DNA from: Bdellovibrionota bacterium
GTDB lineage: Bacteria; Bdellovibrionota_C; UBA2361; JAAYZI01
NCBI GenBank assembly: GCA_050950765.1
Contig: JBMNIF010000001.1
Location: forward strand, 32,001 to 96,000
DNA: 64,000 bases
Direction: 5' to 3'
Below the pieces are notes generated by a model, which did not search any database, was not told the origin of the DNA, and saw only the letters and a list, made by a program, of their open reading frames with translations. A program made the translations under genes and the position numbers. The number at the start of each line of letters is the position of its first letter. Position 1 is the first letter of the stretch. This document shows positions 1 through 64,000 of this stretch, piece after piece.

Positions 1-1149
1 GCACTTTCGATAACTACAAAACTAACACCGCATGAACTTTTAAAAGGTGTTAAGGAGATTGAGTCTGAATTAGGTAGAGCTTTTAAAGTGGGGCAACGGT
101 GGGCACCACGTCCGATAGATATCGATCTCTTACAGTGGGATGATCTGCAGATAAATACGCCTGAATTAACGATTCCGCATATAGGTTTGTTAGAACGTCC
201 CTTTGCGTTGTTACCGCTAGCAGATCTTTATGAGGGTGCAGGTGCTGTGACACCTCTCGGGAAAGAGCAGATTGAAAGGTGGAGAGGTGCTAAAGATGTG
301 CCGTTTTCAACTGTGCGCAGAGGTTATCTTTATCCGTCGTGGGTTGGTATCTTAAATCTTACCCCTGATTCTTTTTCTGATGGTGGAGTGTGGCAAGATA
401 GTGCTCTTGAACACGCTGAAGATCTTATTGCAGCGGGGGCTGATGTAATTGACATCGGTGCTGAATCAACTAGACCTAAGGCGAAGTTGATAACACCTGC
501 TGAGGAGTGGAAGCGTTTAGAAAAGATCTTGCCCTTGCTGAATGAAAAGATACATAAAAAGGGCGCTATTGTTAGTATTGATACTTATCATCCAGAGACA
601 GCAGAGCGGGCGATAGCGCTTGGTGTAGATTGGATCAATGATGTTTCAGGACTTGTATCTGAAAAGATGTTGCAAGTTATTGCAGCAAGTGCTGACGTTA
701 AGTATGTTTTGATGCACGCTCTTTCTGTGCCGCCCAGCTCGGATATAGTGCTAGCTGATGATGTAGATCTCTTCTCTGAAATATCTACTTTTTTTGAGGG
801 AAAAATTGAAGCGCTGGAGAGGTGTGGCGTTTCGCGGGAGCGAGTTATCCTTGATCCAGGTTTGGGGTTTGGGAAAAGTGTTGCTCAAAATATGGATCTC
901 GTCAGGCACGCTGAAAGATTACATCAATCTGGGCTTGGATTGCCGCTTTTATATGGGCATTCAAGAAAACTATTTATTAAAGATGGTTTAAAATGTGCTA
1001 CGAGAAATGAACTCGATATAGAGACTGCGGCGATCTCCTGTGAATTAGCTTTAAAAGGGATCGATTATATAAGGGTGCACGATGTGGCGTTAAATGCAGA
1101 AACGCTCCATCACTTCAGTGCTTGCAATAAAATTTGTCGTTATACCTAA
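1..1149 (+). CDS. folKP: Bifunctional HPPK/dihydropteroate synthase (FolK-FolP), 5' end outside window
   Basis: Frame is open from base 1. HPPK motifs WAPRPIDIDLL and LTIPH..ERPF; DHPS motifs GILNLTPDSFSDGG, DIGAESTRP, DPGLGFGK, GHSRK, RVHDV. Confidence 0.93.
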   Translation, partial: ALSITTKLTPHELLKGVKEIESELGRAFKVGQRWAPRPIDIDLLQWDDLQINTPELTIPHIGLLERPFALLPLADLYEGAGAVTPLGKEQIERWRGAKDVPFSTVRRGYLYPSWVGILNLTPDSFSDGGVWQDSALEHAEDLIAAGADVIDIGAESTRPKAKLITPAEEWKRLEKILPLLNEKIHKKGAIVSIDTYHPETAERAIALGVDWINDVSGLVSEKMLQVIAASADVKYVLMHALSVPPSSDIVLADDVDLFSEISTFFEGKIEALERCGVSRERVILDPGLGFGKSVAQNMDLVRHAERLHQSGLGLPLLYGHSRKLFIKDGLKCATRNELDIETAAISCELALKGIDYIRVHDVALNAETLHHFSACNKICRYT

Positions 1150-1162
1150 ATTTTAAGCACAC

Positions 1163-1350
1163 TTTTTAAAAGCTTTTAGCTGAAGGTGGTGTCGTAGATA
1201 TTTCTAAGAGCGCTTTTAAAAAACTTCTTCTTCTACACAGTGAAGAGAGATTATAATTTTGATTTTTTAGCGCAGACAGTTTTTTAAAAGCTTTTAGCTG
1301 GAGGTGGTGTCGTAGATATTTCTAAGAACGCTTTTAAAAAACTTCTTCTT
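1163..1350. repeat. Two ~70-bp direct repeats (1163-1232, 1281-1350)
   Basis: TTTTTAAAAGCTTTTAGCTGRAGGTGGTGTCGTAGATATTTCTAAGARCGCTTTTAAAAAACTTCTTCTT occurs twice. Confidence 0.9.
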
Positions 1351-1464
1351 ATATTTCAAAGCCAAAAACTTCAAAAAGTTCGGAAGTTAAGAATGGTGTG
1401 CTCTGTTTTAATATAGGTTTTGATATAGGTTTTTAATATGGAAGGAGAGGAGGTTCACTTTAAA

Positions 1465-1509
1465 TGGAGCCGACCTGTCTATTTTAACAATAGAACAAAG
1501 TCGGCTCCA
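1465..1509 (-). terminator. Long hairpin downstream of ORF 1555-2031
   Basis: TGGAGCCGAC...GTCGGCTCCA stem; only a short U run follows. Confidence 0.55.
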
Positions 1510-1554
1510 CGTAACGTCCTTTCCCGCTAGGTCCGTTACTGTGTACGAATAACC

Positions 1555-2031
1555 TTAATTACGCACCGTGTCGCGCAGGACATATCCTTTGTAGTGCCGC
1601 TCGAAATCGGGGTCTCCGATACTTGTAATGATCGTAGCTTCTACTGTCGGATCGTCAAAGAGCGCAGCAAGTTTGCGCGGTAACTCCATCAGAGGCTTCG
1701 CTTGGAAATGGCGATACTCCTCATTAGAGTTGTAATCTTTCCACTCTCCTACGATAGAGTGCAACTTTGCGTACGCCGATTTCAGATCTTCAAGTGAAGA
1801 GCTTTCGATCAATTTAACCGCTTCTTCGAACAATGAAGGCTCTTCTTTTCCTCTGCCGTATATAACTAACGCTATTGCCAGAGGATCTAGAGGCTCTTTG
1901 CCTTCATAGTTTTGATGGATCGTTTCGAGTTTATAGTCGCCTTTTAAACGATTTGTCAGAAGATTTTTGGTAGGAAAGGGCCCCATGGACCAAGTCTTCT
2001 TGCCCTGCGGTCCTTCTGTGTCTTTGCTCAT
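1555..2031 (-). CDS. Hypothetical protein, paralogue of 3113-3592
   Basis: 158-aa ORF with AGGAG RBS. Shared blocks LDPLAIAL/IDSLGLAL, WKDYN/WSAYN, LPRKLAALFDDP/MPHKLAAFYKDP. Confidence 0.8.
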   Translation of the reverse strand: MSKDTEGPQGKKTWSMGPFPTKNLLTNRLKGDYKLETIHQNYEGKEPLDPLAIALVIYGRGKEEPSLFEEAVKLIESSSLEDLKSAYAKLHSIVGEWKDYNSNEEYRHFQAKPLMELPRKLAALFDDPTVEATIITSIGDPDFERHYKGYVLRDTVRN

Positions 2032-2078
2032 ATCTGTTCTCCTATATGGCGAGGTGAAAATAAAAGCCGGAGAATACC

Positions 2079-2516
2079 TTAAGAGGTATTCTTCACATTA
2101 AGAGCCGCATTAAGACGGCGTCGAATGGTAACACCCTTTTGCAGCCAGCGGTAATGAGCAACTAGTGCTTGGTAGCACCTTGCCTGCTCTTCTTCCGATA
2201 ATTCTGCAAGAATTTGAGCCGCTTCGGCTCTTAATTTGCGTAATTGAGAGTTAGAGAACTCTTTTGTTATGCAAATAATAGCCATCGCCAGTAGCGAAGA
2301 GTCAATTTCAGACGGTAAGATACCGTCTTCTACATATCTCCTTACGCTTTCCGGCAGGGGATATTTTCTCCGTAGTCGAGCGTAATACTCTGCGGTTCTT
2401 AAATCGTCTTCTAAGCGATCGCCTCTTGTCTTTCTAGGGACGACAAGCCTCAACAGGATAATGTAAGACCCCCGTATAAGCAAATACCATACAGTGGGTT
2501 GCCTTTTTTTGCGCAT
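2079..2516 (-). CDS. Hypothetical basic protein
   Basis: 145-aa ORF with GAGG RBS, lying between the conserved leader and ORF 1555-2031. Confidence 0.6.
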   Translation of the reverse strand: MRKKRQPTVWYLLIRGSYIILLRLVVPRKTRGDRLEDDLRTAEYYARLRRKYPLPESVRRYVEDGILPSEIDSSLLAMAIICITKEFSNSQLRKLRAEAAQILAELSEEEQARCYQALVAHYRWLQKGVTIRRRLNAALNVKNTS

Positions 2517-2569
2517 ACTTAATTCCTCATTATATGCGATGTTAATAAAACGGATAATTGGAAAAAAAG

Positions 2570-2795
2570 CCTAAACGGCATTCTCTCCAAACTAAAACCT
2601 CATAATGATATCGTCCTCTCGGATGGTATCGCGAGGAGAACAGAGAAAAACCTTTATATTAAAGTGAACTTCCCCGTCCTGATCAGTTTTACTCATCAGG
2701 ACAGGTAAGTTATCTCTTCTTCTGATAAAAAATATTTTTAAAGATCGGTCTAATTGTATACAACGATTGTACACGATAACTTTTGTGTTAATCAA
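2570..2795 (-). promoter_or_regulatory. Conserved structured leader, copy A, with sigma70-like promoter
   Basis: Homologous to 3645-3862. Hairpin at 2667-2711; TTGATT-N18-TACAAT on the minus strand. Confidence 0.6.
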
Positions 2796-2970
2796 ATTGT
2801 GTATTTTAGTCCTTATAACCGTAGCTTTTACTGTCCGCAATCGCTTCAAGTAAAAACAGTAAAATATTACACTTATTTTGATTGTTTCCCTTAGAGGTGA
2901 TGATTTAAGCGCGATACTTTTTTGCGTCTTCTTTTTTTTGAAATGGATGGGAGGGAGGTTCGCTTTAAAT

Positions 2971-3010
2971 TAAGCGCCGATTCTGCTTTGGAAAACAGAG
3001 TCGGCGCTTA
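2971..3010 (-). terminator. Long hairpin downstream of ORF 3113-3592
   Basis: TAAGCGCCGA...TCGGCGCTTA stem. Confidence 0.55.
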
Positions 3011-3112
3011 TTAAACCGTATTACACCAAAAGCATTGCGCTAATAGTGTGCAACCTCAATCTCCCTAGCGAATCCCGCAAAGCCTGCAAAGGAATCTCCA
3101 AAGTCTCACTGT

Positions 3113-3592
3113 TCAAGGCGTCTTAGGCTTAGGGATATACCTATACCGTTCAACCCTTTCCGTAAAATATTGATCGTCGACACCATTGACGATCTCATTT
3201 ATCAGTTGCGGATCTTTGTAGAACGCGGCAAGTTTGTGTGGCATTAGCACCAGATTCTTCGAGTATGCATGATATGGGTTTTGCGGGTTATAAGCGCTCC
3301 AATTTGTGACACAACCCACAATTATAGCCACGCACGTCGACACCGCCTCTTCTTTCGAGTGACGTTCGAGCATACTACACGCTTGTTTGTGCAGTGGATC
3401 ATCGTGTTCTGCCATGACAAGCGCAGCTAACGCCAGTCCTAGAGAGTCGATTTTTTCCGGTCTAGAGTTGCGTTTGAGAAATCCCACAGCAGGATCCTCT
3501 GAGTTACCAGTGGGATAGTGTCCTATGGTTTTCCACGCCTGGTATCCGGTGTTGGCGTTCGTGGGCGTTTCGCCCGTTTTTCCCGTGTCCAT
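3113..3592 (-). CDS. Hypothetical protein, paralogue of 1555-2031
   Basis: 159-aa ORF. RBS context GCCATATAGGAGA is identical to that of the paralogue. Confidence 0.8.
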   Translation of the reverse strand: MDTGKTGETPTNANTGYQAWKTIGHYPTGNSEDPAVGFLKRNSRPEKIDSLGLALAALVMAEHDDPLHKQACSMLERHSKEEAVSTCVAIIVGCVTNWSAYNPQNPYHAYSKNLVLMPHKLAAFYKDPQLINEIVNGVDDQYFTERVERYRYIPKPKTP

Positions 3593-3644
3593 ATTATAGT
3601 CTCCTATATGGCATTGTGAAAATGAAGTAGAAACTAGAGAAAAA

Positions 3645-3862
3645 CCTAATAGGCATCCTCTAAACTAAAAACCTCACAAAAATATTGCGAGGGGGGATAG
3701 AGGACACTTTGATAAAAGAAACCCTTATATTTAAAGTGAACTTCCCTGTCCCGATCAGCTTTACTCATCAGGGCAGGTAAGTTATCTCTTCTTCCGATTA
3801 AGTAATATTTTTAAAGATCGATACCATTCTATTAATTGTATACTATTACTTTTGTTATTCAA
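3645..3862 (-). promoter_or_regulatory. Conserved structured leader, copy B, with sigma70-like promoter
   Basis: Homologous to 2570-2795. Hairpin at 3739-3783; TTGAAT-N16-TACAAT on the minus strand. Confidence 0.6.
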
Positions 3863-3944
3863 ATTAAAAACGGCGCTCACCTACTTTTTTACATAAAAAC
3901 GGAAAGGAGTTCCAAAAAAGAGCTTTTTATGAGATGCTTGGAGG

Positions 3945-5297
3945 ATGGAAAATATTAGAAATAAAAAGAATATTAGTATATTAGCCCTCTTTCTAGTCTC
4001 TATAAGTGTAGCTCTAGCTGCCTGCAATCTTTTTAAGCAAAAACAACGAAATGTTATAGTTATCTTAATTGATACCCTTAGAGCTGATCATTTGAGCATG
4101 AACGGCTACCAAAGAGAGACCTCTCCTGTAATTGATAATTTTGCTGCGGAAAATCTGAATTTTAAGTGGGCGCTAGCACCTGCACCGTGGACACCTGCTT
4201 CGGTTGCCTCTCTCTTTACGGGGCTTTACCCTTCAGCGCACGGGATGGTTCCACCTAATAGCCGCGATACTGCTATAAAACACTCGGTCAGGTTGCCATC
4301 TAAGTGGCAAACTATGGCGGAAACCTTTAAAAATAACGGTTATTATACAGCGGCGTTCTCTTCAAATCCGTGGATTCAAGAACTATTCGGTTTTACACAA
4401 GGCTTTGATCTCTTCGGCTATAAGGAGCGTGCAGAAGCTGCGGTATTGACGGCTAAGGCTAAAGAGATCGTTCAGAAATGGCGTGAGACAGAAAAAGAAA
4501 AACCACTTTTTATGTATCTGCACTATCTAGATCCGCACAATCCGTACTCTCCGCCTGCTCCTTATAATACTAAGTTTTCCGGCACCGTAGAGGGACGGGT
4601 ATATCCTAAAAAACAGCAGGAGTTTATCAATCAGTACGATGGAGAAATTCTCTATACAGATACTGAAATAGGAAAACTTTTCTCGTTTTTGAAGGAAGAG
4701 GGCATATACGATGATGCCGTTATTATACTGCTCTCAGATCACGGGGAACAATTTATGGAGCGAGGTCATCAGGGGCACGGTTTTGATCTCTATAATGAAG
4801 AGGTGCATGTGCCGCTAATCGTAAAAGCTAACGGTAAAAAGGGGACTGTCTCCGATTTTGTTAGTGCAATTGATATTTTTCCGACCATCATAGAGCTTCT
4901 TAAATTAAAAGATCCGCCTCCGTTTTTACAAGGCATCTCTCTTTTTAATTCAAAAGAGCTTTCAAAACGTGCAGGTGTTCTGTCTGAAATAAAACGTTTA
5001 AAAAATCAGAAAAGTCTAACCTTTAAAGATGGGAAAAAGGCTATCTTTGAATTTTCGATTGATGAGCCTTATCGAATGGATCTGCCACTACCGCACTCAA
5101 AGCAATTGATGTTTGATATATTTAATGATCCTATGGAAAGTTCTCCTTTATCAGATCCTACTTTAGCAGAAGAGAGAAAGGGGTCGTTCCTTGAAATTTA
5201 TAAAGGTGTGCTTTCCTCTAAAGCTGATGAGAAGGATAGTCAGATTAAGATGGATGATAAAACAATTAAAGAGCTTAAGACTTTGGGGTATATGTAA
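3945..5297 (+). CDS. Sulfatase-like hydrolase (alkaline phosphatase superfamily), probable lipoprotein
   Basis: IDTLRADH, WTPASVASLFTG, HYLDPHNPY, SDHGE, C-terminal LKTLGY; LAAC lipobox. Confidence 0.88.
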   Translation: MENIRNKKNISILALFLVSISVALAACNLFKQKQRNVIVILIDTLRADHLSMNGYQRETSPVIDNFAAENLNFKWALAPAPWTPASVASLFTGLYPSAHGMVPPNSRDTAIKHSVRLPSKWQTMAETFKNNGYYTAAFSSNPWIQELFGFTQGFDLFGYKERAEAAVLTAKAKEIVQKWRETEKEKPLFMYLHYLDPHNPYSPPAPYNTKFSGTVEGRVYPKKQQEFINQYDGEILYTDTEIGKLFSFLKEEGIYDDAVIILLSDHGEQFMERGHQGHGFDLYNEEVHVPLIVKANGKKGTVSDFVSAIDIFPTIIELLKLKDPPPFLQGISLFNSKELSKRAGVLSEIKRLKNQKSLTFKDGKKAIFEFSIDEPYRMDLPLPHSKQLMFDIFNDPMESSPLSDPTLAEERKGSFLEIYKGVLSSKADEKDSQIKMDDKTIKELKTLGYM

Positions 5298-5417
5298 AGG
5301 ACACATTGAAAGGGTGTCTTTATTTAATGTTAGAAGTATTCTTTAGTTACGGCGTGGGCGCAGCAAAAGGTATAGTATCAAAATCATAAAGAGAAGAATC
5401 GACTAAGATAAAAGATT

Positions 5418-6125
5418 ATGGATCAGATCCCTTTAAAGATAATTCCGCGTCTACCGTACTCGGCAGATGCTTTTATCGTACATCAAGGCGTGCGTGAGAT
5501 TTATGATTTCTGTTGTAGTCAGATGCTAACGGAGTCTTTTAGAATCTGCGTAGCGTATGGTGCAGCGCAGAGCGGAAAAACGCACCTATCTATTAAATTG
5601 GCTACCGATCTTGAACGTAAAGGAGCGCTCGTGCGCTTGGTTGATGGCGATTCATTACAGGACTTTTTAGTGAAACAGGGAGTTGGTGCGAAGTATCGTT
5701 CAGAAACTGTGATTATTGTTGATGATGCTGATAAATATCTGGCAACGTTAAGTTCTGATAGGTCAGGTGAGTTTGTAAATCTGGTCGAGGCGTTACGTCG
5801 TTCGCAGGCGGGGCTATTACTACTAACGGGGCAGCAGGTTTCTGATTTTGCAATAGATGATCATGTGCGTAGTCGTTTACGACCAGGTGAGGGATTTCTA
5901 CTCTCAAGCCCTGATGATGCACAGTTAAATGAATTGATTTTTACAATGGCAAAGCAGCGTGGGATAATCTTAACTCCGAAAAAGGTGGCATACCTTGCAA
6001 AACGTCTCGGACGTGAGGTGCCGAGTCTAGCAAAAGCCCTTAATGCGCTTCTTGTAAAAAGTAGAGAAGGTGCAGATGTTGATTCCTTTGAGGTTTTAGC
6101 TTCAATTTCATCCGCCGATTATTAA
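5418..6125 (+). CDS. hda: DnaA/Hda-family AAA+ protein
   Basis: N-terminal QIPL clamp-binding-like motif, GAAQSGKTHL, IIVDD, RSRL, LAKRLGR. Confidence 0.7.
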   Translation: MDQIPLKIIPRLPYSADAFIVHQGVREIYDFCCSQMLTESFRICVAYGAAQSGKTHLSIKLATDLERKGALVRLVDGDSLQDFLVKQGVGAKYRSETVIIVDDADKYLATLSSDRSGEFVNLVEALRRSQAGLLLLTGQQVSDFAIDDHVRSRLRPGEGFLLSSPDDAQLNELIFTMAKQRGIILTPKKVAYLAKRLGREVPSLAKALNALLVKSREGADVDSFEVLASISSADY

Positions 6126-6254
6126 ATTAAATTTTATCGTAAGAAGATCATTACTAATCTTTTAAGTACATTCCGAGAAAAAACACTTAGGGCATCTTCT
6201 TTATTATAAATATATAGCCGTATCGATTATAAGGGGAAACGAATAATCAATCTT

Positions 6255-7019
6255 CTAAAGGATATCAATTAAACACCTCTCCGCATAAAGAATAGTTGGA
6301 GATCCTAGTAGGTCTGTTAAGCCGATAATTCCAAAGAACCCTTCTAAACATCTTGAAAGTCGAGCACAACGAATCATGCGGTGAAACGCCATCGGCAGGA
6401 AGAACTGCTTTTTTTCTGCTATGACTTCGAAGTGAGTCGATTTGAGACAGTCCTGTATCTCTGATGGAGAAAAGCGCAGGAAAGTTCTGGTTCCCTCTCC
6501 CTCTACTGTTTTCTTCAGTGAAAAAAGGATCGGATAAAAGATGTTAAAACTTGATTTCGGCGGATAGTCAATGACGATAGATTGCTTGGAGACACGACAC
6601 ATCTCAAGTAGTAACTTCTGCCAATCTTGAATGTGTGAAATTAAACGGATCGCTACCACAGAATCGAAACTCTTATCTTCAAACGGTAGATCAAACATCG
6701 AAGAATCAAAGAGGTGTAAGGTATCGGGGTATTCTTTTTTTAATCCGTTAAGTCTGGTCAAGCTGATAGGATCAGTAGCATGAACCCAAACATCGCAACC
6801 AGCTTTAAGAAAAATGCGTGTTAACTGCGCATGCGCTCCACCGATCTCTAAGATGCGTTTCCCTTTAAGGTCTTTTAATAGAGAGAGGATGGTTTTTTCC
6901 TGTACGTCGAGAAAAAATTTTCCAGTCTCTCCAGAGAAACGGGCTGCGTAAGTGTCTGAGGCGGTAAATGTATCAGGCGCAGACGGATCAAAAAACGGTT
7001 CTTCTTTCTTTTTTGTCAT
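6255..7019 (-). CDS. Class I SAM-dependent methyltransferase
   Basis: ILEIGGAHA, LPFEDKSFDSVV, LLEMCRV. Confidence 0.85.
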   Translation of the reverse strand: MTKKKEEPFFDPSAPDTFTASDTYAARFSGETGKFFLDVQEKTILSLLKDLKGKRILEIGGAHAQLTRIFLKAGCDVWVHATDPISLTRLNGLKKEYPDTLHLFDSSMFDLPFEDKSFDSVVAIRLISHIQDWQKLLLEMCRVSKQSIVIDYPPKSSFNIFYPILFSLKKTVEGEGTRTFLRFSPSEIQDCLKSTHFEVIAEKKQFFLPMAFHRMIRCARLSRCLEGFFGIIGLTDLLGSPTILYAERCLIDIL

Positions 7020-7293
7020 GGGGCAGACCTTTTAAATACTTAAACTTAAAATAATACCTCAGACTCCTGCTAAAGGGATATGCCTTTAAACTTAAACAGC
7101 AAAGGATATGCTATGTTTAACTTTCATTCAAGCTTACGCCGCAAGTCTTGTTGTTTCTAAAAAATGGTTGTATCGTTTGCTCAATATGTAGCTAATGTGA
7201 TGTTAATTGTTTAATATAAACAATAAGTTACCAATCAGCACAAATTTCCTATGAGTAATCCTGAGTGCATAAAAATTTAAGAGGAAGGTCTAT

Positions 7294-8811
7294 ATGAAGC
7301 TATCTCGTTTTATATTTACGTGTGTTTTGGTGTCTTCTTTTGCCGGTTGTTCAATGGGGCCGGATTATCAAAGGAAAGAATTAAATTTACCAGAGGTTTA
7401 TAACTCTAAAACAGCGCAGGACGATGCTTCCATTGCAAATATTAAGTGGTGGGAGCTTTTTGAAGATAAAAAACTCGTTGAGTTGATTAATATCGCTCTG
7501 AAAGAGAATAAAGATGCAGAGATGGCGTTAGCTGCTATCTCAGAGGCGCGCGCGCTACTCGGTGTCACCAGAGCTAATCAGTTTCCGCAGCTCGGATATT
7601 CCGGCGGTTTTAATCGTTACGGATTAAGTGAAAAAACATTTTCATACATGGCGCCGTATAATGATTTTGGTGCTTTTACAAACCTGATCTTTGAAGTTGA
7701 TCTGTGGGGGAGGTTGCGTCGTGCTACGGAAGCTCAAAGAGCACAGCTCTTAGCAACGGAGTATAGCTATCAAGCGTTAACTATTACATTAGTTGCGGAA
7801 GTGGCAAAAACTTATATGTCGTTAGTTGATCTCGATAGCCGTGTAAAAATTGCGGAACGCACATTAAAGAATAGGCGTGATGCCACTAAGTTAATCCGTT
7901 CTCGTTTTCAAGGTGGTGTCGTACCTGAACTCGATGTCAATCAAGCTGAAATTGAGGAAGGTGATGCTGAAGTGATGTTAGCAGGGTTGAAGATGCAGAG
8001 AGGCCTCGTTCAGAATGCGTTAAGTGTATTACTCGGGCGCTTCCCATATCAGATAGATCGCAGCACTTCGTTAGATAAAAGTGTCTCAGTTGAAAACATC
8101 CCTTCTGGAGTACCGGCGGATCTCTTGTGGCGTCGTCCGGATATTTTAGCGTCTGAACAGGCGTTGCACGCACAAACCGCTTTAATCGGGGTTGCAAAAG
8201 CTAGCCGTTTGCCTGTAATCGGGCTTAACGGAATTATCGGTTTGCAGGCTAATAAGGGCGATAAATGGCTTAATAAAAATGCAAGGATGTGGAATATAGC
8301 GGCTAACTTTAGTGGCCCGTTATTTGATTTTGGGAAGAGTAGATCTCAAGTAGAAGCAGCAGAAGCACGTACAGAGCAGGCCTTGAAGAGCTTCGAACAA
8401 ACAGTCTTACTGGCGGTGCAAGAGGTTGATGATGCACTTGTTTCAATTGTTGGATATAAAGCCGAGTATGAAGCGTGGAAGAGACAACTTAAGGCGGCAC
8501 GTAATGCGTCACGTCTAGCACGTGCACGTTATAATGATGGTGTTACACCGTATCTGGAAGTTCTGGATGTTGAACGCTCTCTCTTTCAAGCTGAGTTGGG
8601 AGGGTCTTATGCAAGGAGATCTTATCTGAATGCTATCATTCAACTTTATAAAGCCCTAGGTGGTGGTTGGTCCGTAGAGCAAGAGGGTGTCGTTGAAAAA
8701 AACGATCAAGCAGAAAAAATTGTTCAAGGTGATCAAGGAGAGGGTAAAGAAGTTAAAGCCTCCTCCGTTGATAAAGAGCAAGGAGAGGCTAAAGAAGAAA
8801 CTAAAGAGTAA
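7294..8811 (+). CDS. Efflux outer-membrane lipoprotein (NodT/OprM family)
   Basis: Lipobox AGC-SMGPDY, WWELFED, FEVDLWGRLRR, RRPDILASE, LYKALGGGW. Confidence 0.93.
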   Translation: MKLSRFIFTCVLVSSFAGCSMGPDYQRKELNLPEVYNSKTAQDDASIANIKWWELFEDKKLVELINIALKENKDAEMALAAISEARALLGVTRANQFPQLGYSGGFNRYGLSEKTFSYMAPYNDFGAFTNLIFEVDLWGRLRRATEAQRAQLLATEYSYQALTITLVAEVAKTYMSLVDLDSRVKIAERTLKNRRDATKLIRSRFQGGVVPELDVNQAEIEEGDAEVMLAGLKMQRGLVQNALSVLLGRFPYQIDRSTSLDKSVSVENIPSGVPADLLWRRPDILASEQALHAQTALIGVAKASRLPVIGLNGIIGLQANKGDKWLNKNARMWNIAANFSGPLFDFGKSRSQVEAAEARTEQALKSFEQTVLLAVQEVDDALVSIVGYKAEYEAWKRQLKAARNASRLARARYNDGVTPYLEVLDVERSLFQAELGGSYARRSYLNAIIQLYKALGGGWSVEQEGVVEKNDQAEKIVQGDQGEGKEVKASSVDKEQGEAKEETKE

Positions 8812-8813
8812 TT

Positions 8814-9018
8814 AAACCCTTTACGAAAAGATTTACGAAAAGAGGTTTAAAGCGATAAGGGGAGAGGTGAGCACAATCGGACTGTGCATGTTTGGAAAAA
8901 TGGCTAAAACCTTTTTTACGAAAAGAGGTTTAAAGAAAGAAGGGGAGAGGTGAGCGCGGTTGAACTGTGCATGTTTGGAAAAATGGTTAAAACCCTTTTA
9001 CGAAAAGAGGTTTAAAGC
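8814..9018. repeat. Tandem repeat, ~82-83-bp unit, about 2.3 copies, with internal palindrome
   Basis: ACGAAAAGAGGTTTAAAG at 8835, 8918 and 9000; AAACCTTTTT-TACG-AAAAGAGGTTT hairpin; lies between convergent genes. Confidence 0.88.
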
Positions 9019-9953
9019 CCAAATATATCACGTGTGGCGTTGTAGTCAGGACGTGGTAGATGCCACATCCAATGGGATCCTTTTTGTCTAACTCGCACGA
9101 CATCAACGTAAAGTGTTTCAAGTGCGATATTCTTTTTTGTATTATCTTGTGGTGGTTTTAAAGCAGGGAAGGCGTGTCTAGCAGTGAGTTCAGCTGGATA
9201 ATCCTTACCCTCTCTTAAAGCATCAATCCACTGAAAAGCAGCGCGCCACTTTGTAGCTGTATAATTTAATTCGATCTGATCGGTGTTAAGTTTACTTAAG
9301 CCGCAGGCAGCGCCAACAGCAGCGTGAACTCCAAACCCAAGAGATTGTAAAAGCATGGCGGAGACCTGATAAGGTTCACAACCAAAAAGTTCAAGCATCC
9401 CCTCGCTCGAGATCTTAATTGATTGACGTTGTAGTGCTACATAATCTCTATAAGATTTAGGATCGTGTGCCATCAAGATCCCTAATCCCGCCATCTTCGA
9501 AAAGCCGACTAATGCGCCCCCTTCTGTTCCAAGCTCGTTGGAACGATTCCCGAAACAGTATCCGATGTGGATATCCGTCATCATATCTTCCAGTAATTTG
9601 CGCCACCCCGTTGGTGGTTTTGTAATAAGAATAGCTCTGACTGTGGCGTTGATGGCTAGAACCAATCCGCTGAAGCGGATCCCGAGTAGGTCGATAGCTT
9701 TTTCAAGAAGTGGCAATGGAGGTGTCTCGCCACTTGTTCTAAGCTCTGCTGCCGTCAGGAGACAGGAGGCGTTAAGACCGGAGAAAGCCACCAATCTGAT
9801 AAACTCGGTTATATCGATATTTCCGTTCCAAGCGCTACGAATAAGGTATAGTAGGCTGTTAGGCATCACCATCCTTTCTGCTACGATCTCTCGTGCCACA
9901 TCCCACGTTGGGTCTTTTTGAGCGCTATCTTTTAATAAAGACTGTAAATCCAT
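9012..9953 (-). CDS. Degenerate HDOD-like domain protein
   Basis: LEKAIDLLG and ELFGCEPYQVSAMLL resemble HDOD; the HD residues are absent. Confidence 0.55.
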   Translation of the reverse strand: MDLQSLLKDSAQKDPTWDVAREIVAERMVMPNSLLYLIRSAWNGNIDITEFIRLVAFSGLNASCLLTAAELRTSGETPPLPLLEKAIDLLGIRFSGLVLAINATVRAILITKPPTGWRKLLEDMMTDIHIGYCFGNRSNELGTEGGALVGFSKMAGLGILMAHDPKSYRDYVALQRQSIKISSEGMLELFGCEPYQVSAMLLQSLGFGVHAAVGAACGLSKLNTDQIELNYTATKWRAAFQWIDALREGKDYPAELTARHAFPALKPPQDNTKKNIALETLYVDVVRVRQKGSHWMWHLPRPDYNATRDIFGL

Positions 9954-10453
9954 AGGAAAAATTTATAAATCAGATGTTTAACAACGTCTCCGCATAACCG
10001 TTATGCAAAAAGCTTACTACCTAAAAGCACTACCTAAAAGAGCCTATGTGTCTTAGCGACACTTCTTCCATATTTCTTAACAGTTATTTTTATTCCTTGA
10101 AAAGGAGTAGTTTGACTTTTCTTGCCTAAATTGCTAATTTTCCGCATCGCCGTAATAGGCTGAAAATTTTTTGTTTATTTAATTATTTGAATATACAAAG
10201 AATTTTAAGAATGTAAGGGGGGTGGTTCTTATAGTGATCTGCGAAAAAAGCGGATGATTATAAGAACTGGTGTCCCTCTTGTGAAGAATGTAGGTTTTTT
10301 ACCTTAGTTTGAGGTTGTGTTATAAGTATGCAGTTGAGTGGACGAGATTATGGCTGCATAATTTTCGGTTATATTTACTGAAGAGCCGCTAAGAAGAGGT
10401 GTTGATTAATCGGAAAGTAAATAATTAGTAAATAATTAGGAGAGCAATAGCAA

Positions 10454-10726
10454 ATGGCTTCTGGAGAGTTCGTTGGAAAACAAGAGTTGATAGCAAAACA
10501 CGGTCGTAGTGAGGGTGATACAGGTTCACCTGAAGTTCAGATTGGTCTTTTGACAAAGCGTCTTGAGATATTGAGCGAGCATTTTAAAAAACATCCGCAA
10601 GATGTTCATAGTAGACGTGGCTTGTTAAAGATCGTTTCTCGCCGCAAAAAATTACTGACATATCTTAAAAATGAAGATATTGCACGTTATCGTGCGGCAT
10701 TAGCAGAGTTTGGTTTGAGAAAGTAA
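10454..10726 (+). CDS. rpsO: 30S ribosomal protein S15
   Basis: DTGSPEVQIGLLT, DVHSRRGLL, GLRK. Confidence 0.98.
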   Translation: MASGEFVGKQELIAKHGRSEGDTGSPEVQIGLLTKRLEILSEHFKKHPQDVHSRRGLLKIVSRRKKLLTYLKNEDIARYRAALAEFGLRK

Positions 10727-10818
10727 GCGAATAACATAGCGCGTCCGTAAATCAATCGGATCGGGGTTATTGTGCGTAAAATGTAAGACCAATAGGCTCG
10801 ATTCATTAGGAGAAAAAT

Positions 10819-12915
10819 ATGGTACTAGTAGAAAGGGAGATCTTTGGTCGTAAAATTTCATTTGAAACTGGAAAAGTCGCCAAACAGGCGAACGGTGCAG
10901 TTATTGTTCGCAGTGGTGATTCTGTTGTTTTGGTTACCGCTGTAATGGGTGGGGAGAAGGATTCTGACTTTCTTCCGCTATCTATTGATTATGTTGAAAA
11001 AACGTATGCCGCTGGAAAAATTCCAGGAGGCTTCTTTAAACGTGAAGGGCGGCAGAGCGAGAGAGAAACGTTAACTTCTCGTTTGATGGATCGTCCGTGT
11101 CGTCCTCTTTTCCCAAAAGGGTTTAATAGAGAAATTCAAGTTATCGCCACAGTGCTTTCTGCTTCTGAGGAGTCTGATACTGATGTGCTTGCGCTTTGTG
11201 GTGCGTCCGCAGCTTTAAGTGTTTCGGATATTCCGTTCGAAGGACCTATCGCAGGTGTTAGGGTTGTACGTATCAACGGAAAGTTGTGTATCAATCCGTC
11301 CATAGCAGATCAAGAGAAAGGTGATATCAATTTTATCCTTGCTGGTTCAAAAGATGCTATCGTTATGGTTGAGGGTGGTGCTAAAGAGGTTCCTGAGTCC
11401 GAAGTGTTGGACGCTCTTTTCTATGCACATCAAGAGCTGCAAGTTTTGATTGAGATGCAAGAAGAGCTTGTTCAGAAAGCTGGTAAGGAAAAGGTTGCTT
11501 TTTCTAAACGTGAGATGGATGCAGCCTTTGTTGCAAACGTTAAAAAATTCCTTGAACCACGCGTAGCAGAAGCGATGGTTGTTAAAGATAAATTACAGAG
11601 ACGTGATGCTGTTAAAGTTATTAAAGACGCTCTTGCTGCTGAATTTATCAAAGAAGAAACTGAAGATCCCGATAGAGTTGCTAGAGATTTGGAAGCTCTT
11701 TATGAAGATGTTGTTTACGATGTTGTGCGTGGGATGGCATTTACTAAAGGGGTGCGTATTGATGGGCGTGATTGTAAAACAGTTCGTCCGATCTCTATTG
11801 AAGTTGGTGTACTTCCGCGAGCTCACGGCTCAGCTCTTTTCACACGTGGAGAGACACAAGGGTTGGTCGTTGCAACCTTAGGTGTAGCGCAAGAAGCTCA
11901 GATAGTTGACACTTTATTCGGCGAAGAGCGGAATTGGTTTATGTTGCATTACAACTTCCCTCCGTTCTCAGTTGGTGAAGTAAAGATGTTGCGTGGTCCA
12001 GGACGACGCGAGATCGGGCACGGTGCATTAGCTGAAAGAGCTATCCGTGCAGTTCTTCCTGATAAAGAAGACTTCCCTTATGTTTTAAGGGTTGTTTCTG
12101 AAATTACGGAATCAAATGGATCAAGTTCAATGGCGACCGTTTGCGGTGCAACCCTCTCTTTGATGGATGCGGGTGTGCCGATTAAAGCTCCTGTGGCGGG
12201 TGTAGCGATGGGGCTGATGAAGCAAGGTGATCACTCCATTATTTTAACCGATATCTTAGGTGATGAAGATCACCTTGGTGATATGGACTTTAAGGTCTGC
12301 GGTACGAGAACTGGTGTGACAGCTCTGCAGATGGATATTAAGATCTCGGGGCTTGATAAAGATACCTTTACAAAAGCTTTAGCGCAGGCGCGTGAAGGTA
12401 GGATCTCGATCTTGGATAAGATAGAGGCTGCTATTTCAGAACCGAGACAAGATCTAAGTAGACATGCACCGAGGATCGTTACGATGAAGGTCAAATCCGA
12501 TAAGGTTAAGGATGTGATCGGACCAGGGGGCAAAACAATTAGATCGATCGTTGAATCGCATCAAGTTAAAGTTGATGTCTCTGATGATGGAACCGTGACG
12601 GTTTCTGGTAATGATGCTGAACAGATTAAAGCAGCTGTTACTATTATTGAGAGTTTGACGGCTGAAGCTGAAGTCGGAAAGATCTATCACGGCCTCGTAA
12701 AGAGGGTTGCTGATTTCGGTGCTTTTGTAGAGATCCTTCCAGGGGTTGACGGTTTAGTTCATATCTCTCAGTTAGCTGATGAGAGAGTCAATCGTGTTGA
12801 GGATATCTTAAGAGAAGGTGATGAAGTGATGGTTAAAGTTCTTGAAGTTGATCGTCAAGGAAAGATCAGACTTTCTCGTAAAGAGGCTTTGGCTGAATTA
12901 GAGCAACAAGGATAG
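10819..12915 (+). CDS. pnp: Polyribonucleotide nucleotidyltransferase
   Basis: AAGKIPGGFFKREG, SNGSSSMA, EDHLGDMDFKV, KH and S1 domains; follows rpsO. Confidence 0.98.
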   Translation: MVLVEREIFGRKISFETGKVAKQANGAVIVRSGDSVVLVTAVMGGEKDSDFLPLSIDYVEKTYAAGKIPGGFFKREGRQSERETLTSRLMDRPCRPLFPKGFNREIQVIATVLSASEESDTDVLALCGASAALSVSDIPFEGPIAGVRVVRINGKLCINPSIADQEKGDINFILAGSKDAIVMVEGGAKEVPESEVLDALFYAHQELQVLIEMQEELVQKAGKEKVAFSKREMDAAFVANVKKFLEPRVAEAMVVKDKLQRRDAVKVIKDALAAEFIKEETEDPDRVARDLEALYEDVVYDVVRGMAFTKGVRIDGRDCKTVRPISIEVGVLPRAHGSALFTRGETQGLVVATLGVAQEAQIVDTLFGEERNWFMLHYNFPPFSVGEVKMLRGPGRREIGHGALAERAIRAVLPDKEDFPYVLRVVSEITESNGSSSMATVCGATLSLMDAGVPIKAPVAGVAMGLMKQGDHSIILTDILGDEDHLGDMDFKVCGTRTGVTALQMDIKISGLDKDTFTKALAQAREGRISILDKIEAAISEPRQDLSRHAPRIVTMKVKSDKVKDVIGPGGKTIRSIVESHQVKVDVSDDGTVTVSGNDAEQIKAAVTIIESLTAEAEVGKIYHGLVKRVADFGAFVEILPGVDGLVHISQLADERVNRVEDILREGDEVMVKVLEVDRQGKIRLSRKEALAELEQQG

Positions 12916-12941
12916 AACGACCTGTTTTTGATCGCTTTTTA

Positions 12942-12990
12942 GAGGGGGGTAAGGATCTTAAACGGTTCTTCCCCCCTTAAGTTTTTTCTT
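12942..12990 (+). terminator. Intrinsic terminator after pnp
   Basis: GAGGGGGG...CCCCCCTT stem followed by a T run. Confidence 0.7.
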
Positions 12991-13023
12991 TTGAGTTATT
13001 TGGATTTTTAAAAGGAGTTCATT

Positions 13024-13485
13024 ATGTCTGAAGATCATGAGTGTTGTTATTGTTGTGATGATCCTGATCTGCAAGTGCACTTAAGTGCAGGAGCTGATTT
13101 TCAAGCACCACGTTCGGGAGACGCTGGATTTGATCTAAGAGCTCTTGAGGATGCAGTTATTAATCCGAATGAACAACTTCTTGTAGCAACTGGTGTGCGT
13201 GTAGCAATACCGCAGGGGTGGGTTGGAATTGTGAAGGACCGTAGTAGTATGGCGTTGAAGCAGATCTATACGCATGCTGGTGTAATTGATGCGGCTTATC
13301 GTGGAGAGGTTAAGATAGTTCTTTCAAATGCCGGAGCAACGCCGTATGTTATAGAAAAAGGCGCAAAGATTGCGCAGATGGTAGTTGTGCCGTGTCTTAC
13401 AAAATGTGTCACCGTTGAAAATATTGAGGACTTAGGAGAAACAGAAAGAGGCGCAGGCGGCTTCGGCTCCACAGGAGTAAATTAA
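13024..13485 (+). CDS. dut: dUTP diphosphatase
   Basis: AGFDL, RSS, GVIDAAYRGE, IAQMV, RGAGGFGSTG. Confidence 0.96.
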   Translation: MSEDHECCYCCDDPDLQVHLSAGADFQAPRSGDAGFDLRALEDAVINPNEQLLVATGVRVAIPQGWVGIVKDRSSMALKQIYTHAGVIDAAYRGEVKIVLSNAGATPYVIEKGAKIAQMVVVPCLTKCVTVENIEDLGETERGAGGFGSTGVN

Positions 13486-13613
13486 ATAGGTGCTGCTTCA
13501 GCTTTTCTCTTAAAACATAAAAATATGAAATAAGATATTTGCGAATCAAAGGAGAAAGGTGTTTATTTAGCTTAAACGGAAGGTATGCAACAACTTTAAT
13601 TGGACTAAGCAAA

Positions 13614-14507
13614 ATGAAGTTTGATAAGAATTATATTAACTTATTTTTTTCAGCCATCTGTTTTGGTCTCATCATCTTTGGTGGTGATGTTATGAAAAGA
13701 AACGGATTCTCGCTTTTTGAGGTCCTAGCTGTTCCAGTTATTATTATCTCTCTTTTTACTTTCCCCGTTGCCAGAAAAGATTTTGGAAAAATTTTAAGGT
13801 GCAATCCTATTATCTGTATTTTTTATTGTCTCTGTTCGACAGTAGCTTGTTTTGGGCAATTTGCCGCTATATTTAGTGGCTTATCAGTTTCTCTTACAGC
13901 ATTCCTACTTTATACACAGCCTCTTTGGACGATCATGCTTGGTGTGTTATTTTTTCATGAACGGTTAAAAAAAATAGATGTTTTAATCGTTACTATTATG
14001 ATTCTTGGATTAGTGTTCTTAATCCAACCGTGGAAGGATTTCTCATATTCAATAGCAGGTGTGCTGTGGGGGTTGTCATCTGGTATCTTAATGTCGGTAT
14101 GGATCATTTTAAGTGCATATTTTTCTAAGAGAGATGTTCATCCGATCTCGTTAGTATTTTTTTCCTATTCATGTATGCTTATACCATTATTGATAGTAGT
14201 TCTTTTCTTCTCTTCCCAATTGGAGCCCCATCCGGAACTTTATAAATTTACGTTTTTTACAATGGGTTGGAAAAAAATTACTTGTGTCGTCTTATATGCC
14301 ATCTTCGCATATGTGCTGGGTAATTATTTATTTTTTAAGGCATCCAAAACAATCCCGAGCATTCATTTAGGGCTTTTTGTTTTGATGGAGCCCATAGTTG
14401 CAACAATGCTTGATGTTATTTTTCTAGGTACATCTTTAACCTTAAATGCAATCGTTGGAAGTTCACTTATTTTATTGGGAAATATCTTAATAGTGTTGAA
14501 AGAATAG
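13614..14507 (+). CDS. EamA/DMT family transporter, copy 1
   Basis: Multiple TM helices, LLYTQPLWT, LMEPIVAT; start chosen by alignment to copy 2. Confidence 0.88.
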   Translation: MKFDKNYINLFFSAICFGLIIFGGDVMKRNGFSLFEVLAVPVIIISLFTFPVARKDFGKILRCNPIICIFYCLCSTVACFGQFAAIFSGLSVSLTAFLLYTQPLWTIMLGVLFFHERLKKIDVLIVTIMILGLVFLIQPWKDFSYSIAGVLWGLSSGILMSVWIILSAYFSKRDVHPISLVFFSYSCMLIPLLIVVLFFSSQLEPHPELYKFTFFTMGWKKITCVVLYAIFAYVLGNYLFFKASKTIPSIHLGLFVLMEPIVATMLDVIFLGTSLTLNAIVGSSLILLGNILIVLKE

Positions 14508-14721
14508 GGCGGTGTAGCAATCTAGTGCTCCTCTGGCAATCAGTTGAAATAAAATTTATTGCCAATTATGGAACGAAGCGTTATTACACACAAAAAATAG
14601 AATAAAAAATTGTGTCAAAACGTAAAAATATGAAATAAGATATCTGCGAATAAAAGGAGAAAGGTGTTTATTTAGTTAGGTAAAACAAAAGCATACAGCA
14701 GCTTTAATTGGACTAAGCAAG

Positions 14722-15612
14722 ATGAAGTTTGATAAGAATTATATTATTTTAATTTTATCAGCTATCTGTTATGGCCTCATCACTTTTGGTGGCGGTGTTA
14801 TGAGGCAAAATGGATTTTCACTTTTTGAAGTATTGGCTTCTGCAATTGTTATCGTGCCTCTTCTTACTTTTTCAGTTGCTAGAAAAGGTTTTAAAAATTT
14901 TTTTAAGTGTAATATTTTTATCTGTATTTTATTTTGCCTCTCTTCAACATTATCTTTTATAGGAGAGCTCGCCCCTCTGTTTTGTGGCTTATCAGTTTCT
15001 CTTACAGCATTTTTACTTTATACACAGCCTCTTTGGACGATCATGCTTGGAGTGTTGTTTTTTCATGAACGGTTAAAAAAAATAGATGTTTTAATCGTTA
15101 CTATTATGATTCTTGGATTAGTACTCTTAATCCAACCGTGGAAGGATTTCTCATATTCAATAATAGGTATATTTTTAGGGCTATTGGGAGGTATTTCACT
15201 GTCAGGATGGGTCATTTTAAGCGCGTATTTTTCTAAGAGAGATGTTCATCCGATGACGCTAGTATTTTTTACATATGCCTGCATGATACCGCTATTATTT
15301 ATTGTTTTTCTCCCCCCCCCCCAATTAGGATCATATCCAGAACTCTTTAAGCTTACATTTTTCACAATGGGTTGGAAAAAAAATACCTATGTCATCTTAT
15401 ATGTCATCGTTGCATATGTGCTGGGTAATTATTTATTTTTTAAGGCATCCAAAACAATCCCGAGTATTCATTTAGGGTTTTTTATTTTGATGGAGCCCAT
15501 AGTTGCAACAATGCTTGATGTTATTTTTCTAGGTACATCTTTAACCTTAAATGCAATCGTTGGAAGTTCACTTATTTTATTGGGAAATATCTTAATAGTG
15601 CTGAAAGAATAG
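14722..15612 (+). CDS. EamA/DMT family transporter, copy 2 (tandem duplicate)
   Basis: Long stretches identical to copy 1; upstream region also similar. Confidence 0.88.
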   Translation: MKFDKNYIILILSAICYGLITFGGGVMRQNGFSLFEVLASAIVIVPLLTFSVARKGFKNFFKCNIFICILFCLSSTLSFIGELAPLFCGLSVSLTAFLLYTQPLWTIMLGVLFFHERLKKIDVLIVTIMILGLVLLIQPWKDFSYSIIGIFLGLLGGISLSGWVILSAYFSKRDVHPMTLVFFTYACMIPLLFIVFLPPPQLGSYPELFKLTFFTMGWKKNTYVILYVIVAYVLGNYLFFKASKTIPSIHLGFFILMEPIVATMLDVIFLGTSLTLNAIVGSSLILLGNILIVLKE

Positions 15613-15652
15613 CTGGTGCTACCCATCAACAGAGGCTAAGATCATGCTACTG

Positions 15653-15688
15653 GACAGCTCTATAATGATGCTGCTATGAATTACAACA
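15653..15688 (+). pseudogene. lemA 3' remnant
   Basis: GACAGCTCTATAATGATGCTGCTATGAATTACAACA matches lemA 27464-27499. Confidence 0.65.
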
Positions 15689-15723
15689 TTAAATATTAGA
15701 AGGGTGGCACCAGATTACGGGAA

Positions 15724-16722
15724 ATGAAAAATTTTTTTGAACATCAAGAAAAAGCCAAAAACTATACGTTCTATCTATTGTTGTGTTGTCTTGTTACAAC
15801 AATAATCACAGCTCTTACCGTATCTCACGGAGTGTTGGGTCTTTTTTTATGCCTCGATAATAGTGAAGATATCAATTTATATTCGCAAGATTATCATCAG
15901 GCGATAGTTTTAATAAGTTGCATAGTAGTATTTATAATCTGTTGTGGTTCTCTTTATAAGATCTTTCAACTGTCAAAAGGTGGAAAAGTTGTCGCTAAAT
16001 TATTGGGTGGTACTTTAATTCCGACAGACACGCAGGATCCAAAGTTAAAAATGGTTTTAAATGTTGTGGAAGAGATGGCTATCGCTTCCAGTATTCAAAC
16101 CCCTCCCGTTTATTACCTTCCGAAAGAAGCTGGAATAAATGCCTTTGCCGCTGGATTTTCTACTGAAGATGCCATTGTTGCAGTAACTCAAGGTTGTATC
16201 GATAATCTATCTCGTGATGAGTTGCAGGGGGTGATCGCACACGAGTTTAGCCATATCTTTAATGGTGATATGCGTTTGAATATCCGATTGATGGGGCTTG
16301 TTCATGGGTTTTTGCTACTGTATTTAATCGGATGGTCAATATTAAGATTTATGCCACGCACAAGAAAGCGTGATAGTGATAGTAAAAGTGGTGCGCTTGT
16401 TTTTATTGTAGCTGTTGCGCTGCTTTTAATCGTTCTGGGCTCTATAAGCGCCTTTTTGGGGAATATAATCAAAGCCTCTATCTCTAGGCAGAGGGAGTTT
16501 TTAGCAGATGCGACTGCCGTGCAGTATACCAGAAACCCCGAAGGGATAGGAGGTGCCTTGAAAAAAATTCAGCTTTTAGCTGAAGGGTCTGAAATTAAAG
16601 CGCCTCATGCAAAAGAGGCAAGCCATATGTTCTTCTCGAATAATTTTAATGGTCTCTGCAAACGGCTATTAGCTACGCATCCGCCATTAGAGGAGCGTAT
16701 TCAAAGAATACTTACGCGCTAA
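15724..16722 (+). CDS. M48 family (HtpX-like) zinc metalloprotease
   Basis: INAFAAG, AHEFSH, RQREFLADA, THPPLEERI. Confidence 0.93.
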   Translation: MKNFFEHQEKAKNYTFYLLLCCLVTTIITALTVSHGVLGLFLCLDNSEDINLYSQDYHQAIVLISCIVVFIICCGSLYKIFQLSKGGKVVAKLLGGTLIPTDTQDPKLKMVLNVVEEMAIASSIQTPPVYYLPKEAGINAFAAGFSTEDAIVAVTQGCIDNLSRDELQGVIAHEFSHIFNGDMRLNIRLMGLVHGFLLLYLIGWSILRFMPRTRKRDSDSKSGALVFIVAVALLLIVLGSISAFLGNIIKASISRQREFLADATAVQYTRNPEGIGGALKKIQLLAEGSEIKAPHAKEASHMFFSNNFNGLCKRLLATHPPLEERIQRILTR

Positions 16723-16980
16723 AATTTAGGATGAGGTTTTGGATAAAATTTTGCTATCATCTACTGATTTAATAAAACCGCCAAAGATGAGTAATAAGCT
16801 TTTTTGTAAGTAAGAGTTAGAGTTGTGGCTAGTTTTAAAGAAGCTTATGAGGCGCTTTTAGGTATGGGATATGGAGAGGTGAATTATTTTATTGAAAGGA
16901 AAGGGCATAGTTATAAGATTAAAGATGTGCTAAAGCTTTTGTGATATATTTTTCATTTTTTAAATAGGGGAGAATGTAAA

Positions 16981-17544
16981 ATGAAAAAAGTTGTTGTTGT
17001 TTCTGGAAGCAAACGAAAAGGGAATACACTTGGTCTCGCTAACATTTATATCTCTGAGTTTGATAAAAGAGGTTATGAAACAAAGTTAATTGATCTGAGT
17101 TCTTTGACACTTAATTTTTGCGATGGTTGTTTAGAATGTGAAAAGCCTGAACATTTATGTAAAATAGATGATGGTTTTGAAAAAATAATCTCTGATCTAA
17201 AGGCTGCTGATTTAGTAATATTTGGAACGCCAACAAGATGGAATTTACTTAGTGGAGAATTAAAGTGTTTCATCGAGCGCCTTAATCCCTGTGCAGCAAT
17301 AGACGGGTACGCAGATAAGAATGTTTTTATATATGCACTTGGTATGTGTGGTGAAGAAGATAAAGAGTCTATCGATTATGCCATTAATAGCGTACGCATT
17401 TTTGCAGAACAAGCTCAGATGAACGTACTTGGAACTCAAGCTTTCTTAAATCTTTGTGGGGCTGAAGATTATCTTGATAATGCTGATGCTCTTAGAGAGA
17501 TATGTGCAGATAATGTTGAGATGCTTTGTGAGAAAATTAAATAA
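16981..17544 (+). CDS. Flavodoxin/iron-sulfur flavoprotein family (NADPH-dependent FMN reductase-like)
   Basis: GSKRKGNT, CDGCLEC...C, GTPTRW, KCFIERL. Confidence 0.85.
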   Translation: MKKVVVVSGSKRKGNTLGLANIYISEFDKRGYETKLIDLSSLTLNFCDGCLECEKPEHLCKIDDGFEKIISDLKAADLVIFGTPTRWNLLSGELKCFIERLNPCAAIDGYADKNVFIYALGMCGEEDKESIDYAINSVRIFAEQAQMNVLGTQAFLNLCGAEDYLDNADALREICADNVEMLCEKIK

Positions 17545-17693
17545 GAAAATCTAGTATTAAAATGAGTTAAGATAAATACGCGCAGTTTTCTCTTCCTTAT
17601 AGCATATAAGTTTGACTTAGATAGTGAGGCATCCTTTTATAAAGTTAAGAACATAATTATTGCATTAAAAATACCTAAAATAGTTAAGCAAGT

Positions 17694-18417
17694 ATGTATT
17701 ATACAATATATGATAAATGGGCAAAGTGCTACGACCCTAAAAACAAGGAGATGCAAGTTTTAGCTGAGCTTGGGATAGACTTTCATGATAAAAAGGTGCT
17801 TGAAGTTGGAGCTGGAACTGGGAGATTTACACAAAGGATTTTACCATTTTGTAAAGAAATAGTTTGTGTTGACCCAGATGACGAAGCGCTTTTAGTTTTG
17901 AGAGATAATATAAGCGATAAGAGAGTAAGTGTTTTGAAGGGGACGATTGAAACGGTACCTTTGAAAAAAGAGTATTTTGATTACGCAGTTTATTTATGGT
18001 CGATGCATTTAATAGACGAAAAAGAAAAGGTTCTTCAAATCTGTTATGATTCTCTAATCAGGGGAGGTTGTGTCGTTATTTTACAAGCGATTTCTGGAGA
18101 TTATGAAAAAGAAAAAAATAGATTATATAGCAAGTATGATATGATGGATGTGTATGACACGACGTGTGAGGATTTGATTAAAGTGCTTGAAAAAGTGTTT
18201 GGAAGAGTAACTTGTGACACATTAAATACTTTTTTTTTCTTTTGATAGCATTGACCAAGTCGTTGAACCCACCGTTTCTTTTGTTGCGGACGAGGACGGA
18301 GAGCCACCTAGTGAAATTGCGATAAATTCCTTAAGGGATAGACTCTCTTCATACGTAACCCCTGAAGGCAATATAAAAATGTCGGATACCGTGTCGATTT
18401 TTATAGCTTATAAGTAA
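17694..18417 (+). pseudogene. Class I SAM methyltransferase, frameshifted at a T9 tract
   Basis: VLEVGAGTGRFT. The ORF stops at 18245; removing one T from 18230-18238 extends it to TAA at 18417. Confidence 0.7.
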
Positions 18418-18786
18418 AAAGCTTTCTTTTTAAATCAGATTTCTATCTCGTTTAAAGGACAAATGTTAACCTACAATTTTTTGAAACTTTGGTATAATTA
18501 AGTGGGCTTTGCTAGAAAAGCTGGCGATCTGTTTTTGATGGCTAAACACTTTTTTGCTTATCAATTTTTAACTAAGACTGTTGAAAATAGGGGAAAGCAA
18601 CGGAGAATATCTTTCTTAATAATTATGTGCTCTGTTTTACCTGTGTGCCTAAAACTGCAAGGTGGTATCAGATTATGACACGTCAGATCTTAAATATCTT
18701 GAAGATTTTTATTCTAAATTAAAAATTAAGATGTAATTCTTTGGAGAAAAGCACGCAGCTCATAGATAATAAATATAAGATTAAAA

Positions 18787-18869
18787 AGGTTAGAGAGCCA
18801 CACGACAAACACTTGAAACCATCAAGCGAGTCATGGAGTTGTGAATAACTCTGTGACTCTCTAACCTTT
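18787..18869 (-). terminator. Long hairpin downstream of ORF 18910-19650
   Basis: AGGTTAGAGAG...CTCTCTAACCT arms, T run on the minus strand. Confidence 0.55.
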
Positions 18870-18909
18870 ATTCTAAGTTTCTACTGGGAATCCACCACCG
18901 TTCGATGGT

Positions 18910-19650
18910 CTACGCGGCGAGAGTAGTGTCAGCGGGAGTAGTGTTAGTCGGTTCTCGCTCTTCGTCGTCTTGTAGAGGGCAGCAAAAAGCTTCAACGCAC
19001 AGCGCGAAAAACTCAAGTATCGCAAGCGCTTCTTCCAGTGTAAGCTTTTTGGCGACAGAAAGAAGGTCTCGCAGGCATTGATTGAGAGATTTGCTGGAAT
19101 CCTTATTGTGGGACCCTTCACTGAGGGAGTGCATCATTGCCAGCACAGTGAGGGAGTCCATTATTGCCAGCAACATCATTGGCTCAATCTCCAGCACGTA
19201 CTTAAGCGTAGCAGGCGAGAATGTAATTTTGGTCAATAGGTCTCTAAGGCGTTTAAGCATTTCTGGATCGCTTATTGGTACACGAGGCGCTAGTTCGACT
19301 TCGTCACCCTTTAAGAGTGTCCCATACCCCCCATTGTTATACCGCTCAAGGGGGCACTCTTTGTTACCAGTATATTCGCTAGTTTTAATAGCGAGTATAA
19401 CGGCCGCCAAGGGAGGAAGTGTGGATGCGCCGTACTGTTTCACCGTCTGCTTCAGCCACTCCACTACCCGTTTCTGCACCATTGACACTTTTAGTGCCAT
19501 TGACGCTGCTGTAATCTTATCGACGTTACTTTTCGACAGCGGAAGCGAAGCGGCACTCTCCAGAGCTTTTAGCCACTTTTCCACCTGTCGTTCTGCGTTT
19601 TCCAACGCCCTTTCCAGCAATTCCATTGCTTTTTTTCCTTGATCTTGCAT
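18910..19650 (-). CDS. Hypothetical protein
   Basis: 246-aa ORF with AAGGAG RBS; visibly more GC-rich than neighbours; no recognisable motif. Confidence 0.7.
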   Translation of the reverse strand: MQDQGKKAMELLERALENAERQVEKWLKALESAASLPLSKSNVDKITAASMALKVSMVQKRVVEWLKQTVKQYGASTLPPLAAVILAIKTSEYTGNKECPLERYNNGGYGTLLKGDEVELAPRVPISDPEMLKRLRDLLTKITFSPATLKYVLEIEPMMLLAIMDSLTVLAMMHSLSEGSHNKDSSKSLNQCLRDLLSVAKKLTLEEALAILEFFALCVEAFCCPLQDDEEREPTNTTPADTTLAA

Positions 19651-20167
19651 TGCTGCAATCTCCTTTTACTAGAGGTTAACGAAATAGCTCCCGTGGTATT
19701 AACTCCACAGGGGCTGTCATAAGGACAAAAGAGATGCACGCAAGCATTAAAAACCTTTTCTAAAAATTACCTTTATTTTTGCCGTGTGCTCTCTCATCAC
19801 AGAAATATAAATAACTGTCATGCGAGAGCACTTCGATTTTTCTCTTCTACTTAACCAAATTTTTTTAATCTTCAGAAAGAAGATCTCCAGTAAGATTTTA
19901 TTCCATTCCCTTTTCTTAGTCTAATTTTAATTCTCCCCAAAATAACACCCACTTCTAAGCAAGCCCTAAAAACCGTTAATGACCTTAAATTATTATATTA
20001 ATTTAATTACGAAGTTTTGCTGTTTTAATTGGAGAGGCGCATTAGAGAGCAGGAAGTACTAACCCCTTTTGCAAGACAACTATCGTTTAGATTGGGCGTT
20101 TAGATTGGGGCTTTGGTTGTTAAGAAGTTGTTAAGAGGAATTGAAAAAAGAAAATATTTAAAGAGAG

Positions 20168-20205
20168 AAAAAATTAGGAGGCTGGTAGTAAATCCCAGCC
20201 TCTAG
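20168..20205 (-). terminator. Terminator after lemA (minus strand)
   Basis: GAGGCTGG...CCAGCCTC stem with A-rich left flank. Confidence 0.6.
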
Positions 20206-20242
20206 CCGTCAAGGAGGGTGAGTAGTACCAGACTCCCTCTGC

Positions 20243-20815
20243 CTAAAACTGCACCTTTGGTGCTTGATAAACCTCTTTTTCCTCTGCTTGATCTAACTCA
20301 AACAGATCTTGTTCCCTAAAGTTAAATAAATTAGCTATAAGAACATCAGGAAATTGTTGAATGGCGGTGTTGTATATCACAACTTGATTATTGTACTGCC
20401 GCCTACTCAAGCTTATTTTATCTTCGGTATCACGCAGCTCTTCCTGCAATTGTAAAAAAACAGTATTTGCTTTTAAATCGGGATAACTTTCAGAGAGTGC
20501 GAAGAGTTGTCTTAACGCTCCGGATAGGGCGTTTTCAGCCTGAATTTGCTGTCCGATATTTTGAGAATTGGTCACAGTTGTTGCAGCGTTTCTTGCAGCA
20601 ATAACGGCTTCGAACGTTTCTTTTTCATGAGAGGCGTAACCTTTGGCAACTTCAATAACGTTTGGAATTAAATCGTGCCGTCTCTTCAGCTGAACTTTAA
20701 TTTGCGACCACGATCCCACGCAGAGATTTCGTTTTCTTATCAAGCTGTTATAAATCCATATGATATATAACAAAATTATAACGATAGCGATGACTATTCC
20801 AGCAGTTAAAGACAT
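20243..20815 (-). CDS. lemA: LemA family protein
   Basis: QLKRRHDLIPN, GYASHE, ESYPDLKAN, YN...FP. Confidence 0.95.
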   Translation of the reverse strand: MSLTAGIVIAIVIILLYIIWIYNSLIRKRNLCVGSWSQIKVQLKRRHDLIPNVIEVAKGYASHEKETFEAVIAARNAATTVTNSQNIGQQIQAENALSGALRQLFALSESYPDLKANTVFLQLQEELRDTEDKISLSRRQYNNQVVIYNTAIQQFPDVLIANLFNFREQDLFELDQAEEKEVYQAPKVQF

Positions 20816-20837
20816 TAGAATCTCCTTTGCAAAAAAA

Positions 20838-20943
20838 GGAATTATAAACCGGTAGTATCAACAAGTTAGCGCACGGTTATGCCGATAATACTCCCTTTTA
20901 TGTTCTATATTATTTAGCAGAGATGCGCCAGCCGCTATTATAA
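20838..20943. repeat. Left copy of duplicated lemA-upstream segment (IHF-like site TATCAACAAGTTA)
   Basis: Direct repeat of 26794-26912. Confidence 0.85.
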
Positions 20944-20956
20944 GTTACTGTGCGAG

Positions 20957-21096
20957 TAGATAAAAAACAAACTTCCGAAGGCAAGCCTTGCCAAAGACTG
21001 GAACAAAAACCTCACAAAGACTGGAATGAAAAGTCTACAAAGACTGGAATGAAAACTCCACAAACACTGGAATGAAGATTGCGCTAATACTTGAAA
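20957..21096. repeat. Array A1: 23-bp-period repeats CAAAGACTGGAATGAAA
   Basis: Units at 20992, 21015, 21038, 21061, plus a degenerate unit at 21084; preceded by TAGATAAAAAA and the palindrome GGCAAGCCTTGCC. Confidence 0.92.
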
Positions 21097-21147
21097 ATAC
21101 GATATACCTTCTTTAGGCTTCTTCGTTTTGAAAGTGAGATGTGGTTT

Positions 21148-22419
21148 ATGAAAAAGTATTTGCCGAGAATTATAGATAAATTATTGCGTGAAAGATTAGA
21201 AGCTAAAGGGGCAGTTTTATTAGAAGGTCCTAAATGGTGCGGAAAGACTACGAGTGCTAAAGAGATAGCGGGTAGTTTTATATCAATGGATCAACCTGAA
21301 ATGAGTGGGCAGTATCAATCTATGGCTGAACTCTCTCCACTAACACTATTAGAAGGCAAGCCTCCGAGATTAATAGACGAGTGGCAGATAGCTCCAAACT
21401 TATGGAATGCCGTTAGATATGCTGTCGATGAAAGAGATGAATTTGGTCAATTCATTTTAACAGGCTCTGCCGTCCCTGCACAAATAGATGAGTCCATGCA
21501 TACTGGCACGGGGAGAATTTCAAGACTTTATATGAGACCTATGAGCTTGTATGAGTCTAAGGATTCAAATGGCAAAGTTTCAATCGGAAACTTGTTTGCA
21601 AATAAGAAAATATCTACTAAAAGCGATACCGACTTAGAAGAAATAGCATTCCTAATTTGCAGGGGAGGCTGGCCAAAAGCGGTTGGTTTAGCCGAAAAGC
21701 AGGCTCTTTTTCAGGCAATAGATTATTTTGATGCCATCATATCGACCGATATAAGTAGGGTAGATTCTGTGAAAAGAGATAAGGAAAAAGCAAAAAGATT
21801 TCTAAAATCTTATGCAAGAAATGTCGGAACTAGAGCTACCCTAGAGACTATTAGACAAGATGTATTGTCTAATCATGCAGACACTTTCGACTCTGCTACG
21901 CTCTATTCATATAGAGATGCACTAACTAAAATCTTTGTTATTGAAGATGCGCCAGCTTGGAATCCGAACTTGAGATCAAAGGTTGCTATTAGAACGACGG
22001 ATGCAAGATATTTTGTTGACCCTTCAATCGCTGCAGCCGCTTTACAACTTGGTCCAAAAGATCTGTTAAACGATTTAAACACTTTTGGGCTTATCTTTGA
22101 AAATTTGTGTTTCCGTGATTTAAGAATATACGCAGACTATCTAGATGGCGATGTCTATCAGTATAGAGATAGTAGTGGATTAGAATGCGATGCGGTAATT
22201 CACTTAAGAGACGGCTCTTATGGTCTAATTGAAATAAAATTAGGAGGCGACACCTTAATTGAAGAAGGAGCAAAAAACTTACTAGACCTAGCCTCAAGGA
22301 TAGATACAAACAAAATGAAAGAGCCTGCTTTTATGCTTATTTTATGCGCCAAAGCTCCCTTTGCATATCAGAGAAAAGACGGGATTTGTGTGGTTCCTAT
22401 AACTAGTTTAAAACCATAA
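21148..22419 (+). CDS. AAA+ ATPase (AAA_14) with DUF4143 and C-terminal PD-(D/E)xK-like motif
   Basis: YLPRIID, GPKWCGKT, LIDEWQ, FILTGS, RGGWP, YFVDPS, ECDAV...IEIKLG. Confidence 0.9.
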   Translation: MKKYLPRIIDKLLRERLEAKGAVLLEGPKWCGKTTSAKEIAGSFISMDQPEMSGQYQSMAELSPLTLLEGKPPRLIDEWQIAPNLWNAVRYAVDERDEFGQFILTGSAVPAQIDESMHTGTGRISRLYMRPMSLYESKDSNGKVSIGNLFANKKISTKSDTDLEEIAFLICRGGWPKAVGLAEKQALFQAIDYFDAIISTDISRVDSVKRDKEKAKRFLKSYARNVGTRATLETIRQDVLSNHADTFDSATLYSYRDALTKIFVIEDAPAWNPNLRSKVAIRTTDARYFVDPSIAAAALQLGPKDLLNDLNTFGLIFENLCFRDLRIYADYLDGDVYQYRDSSGLECDAVIHLRDGSYGLIEIKLGGDTLIEEGAKNLLDLASRIDTNKMKEPAFMLILCAKAPFAYQRKDGICVVPITSLKP

Positions 22420-22573
22420 ACCCCCCAAAAAAACTCCTCCTTAGTTTTAAGTGTAAAATTTCAATTATATAACTTATTGAAATAATTTATAAAAAGTTAA
22501 AAATCGATCCTTTAAGGTGATTGTAGCCCTTAAAAAACATAGCATACGTAAAATAAGAAAAAAGTCTTAGAAT

Positions 22574-22711
22574 TAGATAAAAAATAAACTTCCGAAGGCA
22601 AGCCTTGCCAAAGACTGGAACAAAAACCTCACAAATACAGGAATGAAAAGTTCACAAAGACTGGAATGAAAACTCTACAAAGACTGGAATGAAAGCCCGT
22701 CAAACACTGAA
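22574..22711. repeat. Array A2: second copy of the A1 element
   Basis: Same leader and palindrome as A1; units at 22609, 22632, 22655, 22678, 22701. Confidence 0.92.
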
Positions 22712-22924
22712 AGTTTCTAAAAAATTCTCTAAGCTTAAGCTTTGAAGCGATATCTCCCTTTTCATCATTTTAGGTTTTTTCTAAATATTTTTATATCAAT
22801 CCCAGCTAGGTTCCTAACATACTGAAAAGATTAGATTGTTTTCTTTTGAAATTATAAAAAGACACTATCAAGTATCTTGCTTGCTACTACATTAGGTATA
22901 TTTTAAGTAAAAATTACATAAACT

Positions 22925-23045
22925 TAGATAAAAAACTAAAATCTAACGGGATATAAATTAGAAATTTGACCGAATGAGAATTGGAAATTTGACCGATTAT
23001 AAATTAAAAATTTGACCGAATAGGAATTGAAAATTTGACCGATTT
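22925..23045. repeat. Array B: 23-bp-period repeats AAATTTGACCGA
   Basis: Units at 22962, 22985, 23008, 23031, plus a degenerate unit at 22939; also preceded by TAGATAAAAAA. Confidence 0.92.
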
Positions 23046-23074
23046 ATGTTGTCTTTCTTTTTGGGAGATAAGTT

Positions 23075-24346
23075 ATGGATAGTCGATACTTGCCAAGATT
23101 AGTAGATAAATTAGTTGAGCTTAATTTAAAAGCCTTTGGGGCAATTTGTATTGAAGGTGCTAAATGGTGCGGGAAAACTTGGACATCAAGGTACCATTCT
23201 AAAAGTGCTATATATTTAGGAGACCCGAGCGAGAATTTTCAAAATAAAGAACTGATGCAATTAGCACCTAAAATAGCTTTAGATGGAGAAACTCCAAGAT
23301 TAATAGACGAGTGGCAGGAACTCCCTTCTGTTTGGGATACGGTAAGGCATGAAGTCGACAAGAGGGGGAAAAAAGGACAATTTATTTTAACAGGTTCATC
23401 AACACCAGTGCAAAAAGGTGTACTACATAGTGGAGCTGGAAGAATTTCTACTATTAGAATGAGACCCATGTCTTTATTTGAATCAAACGATTCATCTGGG
23501 CAAGTTTCTTTGCAGTCAATTTTTGATGGAACATTTGAAGCGGTAGCTCCCCCTAAAATCAATTTGCGGACGCTTATAGAGCTAACCGTTCGAGGTGGTT
23601 GGCCAGGTAGTTTAGGTTTGAGTTATGAAGAGTATAGTATAATCCCTAAAGAATATATAAGTTCGATAATAAACCATGATATTTATAGATTAGAAGGAAT
23701 CAATAGAAATTCAAAGAAGATGCATCGCTTATTAAAATCTCTTGCGAGAAATGAGTCGACAGTGGCTTCAATATCTACTTTAAGAGAGGATGTTAAAGAA
23801 TATGAGAACGATGCTCTCGATAATGATACGATCTCGGCATATTTAACTATATTTGAAAGATTGTTTTTAATCGATAATCAGAAAGCTTTTTCAAGTAATA
23901 TAAGATCTGCAACTCGTATTAAGCAGGCAGATAAGAGACATTTTGTAGACCCCTCTTTAGCTATCGCCTTATTAGATGCAAGTTATGAAGACTTGTTAAA
24001 CAATTTAAACGGATTTAGTTTTATGTTTGAGGCTCTTTGTGAGAGAGATTTAAGGATATATGCAGAAAGTTTAGGAGGTAAATTATATCATTATCAAGAT
24101 TATAAGAACAGGGAAATCGATGCGATTGTAGAGTTAAAAGATGGTAGGCTTGGAGCTTTTGAAATTAAATTAGGGGTGGAGGCTGTTGATAATGCAGCAA
24201 AGTCGTTAATAGAAATAAGGGATGCTCTAAAAGCCGAAGGCTCTAACAGGCTAGATGTTTTAGTTGTAATCTCTGGTCTAAGTAATTTTGCCTATCGCAG
24301 GGAAGATGGGGTCTATGTCGTGCCGATTACAACGTTAAGACCTTAA
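23075..24346 (+). CDS. AAA+ ATPase (AAA_14) with DUF4143, paralogue 2
   Basis: GAKWCGKT, LIDEWQ, RGGWP, HFVDPS, EIDAIV...FEIKLG. Confidence 0.9.
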   Translation: MDSRYLPRLVDKLVELNLKAFGAICIEGAKWCGKTWTSRYHSKSAIYLGDPSENFQNKELMQLAPKIALDGETPRLIDEWQELPSVWDTVRHEVDKRGKKGQFILTGSSTPVQKGVLHSGAGRISTIRMRPMSLFESNDSSGQVSLQSIFDGTFEAVAPPKINLRTLIELTVRGGWPGSLGLSYEEYSIIPKEYISSIINHDIYRLEGINRNSKKMHRLLKSLARNESTVASISTLREDVKEYENDALDNDTISAYLTIFERLFLIDNQKAFSSNIRSATRIKQADKRHFVDPSLAIALLDASYEDLLNNLNGFSFMFEALCERDLRIYAESLGGKLYHYQDYKNREIDAIVELKDGRLGAFEIKLGVEAVDNAAKSLIEIRDALKAEGSNRLDVLVVISGLSNFAYRREDGVYVVPITTLRP

Positions 24347-24469
24347 AAGTAAAGTTTTTAATTTTTAAACTTTTTAGGTTATTGTGCTGCTTTAGCGTAA
24401 ATTGGATATTTGAGGAGCTAAAAAACTACTCTAATAACTTGAGTGATATTAACTGATGGGGGTGAATAG

Positions 24470-24850
24470 ATGGAAAAATATTTTAGTGCAGAAGATAAAG
24501 TCAAGATACTCAAGGAGCATATGCTAGGTGAAGTGCCAGTATCGAACTTATGTGAAAAATACGGAATAAACGCTGATACATTTTATGAATGGCAAAATTT
24601 ATTATTTGAAGGAGCCATTCAAAACTTTAAGCATAAAAAGCGAGGTTCAAAAAAAGCTAAGAAGCAAATTGAACGGATAGATACTTTGGAGAAGAAAATA
24701 GCGAAGAAAGATTCCGCGCTAAAGGAGCTGTTGAAACTTCACATAGATCTAAAGAAAAAGCTCGGAGAGTTCTAACAGATCATGAAGCTAAGCTGCAAAT
24801 ACGAGATAAGAGGTGATAGACTTTGTAGGTAAATGATATAAGAGATCTGG
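24470..24850 (+). mobile_element. IS3-family remnant: OrfA (24470-24775) and decayed start of OrfB
   Basis: FSAEDKVKIL...LCEKYGI...FYEWQ HTH and coiled coil; downstream broken IRD..VIDFV with no intact DDE ORF. Confidence 0.7.
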
Positions 24851-24932
24851 TCAGAAGCAGGCTAAATGTGCTTTGCTTTTATTAAAGTGCAAATATAAAC
24901 AAAAAGATGTTTTTATAAGAAAGGGAAGATCT

Positions 24933-26621
24933 ATGAAAATTGCTTCGGTTAAAATAAAGAATTTTAGAAGCTATAAAGATGAGGTAACCGTTGATTTTGA
25001 AAATTTAACGGTATTTGTAGGGAAAAATGATTCTGGAAAATCAACGATTTTAGAAGCACTAGATATATTTTTTAACGACGGAAAAGGGCTAGGCGTAACG
25101 AAGCTAGATGAAAACGATATAAATGTTGAGAACAAAAAAGCTGAAGATGGAGATAATGAGATCGAAATAACGGTCGTGTTTAAAGATTTGCCAGAAAAAT
25201 TAATAATTGATGCCACCGTTGAAACTACTTTAGAAAAAGAGCATTTGTTAAATGGCGATAAATTAGAAATAATTAAAAGATATAAAAACGCAGGTACTCC
25301 GAAAATTTGGATTAGAGCTAATCACCCTACTAATCCTAATTGTTCAGACTTATTATTAAAAAAACAAAATGAGTTAAAAAAAATTATTGAAGATAACAAT
25401 ATTGATTGCTCAGATCGGTCAGTTAACTCCGTGATGCGTGAAGCCATTTGGAAGCATTATGAAGATGATCTTAAATTAGATATTAAAGAAATAGATGTAT
25501 CTAAGGAAGACGCAAAACAGATATGGGAAAAAATAAATGCTTGCTTACCAGCTTATTCATTATTTAAATCTGATAGACAAAATACCGATAGCGATTCTGA
25601 AGTGCAAGATCCGTTAAAAAATGCGGTAAATATGATTTTTAAAGAAGATAATATTATAAATAAATTAGATGAGATTGCTAAAGAAGTTAAAGAGCGATTA
25701 GAAGATGTATCTAGTAGGACATCAAAAAAGTTAGAAGATTTTGATAAAAAAATAGCTGAAGAATTAAAGCCTGTGATACCACCAACAGACAAACTTGCTT
25801 GGAGTAGTGTATTTAAATCAGTTTCTATTTTTGGAGATAATATTCCAATTAATAAAAGGGGAAGTGGTGTAAAAAGACTTATTTTATTAAGTTTCTTTAG
25901 AGCAGAGGCAGAAAGGCAAGCACAAGAAAATAAAAAAACAAAAAATGGCGTTATATATGCCATAGAAGAACCTGAAACATCACAACATACAAATAATCAA
26001 AAAATTTTAATAGAAGCTTTAAAGAGTTTATCAGACAAAGAAAATATTCAAGTGATATTAACTACTCATAGTGCTTTTATAGTAAAACAGCTAGATAAAC
26101 TAGATAGAGAAAAAGCCGCTAAAGATGGTGCAAAACAGCCAGATTTTTCAAATATAAGGATCGTAAATAAAAAAGAAGACAATAAAGGGAGAATTTCAAA
26201 AGTTGAAAAAAGTAGTCTTACATATCCATCATTAAACGAAGTTAATTTTTTGGCTTATGATGAGACTAGTATTGAATATCATAATGAGCTGTACGGGGCG
26301 TTGGAGTCTATGTATAGAGAATATAAGGAAAAGAAGGAAGATGAGAAAGAAAGAAGTTCCTTTAATAGTTGGTTAAAAAATGAATTAGAAGAGGCAAAGG
26401 TAAATGATGTTGAATTGGATAAGGATTACTTTAACGATTTGTGGAAAAAGCAGGAGAAGACTACTTTACCTACTTATATTAGACATATGATTCATCATCC
26501 TGAAAATAAAAAAAATGAAGAGTATACCCCAAATGAATTAAAAAGGTCGATTGAATTACTAAGAGAAGTTCTTAATATGCAGAAATTAAAAAACGATAAG
26601 GAAAGGAGGATCTGTAAATAA
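24933..26621 (+). CDS. OLD-type ABC ATPase with C-terminal HEPN-like domain (candidate defence protein)
   Basis: IKNFRS, GKNDSGKST, GSGVKR, IYAIEEPE, LTTHS; C-terminal RHMIHH (R-x4-H). Confidence 0.75.
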   Translation: MKIASVKIKNFRSYKDEVTVDFENLTVFVGKNDSGKSTILEALDIFFNDGKGLGVTKLDENDINVENKKAEDGDNEIEITVVFKDLPEKLIIDATVETTLEKEHLLNGDKLEIIKRYKNAGTPKIWIRANHPTNPNCSDLLLKKQNELKKIIEDNNIDCSDRSVNSVMREAIWKHYEDDLKLDIKEIDVSKEDAKQIWEKINACLPAYSLFKSDRQNTDSDSEVQDPLKNAVNMIFKEDNIINKLDEIAKEVKERLEDVSSRTSKKLEDFDKKIAEELKPVIPPTDKLAWSSVFKSVSIFGDNIPINKRGSGVKRLILLSFFRAEAERQAQENKKTKNGVIYAIEEPETSQHTNNQKILIEALKSLSDKENIQVILTTHSAFIVKQLDKLDREKAAKDGAKQPDFSNIRIVNKKEDNKGRISKVEKSSLTYPSLNEVNFLAYDETSIEYHNELYGALESMYREYKEKKEDEKERSSFNSWLKNELEEAKVNDVELDKDYFNDLWKKQEKTTLPTYIRHMIHHPENKKNEEYTPNELKRSIELLREVLNMQKLKNDKERRICK

Positions 26622-26793
26622 TTTTGTGTATTTTGCTATTTCAGGACTGTGTTAACAGCTAAATTATATTTCTAAAGTAGTGATGTAGCTGAATCAAGTA
26701 TCCACTAACATCAACCCTCCCCTCTAGGTTGATACCAAAAGCCCCTCTCTTCTTTATAGCTTATCATGTGGGGGCGTATTTGCCCCAGAAAAT

Positions 26794-26912
26794 GGATTAT
26801 AAGCCGCTGGAATCAATAAGTTAGCGCACGGTTTAGTTTACGTACTGGTATGCCGATAATACCTCTTTTATGTTCTATATTATTCAGCAGAGATGCCTAG
26901 CCGGTATTATAA
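26794..26912. repeat. Right copy of duplicated lemA-upstream segment (IHF-like site AATCAATAAGTTA)
   Basis: Direct repeat of 20838-20943 with a short internal insertion. Confidence 0.85.
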
Positions 26913-27027
26913 AACCGCACCTCTTCAGGTTGCTTTTTTAAGCGTTGAGAGATAGCGGCGGGGAATATTTAGTATGGCATGAGAAGTCTCTCTGAATATA
27001 CAATCAACCTATTGTAAAAGGGAGGGT

Positions 27028-27618
27028 TTGGTGGACATTACTCTGACTTTATGTCTCATTATTGTAATTTTGTTGGTAATTAAAATTTACAACAAACTTA
27101 TACGTCTTCGGAATATTTGTAGAAATTCATTTTCACAAATAGATGTACAACTAAAGAGGCGACACGATTTAATCCCTAATTTAGTTGAAGTTACAAAAGG
27201 CTACATGAAATATGAAAGAGAAACGTTCGAAGCCGTTATTAAAGCACGGAATGAAGCAACTTCAGCTATAAAAGAGCTAAATTCAAAGCGGTTACTGAGT
27301 GCAAATGCTATGGCAGGGGTGGCAGGAGCTGAAAGCAATTTAAACAACGCTTTATCGCAGCTGTTTGCGTTAGTAGAGGGGTATCCCGAACTTAAAGCAA
27401 ATGAGGCGATGCAAAATTTAATGGAGGATCTACGCTCCACCGAAAATAGAATCGCTTTTGCCAGACAGGTTTATAATGATGCTGTTATGAATTACAACAC
27501 TAGGTGCGAACTCTTCCCTCATTTTTTTGTGGCGAAGCTATTTAATTTTTCAACGGCTCCTCTCTTTGAATTAGATAATGAAAGTGAACGAGCAGCGATT
27601 AATCTTACCTTTTCATAA
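27028..27618 (+). CDS. lemA: LemA family protein
   Basis: QIDVQLKRRHDLIPNLV, YPELKAN, TENRIAFARQVYND. Confidence 0.95.
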   Translation: MVDITLTLCLIIVILLVIKIYNKLIRLRNICRNSFSQIDVQLKRRHDLIPNLVEVTKGYMKYERETFEAVIKARNEATSAIKELNSKRLLSANAMAGVAGAESNLNNALSQLFALVEGYPELKANEAMQNLMEDLRSTENRIAFARQVYNDAVMNYNTRCELFPHFFVAKLFNFSTAPLFELDNESERAAINLTFS

Positions 27619-27784
27619 ATAATCTTTTTCTGATGATATACTAAAAAATGGATAAGCTTTTAAAATATCAAAAAAGAGTTAAAGGAGAGACTCTCGGCGC
27701 ACTGCTCTTCTACATTATTGTAATAATAATCACGGCTTTTTGCTTACCTTTCTTCACCATCCTAAATTCCCGTTTTTTTATAGT

Positions 27785-29401
27785 CTACACCTTAGTATTT
27801 AATATTTTATCGACAAAAATCTTCTGGTCAATTTCTAATGCTTCTAAAATATCTTTTTGTTTTTTTGTTAATGGCTGTAGTAGCATGCTCAGATTTTCAT
27901 TATCTATGCGTCTTATCATTTTAAGCGCTTCTAAAACTCTCTGAATGGTTTTTTCTACTTTTTTGTTATTATTATTTATAGTTCTTTGTAAGTCTGACCA
28001 CATAATTAAGCTAAGAAAGGAGACGAAGCTTTTGCCGTCAGTAGTTTTTTCATTATGTGTTAGCATACGGTCATTATCCAATTCATTTTTTAAATTATCG
28101 AAAGCTTTCTCAATAAAGTCTCGTCGTGAATAGATATGAAGTGCTTCTTGTGGTGTCATTGTTGAGTGGTTACTCAAAAAAGCAAAAACTCCTAGCATAG
28201 ATAAGATATCGGTAATTTTTTCATGATCCCTTTCAAAACTTTCTAACTGCACTTCTTTCTTAGTTTTTATTTTGTAGTATTTAGAGTAGCGACTCATACT
28301 CATAGGCTTTTTCATTTCTTTTAGTTCATCTTCTAATCTGTCAATATGAGAGTAAAGAGTGCTCTCTTCCTCAGATGCACTTTTTGTATTTAAGTAAACG
28401 TAGAGAGAAAATTTTTCTCCATTTATCACAATATCTTTTCTTACCCCATAACAATTTGTCCCAGATATGTGATTCCTAGAAGAGCGAAGAGTAACAGATG
28501 CTTCCCTCATAGTATCGTTGTAATTTTTCTGAGATTTAGGAACAGCTACGAGAAATTCTATTTGCTCTTTTTTTATATATTCTAAATTTTCTTTTGTAAT
28601 AAAACCTCTATCCAGAACATAAAATATATCATCAATACCTAAGCTTTTAGAGTATTCCATCATTGTTGTAAGAAAAACTTTATCAACAACACTTCCACTG
28701 TAAAGAAAAAAACTTATTGGTAAATTGCTGTCGGTAGCGTATAAAAGTCCGACATTTAGTTGTGGTAAATATTCTTTGTCTCTATTGTATCCATTCTCGG
28801 CAAGTGGCAAGTCTGCATAAGTAGAAAGGCTCGTAACATCATAAGCTACAGTCTCATTGTTTTTCATAGCATGGTTTTTCCACACAGAAAAAAACTTCAT
28901 TTGATCTTGTTTGGTAATCGATGAAAAAAGCTCACTTGTCTTTTGCGAGGATAGAGATATGTTTTTAGGGGTAAGAGTATTTTGCAAAAAATTATCTATA
29001 TTCATCATTACATTGCCTTCGCAAGCCATGTATAACGCAGTATAAAAGATATCTTCGTATTTATCGGGAAAGATTGTTTTTAAGCATTTTAATAACCCTA
29101 TAGCCTCAGCTCTCATTTTTAATGCGACTACGTGACCTGCGTCCCAAACAAAGCGAGAAGAAGCTAGATCAATAACGTCAGATGGCATTGGATAATATTT
29201 TCTAAAGTTCTCATTAGGAATCATTCTTCCTTGTCTATCAGGGTCTATCTTTCCCACAATCACTTCATCACAAGTAGGTGTGCCGTTCTTATTACGACGA
29301 TGACCAAGTACGTGATACACATACTTTACGTTCCCTTTGTTATCTTTTTTATACGAAATCTTTTTTTCTGGAATTGGAATTGAAATATTTATTAAAGCCA
29401 T
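27785..29401 (-). CDS. IS1634-family DDE transposase
   Basis: YDVTS, GYNRD..LPQ, VLDRGF, YSRRDFIEKAFDNLK. Confidence 0.9.
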   Translation of the reverse strand: MALINISIPIPEKKISYKKDNKGNVKYVYHVLGHRRNKNGTPTCDEVIVGKIDPDRQGRMIPNENFRKYYPMPSDVIDLASSRFVWDAGHVVALKMRAEAIGLLKCLKTIFPDKYEDIFYTALYMACEGNVMMNIDNFLQNTLTPKNISLSSQKTSELFSSITKQDQMKFFSVWKNHAMKNNETVAYDVTSLSTYADLPLAENGYNRDKEYLPQLNVGLLYATDSNLPISFFLYSGSVVDKVFLTTMMEYSKSLGIDDIFYVLDRGFITKENLEYIKKEQIEFLVAVPKSQKNYNDTMREASVTLRSSRNHISGTNCYGVRKDIVINGEKFSLYVYLNTKSASEEESTLYSHIDRLEDELKEMKKPMSMSRYSKYYKIKTKKEVQLESFERDHEKITDILSMLGVFAFLSNHSTMTPQEALHIYSRRDFIEKAFDNLKNELDNDRMLTHNEKTTDGKSFVSFLSLIMWSDLQRTINNNNKKVEKTIQRVLEALKMIRRIDNENLSMLLQPLTKKQKDILEALEIDQKIFVDKILNTKV

Positions 29402-29438
29402 TTTGCCTCCTATTTTTTACTGTCTCGTAGACTACGGA

Positions 29439-29467
29439 AGTATAGTCTACAAAGCAAAAGATGTCAA
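29439..29467 (-). promoter_or_regulatory. sigma70 promoter of the transposase
   Basis: TTGACA-N17-TATACT on the minus strand. Confidence 0.75.
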
Positions 29468-30633
29468 TAGTTTTTTTAAAAAAATTAAAAAAACTTTTAT
29501 AAAAAAACTTAATTAAATAAGTATGTTGGAGGAAATATAATATTAGAAAATCTAAATATGAAATTAAATTATTGATATGGACTACATAAAAAACGGGAAT
29601 TTAGGTCACCATATTCCCCTGCATACAAATCTATAATGAGGTGTACCTACGGAATAGCGAAGCTAGTACTGACATACTTATGGACTATTTCGATCCAGTA
29701 ATGGCTCCATTAAGTTGGATAGTGGCATTATTAATCTGCGGCAGCACCCTTTATAAAATCTTTCAATTATCAAAAGGCGAAAACGTTGCTAAATTATTAG
29801 GTGGCGTTTTAATTCCGACAGATACGCAGGAACCGAAGTTTAAAATGATCTTGAATGTTGTAGAAGAGATCTCCGTTGTTTCAGGTATTAAGCCACTTCC
29901 TGTTTATTACCTTCCAGAAGAAAAGGGGATAAATACATTTTCTGCCGGATCCTCTACTGAAAATGGTGTCATTACAGTAACGCAAGGGTGTATCGATAAT
30001 CTATCTCGTGATGAGTTACAGGGGGTGATCGCACATGAATTTTGCCATATCTTTAATGGTGATATGCGCTTAAATGTTCTGTTGATAGGGCTTATTTATG
30101 GACTTTCCCTGCCAATGTCTATGGGAAAGGGGATATTTGAATTTCTAAAGAATTTTAATAAGCGTATTAACAAAAAAGAAAACATAGTGATTACTTTAAT
30201 TATAATCGGTATCACAGGTGGCATCTTAGGGAGTACGTTGGCGTTATTCTTTTGTGGTGCTATGAGCTACTTTTGCAGTATGCAAGCTAAAGCTTCTGTC
30301 ACTAGGCATAAGGAGTTTTTAGCAGATGCTACCGCTGTGCAGTATACCAGAAACCCTGAAGGGATAGGGGGTGCCTTAAGAAAAATTATGGTTCTACCTG
30401 AAGGATCTGAAATTAAATCGCCTCATGTAAAAGAGATAAACCACATGCTCTTTGCAAACTATTCTAACGACCCTCACAAAGGGGATAGGGATTTAGCTAC
30501 GCATCCACCATTAGAAGAACGGATTAAAAGAATATTTGAGGTAGAGTATTAAAACCTAAGATGATCTTAGTGTGAGAGAAGTGGTGTTGTTTGGGAGTAG
30601 ATTAGGTGTTTTTAATATTGCAGACACCTTTTT

Positions 30634-30705
30634 GTGGCTGCTATCAAAGTGCGGAATAAAGTAACTTCAACCATAAAGGAACTAATTCAGCGCTTACTCT
30701 TTGAT
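30634..30705 (+). pseudogene. lemA internal remnant
   Basis: GCTGCTATCAAAGTGCGGAATAAAGTAACTTCAACCATAAAGGAACTAATTC resembles lemA ~27232-27285. Confidence 0.6.
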
Positions 30706-30734
30706 AGATAATTTTCTTCGATGATACACGTGAG

Positions 30735-31787
30735 ATGGCAAGTTTTTTAAAATATCAAAAAAGAGTTAAGGAAGAAACTGTCGGCGCATTGTTGTTCTAC
30801 GTTGCTGTAATAATGTTTACGGCTTTTCCTCTGCCTGGTTTAACCGTGTATTTCTTTGTAAGTTTTTATAATGAGGTCTACTTACGGAATGATAAAGCTA
30901 GCACTTCCGCACTTATGGATTATGTTGATCCAATAATGGTTCCTCTAGCTTGCATAATGGTACTATTAATCTGCGGCAGCACCCTTTATAAAATTTTTCA
31001 ATTATCAAAAGGCGAGAGCATTGCTAAATTATTAGGTGGTGTTTTAATTCCGACAGATACGCAGGAACCGAAGTTTAAAAAGATTTTGAATATTGTAGAA
31101 GAGATCTCCGTTGTTTCAGGTATTAAGCCACTTCCTGTTTATTACCTTCCGAAAGAAGCTGGGATAAATACATTTTCTGCGGGATCCTCTATTGAAAATG
31201 GTGTCATTACAGTAACACAAGGGTGTATCGATAATCTATCTCGTGATGAGTTGCAGGGGGTGATCGCACATGAATTCAGTCATATCTTTAATGGTGATAT
31301 GCGTTTAAATGTTCTGTTGATAGGACTTGTTCACGGACTTGAGCTACCATTATATATGGGAGCGACATTACTTAAATCCGTGTGGAATCTAAATAAGCGC
31401 GTCAATAAAAAAGGAAGTATCGTAGTTGCTTTAATTATAATCGTTGTTACAGGCGGCATCTTAGCGACAGGGGGAGCGTTAATCTATATTGGTCTTGGGA
31501 GCTACTTTTGTAGTTTACAAGCTAAAGCCGTTGTCACTAGGCATAAGGAGTTTTTAGCAGATGCTACCGCTGTGCAGTATACCAGAAACCCTGAAGGGAT
31601 AGGGGGTGCCTTAAGAAAGATTATGCTTTCACCCGACGGATCTAGAATTGAATCGCCTCACGCAAAGGAGATAAACCACATGTTCTTTGCAAACTATTCT
31701 AACGACCCTTACATAAGACATCGAGATTTTGCTACGCATCCACCATTAAGAAAACGGCTTAAGAGGATATTTGAGGTAAGGTATTAA
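30735..31787 (+). CDS. M48 family (HtpX-like) metalloprotease
   Basis: AHEFSH, EFLADA, THPP; close paralogue of the interrupted copy. Confidence 0.92.
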   Translation: MASFLKYQKRVKEETVGALLFYVAVIMFTAFPLPGLTVYFFVSFYNEVYLRNDKASTSALMDYVDPIMVPLACIMVLLICGSTLYKIFQLSKGESIAKLLGGVLIPTDTQEPKFKKILNIVEEISVVSGIKPLPVYYLPKEAGINTFSAGSSIENGVITVTQGCIDNLSRDELQGVIAHEFSHIFNGDMRLNVLLIGLVHGLELPLYMGATLLKSVWNLNKRVNKKGSIVVALIIIVVTGGILATGGALIYIGLGSYFCSLQAKAVVTRHKEFLADATAVQYTRNPEGIGGALRKIMLSPDGSRIESPHAKEINHMFFANYSNDPYIRHRDFATHPPLRKRLKRIFEVRY

Positions 31788-31908
31788 AACTTAAGATGAC
31801 TCGTCACCATCCACCTATAAAGGTTCTATCTCAAGAAGAAACAGAAAACATTCAAGCTAAGAGAGAGCAAAAAAAAATTAAGTTGCAAAAGCCGAGTAAG
31901 CGGATGCG

Positions 31909-33141
31909 TTACTTCCAATAGTAGCGGTCTTCTTTTAAGCGAGATATCAACTTTTGCATTAATATATCCTCATCTTGTTCAGTTGGTGCTTGATACGTTA
32001 CGGAGAACCTTAAATAAGCACCTGCATCATCCCAAGGCACGGTACAGATAGATTTCTCTTTAATCCAATATTGAGAGAACTCTTCAGCAGAATTAAATAC
32101 GCTACCACCTTCTATCCCTGACGGAGCTTTGCAATATAAGAAGTACGTTCCACCAGGCATCGTTGCTTTAAAGCCTATGGAGGTAAGTGTTGCAACCAAT
32201 TTTTTTAAACGTCTCTCATATTTTGTGCGAACCATAACGGGGATGCTTTCATCTTTTAGAGCTTGCACTGCTGCTTTCTGAATGGCAATGAATTGTCCGC
32301 TATCGCAGTTGTCTTTAACATCAGCAAAGGCGTTGACGATCTTAGCGTTACCAGCTACGAAACCTAGTCGCCAACCGATCATGTTAAACCCTTTACTCAT
32401 GGAGTGTACTTCAACACCAACATCTTTTGCTTCAGGTATCTGTAAAAAGCTGAGAGGTTTTTTCTGATACGTTAAAACGATGTGAGCTGCATCATGCACC
32501 ACAACGATACGGTGTTGTTTAGCAAAAGCGATCACCTCTTCAAAAAACTTTTCAGTAGCTAAGACACCTGTTGGGCTGTTCGGATAATTTATCACTAGAA
32601 GTTTGGCGCGCTCGAGGATGGTGTCTGGAATCGCTTTTAAATCAGGGAAGAAGTTGTTTTTTTCTTCTAACTTTAAATTATAAACTTCACCGCCGTAGTA
32701 TTTTGTGTGAGTTCCTGCAACAGGATAACCAGGAACTGTCATTATTGTTACATCACCTTGATTGATAAAAGCTGCTGGAAGCATGGCGAGAGCGGTTTTA
32801 GAACCCATGCAGTGATTAATCTCACTTTTCGGATCAAGAGTTACGCCATACTCTCTCTGCATAAACTCGGCGCAGGCATCCTTATATTCTTGGATGCCGT
32901 TATCAGCATAACCGCGATTCTCGAGTTTGGAAGCTTCTTCAGCTAAAGCTTCTCGAACGGGAAGTGGTGCCATATCATCATTTTCTCCGATACCGAAATC
33001 TAAAAGTTCACGATCGGGAAAGTTTGCTTTCGCAGTTCTCTTAGCGCGTTTTATCTTTTCAAACTTATAAATATCGTTTGTTTTACCATAATTACGACCA
33101 CCGATACGGTTTGCGAAGAGTTCTTGAAAATATGGATCCAT
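31909..33141 (-). CDS. dapL: LL-diaminopimelate aminotransferase
   Basis: IYKFEKIKRAK, NYPNSPTG, HSMSKGFNMIGWRLG, KDNCDSGQF; start chosen at MDPYF. Confidence 0.85.
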   Translation of the reverse strand: MDPYFQELFANRIGGRNYGKTNDIYKFEKIKRAKRTAKANFPDRELLDFGIGENDDMAPLPVREALAEEASKLENRGYADNGIQEYKDACAEFMQREYGVTLDPKSEINHCMGSKTALAMLPAAFINQGDVTIMTVPGYPVAGTHTKYYGGEVYNLKLEEKNNFFPDLKAIPDTILERAKLLVINYPNSPTGVLATEKFFEEVIAFAKQHRIVVVHDAAHIVLTYQKKPLSFLQIPEAKDVGVEVHSMSKGFNMIGWRLGFVAGNAKIVNAFADVKDNCDSGQFIAIQKAAVQALKDESIPVMVRTKYERRLKKLVATLTSIGFKATMPGGTYFLYCKAPSGIEGGSVFNSAEEFSQYWIKEKSICTVPWDDAGAYLRFSVTYQAPTEQDEDILMQKLISRLKEDRYYWK

Positions 33142-33285
33142 CTTTTGCCAATAAATAAAAAATATCAAAATAGAGAGAGCGCCCCGAGCAAGTCGTATTG
33201 ATCGCTTCAATATAATAGGGGCTCCTAAAGTGTCTTAATCATACGAACCCTCCGTAGCCTTTGCAATTGAGAATTTATTAACACC

Positions 33286-33568
33286 CTTTGGGGACAATCG
33301 AACGGGCTGCAACTAAAAAACGAATCAGCTAGATTTTGACGGAGGTAAAAGTACTTTTTAAGGACAATAGAAGGGGCTGTTATTAAAAACGAGTCAGCTA
33401 GATATTTACGGAGGTAAAAAGCGCTCTTTATGGACAATAGAAGGGGCTGCTATTAAAAAACGAATCAGCTAGATCTTTACGGAGGTAAAAAATTAACATT
33501 TTTTAAGGACGCTCGAACGGGCTGCTACTGCAAAACGAATCGGTTAGGTTTTGACGGAGGTAAAAAAA
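33286..33568 (+). repeat. Tandem array (4 units, ~70-77 bp) of the GGAC..CGGGCTG..CGAAT..GCTAG..ACGGAGGT family
   Basis: Four ACGGAGGTAAAA cores; same family as the 42.7-45.8 kb arrays. Confidence 0.9.
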
Positions 33569-33911
33569 GTTAGGTATCTTCTTATGGGGGGGACTTGTTA
33601 AGGAGGTTAATATTTGGAGCTCTGAACCTTTAAAAGTGTAGTACCTTAATAATTTTAATAGGTTAAATTATAGAATCGGTTAAAGGGGGGTCTTCTTTTT
33701 AAGAAAACTATTCATGGAAAATTGATAATTAAATGATTTAAATTTAAAAAAACCTTGCTATAGTGTGGCAAACTAGAAAACTTTTGATGGAAAAGTGCGA
33801 GAACTTGTGCATAGTTGTGCCGTGGTTGGTGCAAAAGTGTGCGTGTGCTTTAGAAATAAAGGTGACCATGCGCTGTATTTTAATGCTTTTTATATATGAG
33901 GATATAATCAG

Positions 33912-34376
33912 ATGGGAGTAAATAAAGTTATTCTGATCGGTAATTTGGGAAGAGATCCTGAAGTTCGTTATACTACTGAAGGAACGGCGGTGGCTACAAT
34001 CGCCCTTGCAACGGGAGAGAGGAGAAAAGATTCATCAGGACAGTGGGTTGATCATACGGAGTGGCATCGTTTGGTTTGCTTCGGCAAGTTAGCGGATTTT
34101 GCAAAAAATTACCTTAAAAAAGGTACTCAGGTTTATGTCGAAGGACGTTTAAGAACAAATAAGTGGCAAGATAAAGAGGGGAAAGATCGTTATACTACGG
34201 AGATCGTAGTGGCAACGATTCAATTTGTCGGCTCTAAGAGAGATAGCCAAGAGGGTGCTCCAGAAATGGATAGTTTTGCAATGCCTGCGGGGTTACAGTC
34301 AGCCGATTCTTTGGAGGCATCTTCTGAAATGGATCCTATCTCATCATCTTTTGATGATGATGATGTGCCGTTTTAA
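33912..34376 (+). CDS. ssb: Single-stranded DNA-binding protein
   Basis: [19 protein letters not shown]-terminal DDDVPF. Confidence 0.98.
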
Positions 34377-34400
34377 GATTAGGTACAGTGCTGTAAAGAG

Positions 34401-34427
34401 TAGCGCGGCTTTTTAGCCGCGCTATTT
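34401..34427 (+). terminator. Hairpin after ssb
   Basis: TAGCGCGGCT-TTTT-AGCCGCGCTA-TTT. Confidence 0.65.
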
Positions 34428-34461
34428 GTATACGAACTGTGTATTCTTGTATCTTCGTTCT

Positions 34462-36045
34462 ATGTATCATTTTGATTTTTTAGTTATCGGTGGCGGAATT
34501 GCGGGTCTTACTTTTGCTTTGAAAGTAGCGAAAAAAGGTAGTGTCGCCGTGCTTTTTAAGCGTGATGTTGAGGAATCTTCAACTGCGGGAGCACAAGGAG
34601 GAGTAGCTGCCGTTACAAGCGCTGATGATGATTACAATCTGCATATTGAAGATACATTAGTAGCTGGCGCAGGGTTATGTAAACGTGATGTGGTTGAAGT
34701 TGTTGTCAGGGAAGGTCCTGAGAGAGTTAAAGAATTAATTCAGTTGGGCGCCACTTTTGATAAAGTGGATGACAATACATATCATTTACACCGCGAAGGC
34801 GGACACTCAAGGCGGCGCATCTATCACATGGCTGACTCAACGGGGTTTGAGATTCAACGAGCGTTACTAAAACATGCTGAGAATAATCCGAACATCACTT
34901 TTTTCCATCATGCCAGTGCTATCGATCTAATCTCTGCAAGAAAATTAGGCTTGAAAGGTTTTAGTTCCGATAGGGTGCTTGGTGCGTACGTTTATATGAA
35001 AGATGAGAGTGTGCAGATCTTTGCTGCGGATAAGATTCTTGTAGCAACTGGTGGTGCTGGAAAGGTTTATCTCTATACATCAAATCCGGATGTTGCTTCT
35101 GGTGATGGAATCGCCATGTGTTATCGCGCTGGTGTGCCTGTTGCCAATATGGAGTTTTTTCAATTTCATCCGACCTGCTTGTATCATCCGCAAGCTAAAA
35201 GCTTTTTAATTACAGAGGCGATGCGTGGCGAAGGTGCTGTATTAAAGCGTATTAATGGCGAAAGATTTATGCCGAAGTATCATGAATTGGCAGAGCTTGC
35301 GCCGCGTGATGTTGTAGCACGTGCTATCGACCATGAAATGAAGGTGCATGGTGAGGATCATGTTTTGTTGGATATCTCACATCGAGATAGTGATTTTATA
35401 AAAGAACATTTTCCAACAATTTATGAACGGTGCAAAACATTTGGATTCGACTTAACTACGGAACCTATCCCCGTTGTTCCGGCGGCGCACTATTTATGCG
35501 GCGGAGTTGTGACGGATCTAAATGCGGCAACGTGTCTGGAAAATTTATATGTTGCAGGTGAAACAGCTTGCACAGGCTTGCACGGTGCTAATCGTTTAGC
35601 GAGTAATTCATTATTAGAAGGGCTTGTTTTTGCGTATCGTGCCGCTGAAGATGCTATTTCTAAGTTTTCAGGGGAGCATCACACTTATCAGATTCCGGAA
35701 TGGGATGCGGGTAACGCTGTAAATAGTGATGAGGCGGTAGTCGTGACTCAAAATTGGGATGAGATTCGACGCTTGATGTGGAATTATGTCGGGATCGTTA
35801 GAAGTGACAAACGGCTGGAGCGTGCATTGAGGCGTAATGATCTGATCGGAAAAGAGATTAACGAATATTATTGGAATTTTAAGATTAGCCCTGATCTACT
35901 TGAATTGAGGAATTTGTCGCTAGTGGCAGACTTGGTGATCCGTTCTGCTATGGCGAGAAAAGAGAGTCGTGGTTTACATTACAATATCGATTATCCGGAA
36001 AAATCCGCAGTGATTAAAGATACAGTCTTGTATCCGATGATTTAA
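34462..36045 (+). CDS. nadB: L-aspartate oxidase
   Basis: GGGIAG, AQGG, REGGHS, QFHPT, ELAPRDVVAR, GLHGANRLASNSLLE. Confidence 0.95.
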   Translation: MYHFDFLVIGGGIAGLTFALKVAKKGSVAVLFKRDVEESSTAGAQGGVAAVTSADDDYNLHIEDTLVAGAGLCKRDVVEVVVREGPERVKELIQLGATFDKVDDNTYHLHREGGHSRRRIYHMADSTGFEIQRALLKHAENNPNITFFHHASAIDLISARKLGLKGFSSDRVLGAYVYMKDESVQIFAADKILVATGGAGKVYLYTSNPDVASGDGIAMCYRAGVPVANMEFFQFHPTCLYHPQAKSFLITEAMRGEGAVLKRINGERFMPKYHELAELAPRDVVARAIDHEMKVHGEDHVLLDISHRDSDFIKEHFPTIYERCKTFGFDLTTEPIPVVPAAHYLCGGVVTDLNAATCLENLYVAGETACTGLHGANRLASNSLLEGLVFAYRAAEDAISKFSGEHHTYQIPEWDAGNAVNSDEAVVVTQNWDEIRRLMWNYVGIVRSDKRLERALRRNDLIGKEINEYYWNFKISPDLLELRNLSLVADLVIRSAMARKESRGLHYNIDYPEKSAVIKDTVLYPMI

Positions 36046-36319
36046 CTTTTGACAGGAAGCAGGATTGTCGGGATAAAAGCTAACAGATTCAAATCATTAC
36101 AGGAATAGTCTGATAGGAATAAGGTCTGATTTTTTTATGGCGCTTGTTGAGAATTGTCTAAAAGCTTGCTATAACTATGCGCCGTTAGAAGAGGTAACTG
36201 ATCTTACCGATAACTACTCATGATTCTTTAAAGAGTGCATGAGTTATTACTTTGATAGTAATATTCTAAGTAAATGATATTTGCTATTTTAATTATTTTA
36301 ATGAGTTAGGGGAAGAGAA

Positions 36320-36520
36320 ATGGGAGTTCCCAAAAAACGTACTACAAAATCAAGACGTAATCAGCGCAGATCTCACGATTCTTTAACAGCTGCACATCCT
36401 ATCATTTGTCCGAATTGTGGAGAAAGGGTTCTGCCGCATCATGTTTGTATGGCTTGCGGACAATATCGTGGAAAAACAATAATCGATATGTCTGAAGAGG
36501 ATACGACTCAAGAAAAGTAG
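36320..36520 (+). CDS. rpmF: 50S ribosomal protein L32
   Basis: MGVPKKRTTKSRR, CPNCG..PHHVC..CG.Y. Confidence 0.96.
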   Translation: MGVPKKRTTKSRRNQRRSHDSLTAAHPIICPNCGERVLPHHVCMACGQYRGKTIIDMSEEDTTQEK

Positions 36521-36565
36521 AGACTACTTTTAGATAGTACGTTTTGAGATACATTCTTTAATTAT

Positions 36566-36593
36566 AAAAAGCGGGCACAACGACCCGCTTTTT
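36566..36593. terminator. Bidirectional terminator
   Basis: AAAAAGCGGG...CCCGCTTTTT between convergent genes. Confidence 0.8.
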
Positions 36594-36632
36594 GTGTTGC
36601 TTTTTTATAATCCAATTAACTAATGTTAGAGG

Positions 36633-37877
36633 TTAAAATGCCCAATCGCCGTTACGGAAGATGGCGACCTCTGTGCCGTCACTTTTAATGCCGGTGATAT
36701 TCAGGTCTTTTGTCCCTAACATAAAATCAACGTGTGTAACACTATCGTTAATGCCAGCGGCTAAAAGCTCTTCCTTTGTCATCTCCAGTCCGCCACTATA
36801 ACAGTCAGGGAAGCCTCTACCGATCGCCATATGACAACTAGCATTTTCATCAAAGAGGGTGTTTAAGAAGAGCACCCCTGTTTCTCTAATCGGATTGTTA
36901 TAAGGGACTAGCGCCACCTCTCCAAGATGCTTTGCGCCCTCATCAATTTCAATAATCTCTTTTAAGGTGTCATAACCTTTCTCTGCTCGGTAGTCAGTAA
37001 TTCTACCGTCTTTAAAGGTGATGGAAAAATTTTCTATTAACGTTCCGCAGTGATTAAGGGGCATGGACGAAAAAACAACACCATCAGCACGATTCCTATC
37101 AGGAGAGGTGTAAATTTCTTCTGTTGGGATATTTTTGAAAAAATAAGTACCGTCAACTGTTTCTGCACCTACGTCACGCCAATTTGAAGCAGCGGTTAAC
37201 CCTACGGTGATATCTGTGCCTAAGGAATTTTTATAGTGCAAACGATCAAACTTCTGTTTGTTAAGCCAAGCTTTACGCACTGTAAAACTATTTTTATGTG
37301 CTTTCCAAGCTGCAATAGGATCGGGCGTATTAACGCGTGTTGTAGTAAAGATAGCTTGCCAAAGTTTCTCTATGGCTTTCGCTTCTGTTAGATTTGGGAA
37401 GACCTGTTTTGCCCAAGCTGGACTGGCAGCACCGGCGATACACCAAACATTTTTCCCAAAATCAATCCCATTCCGCCAATCTTTACAAGCTGTATGTGCA
37501 GCTTTTCTAAAGGTAGCGATCTTTTTTTGATCAACTCCCGCGAAAGCTTTCGGATCTTCAGCAGTAATGAAGAGTAGGGCAGCACCACGTTTTGCTACGC
37601 CGTTCTGTAAGAGAGCTTGCCAATCAGGAAAAATTTCAAACGCTGCTAGCGGCTTACTATCGTAACTTATTTTTGAGACTACTTCATCTGTATATCTTAC
37701 GATGACATCTTTCGCACCTTGCTCATAAGCTTCTTTTACAAGCTTACGTACAAGATCTGAATTTGCGATATCTGATGCGATGAAAAGTTCTTGATCTGCT
37801 TTTAAGTTACATCCGGCACGGATCAGAAGTCGTGCATATTTTTCAAGACTTTCCTCTAAATTAAATTGAGACGACAT
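36633..37877 (-). CDS. Aminopeptidase, M29 family (AmpS/PepS-like)
   Basis: NIPTEEIYTSP, LGEVALV, TLFDENASCHMAIG, HVDFMLG. Confidence 0.93.
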   Translation of the reverse strand: MSSQFNLEESLEKYARLLIRAGCNLKADQELFIASDIANSDLVRKLVKEAYEQGAKDVIVRYTDEVVSKISYDSKPLAAFEIFPDWQALLQNGVAKRGAALLFITAEDPKAFAGVDQKKIATFRKAAHTACKDWRNGIDFGKNVWCIAGAASPAWAKQVFPNLTEAKAIEKLWQAIFTTTRVNTPDPIAAWKAHKNSFTVRKAWLNKQKFDRLHYKNSLGTDITVGLTAASNWRDVGAETVDGTYFFKNIPTEEIYTSPDRNRADGVVFSSMPLNHCGTLIENFSITFKDGRITDYRAEKGYDTLKEIIEIDEGAKHLGEVALVPYNNPIRETGVLFLNTLFDENASCHMAIGRGFPDCYSGGLEMTKEELLAAGINDSVTHVDFMLGTKDLNITGIKSDGTEVAIFRNGDWAF

Positions 37878-37926
37878 GAGATTTTTTCCCCTTTTTAATA
37901 CCGTTATTAGTTTAATAGTTATTAGA

Positions 37927-39381
37927 TTAATCTACTTTGCAGACGTGCATCTCACTTGTGCCTGATTTGGCGCTTAATCCGCCTGTAATAACTGCGATGG
38001 AGCCTGCTTTCAATTGCCCCTTCTCTTTTAGAAGAGCAAAAAGGCGTTGATAGGAATCAGGATCGCTGAGGCTGACCTGTTCACCTAAGATGGGGTCTAC
38101 ACCTCTATACAACGCCATGCGTTGCAACGTACGTTTATCATCGGAAACAGCAGTAATTACCTGTTCCGGACGATATTTGGCTAAAAGTCTGGCAGTGGCA
38201 CCGCTACAAGTCGGTGCGATTAGCGAATCAGCATTAATGCGTTCTGCTGCACCAACAGCAGCGAACGCTAAGGCATCAGGAACCGTAGTGGAGCCAGCGT
38301 TACTGACGAAGCTTCTATGCGCTTTACTGTCGTAGTGTTGTTCAATCTCATAAGCTATTGAGCGCATATATTCAACGCAAGCGATGGGGTGTCGACCGAT
38401 GGCGGTTTCTCCGGAGAGCATAACGGCATCCGCACCAAGTCCAACGGCAAAAGTAATATCTGTCACCTCTGCTCTGGTTGGACGACTTTCCGTTATCATT
38501 GATTGCAACATCTCTGTTGCAACAATAACAGGGATGCCCCGTTTATTGCCTTTGCGGATCAACATACGTTGTATTCCAGGAACTTTTTCAACTGGTATCT
38601 CTACACCTAAGTCACCCCGTGCAACTAAAATACCATCACTGACATCAAGGATCTCATCAATACATTCAAGCGCTACGCGACGTTCTATCTTTGGAATAAA
38701 ACGGAGCTCTTTACCGGCGTTTTGTGCTATTTCGCGTAGACGAGTAATATCCGCTGCGTTTTGTACAAAAGATACAGCAACGTAATCGATGTCGTGTTGA
38801 AGCCCCCACTCTAAATCTTTCAGATCCTTTTCAGTTGTTGCAGGTAAGTTCATATCGCTATCAGGAAAGGCGATCCCTGCGTGTGAACGGACTTCACCAC
38901 CTTCTGTAACTTTACAGATGACAGAATCTGATTTTATATCTTCAACGATTAACTCGATAGTGCCATCGTGTAGCAAAACTCGCTCTCCCCGTTTTAGCAC
39001 AGTAGTCGGATCAATTATCTTTAAATAAAGTTTGGTGTTAAGAGAAGGGAGATCGCCGTACGCTATTTCGATAATTGAATTGGTTGGAAGTTGAATATTA
39101 GTATTATTTTCCATAGCAGTAAGGCGCATCTTCGGACCGCAAAGATCTTGCATCACTGCAACAGGTTGTGACAACTCTTCAGAAGCTTGTCGTATTGCTT
39201 GAAGTGCAGAGGCGTGTTCGTCATAATTTCCATGAGAAAAGTTAAGACGAAAAACATCGACTCCAGCGATTATTAGGTTTCTGACAATTTCTAATTCTCT
39301 GGAAGCTGGACCAATTGTGGCGACAATTTTTGTTTTTACAAAAGGTTGCTTCTCTGGGCTTGTTAATTTAGAAAACAACAT
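37927..39381 (-). CDS. pyk: Pyruvate kinase
   Basis: KTKIVATIGPAS, RLNFSHG, VARGDLGVE, MLSGETA. Confidence 0.96.
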   Translation of the reverse strand: MLFSKLTSPEKQPFVKTKIVATIGPASRELEIVRNLIIAGVDVFRLNFSHGNYDEHASALQAIRQASEELSQPVAVMQDLCGPKMRLTAMENNTNIQLPTNSIIEIAYGDLPSLNTKLYLKIIDPTTVLKRGERVLLHDGTIELIVEDIKSDSVICKVTEGGEVRSHAGIAFPDSDMNLPATTEKDLKDLEWGLQHDIDYVAVSFVQNAADITRLREIAQNAGKELRFIPKIERRVALECIDEILDVSDGILVARGDLGVEIPVEKVPGIQRMLIRKGNKRGIPVIVATEMLQSMITESRPTRAEVTDITFAVGLGADAVMLSGETAIGRHPIACVEYMRSIAYEIEQHYDSKAHRSFVSNAGSTTVPDALAFAAVGAAERINADSLIAPTCSGATARLLAKYRPEQVITAVSDDKRTLQRMALYRGVDPILGEQVSLSDPDSYQRLFALLKEKGQLKAGSIAVITGGLSAKSGTSEMHVCKVD

Positions 39382-39457
39382 AATATTAGATCCGTATAAA
39401 ATATAAGATTAAATAAATTATGATTAAAACAGAGGAATTTTTATCTTGTTATTAACA

Positions 39458-41110
39458 TCAGGTAATAACAGTAGGTTTATCTACTCCACAAAATTCCTTC
39501 AATTTTAAAAGTTGTAACATCGCTGTTTGATAAGGCTTAAGAACCTCTTCCAAATTCGCATCGTACTTTTTGTTGTAGACATCATGATAGATCCTAAGAG
39601 TAGCGCCACTCGTGCCGGTACCAGACAAACGGCAGATCACTCTACTACCATTATCAAGAATAATTCTTATACCTTGATTTTTTGTTACGGTATTTGTAAC
39701 AGGGTCTTCATAACAAAAATCATCAGCTTTAATAACGCTACGTCCTGCAAAAGGTTGCTTCTTTAAACCAGATAGCTGTCCGCGCAGATGAGATATCATC
39801 TTTTGTGCTTTAGCAGAATTAAGTTCTTCGTAATCATGACGTTGAAAATAGTTTCTGCCGTATTGTGACCAGTGCTGTAAGACGATATCTTCTACGGATT
39901 TGCCGCTTTTTGCGAGGATTGTGAGCCATGCTAAAACCGCCCAAATACCATCTTTTTCACGAACATGATCGGAACCTGTGCCGAAACTCTCTTCTCCGCA
40001 GATGGTACATTTCCCAGCATCCATCAGGGTAACAAAAAACTTCCAACCTGTTGGCGTTTCATAATGCGGAATCTGAAGCCTCTCTGCTACTAGATCAACC
40101 GCCATGCTGGTAGGCATAGAACGCGCTACACCAGCCAATCCGTTACGGTATCCAGGGATATAACGTGTGGCGTTAGCAACAAGGATCGCTAAAGAATCAC
40201 CAGGAGTGACAAAAAGTCCTCGTCCTAAAATAAGGTTACGATCGCCGTCGCCGTCGCTGGCAGCACCGAAATCAGGAGCATTCGGTGCGTACATCCTTTG
40301 CACCAATTCAGCAGCGTATTTTAAGTTTGGATCGGGGTGTAAACCTCCGAAGTCTTCCAGAGGTGTGCCGTGTAGAACTGTGCCGACGGGAGCTTTTAAA
40401 ATATCCTCAAAGATGTGTTTAGCGTAAGGTCCTGTGACGGCGTTCATGGCATCAAAATTAAACCTAAATACTCCGGAAAAGAGTGCTCGAATAGCATCAA
40501 AATCGAAGATCTTTTCCATTAAAGAGGTATAAGTTGTTAACGGGTCAAAAACGACGACTTCCGTATTCTTTGCTTTAAAAGTGCCCATCTGAGAGAGGTC
40601 GATATCTGGAAACTCTACGGTTAAATAAGTTGTAATATCTTTTGTGCGTGCAAAGATTTTTTCTGTCATCTCTTGCGGAGCAGGACCGCCACTACTCGGA
40701 TTGAATTTAATGCCGAAATCTCCATCTGCACCACCAGGGTTGTGGCTGGCTGATAAGATAAATCCACCGAGAGCGTTATTTTCTCTGATTACGGCAGAAG
40801 CTGCCGGTGTGGAAAGGATACCGTCTTTTGCAACCATAACGCGACCGAACTCATTGGCGACCGCCATTTTTACGATAGTTTGAATTGCAACTGAATTAAA
40901 AAAACGTCCATCACCACCCACGACTAAGGTGTGATCCTGAAATTGATCAGGAAAATCCATATAGAGAACATCAAAGGTTGATTGAACAAAGTTTTCTAAA
41001 TAATTTTGCTGCATAAAGACAGCAGTCTTTTTTCGTAACCCCGAAGTTCCAGGTTGTTGATCTTGAAACGGGATAGTGTGGATTGTAATTGGTGTTAAGT
41101 CTGGTCTCAT
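39458..41110 (-). CDS. pgm: Phosphoglucomutase
   Basis: PGTSGLRKK, SASHNPGG, DGDGDR, CGEESFG. Confidence 0.96.
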   Translation of the reverse strand: MRPDLTPITIHTIPFQDQQPGTSGLRKKTAVFMQQNYLENFVQSTFDVLYMDFPDQFQDHTLVVGGDGRFFNSVAIQTIVKMAVANEFGRVMVAKDGILSTPAASAVIRENNALGGFILSASHNPGGADGDFGIKFNPSSGGPAPQEMTEKIFARTKDITTYLTVEFPDIDLSQMGTFKAKNTEVVVFDPLTTYTSLMEKIFDFDAIRALFSGVFRFNFDAMNAVTGPYAKHIFEDILKAPVGTVLHGTPLEDFGGLHPDPNLKYAAELVQRMYAPNAPDFGAASDGDGDRNLILGRGLFVTPGDSLAILVANATRYIPGYRNGLAGVARSMPTSMAVDLVAERLQIPHYETPTGWKFFVTLMDAGKCTICGEESFGTGSDHVREKDGIWAVLAWLTILAKSGKSVEDIVLQHWSQYGRNYFQRHDYEELNSAKAQKMISHLRGQLSGLKKQPFAGRSVIKADDFCYEDPVTNTVTKNQGIRIILDNGSRVICRLSGTGTSGATLRIYHDVYNKKYDANLEEVLKPYQTAMLQLLKLKEFCGVDKPTVIT

Positions 41111-41324
41111 ATATTTTTACCTACAATATTCAATAATCTGATATCGATCATCATACTATCTAAGAGAGAGTGGATATCAAATTGTACTTTCTGTTCTATT
41201 ATTGATGTATGTTCGGCAGAGAGCAATTCCGAAAATATCTCTTTATTAGAAAAAAGGTGTTTTTTTTGTAAGATAGTTTTATTGTGCGTGTGATTTTAAT
41301 AAAGAATTACAGCCGTTATGAGGG

Positions 41325-41726
41325 TTATTGCAAGGTATGTTTTTGATACTCAGAGCATGAAGCCGTTACGGCGTTGTCACGAAGCGTGTCGTTACATTGT
41401 TTGATTTTTTGTATAACGATCTTTCGGCGTTGTCCCAATTTAATAGCTTTTGCTACTTCTTGAGTCATAAAGGTGCGAGGGAAGATGATGTCTTCTCCAG
41501 CTCGATAACCGCAACCTTTTTTTGTAACACGTCCTGTGAGCTGCATTAAGCAGAGCATATTTTGTGGGAGTCCGGCGCACCGTCTTTCATCTATCTGCAT
41601 AAGTTTTATATTAAGTGTGCAAGTGTCTGCGGGAACGGGGGTGGTAGGATCTGCTGCGTTCGCTGAAAAGAACGACAAGAGGGTAGTTAAGAGTATAAAT
41701 AAAAACTGTTTTATTTTTTGTGTCAT
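41325..41726 (-). CDS. Secreted Cys-containing hypothetical protein
   Basis: Signal peptide ending ANA-AD; six Cys. Confidence 0.65.
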   Translation of the reverse strand: MTQKIKQFLFILLTTLLSFFSANAADPTTPVPADTCTLNIKLMQIDERRCAGLPQNMLCLMQLTGRVTKKGCGYRAGEDIIFPRTFMTQEVAKAIKLGQRRKIVIQKIKQCNDTLRDNAVTASCSEYQKHTLQ

Positions 41727-41764
41727 TATTAAAAAGTTAAAATTAAAATCTTACCAACATTGGC

Positions 41765-42346
41765 TTAGCAATTACCGATACTCAACTGATAGTGTGACCA
41801 GATGTTAAGTGTAGTGATAGCTGAATGAAACTCCTTACCATCAATTAGGAGATAAACAGCACCATCGATAATGGTTACTTCCCAATTGGAACGCACCTCG
41901 AGAGTTTCGGAAAGGTCTTGCATAAAATTATTGTCAATCTGATAAAATTCAATTTTTTCAACCCAATTAGTGGCAGCGCCACGCATACATTCATGGCAAA
42001 AAAGGTTTACTTGATCATTTTGAAAGAAATAGACGCGACAGAGGCATTGAGGATCGCACGAGGCGTGGTATAGACGTTTTTTTTCAGGGTTTCCTACTTC
42101 AATCCAGAGGGTGGGGTCTCCTAAGAAATCTTTACTCCAAATTGCTGGTTGCTTCGGATCAAAAAGTCCTTGAGTAAACTCTATGCCATCAGTATAGCTG
42201 TGAATAAAAGCAAGAACGCGTGAAAGCATGTATTCTATCGTTTCGTTGGGGTGTTTTGCAGCTTTTATTCTGAGTTGCAGGTACTGATTCCGATCGGTAT
42301 CGGTCAGGTTGATTGCAAATGTATAAAGACCATCAATAAAAGCCAT
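41765..42346 (-). CDS. yaeQ: YaeQ family protein
   Basis: AKHPNET..YMLSRVLAF, FTQGL, WIEVGNP. Confidence 0.85.
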   Translation of the reverse strand: MAFIDGLYTFAINLTDTDRNQYLQLRIKAAKHPNETIEYMLSRVLAFIHSYTDGIEFTQGLFDPKQPAIWSKDFLGDPTLWIEVGNPEKKRLYHASCDPQCLCRVYFFQNDQVNLFCHECMRGAATNWVEKIEFYQIDNNFMQDLSETLEVRSNWEVTIIDGAVYLLIDGKEFHSAITTLNIWSHYQLSIGNC

Positions 42347-42352
42347 CTTTTC

Positions 42353-42583
42353 TCACTCAAAACGAACAGGCACCCAATTGCGTTTAGCGCAAGCGCTTTC
42401 AGGGCATACGAAAACAGGTTCATCTAGATTAGGGATTAGATTGCGCACAAACCTTTTGCCACATGCGCCACATTCAATAATAACTTTCGTAGGAAATACT
42501 TCAAAGTATTTAGGAACGATAGCATTTTTCTGAGCTGCGCGGAGCCGCCACTCCTCTTTTTTCTGTGGGCTAGGTTCTGTCAT
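42353..42583 (-). CDS. Small zinc-ribbon protein
   Basis: CGAC...CPESAC; ends 6 bp before yaeQ. Confidence 0.7.
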   Translation of the reverse strand: MTEPSPQKKEEWRLRAAQKNAIVPKYFEVFPTKVIIECGACGKRFVRNLIPNLDEPVFVCPESACAKRNWVPVRFE

Positions 42584-42677
42584 CGATAAAATACACCTAA
42601 ATTAATTAATAGTGGGCGGCATTCTACCCTGAAAGGAGCAGCTGATAAACCCCCCCTCGAGGAAGGACTTACACCCT

Positions 42678-43503
42678 TTAGGGAGATGAGAACGGGCTGC
42701 AACTTGCAGAGCGAGTTAGCTAGATCTGGACGGAGGTCAAAAATTTGGTGCCACCCATTAATTTAGGAGAGTGAAAATTTGGTGCCACCCATTAATTTAG
42801 GCAGATTTTGCAGCTTGTCACTGGTGCCACCCTTCAGTTTGGGGGTTAAAAATTTGGTGCCACCCTTCAGGGACAGCAGGACGGGCTGCAACTGCAAAAC
42901 GAATCGGTTAGGTTTTCACGAAGGTTAAAAATTTGGTGCCACCCATCAGTTAAAGGTGGGTGTCCTAATTGCTCTGCTAATAATATCAGGATGTTAGCAA
43001 AAGTTTAGAATTCGGCAGGTTTTGGTGCCACCCTTCAGTAAGACGGGTTCTGGCAGATTTGGCAGGGCTAGGATCTGGTGCCACCCACCAGTAAGACGGG
43101 TTCTGGCAGATTTGGCTGGGCTTAGATCTGGTGCCACCCTTCTTTTTTGCTGCTTTGACGGCTTAAGCGACTGGATGAATTTGGTGCCACCCTTCAGGGA
43201 CAGCAGGACGGGCTGCAACTGCAAAACGAATCGGTTAGGTTTTCACGAAGGAGGTTAAAAATTTGGTGCCACCCATCAGTTTGGGCAGATTTGGGAGCAG
43301 CAGGTTTTGGTGCCACCCTTCAGTTAAAGGTGGGTGTCCTAATTGGCAGCTAATAATATCAGTATGTTAGTAAAAGCCCTGCATTCGGCAGTTTTGGTGC
43401 CACCCACCAGTAGGACGGGATCTGCAGGGCTAGGATCTGGTGCCACCCACCAGTTTAGGCGACTTGCAGATCGGATCGGCTAGGTCTTAACGGGGGTTGA
43501 AAA
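42678..43503 (+). repeat. Mosaic repeat field with many TGGTGCCACCC cores
   Basis: More than ten GGTGCCACCC motifs; blocks reduplicated (e.g. 42851-42924 = 43178-43251). Confidence 0.9.
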
Positions 43504-43509
43504 ATAGAT

Positions 43510-43546
43510 AAAAAAAGGGTGACTCAAAACTCTTTTGAATCACCCC
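43510..43546 (-). terminator. Intrinsic terminator of the putative sRNA
   Basis: GGGGTGATTCAAAA-GAG-TTTTGAGTCACCC-TTTTTTT on the minus strand. Confidence 0.85.
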
Positions 43547-43736
43547 GAAAATGAACTCTGACCTCGCTAGTTCATTGAGCTTTTGGTACCCTCGCTACTT
43601 GAACGGTTTTAGATACCAATATCTTAAGTCGTTTTCTGTCATATACCTGAGAAAGCTAGGAATGTGTGTGTGGTAAGGAGGTAGTTCCTCAGGTATTTTG
43701 ACTTCCACAACCTTGCCCTATTGCAGGGCGTTTGTT
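43510..43736 (-). ncRNA. Putative sigma-54-dependent small RNA
   Basis: -24/-12 promoter, several hairpins, terminator at 43510-43546, no substantial ORF. Confidence 0.65.
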
Positions 43737-43746
43737 TCTACTCTAA

Positions 43747-43873
43747 AGCAAGTGCTATGCCAAAAAAGTGCTTTTTTAACTTATTGAAAATACTTAATTT
43801 TTAAAAAATACTCTATTAGTGCTGGGAAACTTTTGCCTTAATCTTTGACAGCACTGTCGTACATAACGACAGT
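43747..43873 (-). promoter_or_regulatory. sigma-54 promoter with IHF-like site and palindromic activator site
   Basis: TGGCATAGCACTTGCT (43747-43762), TTTCAATAAGTTA (43777-43789), ACTGTCGT-N5-ACGACAGT (43853-43873). Confidence 0.75.
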
Positions 43874-43889
43874 TAAGTAGGATCTTTTT

Positions 43890-44385
43890 GCTTAGTGCCA
43901 CCCTTCAGGGACAACTGAACGGGCTAGAACTGCAAAACGAGTTAGCTAGATCTTCACGGGGGTTAAAAAACTGCTGCCACCCTTCAGGGACGATCGGACG
44001 GGCTGATACTAAAGAGCGAATTAGCTAGGTCTCTACGGAGGTTAAAAATTTGGTGCCACCCTTCAGGGACGATCGGACGGGCTGATACTAAAGAGCGAAT
44101 TAGCTAGGTCTTTACGGAGGTTAAAAATTTGGTGCCATCCACTAAGGACGATCAGTGACGATCGGACGGGCTGATACTAAAGAGCAAGTTGGTTAGGTTT
44201 TGACGGAGGTCAAAAATCTTTTCCATACCTTTCAATGACGGCTGAACGGGCTAGAACTGCAAAACGAATTAGCTAGATCTCTACGGAGGTTAAAAATTTA
44301 GTGCCACCCTTCAGGGACGATCGGACGGGCTGATACTAAAGAGCAAGTTGGTTAGGTTTTGACGGAGGTCAAAAATCTTTTCAAG
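43890..44385 (+). repeat. Tandem array of ~79-bp units (same family)
   Basis: CCTTCAGGGACGATCGGACGGGCTGATACTAAAGAGC at 43981, 44060 and again near 44308. Confidence 0.92.
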
Positions 44386-44620
44386 ACGCTTTTTTTAAGA
44401 GAAAAATACCGAATTGTAGAAAAAATTAAAAAATAAATTATTTAAAAATAATAAATGTCATTTTATCTCAATATATAATGATCATAGGTAGCTGGAATAG
44501 TTTTCAACGGTATAATACACAAGTAATCAACAGGTTTTAAACTTTTGAGGTTGAATCTGCTTTCTGTTATAAACGTAAGGTTGTTTCTGGGTTAACAGTC
44601 TGCATTTTTAATAGTGTATT

Positions 44621-45157
44621 ATGGAAAGTGAAACCTTTCAGATTCGTGTCTCAAAACTGATTCAGAAGTGCCGTAAGGCTGTGCGCTTATACAGCTCGGT
44701 CGGTCGTCTCGCTGGGGTTAAGCAAAACGAGTTTTCAGAACTTCAAGTTGCAGAGTGGAAAGATGTTAACATTCTGCTACTACAAGGGCTTACATCAATT
44801 ATGGAGGTTCCAGGAAGAAAAGGTTTAAGCGCAGATCTGTTTGCCTTAAGAGATCGTTTTTATATGTTGTGGCGTGCTGCGGAGTCCGATATGCACATGC
44901 AACATAAAGATCTGCTGGCAGTAGTTGAAGGGAGCGATTTTATTAAAGCAGCAAAATTAAGTAGTCAGTTAATATCATTAAAAGCAAGGGTGCAAGCGAC
45001 ACAAGCCGCACACCATGAATTACAAGACCTCCTTGATAAAAGTCATCTGGTACCACCTGCTATCGAGCTATCTAAAGAGGCTATACTTTCGGAATCGGTA
45101 GAAGAAGATACCACGTCGTTGGCAAAAGTTATCCCGTTACGTCGCAGATGTATTTAA
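44621..45157 (+). CDS. Hypothetical helical protein
   Basis: 178-aa ORF with C-terminal AKVIPLRR; flanked by inverted repeat arrays. Confidence 0.75.
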   Translation: MESETFQIRVSKLIQKCRKAVRLYSSVGRLAGVKQNEFSELQVAEWKDVNILLLQGLTSIMEVPGRKGLSADLFALRDRFYMLWRAAESDMHMQHKDLLAVVEGSDFIKAAKLSSQLISLKARVQATQAAHHELQDLLDKSHLVPPAIELSKEAILSESVEEDTTSLAKVIPLRRRCI

Positions 45158-45167
45158 AATAAACAAC

Positions 45168-45800
45168 ACTTTTTACCTCCGTAAAGATCTAACCAATTCG
45201 TTCTTTAGTTGCACCCCATCCGATCTTCCCTGAAGGGCGACACTTTTAACCTCCGTAAAAATCTAGCTAATTCATCTTGCAGTTACACCCCGCTCCATTG
45301 TCCTTTAAAAGTGTTTTTACCTCCGTCCAGATCTAACCAATTCGTTCTTTAGTAGCAGCCCGTTCGAGCGTCCCTGAAGGGCGACACTTTTTAACCTCCG
45401 TAAAAAACTAGCTAATTCATCTTGCAGTTACACCCCGCTCCATTGTCCTTTAAAAGTGTTTTTACCTCCGTAAAGATCTGGCTAATTCGTTCTTTAGTAG
45501 CAGCCCGTTCGAGCGTCCCTGAAGGGCGACACTTTTTAACCTCCGTAAAAAACTAGCTAATTCATCTTGCAGTTACACCCCGCTCCATTGTCCTTTAAAA
45601 GTGTTTTTACCTCCGTAAAGATCTGGCTAATTCGTTCTTTAGTAGCAGCCCGTTCGAGCGTCCCCAAAGAGTGTTAATTTTTTAACCTCCGTAAAGATCT
45701 AACCAATTCGTTCTTTAGTAGCACCCCGTTCGAGCGTCCCCAAAGAGTGTTAATTTTTTTACCTCCGTAAAAACCTAGCCGATCCCGCTTTGCAAGTCTT
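45168..45800 (-). repeat. Inverted array of the same family, 9 units with alternating A/B higher-order structure
   Basis: ACCTCCGT at 45175, 45249, 45319, 45394, 45464, 45539, 45609, 45685, 45761; dimer period 145 bp. Confidence 0.92.
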
Positions 45801-45851
45801 AGTTCACTCAACTGCCACCTTGAAGGTGATCCAATCGTTATTGATGGGCAC

Positions 45852-47570
45852 CTACCTATTAACTATAATTAAAGGCGCATTGGCTGTTGTACGCCAAGAG
45901 ATCTTACTAAATCCGTTAGGAAGCGCTACTACATGCGAGCCATCTAAACGTAGCTGCACGCGAAATGATTTAGAAGTTTTTACAAGCATTAAACTTTCAG
46001 GACGCGCACCTAAAGGAAGATCAACCGTGTAACTTTTTTCTCCTCTGCTGTCGGAGAACGTCTCCGGTAAATCTTGAAAAAGAAGAGAGTAACCTTCGTG
46101 AACTAGATCGTTACCCATACCAGCTTTAAAATATTTTAGAGGAATCGTTGCTAGTAGTAACGGACGATTGCTCGGAGTATTAAGGGTGCCGGAATTTTTA
46201 AAAGCCTTAAACTGCGCTTGTGTGATCTTTCCTGAAAAGAAACCGATCTCTAATTCCTTTGATTGTTGTTTCCAGAGGGCAAACGTATCTGCATATTTTG
46301 AAAATAGATATGGTGCTACCTCTTTAGTGCTGTTTATGGTGGTTGTAAAACGTAAGTTCCAGAGCATTGAAACTGAATTTTCATTTAATTCTCTAGAAGA
46401 CCTAAATTGAAACGATATAAAAAGGTCTTCCTTATCCGCTAATCTGTTACACTTTAAAAAGAGAAGATTGTTATTCATCAAATCTGAAGGAAAAAGTTCA
46501 AAGCGATAACTTTTAAGATTTTCAGGCACAACTTTTTCATTCAAGATAAACTCGCCTTTTGAAAAGAAGGTATTGTCACAGTTAAATAGAGCATTCTCCG
46601 TATCAAAAACCATAAGTGCTGCCGGTTCCTTTCCGATTGCAGCAAGAGAGTCGTTTTGTAAGGAGGGGAGGAATTGAAGTTTTCCTTGCTCTTCTTCTGA
46701 GAGCTCTCCCAAGAAAAATGCAAACTCTAAAGTGTTTAATGGAGCTTTATTTTCACCTTTTTTAGCGATATGGCTATCGCTACTAATTATCCGAGTATAA
46801 ACAGATTTAAATGAAAGGTGTATCGTATCGTTTATCGTAACAGATTTAATACCATCCTGCGGAATAATAACATCATCTGTATTAGCATTGTAATAAGTTC
46901 TTTCCGTGACTACACTTTGTGATGTTCCCTCTGAATAAAGTCGGGCGCGTGCTAATGTCAGAAAACTTTCTGTTAAATATATTAGTACAACGGTGAATAT
47001 CAAACTGGGTAATAATAGGCTTCTTGATAATTCTACTCTTCTTTGTACTAAGGTTTTGCAGATTATATCATGCAAAGTTTGCTTTTTAGTTGTAAAAGCA
47101 GCCATTAAGTATCCGATGTAAAACGAAGCTTTTGATAAAATTTTAGCAATGTTCCTAAGGAAAACACGAGAAAAATTACAACGATTATGCTCTGTATCTT
47201 CAATAAATAAGCCGAAAGCGAGTTTGCCAGGAGTCGCTAGTAATGGAGAGCTTTCAAAAATTGTATAATATACAATATCAAGACTTAAGAGTAACAAAAT
47301 AGAGTATAATAAATGATCAGTGAGATTGAATATATCATCTTCCTGAATAGCATCGATAAAAGTGTCAGGTACTATTAGTAAAAATAAGGCAACGCATAAC
47401 GCAATAATAGTTTGATCTAGAATCGTTGCGTATAATCTAAACCAAAATCCAGCAGGAGCTATCTCTTCTTCGGGGACTTCTTCAGGAATTTTCCCAAATG
47501 GTGAATTTTCTAAATTATCTTCAGGTGGTGAAAAAAAACGCTTTCCCATAATCAATCCTAAAACAGGCAT
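45852..47570 (-). CDS. RDD family membrane protein with large C-terminal domain
   Basis: AGFWFRLYATILD, ATPGKLAFGL, KKQTLHD. Confidence 0.85.
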   Translation of the reverse strand: MPVLGLIMGKRFFSPPEDNLENSPFGKIPEEVPEEEIAPAGFWFRLYATILDQTIIALCVALFLLIVPDTFIDAIQEDDIFNLTDHLLYSILLLLSLDIVYYTIFESSPLLATPGKLAFGLFIEDTEHNRCNFSRVFLRNIAKILSKASFYIGYLMAAFTTKKQTLHDIICKTLVQRRVELSRSLLLPSLIFTVVLIYLTESFLTLARARLYSEGTSQSVVTERTYYNANTDDVIIPQDGIKSVTINDTIHLSFKSVYTRIISSDSHIAKKGENKAPLNTLEFAFFLGELSEEEQGKLQFLPSLQNDSLAAIGKEPAALMVFDTENALFNCDNTFFSKGEFILNEKVVPENLKSYRFELFPSDLMNNNLLFLKCNRLADKEDLFISFQFRSSRELNENSVSMLWNLRFTTTINSTKEVAPYLFSKYADTFALWKQQSKELEIGFFSGKITQAQFKAFKNSGTLNTPSNRPLLLATIPLKYFKAGMGNDLVHEGYSLLFQDLPETFSDSRGEKSYTVDLPLGARPESLMLVKTSKSFRVQLRLDGSHVVALPNGFSKISWRTTANAPLIIVNR

Positions 47571-47695
47571 CCGTAAGAAAATACATCTTAAAAATCTAAA
47601 AAATACAAAAGATAGAAGATAGTATCGTTACGCCGCTTAGATCGGTATTTTTGCATCAAAAGTTTAGAACGATCTCTATTTATGCAGAATCCTTA

Positions 47696-48175
47696 TTATT
47701 TAAAGGTTATTTCTGTTCCTACCTCAATCCCAACTTCTTTAGCTGTACCGGCGTTAAGCTCTATAACGTAGAGGCTTGGCTTCTTAATAGAAAGTGTTTT
47801 TTCACTCATAATCTTAGCATCGTTAATAATACCGACGACTTTCTGATCCTTACTGATAAAGATTAGATCGAGAGGGATAAAGGTGTTTTTCATCCAGAAG
47901 GTTTGAATCTGCTCTTCCGGATAGATAAAGATCATCCCTTCATCAGCAGGCATCGATTTAACGTACATCAAGCCCCGTTCTCGTTTAGCGTCGGTATCGG
48001 CAACTTTTAACGTAAAGGTAGAGCTCTCCTGACCCGTCGCATTTTTAAAAGCAACATACATTTTATCTGCAGCGCTTCCGTGCAAGGAAAAGGAGACGTT
48101 ATTAAGAATAAAAATACAGGCAGCAAGTAAACAAAAAAAAGATATGAAAGCGATTTTTGTATTGTTTTTAGCCAT
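47696..48175 (-). CDS. DUF192 family protein
   Basis: ADT..RERGLM, GMIF, FWMKNTFIPLDLIF, YVIELNAG. Confidence 0.92.
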   Translation of the reverse strand: MAKNNTKIAFISFFCLLAACIFILNNVSFSLHGSAADKMYVAFKNATGQESSTFTLKVADTDAKRERGLMYVKSMPADEGMIFIYPEEQIQTFWMKNTFIPLDLIFISKDQKVVGIINDAKIMSEKTLSIKKPSLYVIELNAGTAKEVGIEVGTEITFK

Positions 48176-48335
48176 CTCTTTAAGATCCTATGCAAAGTAA
48201 TGTTAAATCGTAAGGTAGCAGAATTTCGCTTAAATGGGCAGTTTAAAAATTGCATTACAACAGAAAGAGACGAATAAATTCTAATACTAAGAAAGATCTA
48301 TCTAAAAGATAATGCTGAACTTTTTTTGAAGGAGT

Positions 48336-48351
48336 TGGCAGAGATATTGCT
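48336..48351 (+). promoter_or_regulatory. sigma-54 promoter upstream of flgE
   Basis: TGGCAGAGATATTGCT (GG-N10-GC). Confidence 0.7.
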
Positions 48352-48461
48352 TAATCAAAGAAGTAACAACGAATAAGAGCGAAAAAAGATAAAAAAGGGG
48401 CAATAAGTATCATTTAGGGCAAGATGGTAGGAAAAAATTGCTCGTTAATAATGAGGTTAGG

Positions 48462-49709
48462 ATGAGATTAGAAACAGCGTTGTCTACCAGTAGAGAGGGG
48501 ATAAATGTTCACGGACAAGCGATCGCCGTTGTCGGTGATAATATCTCTAATGCCAGCACGACGGGTTATAAAGCATCACGTGCAGAGTTCGCCGATCTTT
48601 TGGCTGATTCGGCCAACCCATCAGGAACCATAGTACACTCCGGTTGCGGCGCTACTCTGCAATGCGTGCGCACCCTCCATCAAACTGGAATTATCGAAAA
48701 CACAGGACGCAGCCTTGATCTTGCTATCGGTGGAAACGGGTTCTTCCTTGTAGGAAGTGCTGAAAGTCCGAACTTAACTAGAGCTGGTAATTTTCAGATC
48801 GGTCGAGATGGTTACTTAGAAACTGCTAGTGGCGATAAAGTGCTCGGCTTTAGTGGCGCAGACGGCACAACGCTCGGACCTATCAATATGTTGGATGTTA
48901 ATGTTACGGGTAGTCCTACGGGTAATATTAAGGTAGGAGGAAACCTTAGTAGTATGAGTGAAATTACTGCGCCACCAACAGCAGCAACCACTTTTCAAGA
49001 TATAAATAGAGCTGCTTCATTCTCATCTTCTGTTGAGATTTATGATTCTCTTGGTGGCAGACACGCTGTCTCCCTAAGCTTTTTTAAAACAGGTGATGGA
49101 GCGTGGAAAGCACAAGCTTTTGTGGATAGTGCAGAAACAGGCGGTACTGCCGGAGTGCCGCAACTTATCGGAGAGATAGATCTCGGATTTGATGAATATG
49201 GGCAGATCACAGCAGGTTCTAATGCAACTATGAACGCTAATGTTACATTTGCTGGGGCAGCAGCATCAGCTATCGCCATAGATTTTTCTGCTATGACACA
49301 GTTTGCTAATCAATCATCTATTAACAATGTCAATGCTGATGGACAAGGTGCGGGAGATATAACGGGGTATGAGATGTTGGAAGACGGTTCAATTCTAGCA
49401 CGCTTAAGCACCTCAGATGCTATTAAGGTTGGAACTATTCAACTTGGAACTGTGCAAAATATTGATGGTTTAGTGCGCGATGGTAACGGTCTTTATATGT
49501 TATCTGGAACTTCAGGAGAGTTGATTGTGGGAAGCCCCAATTCAAATTATTTTGGTTCTCTTGAAGGATCTTCTTTAGAAAATTCAACAACGGATCTAGC
49601 AACTGAATTTGTAAACTTGGTTATCTTACAACGTGGATATCAAGCTAATTCGAGTATGCTAAGTGAAGTCGGAACGTTGCTAAGAGAAACGATCTCTCTC
49701 TTACGCTAA
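48462..49709 (+). CDS. flgE: Flagellar hook protein
   Basis: VGDNISNASTTGYK, DLAIGGNGFF, TRAGNF, IYDSLG, LENSTTDLATEFVNLVILQRGYQANS. Confidence 0.9.
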   Translation: MRLETALSTSREGINVHGQAIAVVGDNISNASTTGYKASRAEFADLLADSANPSGTIVHSGCGATLQCVRTLHQTGIIENTGRSLDLAIGGNGFFLVGSAESPNLTRAGNFQIGRDGYLETASGDKVLGFSGADGTTLGPINMLDVNVTGSPTGNIKVGGNLSSMSEITAPPTAATTFQDINRAASFSSSVEIYDSLGGRHAVSLSFFKTGDGAWKAQAFVDSAETGGTAGVPQLIGEIDLGFDEYGQITAGSNATMNANVTFAGAAASAIAIDFSAMTQFANQSSINNVNADGQGAGDITGYEMLEDGSILARLSTSDAIKVGTIQLGTVQNIDGLVRDGNGLYMLSGTSGELIVGSPNSNYFGSLEGSSLENSTTDLATEFVNLVILQRGYQANSSMLSEVGTLLRETISLLR

Positions 49710-49778
49710 AAAAATTAAAATATGAAGCTTAAAAGCCAACTGTAAAATAGTCAGCTTTTAAGCTTTTAAAAATAATGT

Positions 49779-50150
49779 TTAACCGAGTCCTCCTTCTCCA
49801 ATAAATCCGCCTTCTCGACTATCCCACAGAAAGATTTTACCTGTACCTTTCGGGTGAGAGGCTTGCGCCTGAAAACCTTCATCATCAGCTGTAATTGAAA
49901 GCTCTACACCTGCGGAGAGCGCTGCAAAACCAGGTAGGCTTGTACAAGCTGCATTACTGCAAGCCAGATACTCTTCATTATCCATAAAATACGCCTCTTC
50001 TGCGATAGCAGCGTTATGCAAGTCGCTCAAAGCGCGAGTATCAAAGGCGCGTTGCTTATAAGAGTTGTATTGCGGTACGGAGATCGCCGTTAAAACGGAA
50101 ACGATCGTGAGAACTACTAATAATTCCAATAAGGTGAATCCATGATCCAT
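49779..50150 (-). CDS. Type IV pilin-like protein
   Basis: G|FTLLELLVVLTIVSVL prepilin motif; Cys pair. Confidence 0.9.
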   Translation of the reverse strand: MDHGFTLLELLVVLTIVSVLTAISVPQYNSYKQRAFDTRALSDLHNAAIAEEAYFMDNEEYLACSNAACTSLPGFAALSAGVELSITADDEGFQAQASHPKGTGKIFLWDSREGGFIGEGGLG

Positions 50151-50370
50151 AAAAATACTCCATTAATAATTAACGTTATAAAAAATGCACTGAAGAAAAA
50201 ATTCTTCAGATGTTAAATTTTCGTAGAAAATGGAGTATTCGTTGCCTGTGGTCCCTGCTTTTTTTACAAAAAATAAAAATTATATTGCATCTCTCTTAGC
50301 AGATAAGACAGAGAGGAGAGGCTTGGTTTTTCTAAAGATCTTAAAATGAAATTTTACACAAAAGAATTAC

Positions 50371-50652
50371 TTAGAGCTTGCTGATTACTCTTTCCATGAT
50401 ACTTGCTAAGTTTGATCTGATAATAGTTGCGAAACGTTCTTTTATTAAGGGTTGTGCTGCTTCAAAATGCTCTTTAAGCCCTGTTGTAATAGTATGGATA
50501 AGTTCGTGGTATTCTACACAGTCAATGTCAATGAAGATGCCGCTTTCTTCGTTGTAAGAACAGGGAAGTTTATTATTACAAAGAAGCCATAAAATAGATG
50601 TGTCTGAAAAACCGCTCAGCTCTTTAAATTCAGAGAGTGATATCTTTGTCAT
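50371..50652 (-). CDS. Hypothetical protein (possible DNA-binding N-terminus)
   Basis: 93 aa; ATGA overlap with the upstream activator gene. Confidence 0.6.
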   Translation of the reverse strand: MTKISLSEFKELSGFSDTSILWLLCNNKLPCSYNEESGIFIDIDCVEYHELIHTITTGLKEHFEAAQPLIKERFATIIRSNLASIMERVISKL

Positions 50653-52190
50653 GGCTTAACCTCACTTTCTTTTGTCGCAATAATATTTGAAGCAACAAAG
50701 GTCATTAACGGAGCGTGGTCTGCGATTTTTTCTGCTGCTAAATTTAGATCTCCGCCTGTTGCTTCAAGCGCATGAGAACGCACTAATGTGGTGAACTCAG
50801 AGACACCATCTTGCAAAGATGAAATAGGTTTACTTAAGGCACGTTGTGCCAAGTCTAGGGCAGCTTCGGCTAATATTTCAGATGATGTAACGGCTTTACC
50901 GAAGAACTTTGATTCAAAAACTTTACCGACATCAGCTGCATCAATAATGGAGCTTCCCTTAAAGTCGGCCATTTCACAAAGTTTAGCGGTACTGTTTTCC
51001 AACTGTCTTAAATTTCCTGGCCAGCTATGACTGAAAAGCAAACGGTAAGCATCATTACTAATGCCGAAGATGCGTGAATTATGAGCGCGTTGTCTATGAA
51101 TTTTAGCTATGGCATAAGCTAGCCCAGCTGCAATATCTAAACGTCTTTCTCGTAACGGCGGAAGTTCAAGACTAACCCTCTCAAGGCGATAGGCGAAGTC
51201 GTGTCGTAATACATCGCAATCCATTAGATCAAAGAGCGCTTCATTTGAAGCAAAAACAAAACGAACATCGGCAGAGGTTGTCTCTGTGCTACCGACTCTA
51301 CGATAAACTTTACTCTCAATAAAAGTGATCAACTTTCCCTGTAAGGCTTTATCGATACTTTGTAATTCGTCGATAAAAAGGGTACCTTTTTCTGCACTTT
51401 TTACTAAGCCCCACTTATCAACGGCACCCGTATAGGCACCTTCAACGGCTCCGAAAAGTTCAGCTTGAATTAACTCTGATGATGAAAAGTCTCTCGGGGT
51501 AATACTGATAAACTTTCCAGATCTTCCCGCTAGAAGATGCAGAGCTAAAGCAAGATTGGTTTTACCTGTGCCTGTCTCTCCGATAATGATCGGATTTTCA
51601 TTGGTATATTTGGCGTAGCGTGGCACCCAGACCATCCACAACTCACGGCTACGTGGGTCAGCTAAAGATTGTGCCCAACCATTACTGTTTAATGTCGGGA
51701 GAGCACTTTGTCCTTCAGCGCGGCGTTGCAACTCTTCTTGACAGAAGCTAAGAGCGTTTTGTAATTGAGCGTTAAGTGGCGTAACGGAAGGAATATTTGA
51801 AGGAGGAGCTGCTATAAAAGTATCAATAAAGCTTGAACCGTGCAGAGTTTCATCTTCAAAAAGAAGGTCTCCGCCGTATCCAAGATGTGCAGGAGACAAT
51901 AGAGCTGTAATGATAAAGATCTCGGATCCGTAACGTTCTCGCACTTGAGATAAAAAGTGTCTTGTCCAACTATGCACGGACTCCGAATAGTGCGTGCCTA
52001 TCTCCAGTAATATAACATTCGGTCTATGACTTGAAAGTAATTCCCAAGCGCCACTAAATGAAGCACTAAAACTTTTTTCAGCTAACCTAGCGGTTGTGAT
52101 ATAAGAGTCCATTTTACGACAAAAATCGCTGCTGCCTAAGATAGCGATGTGTAATCGAGGAGTGTCTTTCCCGCTAGTTTGGGTATTCAT
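50649..52190 (-). CDS. sigma-54 enhancer-binding protein with pseudo-receiver domain
   Basis: GETGTGKT, ELFG..GAYTGA, LFIDE, WPGNLRQLEN, Fis-type HTH. Confidence 0.9.
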   Translation of the reverse strand: MNTQTSGKDTPRLHIAILGSSDFCRKMDSYITTARLAEKSFSASFSGAWELLSSHRPNVILLEIGTHYSESVHSWTRHFLSQVRERYGSEIFIITALLSPAHLGYGGDLLFEDETLHGSSFIDTFIAAPPSNIPSVTPLNAQLQNALSFCQEELQRRAEGQSALPTLNSNGWAQSLADPRSRELWMVWVPRYAKYTNENPIIIGETGTGKTNLALALHLLAGRSGKFISITPRDFSSSELIQAELFGAVEGAYTGAVDKWGLVKSAEKGTLFIDELQSIDKALQGKLITFIESKVYRRVGSTETTSADVRFVFASNEALFDLMDCDVLRHDFAYRLERVSLELPPLRERRLDIAAGLAYAIAKIHRQRAHNSRIFGISNDAYRLLFSHSWPGNLRQLENSTAKLCEMADFKGSSIIDAADVGKVFESKFFGKAVTSSEILAEAALDLAQRALSKPISSLQDGVSEFTTLVRSHALEATGGDLNLAAEKIADHAPLMTFVASNIIATKESEVKP

Positions 52191-53518
52191 AATGCAACCT
52201 CCCTCCTCTGTTTTTGATCTACGTTGTGAGTGTTATGGGAAGAGGAAGACAAAACTTTACGAAGAGCTGTCACAGAACAGCCGAGACGTGCTGCTGCAAT
52301 GCGGTAGTTAAAGTTACACTGCTCTAAGATGCGAAAAGCTGTGGCAACGTTAAGCATATTATTATCTTCCGAAGTACAGTTTTGAAGAGACCACATCTCT
52401 CTACCGTTTTCTATCAATTCTTGTAATGAAAAATCTGTGTTTGCGTTACAGAGTGCTGCATCAAAGAGCACTTCTTTTAGCTCTTTTATCTCCCCCGCCC
52501 AAGTTAGTGTTGATAGCCAAGAGTAGATCTCTTCAGAGAAAAGAAGGGTGGGTTTTCTTCTATTTTGCGGAATTTTTTGTAGAAAGTATTGTGCTAGGAG
52601 GGGAATATCTTCTGTTCTTTCTGAAAGACTTGGGATCCTTATATGGCTTGCTCCTGTTAATCTTAGCCACGCTTTGGAAAGTTCAGCCGATTGAGTACAG
52701 ATAAAAAGGAAGGAATCATTTGTTGAAGAATTAGCACTCCAGATCCGCGAATGGTTTTTACTGATGAAATCAAGTACATCACACTCATCTTCTGTACAAT
52801 TTGTAAGTATTAATGAAAGATTTTTACCGAGAGATGCTCTTGAAGTATCATCATAATGACGAGTTCCGAAAAGCGTTTCAAGATCGCCATCATAAAGGCT
52901 AATATCTACTGTTTTTAAATGTGATTTTGAATCTTTGCTATTAAAAATTATGGAAGCGATGGTCTTTTTGCCCACACCTGCCGCACCTTCCAGCACTAAA
53001 ATAGGAGAGCTCTTCATGCTTTGAGATCTAATCTGATCTAGTAATTTCAAGTGTGGTTTTGAAACGCCGACCAGATCAGCTAATGTCTCCTGTTGTGGAG
53101 GCTCTTGCTTGATAAATGATTTTGTAGAAAGCGCTTGTGCAGCCAGATCTACAACACTTCTTATGGCTTGTATGTGTCCGATCTCAATATAATCTAAAGC
53201 TCCAAGCTTTAGAGCTTGTACTGCAACTGAGATACTAGGTTCATCAGTAAGGAAGATCACAGTCGGCATCTCTTCTTTGCCGTAATGATCCAGCAGCGCT
53301 TGCATAATGTCCAGCCCAGTGGAGTAGTCGCCGATCAAGTAGTCTAAGATAAGTACACGCGCATTACGTTCCAACAAGATCGGAATAATATCTTTACCGA
53401 TCGGAATTCGAAACGAGGTTATATTTTTTTGAGAAAACTCTTCCTGTAAAGCTGCGGCAACCTTAAATTTTGTCGGCTCTCTTTCATTTAGAACAATATT
53501 AATCGGTTCCTGCATCAT
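52187..53518 (-). CDS. Receiver plus degenerate sigma-54 AAA+ domain and HTH
   Basis: ILDY..TGLD, GAAGVGKK, IPSLSERTEDIPLLA, WAGEIKELK; no GAFTGA loop or Walker B. Confidence 0.8.
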   Translation of the reverse strand: MMQEPINIVLNEREPTKFKVAAALQEEFSQKNITSFRIPIGKDIIPILLERNARVLILDYLIGDYSTGLDIMQALLDHYGKEEMPTVIFLTDEPSISVAVQALKLGALDYIEIGHIQAIRSVVDLAAQALSTKSFIKQEPPQQETLADLVGVSKPHLKLLDQIRSQSMKSSPILVLEGAAGVGKKTIASIIFNSKDSKSHLKTVDISLYDGDLETLFGTRHYDDTSRASLGKNLSLILTNCTEDECDVLDFISKNHSRIWSANSSTNDSFLFICTQSAELSKAWLRLTGASHIRIPSLSERTEDIPLLAQYFLQKIPQNRRKPTLLFSEEIYSWLSTLTWAGEIKELKEVLFDAALCNANTDFSLQELIENGREMWSLQNCTSEDNNMLNVATAFRILEQCNFNYRIAAARLGCSVTALRKVLSSSSHNTHNVDQKQRREVAL

Positions 53519-53662
53519 ATTAAAGAATCTTCCTTTCTTAGATATGATGAAAGAAGAGAGAGGATGGATGCGAGTGTTAAATAAACTATTTTTGATTGAG
53601 GCTCTTCCTCTCCTGTGAGGTGGGGAAAAGAACCTCTTTATTCAGTCGGGGAACCTGAAAAG

Positions 53663-54262
53663 ATGAAGGATATTCTGATTGTAGAGGATGGAAAACAGGA
53701 GAGGGAACGCTTGCAGAGGTTGTTTGAAGGTGTCGGATATGCAGTGGAGTCTTTCGAAAATGTTACGGATGCGGAAAAGCGTTTGGAAATAGAAACGTTT
53801 CGCTTGGCTATTCTGGATATTGGGCTTAATGACAGATCTGGTTCGTACCTCTTTAGCGTTATCAAACGAAATAATTGTGCTAACGATGTAATTATTTTTA
53901 CAGGGAATCCCTCTGTGCATTTAAAACAACGCTTCATGGATGAAGGGGCTGCCGATTATATAGTAAAAGCATCTGTGCAAGCGCAGGATGAAAATTTTCT
54001 TTCGAGAGTTAATGAGATCTTGGGCACACCGTATCATACTAAAAAAGATGGCATAGATTTAAAGTATTTTCTCGAAAATTTTTTACCTGAAACATCAAAA
54101 GCATTGTTCTTGGATATGGATAATACCTTCCCGAAGTGTGCATCCTGCGGGAGACAGGAATATGTGGTGACTTTTTCTCAACAAACACAGATACCACCTG
54201 AAATAACAGGTCTCGTTGTTTGTGCAGGGTGCGGTAAAATCATGGATCCTGAAATTGAATAA
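53663..54262 (+). CDS. Response regulator with C-terminal zinc ribbon
   Basis: ILIVED, ILDIGL, FTG, YIVK; CASC...CAGC. Confidence 0.85.
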   Translation: MKDILIVEDGKQERERLQRLFEGVGYAVESFENVTDAEKRLEIETFRLAILDIGLNDRSGSYLFSVIKRNNCANDVIIFTGNPSVHLKQRFMDEGAADYIVKASVQAQDENFLSRVNEILGTPYHTKKDGIDLKYFLENFLPETSKALFLDMDNTFPKCASCGRQEYVVTFSQQTQIPPEITGLVVCAGCGKIMDPEIE

Positions 54263-54271
54263 TATAGTAAG

Positions 54272-57040
54272 ATGAATACTCCTTCAGAAAATAAAAAAAT
54301 TGCAAAAGAAGGAAGACTTTTTAAAAAGATTGGAAGTGCGGCAGATTATTGTCGGTATGTTTTTATTCCACAACTTCTTTTAGTTATACCGATACTGGCG
54401 CTAAATATTCCGCTAATGAAAACTATTAGTGGGAAGATCTTTTTACTATTCGGTATCTACATAGTAGCTCATTTTTTCTTCGTGGTTTTCCTAAAAAGAT
54501 CTTATTCAGGAGCAACTTTATTACTTAATTTTACGGGAATAATACTTTCTTTTGCAGGTGTCTGTTTTTTTTATGGAGAGACTCCTGAAGTCTTCTATTA
54601 TCTGGCGACGGCTGTATTATTATTGCCGCTCTTTTTCAGTATCTGCCGTCCTGAGATCGCACTTACAACTAATTTTATAATTGTTATAGCTGTTTTATCT
54701 TTTTTTAAAATCGAAGAAGTTAAAGAGAATCGAGTTATACTTTTTCTAAATGCCTTAACCTTAACTTTCCCCTGTATCTGGTGTGCTCTTTTGGAGAGTA
54801 TGCAGTGTATGAAACGGTTAAGAGAAAAGAGCTTAAAAGAACGACCGATTTTTACCTTTCAGGAGACATATAAAGAACGGGGACAACGTGAGAAGTTAAT
54901 TAAGATCAGTAAAAATTTATTGTTGGAACGGTTGCGTTCATCTGCGATCTGGAAAATTGTTGCGACAGTTTGTATAGCGGCTATTACAACTTTTGGTGTT
55001 GCCGTACTTAGAGGGGAAGATTCTTTATTATTCCTTCTGTTATGGAGTGTCATAACTTTAACTCACTTACTGATATTAAATCTAATTTTAAAAACAAAGC
55101 GCTTACACAATCTGTGCACCTTATTAGTAATTCTACTTATTGTGGGGATTAATTGGTGGTTAATCGGGCAGTATCTCGGTTTTTATGATGACATCTCTGG
55201 TATCGTGGTGCTTTCTGCTCTGATATTTATGTATGGCAGCGTGGCGTTACCCTTTAAATGGTATGCTTATTTTTTCTTAGCAGCTCTACTTTATGCCGCA
55301 GGTGCGGCAGTTGAAGGAGATACATTCCTCTCTTTTTGTATCTTTGCCGCTACTTTTCTAGTTATGTTTCGTAATGCCTTTGTAAATTATCTGGAGATTT
55401 ATACAGATGTTTCTACAATCGTTTTGACGCGAGGAGGAGAAGTCGGAGTAGCAGGTCGTTCTCTTATTCGAGTGTTGGCGTGGCAGCTCTGTGTTGCTTT
55501 AAATGTAAAGCATGTCTTAATTTGTTCTAAAAATTTAATTGAAGCCGTCTTTGATAACAGCGCTAAGATACTGGAGACAGATTCTAATTTAAACAAGACT
55601 TTGTTTGAGGTAGCACAAGATGAGAGCGGTTTGATTTATGAGCAAGACATCGATCAAAGTGTTAAAGGAATATATAAAAAGTTTTTTAAATTTAAGCCTG
55701 CGGCAATTGCTTTTGAAAGGTTCAGAGTTACGAATAAAGATCAGGAAGAGCAGATTGTGCTACTAGTCCCTATGGGGGAGATCGCTGCAATTATAGGTTT
55801 TGAACGCGCCTTTAAAACTGTTCATCTTTTATCTGCAATTGTGCGTATTGCACTAAGCGCTACAAGGTTACGCCGCCTTTCGTCTAATGCCACTGTCGAT
55901 TCTCAACGTTTTGCACTGGAGAAAGATCGTGAAATGAATCTAGCGGTGCATTTTGTAAATAATTTAGTGCAAGATGTTGTAATTCAATGCGAAGATCTTA
56001 AACGTAAGATAGAAGGTGTAAAGGTTAAGAAAGAAGCTATCTCTGAGGATACCCTGCAAGAGATCGCGCAAGCTGTAACCCAGATCGAATGTTATTCAAG
56101 GATGCTATCAAACCACATAACCGATCTGAAATTGCTAAAAGAGATGAAAGCAATTCGTATCTTTGAAAGAAAGGAAAAAAGTGGCGTGGCAGTAGTGCTT
56201 GAGGAGTTTTCTGAATATGTACGCAGCTCAGCTTTACGTTACGGTTATTCTTGCGAAATTGATCTGCAAATTAAAACAGATGCGGCGTTCATCGTTTCAG
56301 CCGGACAGGAGTTTGTTTCTACGGCGTTACGCGCTATTTTTTATGTGATCGCTTCTTCTTTAAATAGGGGTAAAAAAATTCATCTGATAGTTAGTGCACA
56401 AGAAGAGCAGATCGATTTTAAGTTCTTGTATAACGGCGAAGCCATTTCGCTTTCACAACTTGAAGATACTTCCTGTTTTGGGAAAGATGAAAAGGAGTGG
56501 CGTAAAATAGAGTATCTTTCTGCCGTATCCTCTTTTGCAAAGGTGAGTGAAGGCACCTTTGAGGCACTTTCAGCAGAGGCTCCTTATACTAACGGCATCT
56601 CTTTGAAGTTACCGTTTTTAGCTGAAGAAAAGGCGGAAATAATAGGATCGGGTTGGGCGCTACTGGTAGATGATAATCCACAAGTACTGACCTTTTATGC
56701 ACGGGCTGCTCAAGCATTAAACTTAGAATATCAGATGGCGCACTCTAAACTTGAAGCTGTAAATATCATAGAAGAAAATGGTACCCCCGCTATCGTTATT
56801 TCAGATTTACGCTTGGAGAGTGCAGAGAGCGGATTTGAGTTGATTAAGCATATTAGAGAGTTTTGTGGCGCTAATGTACCGATTCTTGTGGTGAGTGGCA
56901 CAACTGACAGGGAATACGTTAAAAAAGCACTTGCTTATGGAGCTGATGCCTACTTAACAAAACCGCTTGGAAGAAAAAAACTGTTTTCAGAAATTAGTGC
57001 AAATTTAAAAAAATCATTGGAGAAGAAAAATGAATGCTGA
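54272..57040 (+). CDS. Multi-TM hybrid sensor: degenerate kinase core plus receiver domain
   Basis: Two TM clusters, H-box-like AVHFVNN, receiver LLVDD/SDLRL/YLTKP. Confidence 0.75.
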   Translation: MNTPSENKKIAKEGRLFKKIGSAADYCRYVFIPQLLLVIPILALNIPLMKTISGKIFLLFGIYIVAHFFFVVFLKRSYSGATLLLNFTGIILSFAGVCFFYGETPEVFYYLATAVLLLPLFFSICRPEIALTTNFIIVIAVLSFFKIEEVKENRVILFLNALTLTFPCIWCALLESMQCMKRLREKSLKERPIFTFQETYKERGQREKLIKISKNLLLERLRSSAIWKIVATVCIAAITTFGVAVLRGEDSLLFLLLWSVITLTHLLILNLILKTKRLHNLCTLLVILLIVGINWWLIGQYLGFYDDISGIVVLSALIFMYGSVALPFKWYAYFFLAALLYAAGAAVEGDTFLSFCIFAATFLVMFRNAFVNYLEIYTDVSTIVLTRGGEVGVAGRSLIRVLAWQLCVALNVKHVLICSKNLIEAVFDNSAKILETDSNLNKTLFEVAQDESGLIYEQDIDQSVKGIYKKFFKFKPAAIAFERFRVTNKDQEEQIVLLVPMGEIAAIIGFERAFKTVHLLSAIVRIALSATRLRRLSSNATVDSQRFALEKDREMNLAVHFVNNLVQDVVIQCEDLKRKIEGVKVKKEAISEDTLQEIAQAVTQIECYSRMLSNHITDLKLLKEMKAIRIFERKEKSGVAVVLEEFSEYVRSSALRYGYSCEIDLQIKTDAAFIVSAGQEFVSTALRAIFYVIASSLNRGKKIHLIVSAQEEQIDFKFLYNGEAISLSQLEDTSCFGKDEKEWRKIEYLSAVSSFAKVSEGTFEALSAEAPYTNGISLKLPFLAEEKAEIIGSGWALLVDDNPQVLTFYARAAQALNLEYQMAHSKLEAVNIIEENGTPAIVISDLRLESAESGFELIKHIREFCGANVPILVVSGTTDREYVKKALAYGADAYLTKPLGRKKLFSEISANLKKSLEKKNEC

Positions 57041-57497
57041 TAAGAACCTTATTGAAAAAGTCTCCGAGAAAAATAAAAAGATAGAGGGATTTCCTTTTGA
57101 TGACCTCCTTGAAGGGTGTTTTAAAAGTTGTGAAAAAGCTATACAGGAAGCTTTTGATGAACGCTCTGAGTTTTTTGTACATGAAATTTTACAAGCTCTT
57201 TCAAGAAACTGTGTAAAGGCAGAATCTAAAGCTAATGCGTGGATAGGGATCGGATCTCTTTCGAGGTTACGTTCCGAAGTGGGGGGACGCTTTCAAAATT
57301 TACGTGATAGGTGGTTACAGGCAGGTTTTCCATTGCGTGAACATCGCGGAGATAAAACTGGTGCTTATGAGGTAAATCTTGAAGGTTGGACCGAATTAAG
57401 CGCGTGGATATTAAAGCAGGGCTATGAATGTAAACTATCTCCCGCTGAATCAGAGTTTCTTTTTGAAGTAAGAGCGTTGGAAGAAGATAAAATATAA
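57030..57497 (+). CDS. Hypothetical protein
   Basis: 155-aa ORF overlapping the stop of the previous gene. Confidence 0.7.
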   Translation: MNADKNLIEKVSEKNKKIEGFPFDDLLEGCFKSCEKAIQEAFDERSEFFVHEILQALSRNCVKAESKANAWIGIGSLSRLRSEVGGRFQNLRDRWLQAGFPLREHRGDKTGAYEVNLEGWTELSAWILKQGYECKLSPAESEFLFEVRALEEDKI

Positions 57498-57564
57498 TCT
57501 AGCGTCATTTCTAAAAAGTGAGAATTTAAAACTTCTTAAAATTTTCTCAAGAATGATATAAAAC

Positions 57565-58557
57565 TCACAGCTCTATAAGTTCGCCGCCATGTTTATGTAT
57601 TCTAAAAAATTCATTCTCTATCCGTTCTGAAGTTCCGCTCCGCATGGCAACGCTAACCTCTTCTCCTTGAAGAGCGTAACAAGGTTCGCCCACAGGTGGC
57701 ATAACAATCAGCGCAGCATTTCTATTAGGATATTTTTGTGGCATTACAGAAAGCTCATCATTTAATATTGAGGAGAGTATTTCAGGATGCTTATTAAAGA
57801 TCAGCGGATCCCGTCGCAACTCTTCACGCATAGCGGCTAAGACATATCCTGATAGTGCTATCCCCATAATAGCCTCACCACTGCCCGTAGTAGAAATAGC
57901 AGCAATATTGTTGTCTGCATAAACTCCTGAACCGATAATAGGAGAATCACCAACGCGACCATTTAATTTAAATGTAACCCCACCAGTAGAGGTTCCAGCA
58001 CATAAGGCACCTGTGCTATCTCTTACCACACAACCGACAGTTCCGTGAGAGCCCGTGTCGTGTATTAAATCATCTTTTAAATTTTCGTGTTTACTTAGTA
58101 ATTTTCGCACATGAGGAGCAACAAGCTCTTCGTGTGTTGCAACCCAACCGAACTTCTCACGTTCTTCTAAAGGCATTGCATCCAGTGCGTTCATTAGCTC
58201 ATGAGTCCAGATGGTTATCAACGGAAAATCTCTTTCTAGTAACATCTTCAGAGCAAGAGCTGATGGGAACTTTACACGACGAAGATTAATGATTGAAACA
58301 AAATGCCCCGTTCCTTTCATCATTCCGATATCGAGTAAAACGATACCGTGAATATTAGGGTATCCTCCAAAACCGGCATTAAAATATTCACACCCTTCCA
58401 TTACTCTTAAGGCAGCTGCCACAGCGAACTCTCCTGATTTCCCAGCAACTAACTCTTTCCATGCTGCATCAATAGCGACCTTTAGGTACGGTAATTTTAA
58501 TACTGTATGACCTTCCAGAAAATGCCCAGAACCACCATGTATCATTACACTTAACAT
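57565..58557 (-). CDS. Isoaspartyl peptidase/L-asparaginase (type 2, Ntn hydrolase)
   Basis: IHGG, FNAG, G|TVGCV, TSTGG, GRVGDSP, STTGSGE. Confidence 0.9.
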   Translation of the reverse strand: MLSVMIHGGSGHFLEGHTVLKLPYLKVAIDAAWKELVAGKSGEFAVAAALRVMEGCEYFNAGFGGYPNIHGIVLLDIGMMKGTGHFVSIINLRRVKFPSALALKMLLERDFPLITIWTHELMNALDAMPLEEREKFGWVATHEELVAPHVRKLLSKHENLKDDLIHDTGSHGTVGCVVRDSTGALCAGTSTGGVTFKLNGRVGDSPIIGSGVYADNNIAAISTTGSGEAIMGIALSGYVLAAMREELRRDPLIFNKHPEILSSILNDELSVMPQKYPNRNAALIVMPPVGEPCYALQGEEVSVAMRSGTSERIENEFFRIHKHGGELIEL

Positions 58558-58559
58558 TT

Positions 58560-59843
58560 TTATATCCTCCGCATTCCTAACTCTTCTAAAGCCTGTGCCA
58601 AGTATTCTATGTGATACATATCTTCAGCTATAAGAACAGGCGCAAAAACTCCGTTAATTGGTATAGTATCGCAGTCGTAAGGGAAAACTGCATTGATGGA
58701 GGTACCATCATATAAAATCGGTGCCAACTTTTTACGAAGATCATTAAAAGAACTAAGGTCTGTCTGTGCCTTAAAGAACTTCCAACAAGCGGGACGCTTC
58801 CCAGTTACTCTCTCGATATTATCAATAATAGCCATAGTAAAGGAGGATCCGTTTAGTCGTGCATTATTTTCAATCGGAAATATCCCTTGTGCTGTGACGA
58901 TATAGTCAATGCCTAAGACTCCTCTATAGCCGTGAGTTGCCATATTTTGTACGATTTTTAACGAAGTGCTCTGAATATAATTAGAGATCCGTTCTGAAAA
59001 GTACTGTCCATATAAATTACCTATATGGTGCAGCCCTGCAAAAAGTTGTGCCGAACATCCTAAATAATGAACATTACCGTTGCGATCAATTGACCATTGA
59101 TCATTGGGAGAAGCAACAACTTGTAAAAACGGTTCAATTAACAGATGTTCATCATTGCTGTCTTTTATGTTTTTTAAAATTTGCTCCACATCAGTGTTTT
59201 GTACTTTATAAGCAGAAGATCCGGCAGCACCTAAAGATCCTCTGATTAGTACTGCTGGATAAGATTGCAATAGCCCGTGAACAATATCAGCCAACTCTAA
59301 AGAATTTAGACCGCTGGTGTCCCTTGATTCTCCACTTACGACAGGGATTCCGAGTGCCAAACACTCTTTTTTAAAGGTGTCTTTATTAAAATATTTTAAT
59401 GACAGCTCTTCAGGAGAGCCGAAGAGTTCGGCTTTAATAAGACGTGCTGCCTTCTCTTCTGCCTTACCCGAATAAAATGGAACAAACACCGGTTTTTTTC
59501 CAGTATCTGCAATTGCTGTAAGTAATGCTTGCGGATCTTTGATGATAAGATCGCTTAGGGGAACGGCAGCTGATTTGCAATTATAACTGACGATGTGTTG
59601 TGTGCTAAATCCGATCTCGCGCAGCCACGTGTAATATTCAAGATTTAGTGGTCCTGTCAGCACAACGATATCTGATTCTTCGGCGATAGGTAGACTACGT
59701 GCAGTTTTTAAATGAATGTTAGGATCAATATCGCGTAAGAGGTCTCTATAACAGGGTTGAGATAAAACATCGCAAGCAAAGATTCTAGTTTCTGTTTCGT
59801 CTTCTGAAATAGTGTGGAGTAAAAATTTTTCTTTTTGAATCAT
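58560..59843 (-). CDS. ATP-grasp domain protein (putative peptide ligase)
   Basis: NKDTFK, LGIPV, LIEPF, YRGVLGIDYI, IENNARLNGS. Confidence 0.8.
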   Translation of the reverse strand: MIQKEKFLLHTISEDETETRIFACDVLSQPCYRDLLRDIDPNIHLKTARSLPIAEESDIVVLTGPLNLEYYTWLREIGFSTQHIVSYNCKSAAVPLSDLIIKDPQALLTAIADTGKKPVFVPFYSGKAEEKAARLIKAELFGSPEELSLKYFNKDTFKKECLALGIPVVSGESRDTSGLNSLELADIVHGLLQSYPAVLIRGSLGAAGSSAYKVQNTDVEQILKNIKDSNDEHLLIEPFLQVVASPNDQWSIDRNGNVHYLGCSAQLFAGLHHIGNLYGQYFSERISNYIQSTSLKIVQNMATHGYRGVLGIDYIVTAQGIFPIENNARLNGSSFTMAIIDNIERVTGKRPACWKFFKAQTDLSSFNDLRKKLAPILYDGTSINAVFPYDCDTIPINGVFAPVLIAEDMYHIEYLAQALEELGMRRI

Positions 59844-59922
59844 TCAGACCTTATAACAAAATATTTAATATTTGTAATCAATTGGTAAATATTGCGAAAA
59901 TAATAGAGAATTTATTTTAGTT

Positions 59923-60777
59923 TTAAGGAGCTCCTTCTTGTTTTTTACAAAGCTTGTCTGAACAGCTAATTAAAGTGTCCATACTTCCCGATTGAAAACC
60001 TTCTAGATCTAAGGTGATATGTTGAAAGCCTAACGCTTTTAAGGCGGAGCAGATTTCAAGTTTCTTTTTTAAAAATAGTGAAAATTGTTGTGGTAAGATT
60101 TCAACGGTGGCGATCCCGTCACGGTAACACCGCAGCCTTAATACTTCAAAACCCATAGATCTTAAAACTGCTTCACCCTGCTCTATTTTTTGCAATACTC
60201 TCTCTGTTAATGTACTGCCGTACGGGAGCCTTGTTGCCAAACACGATTCTGCTGGAGCATCGGCAAAAGGGAGGCTTAATTCTTGAGCTAATAATCTGAC
60301 CTCTTCTTTAGTAAAATTAAACTTCTCAAAAGGTGAAATAACATCCAACTCTAGCGCTGCTTTTTTACCAGGTCGGTGGCACTTTGCATCATCGGCATTA
60401 CTACCATCTAATAAAAATCTTACCCCTGAAGCATCAGCAATCTTACGTGCTAAAGAAAAAAGTTCTTTTTTACAGAGATAACAACGGTTGTGCGGATTGT
60501 CTTGCATCTCAGGGAGGCTCAAGACCTTAAAGTCTACGATTTCGAGCGTAGCTTCTAACTTGGCTGCATTTAGTAAGGCATCAGAAATCGCTTTTTTTGA
60601 TTGGAATAGCGATCTGAAAAATAAAATTTTAAGGTTAAATGTTAGAGCCTCCGTTTTAAGGTGCATTAGTAGTGCAAGAAGGGTTGCACTATCAACTCCA
60701 CCTGAATAGGCAAGACAGATCCCTTGTGGTGCTAACTCTTTAAGGTAACTTTTTAGATGCGTTGTTTTGTTCATCAC
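59923..60777 (-). CDS. larE: ATP-dependent sacrificial sulfur transferase
   Basis: AYSGGVDS, RCYLCK, DGSNADD..RPG, CLATRLPYG, DLEGFQSGS. Confidence 0.9.
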   Translation of the reverse strand: MMNKTTHLKSYLKELAPQGICLAYSGGVDSATLLALLMHLKTEALTFNLKILFFRSLFQSKKAISDALLNAAKLEATLEIVDFKVLSLPEMQDNPHNRCYLCKKELFSLARKIADASGVRFLLDGSNADDAKCHRPGKKAALELDVISPFEKFNFTKEEVRLLAQELSLPFADAPAESCLATRLPYGSTLTERVLQKIEQGEAVLRSMGFEVLRLRCYRDGIATVEILPQQFSLFLKKKLEICSALKALGFQHITLDLEGFQSGSMDTLISCSDKLCKKQEGAP

Positions 60778-61954
60778 AAGCTAACTTATAAACAGTTTTA
60801 AAGTCTAAGCCGCTTTCTGCAGCAACTTTCTTAACACTTTCATATTCAGGATAACGTCGCACCAACTCTCCCCAGCGACACTCTTTGATAGTAACTACAC
60901 CGAACGGCAACGTTACCTCCTTACTCTGTCTCTCCATGCAGGAACGGTATAGCGGAAATTTGCGAAGTCCGATTGAAGTCGTTGTTTTAAAAATTACCTC
61001 TTCCAAAGTTGGGATTAATGCCTCATCAGCTATAACACGTAAGATCCAAGCTGGACGATTCTTCTTCATAAAACACGGAATGTAATGTACATCACGAGCA
61101 CCGTGCTCAAAAAGCTCTTCCAGTGCCGTTGCTAAACACTCTCCGCTAGCATCATCGATATTGCTTTCGAGCATCCAGATATTTTCTTCGGAGTCCTGTT
61201 TTTGAATTATCGGAGTTAATAAAAAAGCCCGCAAGATATTTGGTCGTCCAAAATCACGCTTACCCGCACCGATGCCGATACCGTTGATCGTACAAGCTTG
61301 CGGTTTCGTGCAATTTTTAAGTGCTGCCACGATGGCAATCCCAGTTGGTGTTATCATCTCTCCGCAAGTTTCAGTTATCCTTAACGGAATCTGATACTGT
61401 TTAGCAATTTCAGTAACGGCAGGTACAGGGATAGGTAGATCTCCATGTTGACATTTAACTAGACCTGCTCCTTCAGTAAGAATAGAGCAGGCAACTTTAT
61501 CTATCTTAAGGTTATCAATGCAGTACGCTACGGAAAGGATGTCCATAATGGAATCAATGGCACCTACTTCATGAAAGTGCACTTTTTCAAGGGGTTCTCC
61601 ATGCACAGTAGCTTCTGCTTTTGCTATGATATTGAAGATCTTTTTTGCAATGTTACGCGCTTTGTCTGTTAATAAAGCTTCATCAATAATCTTTTCAACA
61701 TCGTTAAGATGGCGGTGCTTATGTGGCTCTAAGGTCGTGTGTGAATGATCGTGTCCATGAAGGTGAACGTCAAAGTCACAAGCTAAAATACCGTGATTGT
61801 TTAGATGTGATATTTTATAATGACAACCTTCCAGATGAAGAGAGGCAAGCATCTGCTCTAAGCCGTCTCTATCTGCACCCAGATCTAACAGGGCAGCAAC
61901 CGTCATATCTCCGCTAATCCCGTTTGAGCAATCAAAGTATAAAACCTGTTCCAT
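60740..61954 (-). CDS. larC: Nickel insertion protein
   Basis: GISGDM, His-rich segment, VHFHEVGAIDSI, TPTG, MKKNRP, PEYE. Confidence 0.93.
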   Translation of the reverse strand: MEQVLYFDCSNGISGDMTVAALLDLGADRDGLEQMLASLHLEGCHYKISHLNNHGILACDFDVHLHGHDHSHTTLEPHKHRHLNDVEKIIDEALLTDKARNIAKKIFNIIAKAEATVHGEPLEKVHFHEVGAIDSIMDILSVAYCIDNLKIDKVACSILTEGAGLVKCQHGDLPIPVPAVTEIAKQYQIPLRITETCGEMITPTGIAIVAALKNCTKPQACTINGIGIGAGKRDFGRPNILRAFLLTPIIQKQDSEENIWMLESNIDDASGECLATALEELFEHGARDVHYIPCFMKKNRPAWILRVIADEALIPTLEEVIFKTTTSIGLRKFPLYRSCMERQSKEVTLPFGVVTIKECRWGELVRRYPEYESVKKVAAESGLDFKTVYKLACDEQNNASKKLP

Positions 61955-62051
61955 TTTATAAGATATCTCTCTTGTAAAGGTTATCTCCGTTAAGTCTGCA
62001 ATAATAATTTTAAAATATTACTACCTTGTTTAGCAGCAGCTACGACATAAA

Positions 62052-62726
62052 TTAACTTTTTTGCATCCCTCTTAAAATCCTGCAAGCAGTAACTGCAGCA
62101 CCATAACCGTTATCTATATTCACCACAGAGATCCCTTCAGCGCAAGAGTTTAGCATCGTTAGAAGTGGTGCTAATCCTCCAAAAGAAGCCCCATATCCAA
62201 CGGAGGTCGGGACAGCTAAGATCGGTACAGAAACAAGTCCTGCTATGACGCTGCCGAGCGCTCCTTCCATTCCAGCAACGGCTATTACAACATTAGCTTT
62301 TTTTATATCATCTATTTTTGAAAGGAGTCGGTGAATTCCTGCTACTCCGATATCGTAGTGGCGATTAGCTGTTGCGCCGAAAAACTCCACACTTTTAGCA
62401 GCCTCTTCTGCAACTGGGATATCAGCAGTGCCACCACTACAGATCGCTACCACACCATTAAGTACAGTCTCTCGTTTCTTTGGTGTCATGATAATTTTCG
62501 AAACGGGATCAAAAACGAGATCAAGTCCAGCATCTTTTAAAAATAAAAATTGTTCTTGTGTGCAACGTGTGCCGAGCACAGGACGACCTTTTTTAATAAA
62601 AGCTTCAAATATTTTTTGTAACTGTTCGCAACTTTTTCCTAAGCAGAAAACAGTTTCTTCTATACCTGTTCTGTTAGGACGTGAGTGGTCTAATTTTGCA
62701 AATCCCAAGTCTTCAAAAGAATTCAT
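62052..62726 (-). CDS. larB: NPN biosynthesis carboxylase/hydrolase
   Basis: GTADIPVAEEA, DIGVAGIHRL, AGMEGAL, PTSVGYG, VNIDNGYGA. Confidence 0.95.
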   Translation of the reverse strand: MNSFEDLGFAKLDHSRPNRTGIEETVFCLGKSCEQLQKIFEAFIKKGRPVLGTRCTQEQFLFLKDAGLDLVFDPVSKIIMTPKKRETVLNGVVAICSGGTADIPVAEEAAKSVEFFGATANRHYDIGVAGIHRLLSKIDDIKKANVVIAVAGMEGALGSVIAGLVSVPILAVPTSVGYGASFGGLAPLLTMLNSCAEGISVVNIDNGYGAAVTACRILRGMQKS

Positions 62727-62858
62727 CTTTTATCGTCCAATAATTATAAAGTAGCTATCCCAGTTATTTAATCCTACATCAAAAGGATTTTTTTAAAAAC
62801 TTAGTAAGATGCGCATACTTTGTAAAAAACAGAGAGTAGCTTTTATAAGTAAAACCTT

Positions 62859-63884
62859 TCACAGTTGGATAATAAAAATTTCAGGATGAAAACCACCTTG
62901 AAAAACCTTTCGTCTATGGACGACCTTAAGGTGTTGTTGTGCTATGACCTTTTCCAGATTTTTTATATCTTGAGTGATTAATCCGATGCGAGCAGTACTA
63001 ACAGTGATGCGTTGTGCTTCCTGCAAAAATTGAGAGTATAACTCTAAGTTCTCCTGTCTACTTCCAATGTTTTCGCCCCAAGGTAAGTCTGCTAGAACGA
63101 CATCAAATGAGCCATCTGCAAAAGATGTTTCTCTTGCATCCATCTCGAACACTTCGACATCGCGGATATTAGCATTTTTTAGGTGATCTCGGCAGTATCC
63201 CAGCACTTCACTGTTATTATCAATACCTACGATACGAGAAAGCTTTCTACGTTGAGAAGCTTCAATTAAAATAGTGCCAGATCCGCACATGATGTTAATG
63301 AGTCTATCATCTTTTTTTATCCCTGTTAGGTCATATAAAACTGCAGCGAGAACAGGATTTAAAGCACCTTGAAAGTTATGAGTTCTCCACGCTTTTGCAG
63401 ATAGTGGACGAGATGAAAGCCTGATTAAAACCTCCCAAGCTTTTCCACTCGGATGTTTTCTAAAGCGTAGTAAGAGGTCGCCGTTCTCCTTATCAAAAGT
63501 TAATCCGGTAAAGTGTTCGATCTTGGAGGCGATCTCAGAGTATGTTTTTGAATCACTACCAGCAGCGTTTATGCGGAATGTTTTTGCGGGGAAATCCAAA
63601 GAGTTTTTAATAGCTTTTAAGATGTGTAAATTGATATCTGCCAAAATATCTGCTTTGAGTAAGCTACCCGGCCCTTTAACAGGGAAACACAGTAGGTAAT
63701 ATAGTGATAGAACTTTCCTTAAACTTTTTAATTTTGTGTAATCTTCTTCTGCAACAAAAACCACAGAATCTGAAGTGTCTGTCTTAAAGATCTGCAGCTT
63801 ATCGCCCAGTTTAAGCAACTCTTTTTCTACTAAATCTTTAGTACCATCTAAACAGGATGCTTCAAATAATAGTGTGTTTTTCAT
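62859..63884 (-). CDS. THUMP-type RNA methyltransferase
   Basis: RPLS..WR, MCGSGTILIE, DLPWG. Confidence 0.8.
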   Translation of the reverse strand: MKNTLLFEASCLDGTKDLVEKELLKLGDKLQIFKTDTSDSVVFVAEEDYTKLKSLRKVLSLYYLLCFPVKGPGSLLKADILADINLHILKAIKNSLDFPAKTFRINAAGSDSKTYSEIASKIEHFTGLTFDKENGDLLLRFRKHPSGKAWEVLIRLSSRPLSAKAWRTHNFQGALNPVLAAVLYDLTGIKKDDRLINIMCGSGTILIEASQRRKLSRIVGIDNNSEVLGYCRDHLKNANIRDVEVFEMDARETSFADGSFDVVLADLPWGENIGSRQENLELYSQFLQEAQRITVSTARIGLITQDIKNLEKVIAQQHLKVVHRRKVFQGGFHPEIFIIQL

Positions 63885-64000
63885 GGTGTTAGAGACCCGT
63901 TTTTTGTGTTGTAATGAATCAATATCTTACGCTAAAACACTTTAGAAAATATAGGGCGATCTTTTCCGATATTACAATAAGTGAATATTAATGGAGTTTT

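Follow-up and report, generated by a model that had tools for sequence, protein, structure and literature searches.

Two tandem cassettes, A and B, lie on the minus strand of the window (the whole 64,000-nt stretch of DNA that was analysed), and the leader of each carries a motif whose near-perfect reverse complement recurs in its tail. We tentatively favour the explanation that both cassettes yield mRNAs closed by a terminal helix of 17-19 bp, which would set or protect the ends of the message. An earlier, sequence-only reading had offered two alternatives, an mRNA closed by 5'-3' pairing or a non-autonomous cassette bounded by inverted DNA sites, and the former is now the better supported of the two, both by the places at which contigs from RNA libraries stop and by the predicted folds of the full-length messages.

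The complementarity of leader and tail motifs was borne out, the positions first given for them being right within 1-2 nt. On the minus strand, the leader motif is GGGGAAGTTCACTTTAA in cassette A (2659..2675) and GGGAAGTTCACTTTAAAT in cassette B (3729..3746), and the tail motif is ATTTAAAGTGAACCTCC in cassette A (1449..1465) and ATTTAAAGCGAACCTCC in cassette B (2954..2970); 17-mer versions of the motif span 1449-1465 and 3729-3745. The 15-mer GGARGTTCRCTTTAA occurs in the window in four copies without mismatch, two of them in the leaders on the minus strand (2659-2673 and 3731-3745) and two inverted in the tails on the plus strand (1449-1463 and 2954-2968), and this pattern is the same in both paralogs. 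A search of the genome (5 contigs, 2,644,825 bases, at most one mismatch) returned six matches, namely these four and two one-mismatch matches on another contig, with zero exact copies outside the window. The tail core is identical between the paralogs at 16/17 positions within a 3' region that is otherwise only about 50% alike. Conservation of the tail block runs over about 45 nt, more than its complementary part, and in cassette A it extends past the motif to about 1429 (CCTCC..TCCAT..AAAA).

Judged by sequence comparison, cassettes A and B go back to an old tandem duplication, a single evolutionary event. The duplication also took in ~40 codons at the 5' end of the neighbouring sulfatase gene, and that copy is now a dead relic on the plus strand (2804..2910; about residues 12-52, two in-frame stops, 75% identity), which marks the edge of the duplicated unit. 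At the DNA level the paralogous ORFs are 48% identical, as against 73-82% for the relic and the leader. The earlier impression that the non-coding parts are better kept than the proteins holds, the leaders being 82% identical over 153 nt (126/153) and the proteins of ORF158 and ORF159 only 26% identical in residues. The conserved leader does exist, but instead of the proposed ~200 nt it measures only about 150 nt, with about 85 nt upstream of the contig stops described below. The best-conserved block of the whole duplication, 3749-3788 (37/40 identical), exceeds the sulfatase relic (p 0.013) and occupies -3 to -42 relative to the contig stop of leader B, upstream of the RNA end. Since this block falls outside the stable RNA, closure of the message leaves its conservation unexplained. 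Between strains, the 5' UTR of cassette A differs from that of a related strain at 1-2/148 positions, compared with 24/301 in the adjoining ORF145 (Fisher p 0.0007-0.004).

Enclosed by these flanks are three orphan ORFs, all on the minus strand and preceded by good ribosome-binding sites: ORF158 (1555..2031), predicted to be all-helical, and ORF145 (2079..2516) in cassette A, and ORF159 (3113..3592), the paralog of ORF158, in cassette B. ORF145 is the extra ORF that had been ascribed to cassette A alone. ORF158 and ORF159 align over 39/148 identical residues (E 6e-13), and ORF145 shows 22 amino-acid-changing and 3 silent codon changes between strains. Related strains retain leader and tail around unlike ORFs; the cargo is variable within a conserved frame, as had been suspected, between paralogs as well as between strains. 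DNA runs that cover 30-100% of the window contain related strains. Searches of the ORF proteins against Pfam, NCBIfam and PADLOC gave nothing above a curated cut-off or below E 0.01, and a protein atlas held no usable match for them. The structure model of ORF158 (pLDDT 66) is all-helical and soluble, with no fold match in the PDB at E <=0.001, and that of ORF145 (pLDDT 43) was too poor for a fold search. We considered ORF145 as a sigma-like factor because NCBIfam gave it a weak match, at E 0.028 and 14 bits where the cut-off is 100, with an RpoE-like sigma of the CRISPR-associated kind; a profile comparison with the 8 sigma-r4-containing proteins of the genome returned a probability of 0.1% and left this reading unsupported. 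The motif itself can be read as a small peptide (..EV(H/R)F(K/N)..) after an ATG in all four copies. We rejected it because no Shine-Dalgarno sequence precedes the ATG, because in the leaders this ATG is upstream of the point where the RNA stops, and because 3/3 differences in the first 12 codons of the leaders alter the residue, after which the frames diverge.

At three of the four copies of the motif, contigs assembled from two RNA-library runs stop 0-10 nt from the outer edge. In leader B they end at 3744 (run X12) and, with adapter, at 3746 (run X13); in leader A at 2669 and 2664, both running into adapter; and at tail B the contigs of the two runs begin at 2953 and 2954. At 3746, 2669 and 2664 the contig passes straight into Illumina adapter, which means that these are real fragment ends, and the contigs of the DNA run X7 read through all three places. 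Both arms of cassette B fall inside the span covered by RNA contigs. The contig ends of leader A lie 4-9 nt within the motif, so that the helix would be incomplete there. Each of the three adapters is a read-1 adapter on the high-coordinate side, which would fit a minus-strand RNA if the libraries were prepared by the common dUTP method. Coincident stops of this kind count as a weak hint: the evidence consists of assembled contigs and not of reads, and contigs reveal neither the strand nor the exact ends nor the 5' chemistry of an RNA. The two runs come from two studies that share year and habitat label and so possibly one campaign. In both runs 1100-1527, 2705-2918 and 3775-4300 are free of contigs, and such absence of cover counts as no evidence; the argument uses the coincident stops alone, and at tail A no RNA contig is informative. 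A back-joint 2953/3746, as expected of a circular RNA, does not occur in the contigs, which would hardly show one.

In the predicted full-length fold of each message nt 1-18 pair with the last 18 nt, with a probability of 0.86-1.0 in cassette B and 0.73-1.0 in cassette A, and G3746 and C2953 are predicted partners; barring the tail from pairing costs a predicted 15.8 and 17.9 kcal/mol in the two cassettes. The terminal helix of 17-19 nt holds one A.C mismatch in cassette A and two in cassette B. These two differences between leader and tail arms, known from only two copies plus strain variants, are uncompensated on the minus strand, and they read as A.C in minus-strand RNA and as G.U in plus-strand RNA (chance 1 in 4). 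The mean unpaired probability of the three Shine-Dalgarno regions with and without the terminal helix is 0.48/0.48, 0.62/0.61 and 0.37/0.43, the ribosome-binding sites lying 140-650 nt from the arm. With ribosome-site accessibility predicted to be unchanged, any benefit of the helix is conjectural.

Each cassette also carries a hairpin ahead of the conserved tail, as had been noticed from the letters alone. In cassette A it spans 1464..1510 on the minus strand (GGAGCCGAC...GTCGGCTCC; -28.1 kcal/mol, z -6.1) and directly precedes the tail motif; no T-run follows, and a terminator search did not call it. Its counterpart in cassette B (2971..3010, minus strand; -25.2 kcal/mol, z -7.2) preserves, compared with hairpin A, two pairs in which both partners have changed; its sole mismatch is mended in a related strain (3000 G>A). 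At the other end, the 5' UTRs, with bounds taken from the RNA contigs, comprise 2517..2675 in cassette A and 3593..3746 in cassette B on the minus strand, the latter with a terminator-like hairpin at 3692-3672. Directly upstream of the leader motifs lie further minus-strand hairpins, at 2676..2702 in cassette A (GTCCTGAT...ATCAGGAC; -16.2 kcal/mol, z -5.9) and, within the 3749-3788 block, at 3750..3772 in cassette B (-11.2 kcal/mol, z -2.8). Still further upstream are sigma-70-like sites identified by consensus match only, TTGATT-18-TACAAT at 2766..2795 and TTGAAT-16-TACAAT at 3835..3862, both on the minus strand; 9 promoter-like sites were found, where shuffled sequences gave 5.5 +/- 2.7. On the plus strand, a single weak promoter-like site (3709-3737) is present, in cassette B only. 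At the leader RNA stop itself, inspection by eye found no convincing match to a sigma-70, -54, -28, -32 or ECF promoter.

In the mechanism that we propose, minus-strand transcription of each cassette would produce one mRNA of about 0.8 kb (B) or about 1.2 kb (A), the first 17-19 nt of which (GGGAAGUUCACUUUAAAU) would pair with the last 17-19 nt (AUUUAAAGYGAACCUCC), closing the message with a helix stacked beside the 3' hairpin. Such a helix could define both ends and protect them against 3' exonucleases, and could shield the A/U-rich 5' segment from endonuclease attack; it would presumably set the stability of the message rather than hide its ribosome-binding site. The 5' end could arise in two ways. 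Transcription might initiate at the G run itself, or it might begin about 85 nt further upstream, at the sigma-70-like site, the transcript then being cut by an endonuclease where the helix has its base. The assembly, which is 94% complete, contains RNase E/G and RNase III; an RNase J above the family cut-off was not found, and 5' exonucleolytic trimming is thus an unlikely source of the 5' end. Leader and tail would then constitute a conserved frame, inside which the ORFs may change very fast or be exchanged between strains.

The same observations have to be weighed against other explanations. It is conceivable, and in our estimate rather unlikely, that the complementarity is functionless. 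The arms would then have been kept separately, the leader arm as a start region or 5' UTR and the tail arm as a 3'-end-forming region behind the hairpin, and their match would go back to an inverted repeat that arose by chance in the ancestor and passed to both copies, perhaps with help from gene conversion in the flanks. The genome contains 90 inverted pairs of at least 16 nt spaced 0.3-3 kb apart, about 2 per 64-kb window, and a lone inverted repeat of 16-17 nt at gene distance is common by chance in it. Also in favour are the origin of both cassettes in one event, a leader identity (126/153) that does not significantly exceed what the sulfatase relic, presumably neutral, retains (81/110, p 0.095), and a conserved tail block that outruns its complementary part. 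Nor was complementarity found beyond the motif: the duplex energy of the outer flanks is no better than that of shuffles (B p 0.47, A p 0.14), and local alignments of the outer flanks, in search of a longer inverted repeat or RNase III stem, gave p 0.20, 0.013, 0.65 and 0.29. What goes beyond chance is the retention of both arms in both paralogs and the coincidence of the arms with RNA contig ends. A chance repeat would have to meet contig stops with both of its outer edges (3746/3744 and 2953/2954), and against it also stands the tail core, the best-kept part of a diverged 3' region.

Alternatively, the motifs could act as DNA, as inverted recombinase, transposase or regulator sites bracketing a module of exchanged cargo in the manner of a MITE, an integron cassette or a Xer site, which we hold to be distinctly improbable. 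Inverted 17-nt sites do bracket each unit, paralogs and strains carry different cargo between retained flanks, and in run X7 the contigs of another strain depart at 1411 and 2944, which places the divergence 37 and 9 nt beyond the tails. However, this second alternative of the sequence-only reading failed on target sites, further copies, recombinases and the edge of conservation. By eye, the arms are not flanked by a target-site duplication (..GGACAG / CTCCCA.. in B, ..GGACGG / TCTCC.. in A) and no two-arm dyad like those of Xer or attC sites is seen in the motif; motif, leader and tail are without a further copy in the genome, where only the two tandem units exist; its 3 tyrosine recombinase (Phage_integrase) matches all lie off the cassette contig; its six RAYT-like elements have unrelated ends; and high conservation runs about 85 nt beyond the leader arm. 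Two DNA runs contained no inversion or excision joint, in contigs that drop rare forms. An integron cassette is at odds with a motif at both ends and a conserved upstream region of each unit's own, and a MITE-like element, despite the inverted arms, with the lack of target-site duplication, dispersed copies and cognate transposase ends. Very unlikely, finally, are convergent starts, with the leader motif as start of the mRNA and the tail motif as start of an antisense RNA, the two RNAs overlapping across the cassette, so that the shared sequence would be an initial transcribed or promoter-proximal element. This symmetry would account for contig stops at both outer edges, the best-conserved block at -3 to -42 occupies the place of a promoter, and the arm differences favour pairing in plus-strand RNA. 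On the other hand, the sequences upstream of the tail motif (plus strand) and of the leader motif are unlike (3/4 comparisons not above shuffles, one with p 0.013), the promoter search returned no site ahead of the tail motifs, the leader stop lacks the consensus matches sought by eye, and there is no fitting plus-strand ORF or terminator.

Messages that pair their own two ends are already known, few in number and from a handful of model organisms, and the novelty of a closed cassette mRNA is modest. In icaR the pairing between the UTRs reportedly covers the ribosome-binding site, unlike in the cassettes, where these sites are distant from the arm. In Staphylococcus aureus, the icaR mRNA forms a pairing of its own 3' UTR and 5' UTR that controls its translation, according to the portion of that report used here (PMC3868564). 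The cassettes resemble icaR and hbs in having complementary segments in the 5' and 3' UTRs of one transcript. In the Bacillus subtilis hbs mRNA, a 14-bp long-range helix joining the 5' UTR to the 3' UTR modulates the cutting of the leader by endonuclease (Braun, Durand and Condon 2017, PMC5737220, in the part drawn on here), and on that account the cassettes share with it a helix of similar size (14 bp in hbs, 17-19 bp here) in a protein-coding mRNA; a role of the hbs type in stability, and not in masking translation, would fit the unchanged ribosome-site accessibility. They differ from hbs in that the arms are the extreme ends of the RNA, as far as contigs show, in that the genes are fast-changing orphans and the pairing is predicted, and in that the host has no RNase J match above the cut-off. 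A further precedent had been suggested in type I toxin mRNAs. According to the sections of PMC5416894 consulted, the full-length mRNAs of aapA1/IsoA1 (Helicobacter pylori) and hok/Sok are closed by 5'-3' pairing, which is linked to high stability, the pairing sequesters the Shine-Dalgarno sequence until 3' trimming activates translation, and the systems combine a toxic peptide of <50 aa with a cis-antisense RNA. The predicted closure of the cassette message by its 5' and 3' ends is similar to what is described there. Otherwise the analogy breaks down, since the cassette ORFs encode 145-159 aa and not peptides of <60 aa, the terminal helix is predicted to leave the ribosome sites as accessible as before, and no antisense gene was found beyond the weak plus-strand promoter-like site of cassette B. 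The cassettes do not look like a type I toxin lock.

If a terminal helix were confirmed, the cassettes would offer a compact, mutable test case for how such a helix sets the ends and lifetime of an mRNA, and would help to explain a conserved untranslated frame that hosts fast-diversifying proteins; if not, they would be an ordinary old tandem duplication of orphan genes. The pairing would here involve the extreme termini and have been inherited by two paralogs, in a frame whose genes change faster than their UTRs, and the RNA hints come from environmental samples of an uncultured bacterium. More speculatively, and unlikely as we judge it, leader and tail could form a portable message frame, in which a hairpin-flanked terminal helix would act as a single recognition unit, with an endonuclease cutting at its base, and the identical flanks would serve as homology arms for swaps of hypervariable ORFs between strains. 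No 5' exonuclease was detected in the organism. A cut resembling that of RNase P, which cleaves the 4.5S RNA precursor, would by analogy be one candidate. Were this true, every cargo would receive the same matured, protected ends, and an mRNA maturation signal defined by a helix would be coupled to allele exchange.

Regarding known RNAs, Rfam at gathering thresholds gave 0 matches over the whole window, a permissive scan of 1000-4500 gave 9, all at E >=0.42, far below gathering scores and none a ribozyme, and ARAGORN found 0 tRNA or tmRNA genes. Self-cleavage at the 5' cut by a hammerhead or another ribozyme, considered on account of CUGAUGAG in the upstream hairpin, was rejected, as no Rfam ribozyme matched at E <=10 and stem II cannot form by eye. 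Further leader/tail pairs in the genome and in metagenomes, a possibility raised earlier, did not turn up. Relatives of ORF158 were found in 0/40 related genomes, the leader in 0/90 further genomes of the order (best E 0.008), clustered copies of the motif in none of 123 other genomes of the phylum, and metagenome and viral scans gave no match; a 21-mer scan of a genome collection yielded 2 matches, in Bacteroidota MAGs without the motif. Synteny was compared with the one same-family genome, the other relatives being too distant. There, with no cassette present, the gene of a 604-aa membrane protein is followed by a sulfatase-like fragment (best N-terminal match, 53% identity) that is probably the ortholog of the neighbouring sulfatase gene.

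The two units, both read from the minus strand, are flanked by a folK-folP fusion gene (1-1149; Pfam HPPK and Pterin_bind) on one side and by a sulfatase gene transcribed divergently (3945-5297) on the other. ORF145 (2079-2516) and ORF158 (1555-2031) lie in unit A (about 1420-2910) and ORF159 (3113-3592) in unit B (about 2925-4097), all three likewise on the minus strand. ORF158 and ORF159 are paralogs (39/148 residues identical, E 6e-13); none of the three products has a significant family in Pfam, NCBIfam or PADLOC, ORF158 is predicted with moderate confidence to be all-helical and its model has no fold match, and the ORF145 model is unusable. The sequence-only reading had proposed a motif repeated in leaders and tails, and this is borne out by four exact copies of GGARGTTCRCTTTAA, one in each tail (plus strand, 1449 and 2954) and one, inverted, in each leader (minus strand, 2659 and 3731). 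Allowing up to one mismatch, the 2.64-Mb assembly holds just two further matches, unrelated and on another contig. A strong hairpin precedes each tail copy (z -6.1 and -7.2), and a smaller one each leader copy (z -5.9 and -2.8). At 3761-3768 and 2689-2696 (minus) the latter hairpins contain the bases of a hammerhead core, CUGAUGAG with GAA further on; a hammerhead ribozyme is not supported there, as no ribozyme model matches and, judged by eye, stem II cannot form.

When both RNAs are folded end to end, the first 17-18 nt are predicted to pair with the last 17-18 nt, with terminal pairing probabilities of 0.86-1.0 (B) and 0.73-1.0 (A) and with two (B) or one (A) A.C mismatches; keeping the tail single-stranded would cost 15.8 (B) or 17.9 (A) kcal/mol of ensemble energy. 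No significant complementarity was found beyond the motif, and an extended RNase III stem is thus unsupported. Just past the stop codons (1545-1556 and 3045-3056, minus) lies a short conserved (A/G)AGGTT that, in folds of the 3' region by itself, can pair with the tail GAACCT, so that the tail has a second candidate partner close by. Inside the 5' UTR of cassette B, at 3672-3692 (minus), a terminator-like hairpin followed by a U-run (CCTCGCAA...TTGTGAGG TTTTTAGTTT) may be an attenuator; cassette A keeps the ..GAGGTTTTAGTTT portion of this element, but without the same hairpin. A sigma-70-like site common to both units lies about 85-90 nt upstream, such sites not being enriched in the region (9 vs 5.5 +/- 2.7 in shuffles). 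RNase E/G and RNase III are present in the assembly and nothing in it scores above the RNase J cut-off, so the 5' end would arise either by initiation or by endonuclease cleavage.

Twenty public runs, six of them RNA libraries, contain some or all of the stretch. Four were compared with it, as contigs rather than reads: the RNA runs X12 and X13 and the DNA runs X7 and X14; X12 and X13 come from two studies with one year and habitat label, and are perhaps one campaign. RNA contigs of X13 and X12 stop at 3746 and 3744, respectively, on the outer edge of leader B, at 2954 and 2953 on that of tail B, and at 2669 and 2664 in leader A, 4-9 nt inside the motif; tail A is without an informative contig, and the evidence from stops therefore covers leader A, leader B and tail B. 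The contigs at 3746, 2669 and 2664 pass straight into Illumina adapter, so these are genuine fragment ends, and DNA run X7 is continuous across all of these stops (records 26 and 28). Being seen in contigs, the stops are strand-blind, with inexact ends, and amount to a weak hint by the tool's own rating. G3746 and C2953 are predicted to pair with each other, so that, to the extent that contigs show it, cassette B RNA starts and finishes with the two arms. The adapters at contig ends are all of read-1 type and on the high-coordinate side, a placement consistent with minus-strand RNA, but only for libraries of the usual dUTP kind.

A lone inverted repeat of this size is unremarkable, given the 90 inverted pairs of at least 16 nt at 0.3-3 kb spacing found in a genome scan, and the two cassettes count as one evolutionary event. 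What does go beyond chance is the retention of the tail core (16/17 between A and B, the remaining 3' region being barely alignable), the preservation of two 3' hairpin pairs between A and B through changes on both sides, together with a G>A change at 3000 in a related strain that mends the sole mismatch of the hairpin, and the position of both arms at RNA contig stops.

The two units arose long ago by tandem duplication. A partial copy of the sulfatase gene (2804-2910) upstream of unit A, about 73-75% identical to its first part, still encodes a discernible N-terminus (about residues 12-52), now interrupted by two in-frame stops; it is a pseudogene fragment left by that event, and the duplicated segment thus spanned from the tail to the neighbour's coding region. 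As the sequence just before ORF159 resembles that before ORF158, not that before ORF145, ORF145 was either inserted in A or lost from B. Identity between the units, counted as identical/aligned positions per 40-column window, is very uneven: 29/38, 29/40 and 23/32 in the relic, 27/34, 32/39 and 37/40 in the upstream region, 27/38 in the motif region, about half in the ORF (48% overall, 46% at third codon positions), and 24/35 and 24/32 in hairpin and tail. The ORFs have thus diverged far more than the presumably neutral relic, through either cargo replacement after duplication or later homogenisation of the flanks. Conservation across the duplication peaks in a block directly upstream of the RNA stop (3749-3788, 37/40; p 0.013 vs the relic), which could be a promoter/operator of an unrecognised type or a leader that is cut off.

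Cargo also varies between strains. The related strain in the RNA runs matches leader B over 3556-3746 (5 differences, 1 gap) and the B tail and 3' region over 2954-3126 (6 differences, 1 gap), with unlike sequence between them at the position of ORF159; a further contig shares only 3658-3744 with the window, and another joins 1577 to 2002, omitting most of ORF158. Only three members of the ORF158/ORF159 family emerged when 1.84 billion representative proteins were searched exhaustively with a profile: P0001 (88% identity to ORF158), P0002 (a fragment matching ORF159 exactly) and P0003 (32% identity to ORF158, its first 10 and last 7 residues being those of P0001 with one substitution in each). 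The four relatives of ORF145 (64-79% identity) all come from short contigs. Compared with the related strain over 2216-2516, ORF145 has 22 nonsynonymous and 3 synonymous codon changes, a pN/pS of about 1.6 that is not significantly above 1 (p 0.29), and a compensated frameshift near 2337-2342; it evolves without visible purifying selection, its frame nonetheless being intact in all five homologs. The earlier claim that non-coding parts are conserved relative to the proteins is real, the adjoining 5' UTR differing at 1-2/148 positions vs 24/301 in ORF145 (p 0.0007-0.004), but very rapid change or allele exchange in the proteins contributes to this contrast no less than any unusual constraint on the RNA.

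Could the motifs instead mark a mobile or recombining DNA module, the non-autonomous cassette with inverted sites that had been offered as an alternative? In X7, contigs from another strain align with the window only at 1411 and above, or only up to 2944, and then run into unlike sequence; this structural variation just outside both tails leaves such a module a small probability. However, we found no target duplication, no tyrosine recombinase on this contig, and no inversion or excision joints in the DNA contigs (X7, X14); the motif has no further copies in this genome and no clustered copies in 123 other genomes of the phylum, a search of 90 further genomes of the order gave no leader, and the genome's RAYT-like elements are unrelated to the cassettes.

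Pairing between the RNA ends, for which we infer the mechanism and which is so far limited to one species and its strains, has its closest working analogue in the B. subtilis hbs mRNA, where a 14-bp interaction between 5' and 3' UTRs modulates endonuclease cleavage of the leader (PMC5737220). The suggested analogy to type I toxin mRNAs did not hold up. In aapA1 and hok (PMC5416894) the ends also close the message, but the ribosome-binding site is buried in the fold, translation is switched on by 3' trimming, and what is made is a small toxic peptide under the control of an antisense RNA. The cassettes are predicted to share the end-closed message, but no sign of the other toxin-system features was found: the predicted accessibility of their three ribosome-binding sites is the same with and without tail pairing, the ORFs are 145-159 aa long, and no antisense gene was seen. 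icaR (PMC3868564) is a translational case.

Between folK-folP and cassette A (1150-1440) lies a non-coding repeat array of two 73-nt direct repeats (1163-1235 and 1281-1353; 96% alike) with internal inverted AGTTTTTTAAAAGC arms, partial copies of which are many and occur on all five genome contigs. The inverted-repeat control scan also brought up, on genome contig C2 (955562-960609), two inverted insertion-sequence-like copies, near-identical over 1579 nt and about 1.9 kb apart.

Follow-up and report, generated by a model that had tools for sequence, protein, structure and literature searches.

The window studied here, i.e. the whole stretch of 64,000 nucleotides that was analysed (G000:C1:32001-96000, from a genome of 2.64 Mb), contains two genes encoding proteins in which an AAA+ ATPase is joined to a nuclease, each of them preceded by an array of 23-bp repeats. 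The features of this locus are the following:

20957..20989, + strand: TAGATAAAAAA leader and decayed unit, probably eroded array units
20990..21104, + strand: array 1, four 23-bp units with G at position 11 and a fifth, promoter-embedded unit
21079..21119, + strand: putative ATPase 1 promoter, TTGCGC-18-TATACC, by homology to the TTGCAC-18-TATAAT of relatives
21148..22419, + strand: ATPase 1, 423 aa, with AAA+ domain, helical lid, predicted winged helix and PD-(D/E)xK nuclease
22574..22710, + strand: orphan array, a copy of the leader and array 1 (113/120 identical), located 3' of ATPase 1
22925..23051, + strand: array 2, with leader, one decayed upstream unit and four good AAATTTGACCGA units, C at position 11
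23027..23055, + strand: putative ATPase 2 promoter, TTGAAA-17-TG.TGTCTT, by homology
23075..24346, + strand: ATPase 2, 423 aa, architecture as in ATPase 1, D at the residue-250 position

ATPase 1 and ATPase 2 are 41% identical to each other. Both match Pfam AAA_14 and DUF4143 above the curated cut-offs, as well as the PADLOC PDC-S01 profile PDLC04790 (E about 1e-60), and no NCBIfam family matched the ATPase-nuclease. Both open reading frames evolve under purifying selection, with a dN/dS of 0.058 (about 0.06) for ATPase 1 and 0.075 for ATPase 2. The original prediction placed an array of exact 23-bp period, made up of four to five units, before each gene. TRF confirmed the period, with arrays at 20992-21076 and 22956-23042, and the unit count also stands: read in frame, array 1 consists of four good CAAAGACTGGAA-type units followed by a divergent fifth one containing the spacer of the promoter, and array 2 has its four good units and a decayed one. 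Two distinct unit sequences are present side by side in this single genome. The CAAAGACTGGAA and AAATTTGACCGA 12-mers have no other occurrence in the 2.64 Mb, and no phased unit pairs (a match of at least 11/13, 23 bp apart) were found in the genome outside the window arrays. TRF also detected a third period-23 array at 22609-22709, which had not been part of the original prediction. This orphan array is a 94% copy of array 1 without a gene and without the promoter unit. Since two related loci (L009 and L177) share the same ATPase 1-ATPase 2 order, together with a third paralogue, and only about 35 bp separate the first stop codon from array 2 in L009, the orphan array is, judging from these arrangements, a relic of local duplication.

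The structure of the ATPase-nuclease was modelled with confidence (pLDDT 90.7) and comprises the AAA+ domain, the helical lid, an H-H-H-beta-beta segment at residues 212-290 and a nuclease fold. The protein has no sequence relative among solved structures. Its best structural match is the archaeal ATPase Paby2304 (2QEN; Z 14.3, rmsd 4.2, 255 aligned residues), followed by a second archaeal ATPase, SSO1545 (2FNA; Z 13.7, rmsd 4.9, 262 aligned residues), both over residues 1-300, and then by STAND, MuB and ORC/Cdc6 proteins; Foldseek also matched the Orc1/Cdc6-DNA complex 2QBY (E 5e-6). The resemblance to Paby2304, SSO1545, Orc1/Cdc6 and STAND proteins concerns residues 1-300 and leaves the C-terminal nuclease uncovered. 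The topology of the model and its alignment with 2QEN and 2FNA predict a winged helix at about residues 212-290, with a predicted recognition helix at residues 249-261 that has residue 250 at its start. Trans_reg_C matches to this predicted winged helix are weak (E 0.003-0.03), and the segment modelled alone gave a low-confidence structure (pLDDT 56) with a best structural Z of 4.3. A homodimer prediction with ATP/Mg had a score of 0.00 and gave no verdict. The reading of the protein as an AAA+ domain joined to a PD-(D/E)xK end holds well: the nuclease residues of ATPase 1, namely D348, E362 and K364, are invariant in 114/114 sequences, as are K33, D77 and E78, and the Walker A/B motifs, the sensor, R123 (a candidate Arg finger), R130 and E318/D348/E362/K364 are kept in 113-114/114.

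The combination of Pfam AAA_14 and DUF4143, equivalent to COG1373, corresponds to the candidate defence system PDC-S01, and both window proteins match its profile and its two domains. In PMC12988326, PDC-S01 is presented as a fusion of an ATPase with a PD-(D/E)xK domain, as the fourth most common prokaryotic defence system and as the subject of multiple cross-domain transfers. The accessible part of PMC13356809 reports it as the most frequent locus in rumen genomes, DUF4143/COG1373 is listed with an "unknown" function in that of PMC3424549, and S01 does not appear by name in the main text of 10.1101/2024.01.29.577857 as far as it was accessible. According to the available part of PMC4406477, a Thermus AAA_14/DUF4143 gene was up 6.6-fold when a plasmid and Argonaute were both present. 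In the accessible portions of the PDC-S01 literature there is no mention of an operator, an array or recognition through a winged helix, and no description of 23-bp arrays was found in the searched literature outside subscription journals. The protein family itself is already catalogued.

The distribution of the arrays was studied in loci gathered by protein (80 genome loci and 80 metagenome loci) and by family. Of 317 ORF hits, 259 were retained once hits with <150 bp upstream or with N runs, and those whose length fell outside 340-500 aa, had been removed, as had duplicates. ATPase 1 and ATPase 2 both branch within one clade of 123 genes (support 1.0). When an array is called at a three-unit periodicity score of at least 20 at period 23, 113/123 genes of this clade carry one (27/27 after 80% dereplication), as against 0/136 DUF4143 genes from other clades, and the enrichment of periodicity upstream of homologues that the original prediction implied is indeed found within this clade. 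The spacing of the arrays within the clade is exact (23 bp). At this period, 4/1468 ORFs of the window's own genome score at least 20 and only two at least 25, these two being ATPase 1 and ATPase 2. Among neighbouring ORFs, 1/496 had a 23-bp score, namely ATPase 2, once the ORFs sharing the array's intergenic region had been excluded (17/530 scored before this exclusion). The array was also present in 56/65 held-out loci, in 50/58 of those below 95% identity to the first set and in 44/49 held-out genes below 70% identity to it. The 23-bp array is a real clade-wide cis element. Its carriers belong to Bacillota, Spirochaetota, Bacteroidota, Actinomycetota, Planctomycetota and others, with cross-phylum relatives at 85-90% identity, and the array unit tracks the protein, not the host, across phyla.

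The 338 units of the clade share a scaffold made up of an A at position 4 (96%), GAAT at positions 12-15 (82-88%) and an A-tract, with positions 5-11 forming a variable core. The cores of the array 1 and array 2 units match at 5/13 positions. Because the scaffold is common to the whole clade, the two kinds of units are related, and the view that their sequences had nothing to do with each other has to be abandoned. The leader is a more nuanced case: TAGATAAAAAA does stand before all three window arrays, but it is not a family feature, being present (with at most one mismatch) in 3/112 array-bearing upstream regions, two of which belong to ATPase 1 and ATPase 2. This scarcity led to its rejection as a family element or recombination signal. 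The leader of array 2 keeps the register of the scaffold A-tract and so probably derives from a unit that has decayed; the TAGATAAAAAA leader as such probably consists of decayed array units.

The position of the arrays relative to the promoters is informative. In 88/113 clade genes, the array is overlapped by the top-scoring sigma-70-like promoter, the -10 of which begins at unit phase 20-22 in 75/113. The search behind these counts selects one best site in every case, and does so in AT-rich DNA; its choices for ATPase 1 and ATPase 2 missed the counted units. In close relatives, the last unit is placed between the -35 and an extended -10, as in TTGCAC-18-TATAAT. The putative overlap in the window is deduced from these relatives, as both of its -10 boxes are degenerate (TATACC for ATPase 1 and TGTCTT for ATPase 2). 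ATPase 1 has a possible alternative promoter after a short insertion, TTGAAA(21091)-17-TAGGCT(21114), the -10 of ATPase 2 is devoid of the conserved A present in all 8 relatives displayed, and a consensus promoter scanner called neither the ATPase 1 nor the ATPase 2 promoter. Both genes may be weakly expressed in this genome.

If the arrays are bound by the proteins encoded behind them, the variable core would be expected to change with the protein. Co-change was evaluated by parsimony on the tree for 114/123 clade genes (the other 9, with weak or unframed arrays, were left out), over 4298 residue-base pairs and against 300 null sets. Base 11 of the unit changes on 13 branches, and on 10 of these residue 250 changes too (2.5 expected, p=7.4e-6); this is the best of the 4298 pairs and its value was reached by 0/300 null sets. 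The pairings are akin to textbook side-chain/base preferences: D-C in 19/21 and E-C in 16/17 (D/E-C in 35/38), N-T in 31/31, V-T in 26/27, K-G in 4/4 and A-G in 2/2. ATPase 1 combines A250 with G11 where its V250 relatives carry T11, a base also present at position 11 of its divergent fifth unit, and ATPase 2 combines its D with C11. No second residue-base pair survives correction (248-12 was reached by 56% of the nulls), and the winged helix as a whole shows no co-change enrichment (14/924 pairs versus 8/826 in the lid). Among held-out genes, residue 250 ranks first of 349 columns as predictor of base 11 in the 36 with a clear frame and second of 362 in all 50. Applied as a fixed code to these genes, the pairings gave 19/42 correct bases where 13.1 were expected (p=0.027, with kin that are not independent), and framing over all 23 frames led to the same 19/42 as the first framing. 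The fixed code fits position 10 better (24/42), so that in distant members the base that is read may differ from base 11.

These results may be explained in several ways. One possibility is that a host factor binds the arrays, or that they arose by duplication of promoter sequence and have no relation to the protein, and that the co-variation only reflects shared ancestry; the linkage and co-inheritance of array and gene would be compatible with it, as would the modest success of the held-out prediction. Yet, the unit follows the protein from one phylum to another regardless of the host and two different units coexist in the window's genome, the tree-corrected co-change is concentrated on a single residue of the predicted recognition helix, and the N-T and D/E-C pairings appear repeatedly in separate subclades, which makes this explanation very unlikely. 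It seems likely, instead, that each array is the cognate autorepression operator of the gene behind it. The cognate recognition and autoregulation advanced in the original prediction are supported by the arrays lying over promoters throughout the clade and by the residue-base co-change, two lines of evidence drawn from sequence comparison. According to this proposal, the shared scaffold and the variable core would be read by the recognition helix of the protein, which joins an Orc1/Cdc6-STAND-like AAA+ domain and a winged helix to a nuclease of the restriction type, with one protomer per 23-bp unit arranged head to tail, and binding would probably be cooperative through ATP-dependent contacts between AAA+ domains. 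Oligomerisation on the array is plausible given the Arg-finger candidate R123 and the exact phasing. Since the last units hold the -35 and the spacer of the gene's own promoter, occupancy of the array would repress that gene and keep the active nuclease scarce. Array, promoter and gene would pass between genomes as one portable unit and, because protein and array co-evolve, paralogues in one cell would remain orthogonal. Binding, repression and oligomerisation are what we infer; the conservation of the array, its overlap and phasing with promoters, the co-change, the catalytic motifs and the module boundaries come from sequence analysis. The usual guess for the target of such a nuclease is foreign DNA.

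The genomic context suggests that the module is self-contained, as had been proposed. DNA similarity to close relatives mostly starts in the array and stops within a few bases of the stop codon, and the neighbouring genes are mixed and vary between loci. Among 66 flanking proteins from 33 loci (two paralogue neighbours were left out), 43 have a Pfam match, including seven that are defence- or toxin-antitoxin-like (PIN, KilA-N, AbiEii, KAP NTPase, dynamin, Macro and Fic), and no methylase or antitoxin partner was seen among the flanking proteins of these 33 loci. Autorepression alone leaves the invariance of the ATPase and nuclease residues unexplained. Alternatively, and overlapping with the operator reading, the array could mainly serve as a platform for assembly, on which the nuclease is docked or licensed, whether for addiction, as a defence trigger or for self-spreading, with repression as a by-product. 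The conservation of the Walker, sensor, R123 and nuclease residues would fit such a role, as would the exact spacing, the enlargement of the array to 6-9 units in some clade members and the solitary occurrence of the genes (one family member per locus in 88/93 loci) between unrelated flanks and across phyla. Nevertheless, no transposase, integrase or Rep family was found among the 43 Pfam-matched neighbours, second phased copies of the cognate array exist in only 4 scanned clade loci (the window, L187/L192 and L189), and one PDC-S01 gene assayed against T7, T5 and T4 is outside the four protective systems in the available part of 10.1101/2024.09.26.614923. A platform of this kind is thus unlikely as the main role of the array. 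The scarcity of second copies also led us to reject the arrays as element ends in general. With terminal repeats that are not general and no recombinase among the 66 neighbours, the mobility envisaged in the original prediction, in the form of a transposon or integrative element, received no support either. In a coarse comparison of two genera (41 genomes each), no clean empty site was found; the comparison showed mosaic regions and, in G132:C211, what looks like an internal deletion.

The period of close to two helical turns and the kinship of the fold with those of Orc1/Cdc6 and further winged-helix AAA+ proteins could also suggest that the arrays act as iterons at an origin of replication, with the proteins as their initiators. 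This interpretation is weakened by the rarity of relatives on plasmid (8/72,556 at E<=1e-40) and phage (4/50,697 at E<=1e-20) records, by the up to 43 family matches found per genome and by the location of the GC-skew minimum at about 610 kb of C2, away from the window, which lies in a contig of overall rising skew. Rarity on plasmids and phages and a skew minimum on C2 argue against an origin or a classic transposon, and we know of no initiator with a fused nuclease; an initiator role is extremely improbable. The operator reading has closer parallels. Plasmid Rep initiators (P1 RepA, F RepE, pPS10 RepA) use a winged helix to read phased direct repeats about two turns apart and repress their own promoter, but they have neither AAA+ nor nuclease domains, and the arrays described here are mostly chromosomal and without origin context. 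Orc1 binds origin boxes to load the helicase, whereas the sites here lie on the gene's own promoter. In type II restriction-modification systems and type IV toxin-antitoxin systems, respectively, C-proteins and AbiEi act on an operator at their own promoter to limit a dangerous enzyme after horizontal transfer. The proposed working mode would thus be like Rep/iteron or C-protein autoregulation without being that of a replication origin. In the C-protein and AbiEi loci the regulator is a separate protein, whereas here the proposed regulator, the ATPase and the nuclease form one polypeptide.

PDC-S01/DUF4143, which is reported to rank fourth by frequency among the candidate defence genes of prokaryotes, now has a predicted DNA site and a predicted specificity residue. 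With two adjacent natural protein-array pairs, which are orthogonal to each other in this proposal, direct tests of binding, repression, oligomer geometry and the triggering of the nuclease become possible, and repressor-array pairs that are orthogonal and follow a simple code could serve as tools. When an ORF is cloned apart from its array, or behind a foreign promoter, its function could be missed. A broader and rather doubtful scenario is that of a self-licensing nuclease in a single polypeptide, which would polymerise in an ATP-dependent manner on its private array by means of a retargetable residue-to-base code; the array would silence the gene and restrain the nuclease, and release would lead to DNA cutting. 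Release could result from array loss, a DNA mimic or a nucleotide change on infection, and the cutting could serve addiction, defence or the spread of the module itself. In that case, the different geometries found in the DUF4143 clades could represent one principle: besides the 23-bp arrays, arrays of 32-34 bp occur in 12/136 genes of the other clades, and promoter palindromes in the last 60 bp are present in 42/136 of these genes versus 0/123 in the 23-bp clade (controls: 2/400 genome genes and 1/408 shuffles).

The two AAA_14+DUF4143 genes (ATPase 1 and ATPase 2) are held by a small defence-like island, which is flanked by two lemA genes. The features of this region of the window are the following:

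20243-20815, LemA-like gene
24380-24835, multi-copy element 3' of ATPase 2, with an HTH_Tnp_1 ORF (24470-24775)
24933-26621, ABC-type ATPase gene (AAA_15), just downstream of the ATPase pair
27028-27618, LemA-like gene
27785-29401, DDE transposase

The top PADLOC matches of the AAA_15 gene, the GC content of which is 30%, are AriA, Old and GajA. The multi-copy element has about 78% identity to five further copies in its own genome and is probably an IS remnant. The regions upstream of the two LemA-like genes are alike (77% over 126 bp). Several ORFs (at 15724, 29641 and 30735), which we take to be HtpX-like, also resemble one another, and the DDE transposase is inserted among these ORFs and the LemA-like genes. 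Tandem arrays of 70-83-bp units are found at four further places in the window:

8832-9018
33292-33566
43895-44376
45170-45779

The last three have sequence in common, and these arrays are possibly REP-like or miniature mobile repeats.

The module formed by the 23-bp array, promoter and DUF4143 gene is also found in decayed form. In two collected loci (L187:5298-5455 and L192) an internal gene fragment is joined directly to the array, and in a contig of another genome (G132:C211) the promoter and most of the gene have apparently been deleted; these are decay products of the module. Other loci carry additional repeats upstream of the 23-bp array: in the unrelated L051 and L239 a separate 42-bp-period repeat precedes the gene by about 240-270 bp, and in L190 a 32-bp array precedes it by about 226 bp.

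The source genome encodes two further DUF4143 paralogues, whose upstream signatures are unlike the arrays of ATPase 1 and ATPase 2:

L001:900-960 (G000:C2, about 588,350), two palindromic units 22 bp apart
L004, palindrome around the -10

In the short clades (385-400 aa; L101, L103, L105, L107, L114, L118, L146 and L147), a palindrome covers the -35/-10. Since it ends directly at the start codon, the sequence suggests that their transcripts would be leaderless.
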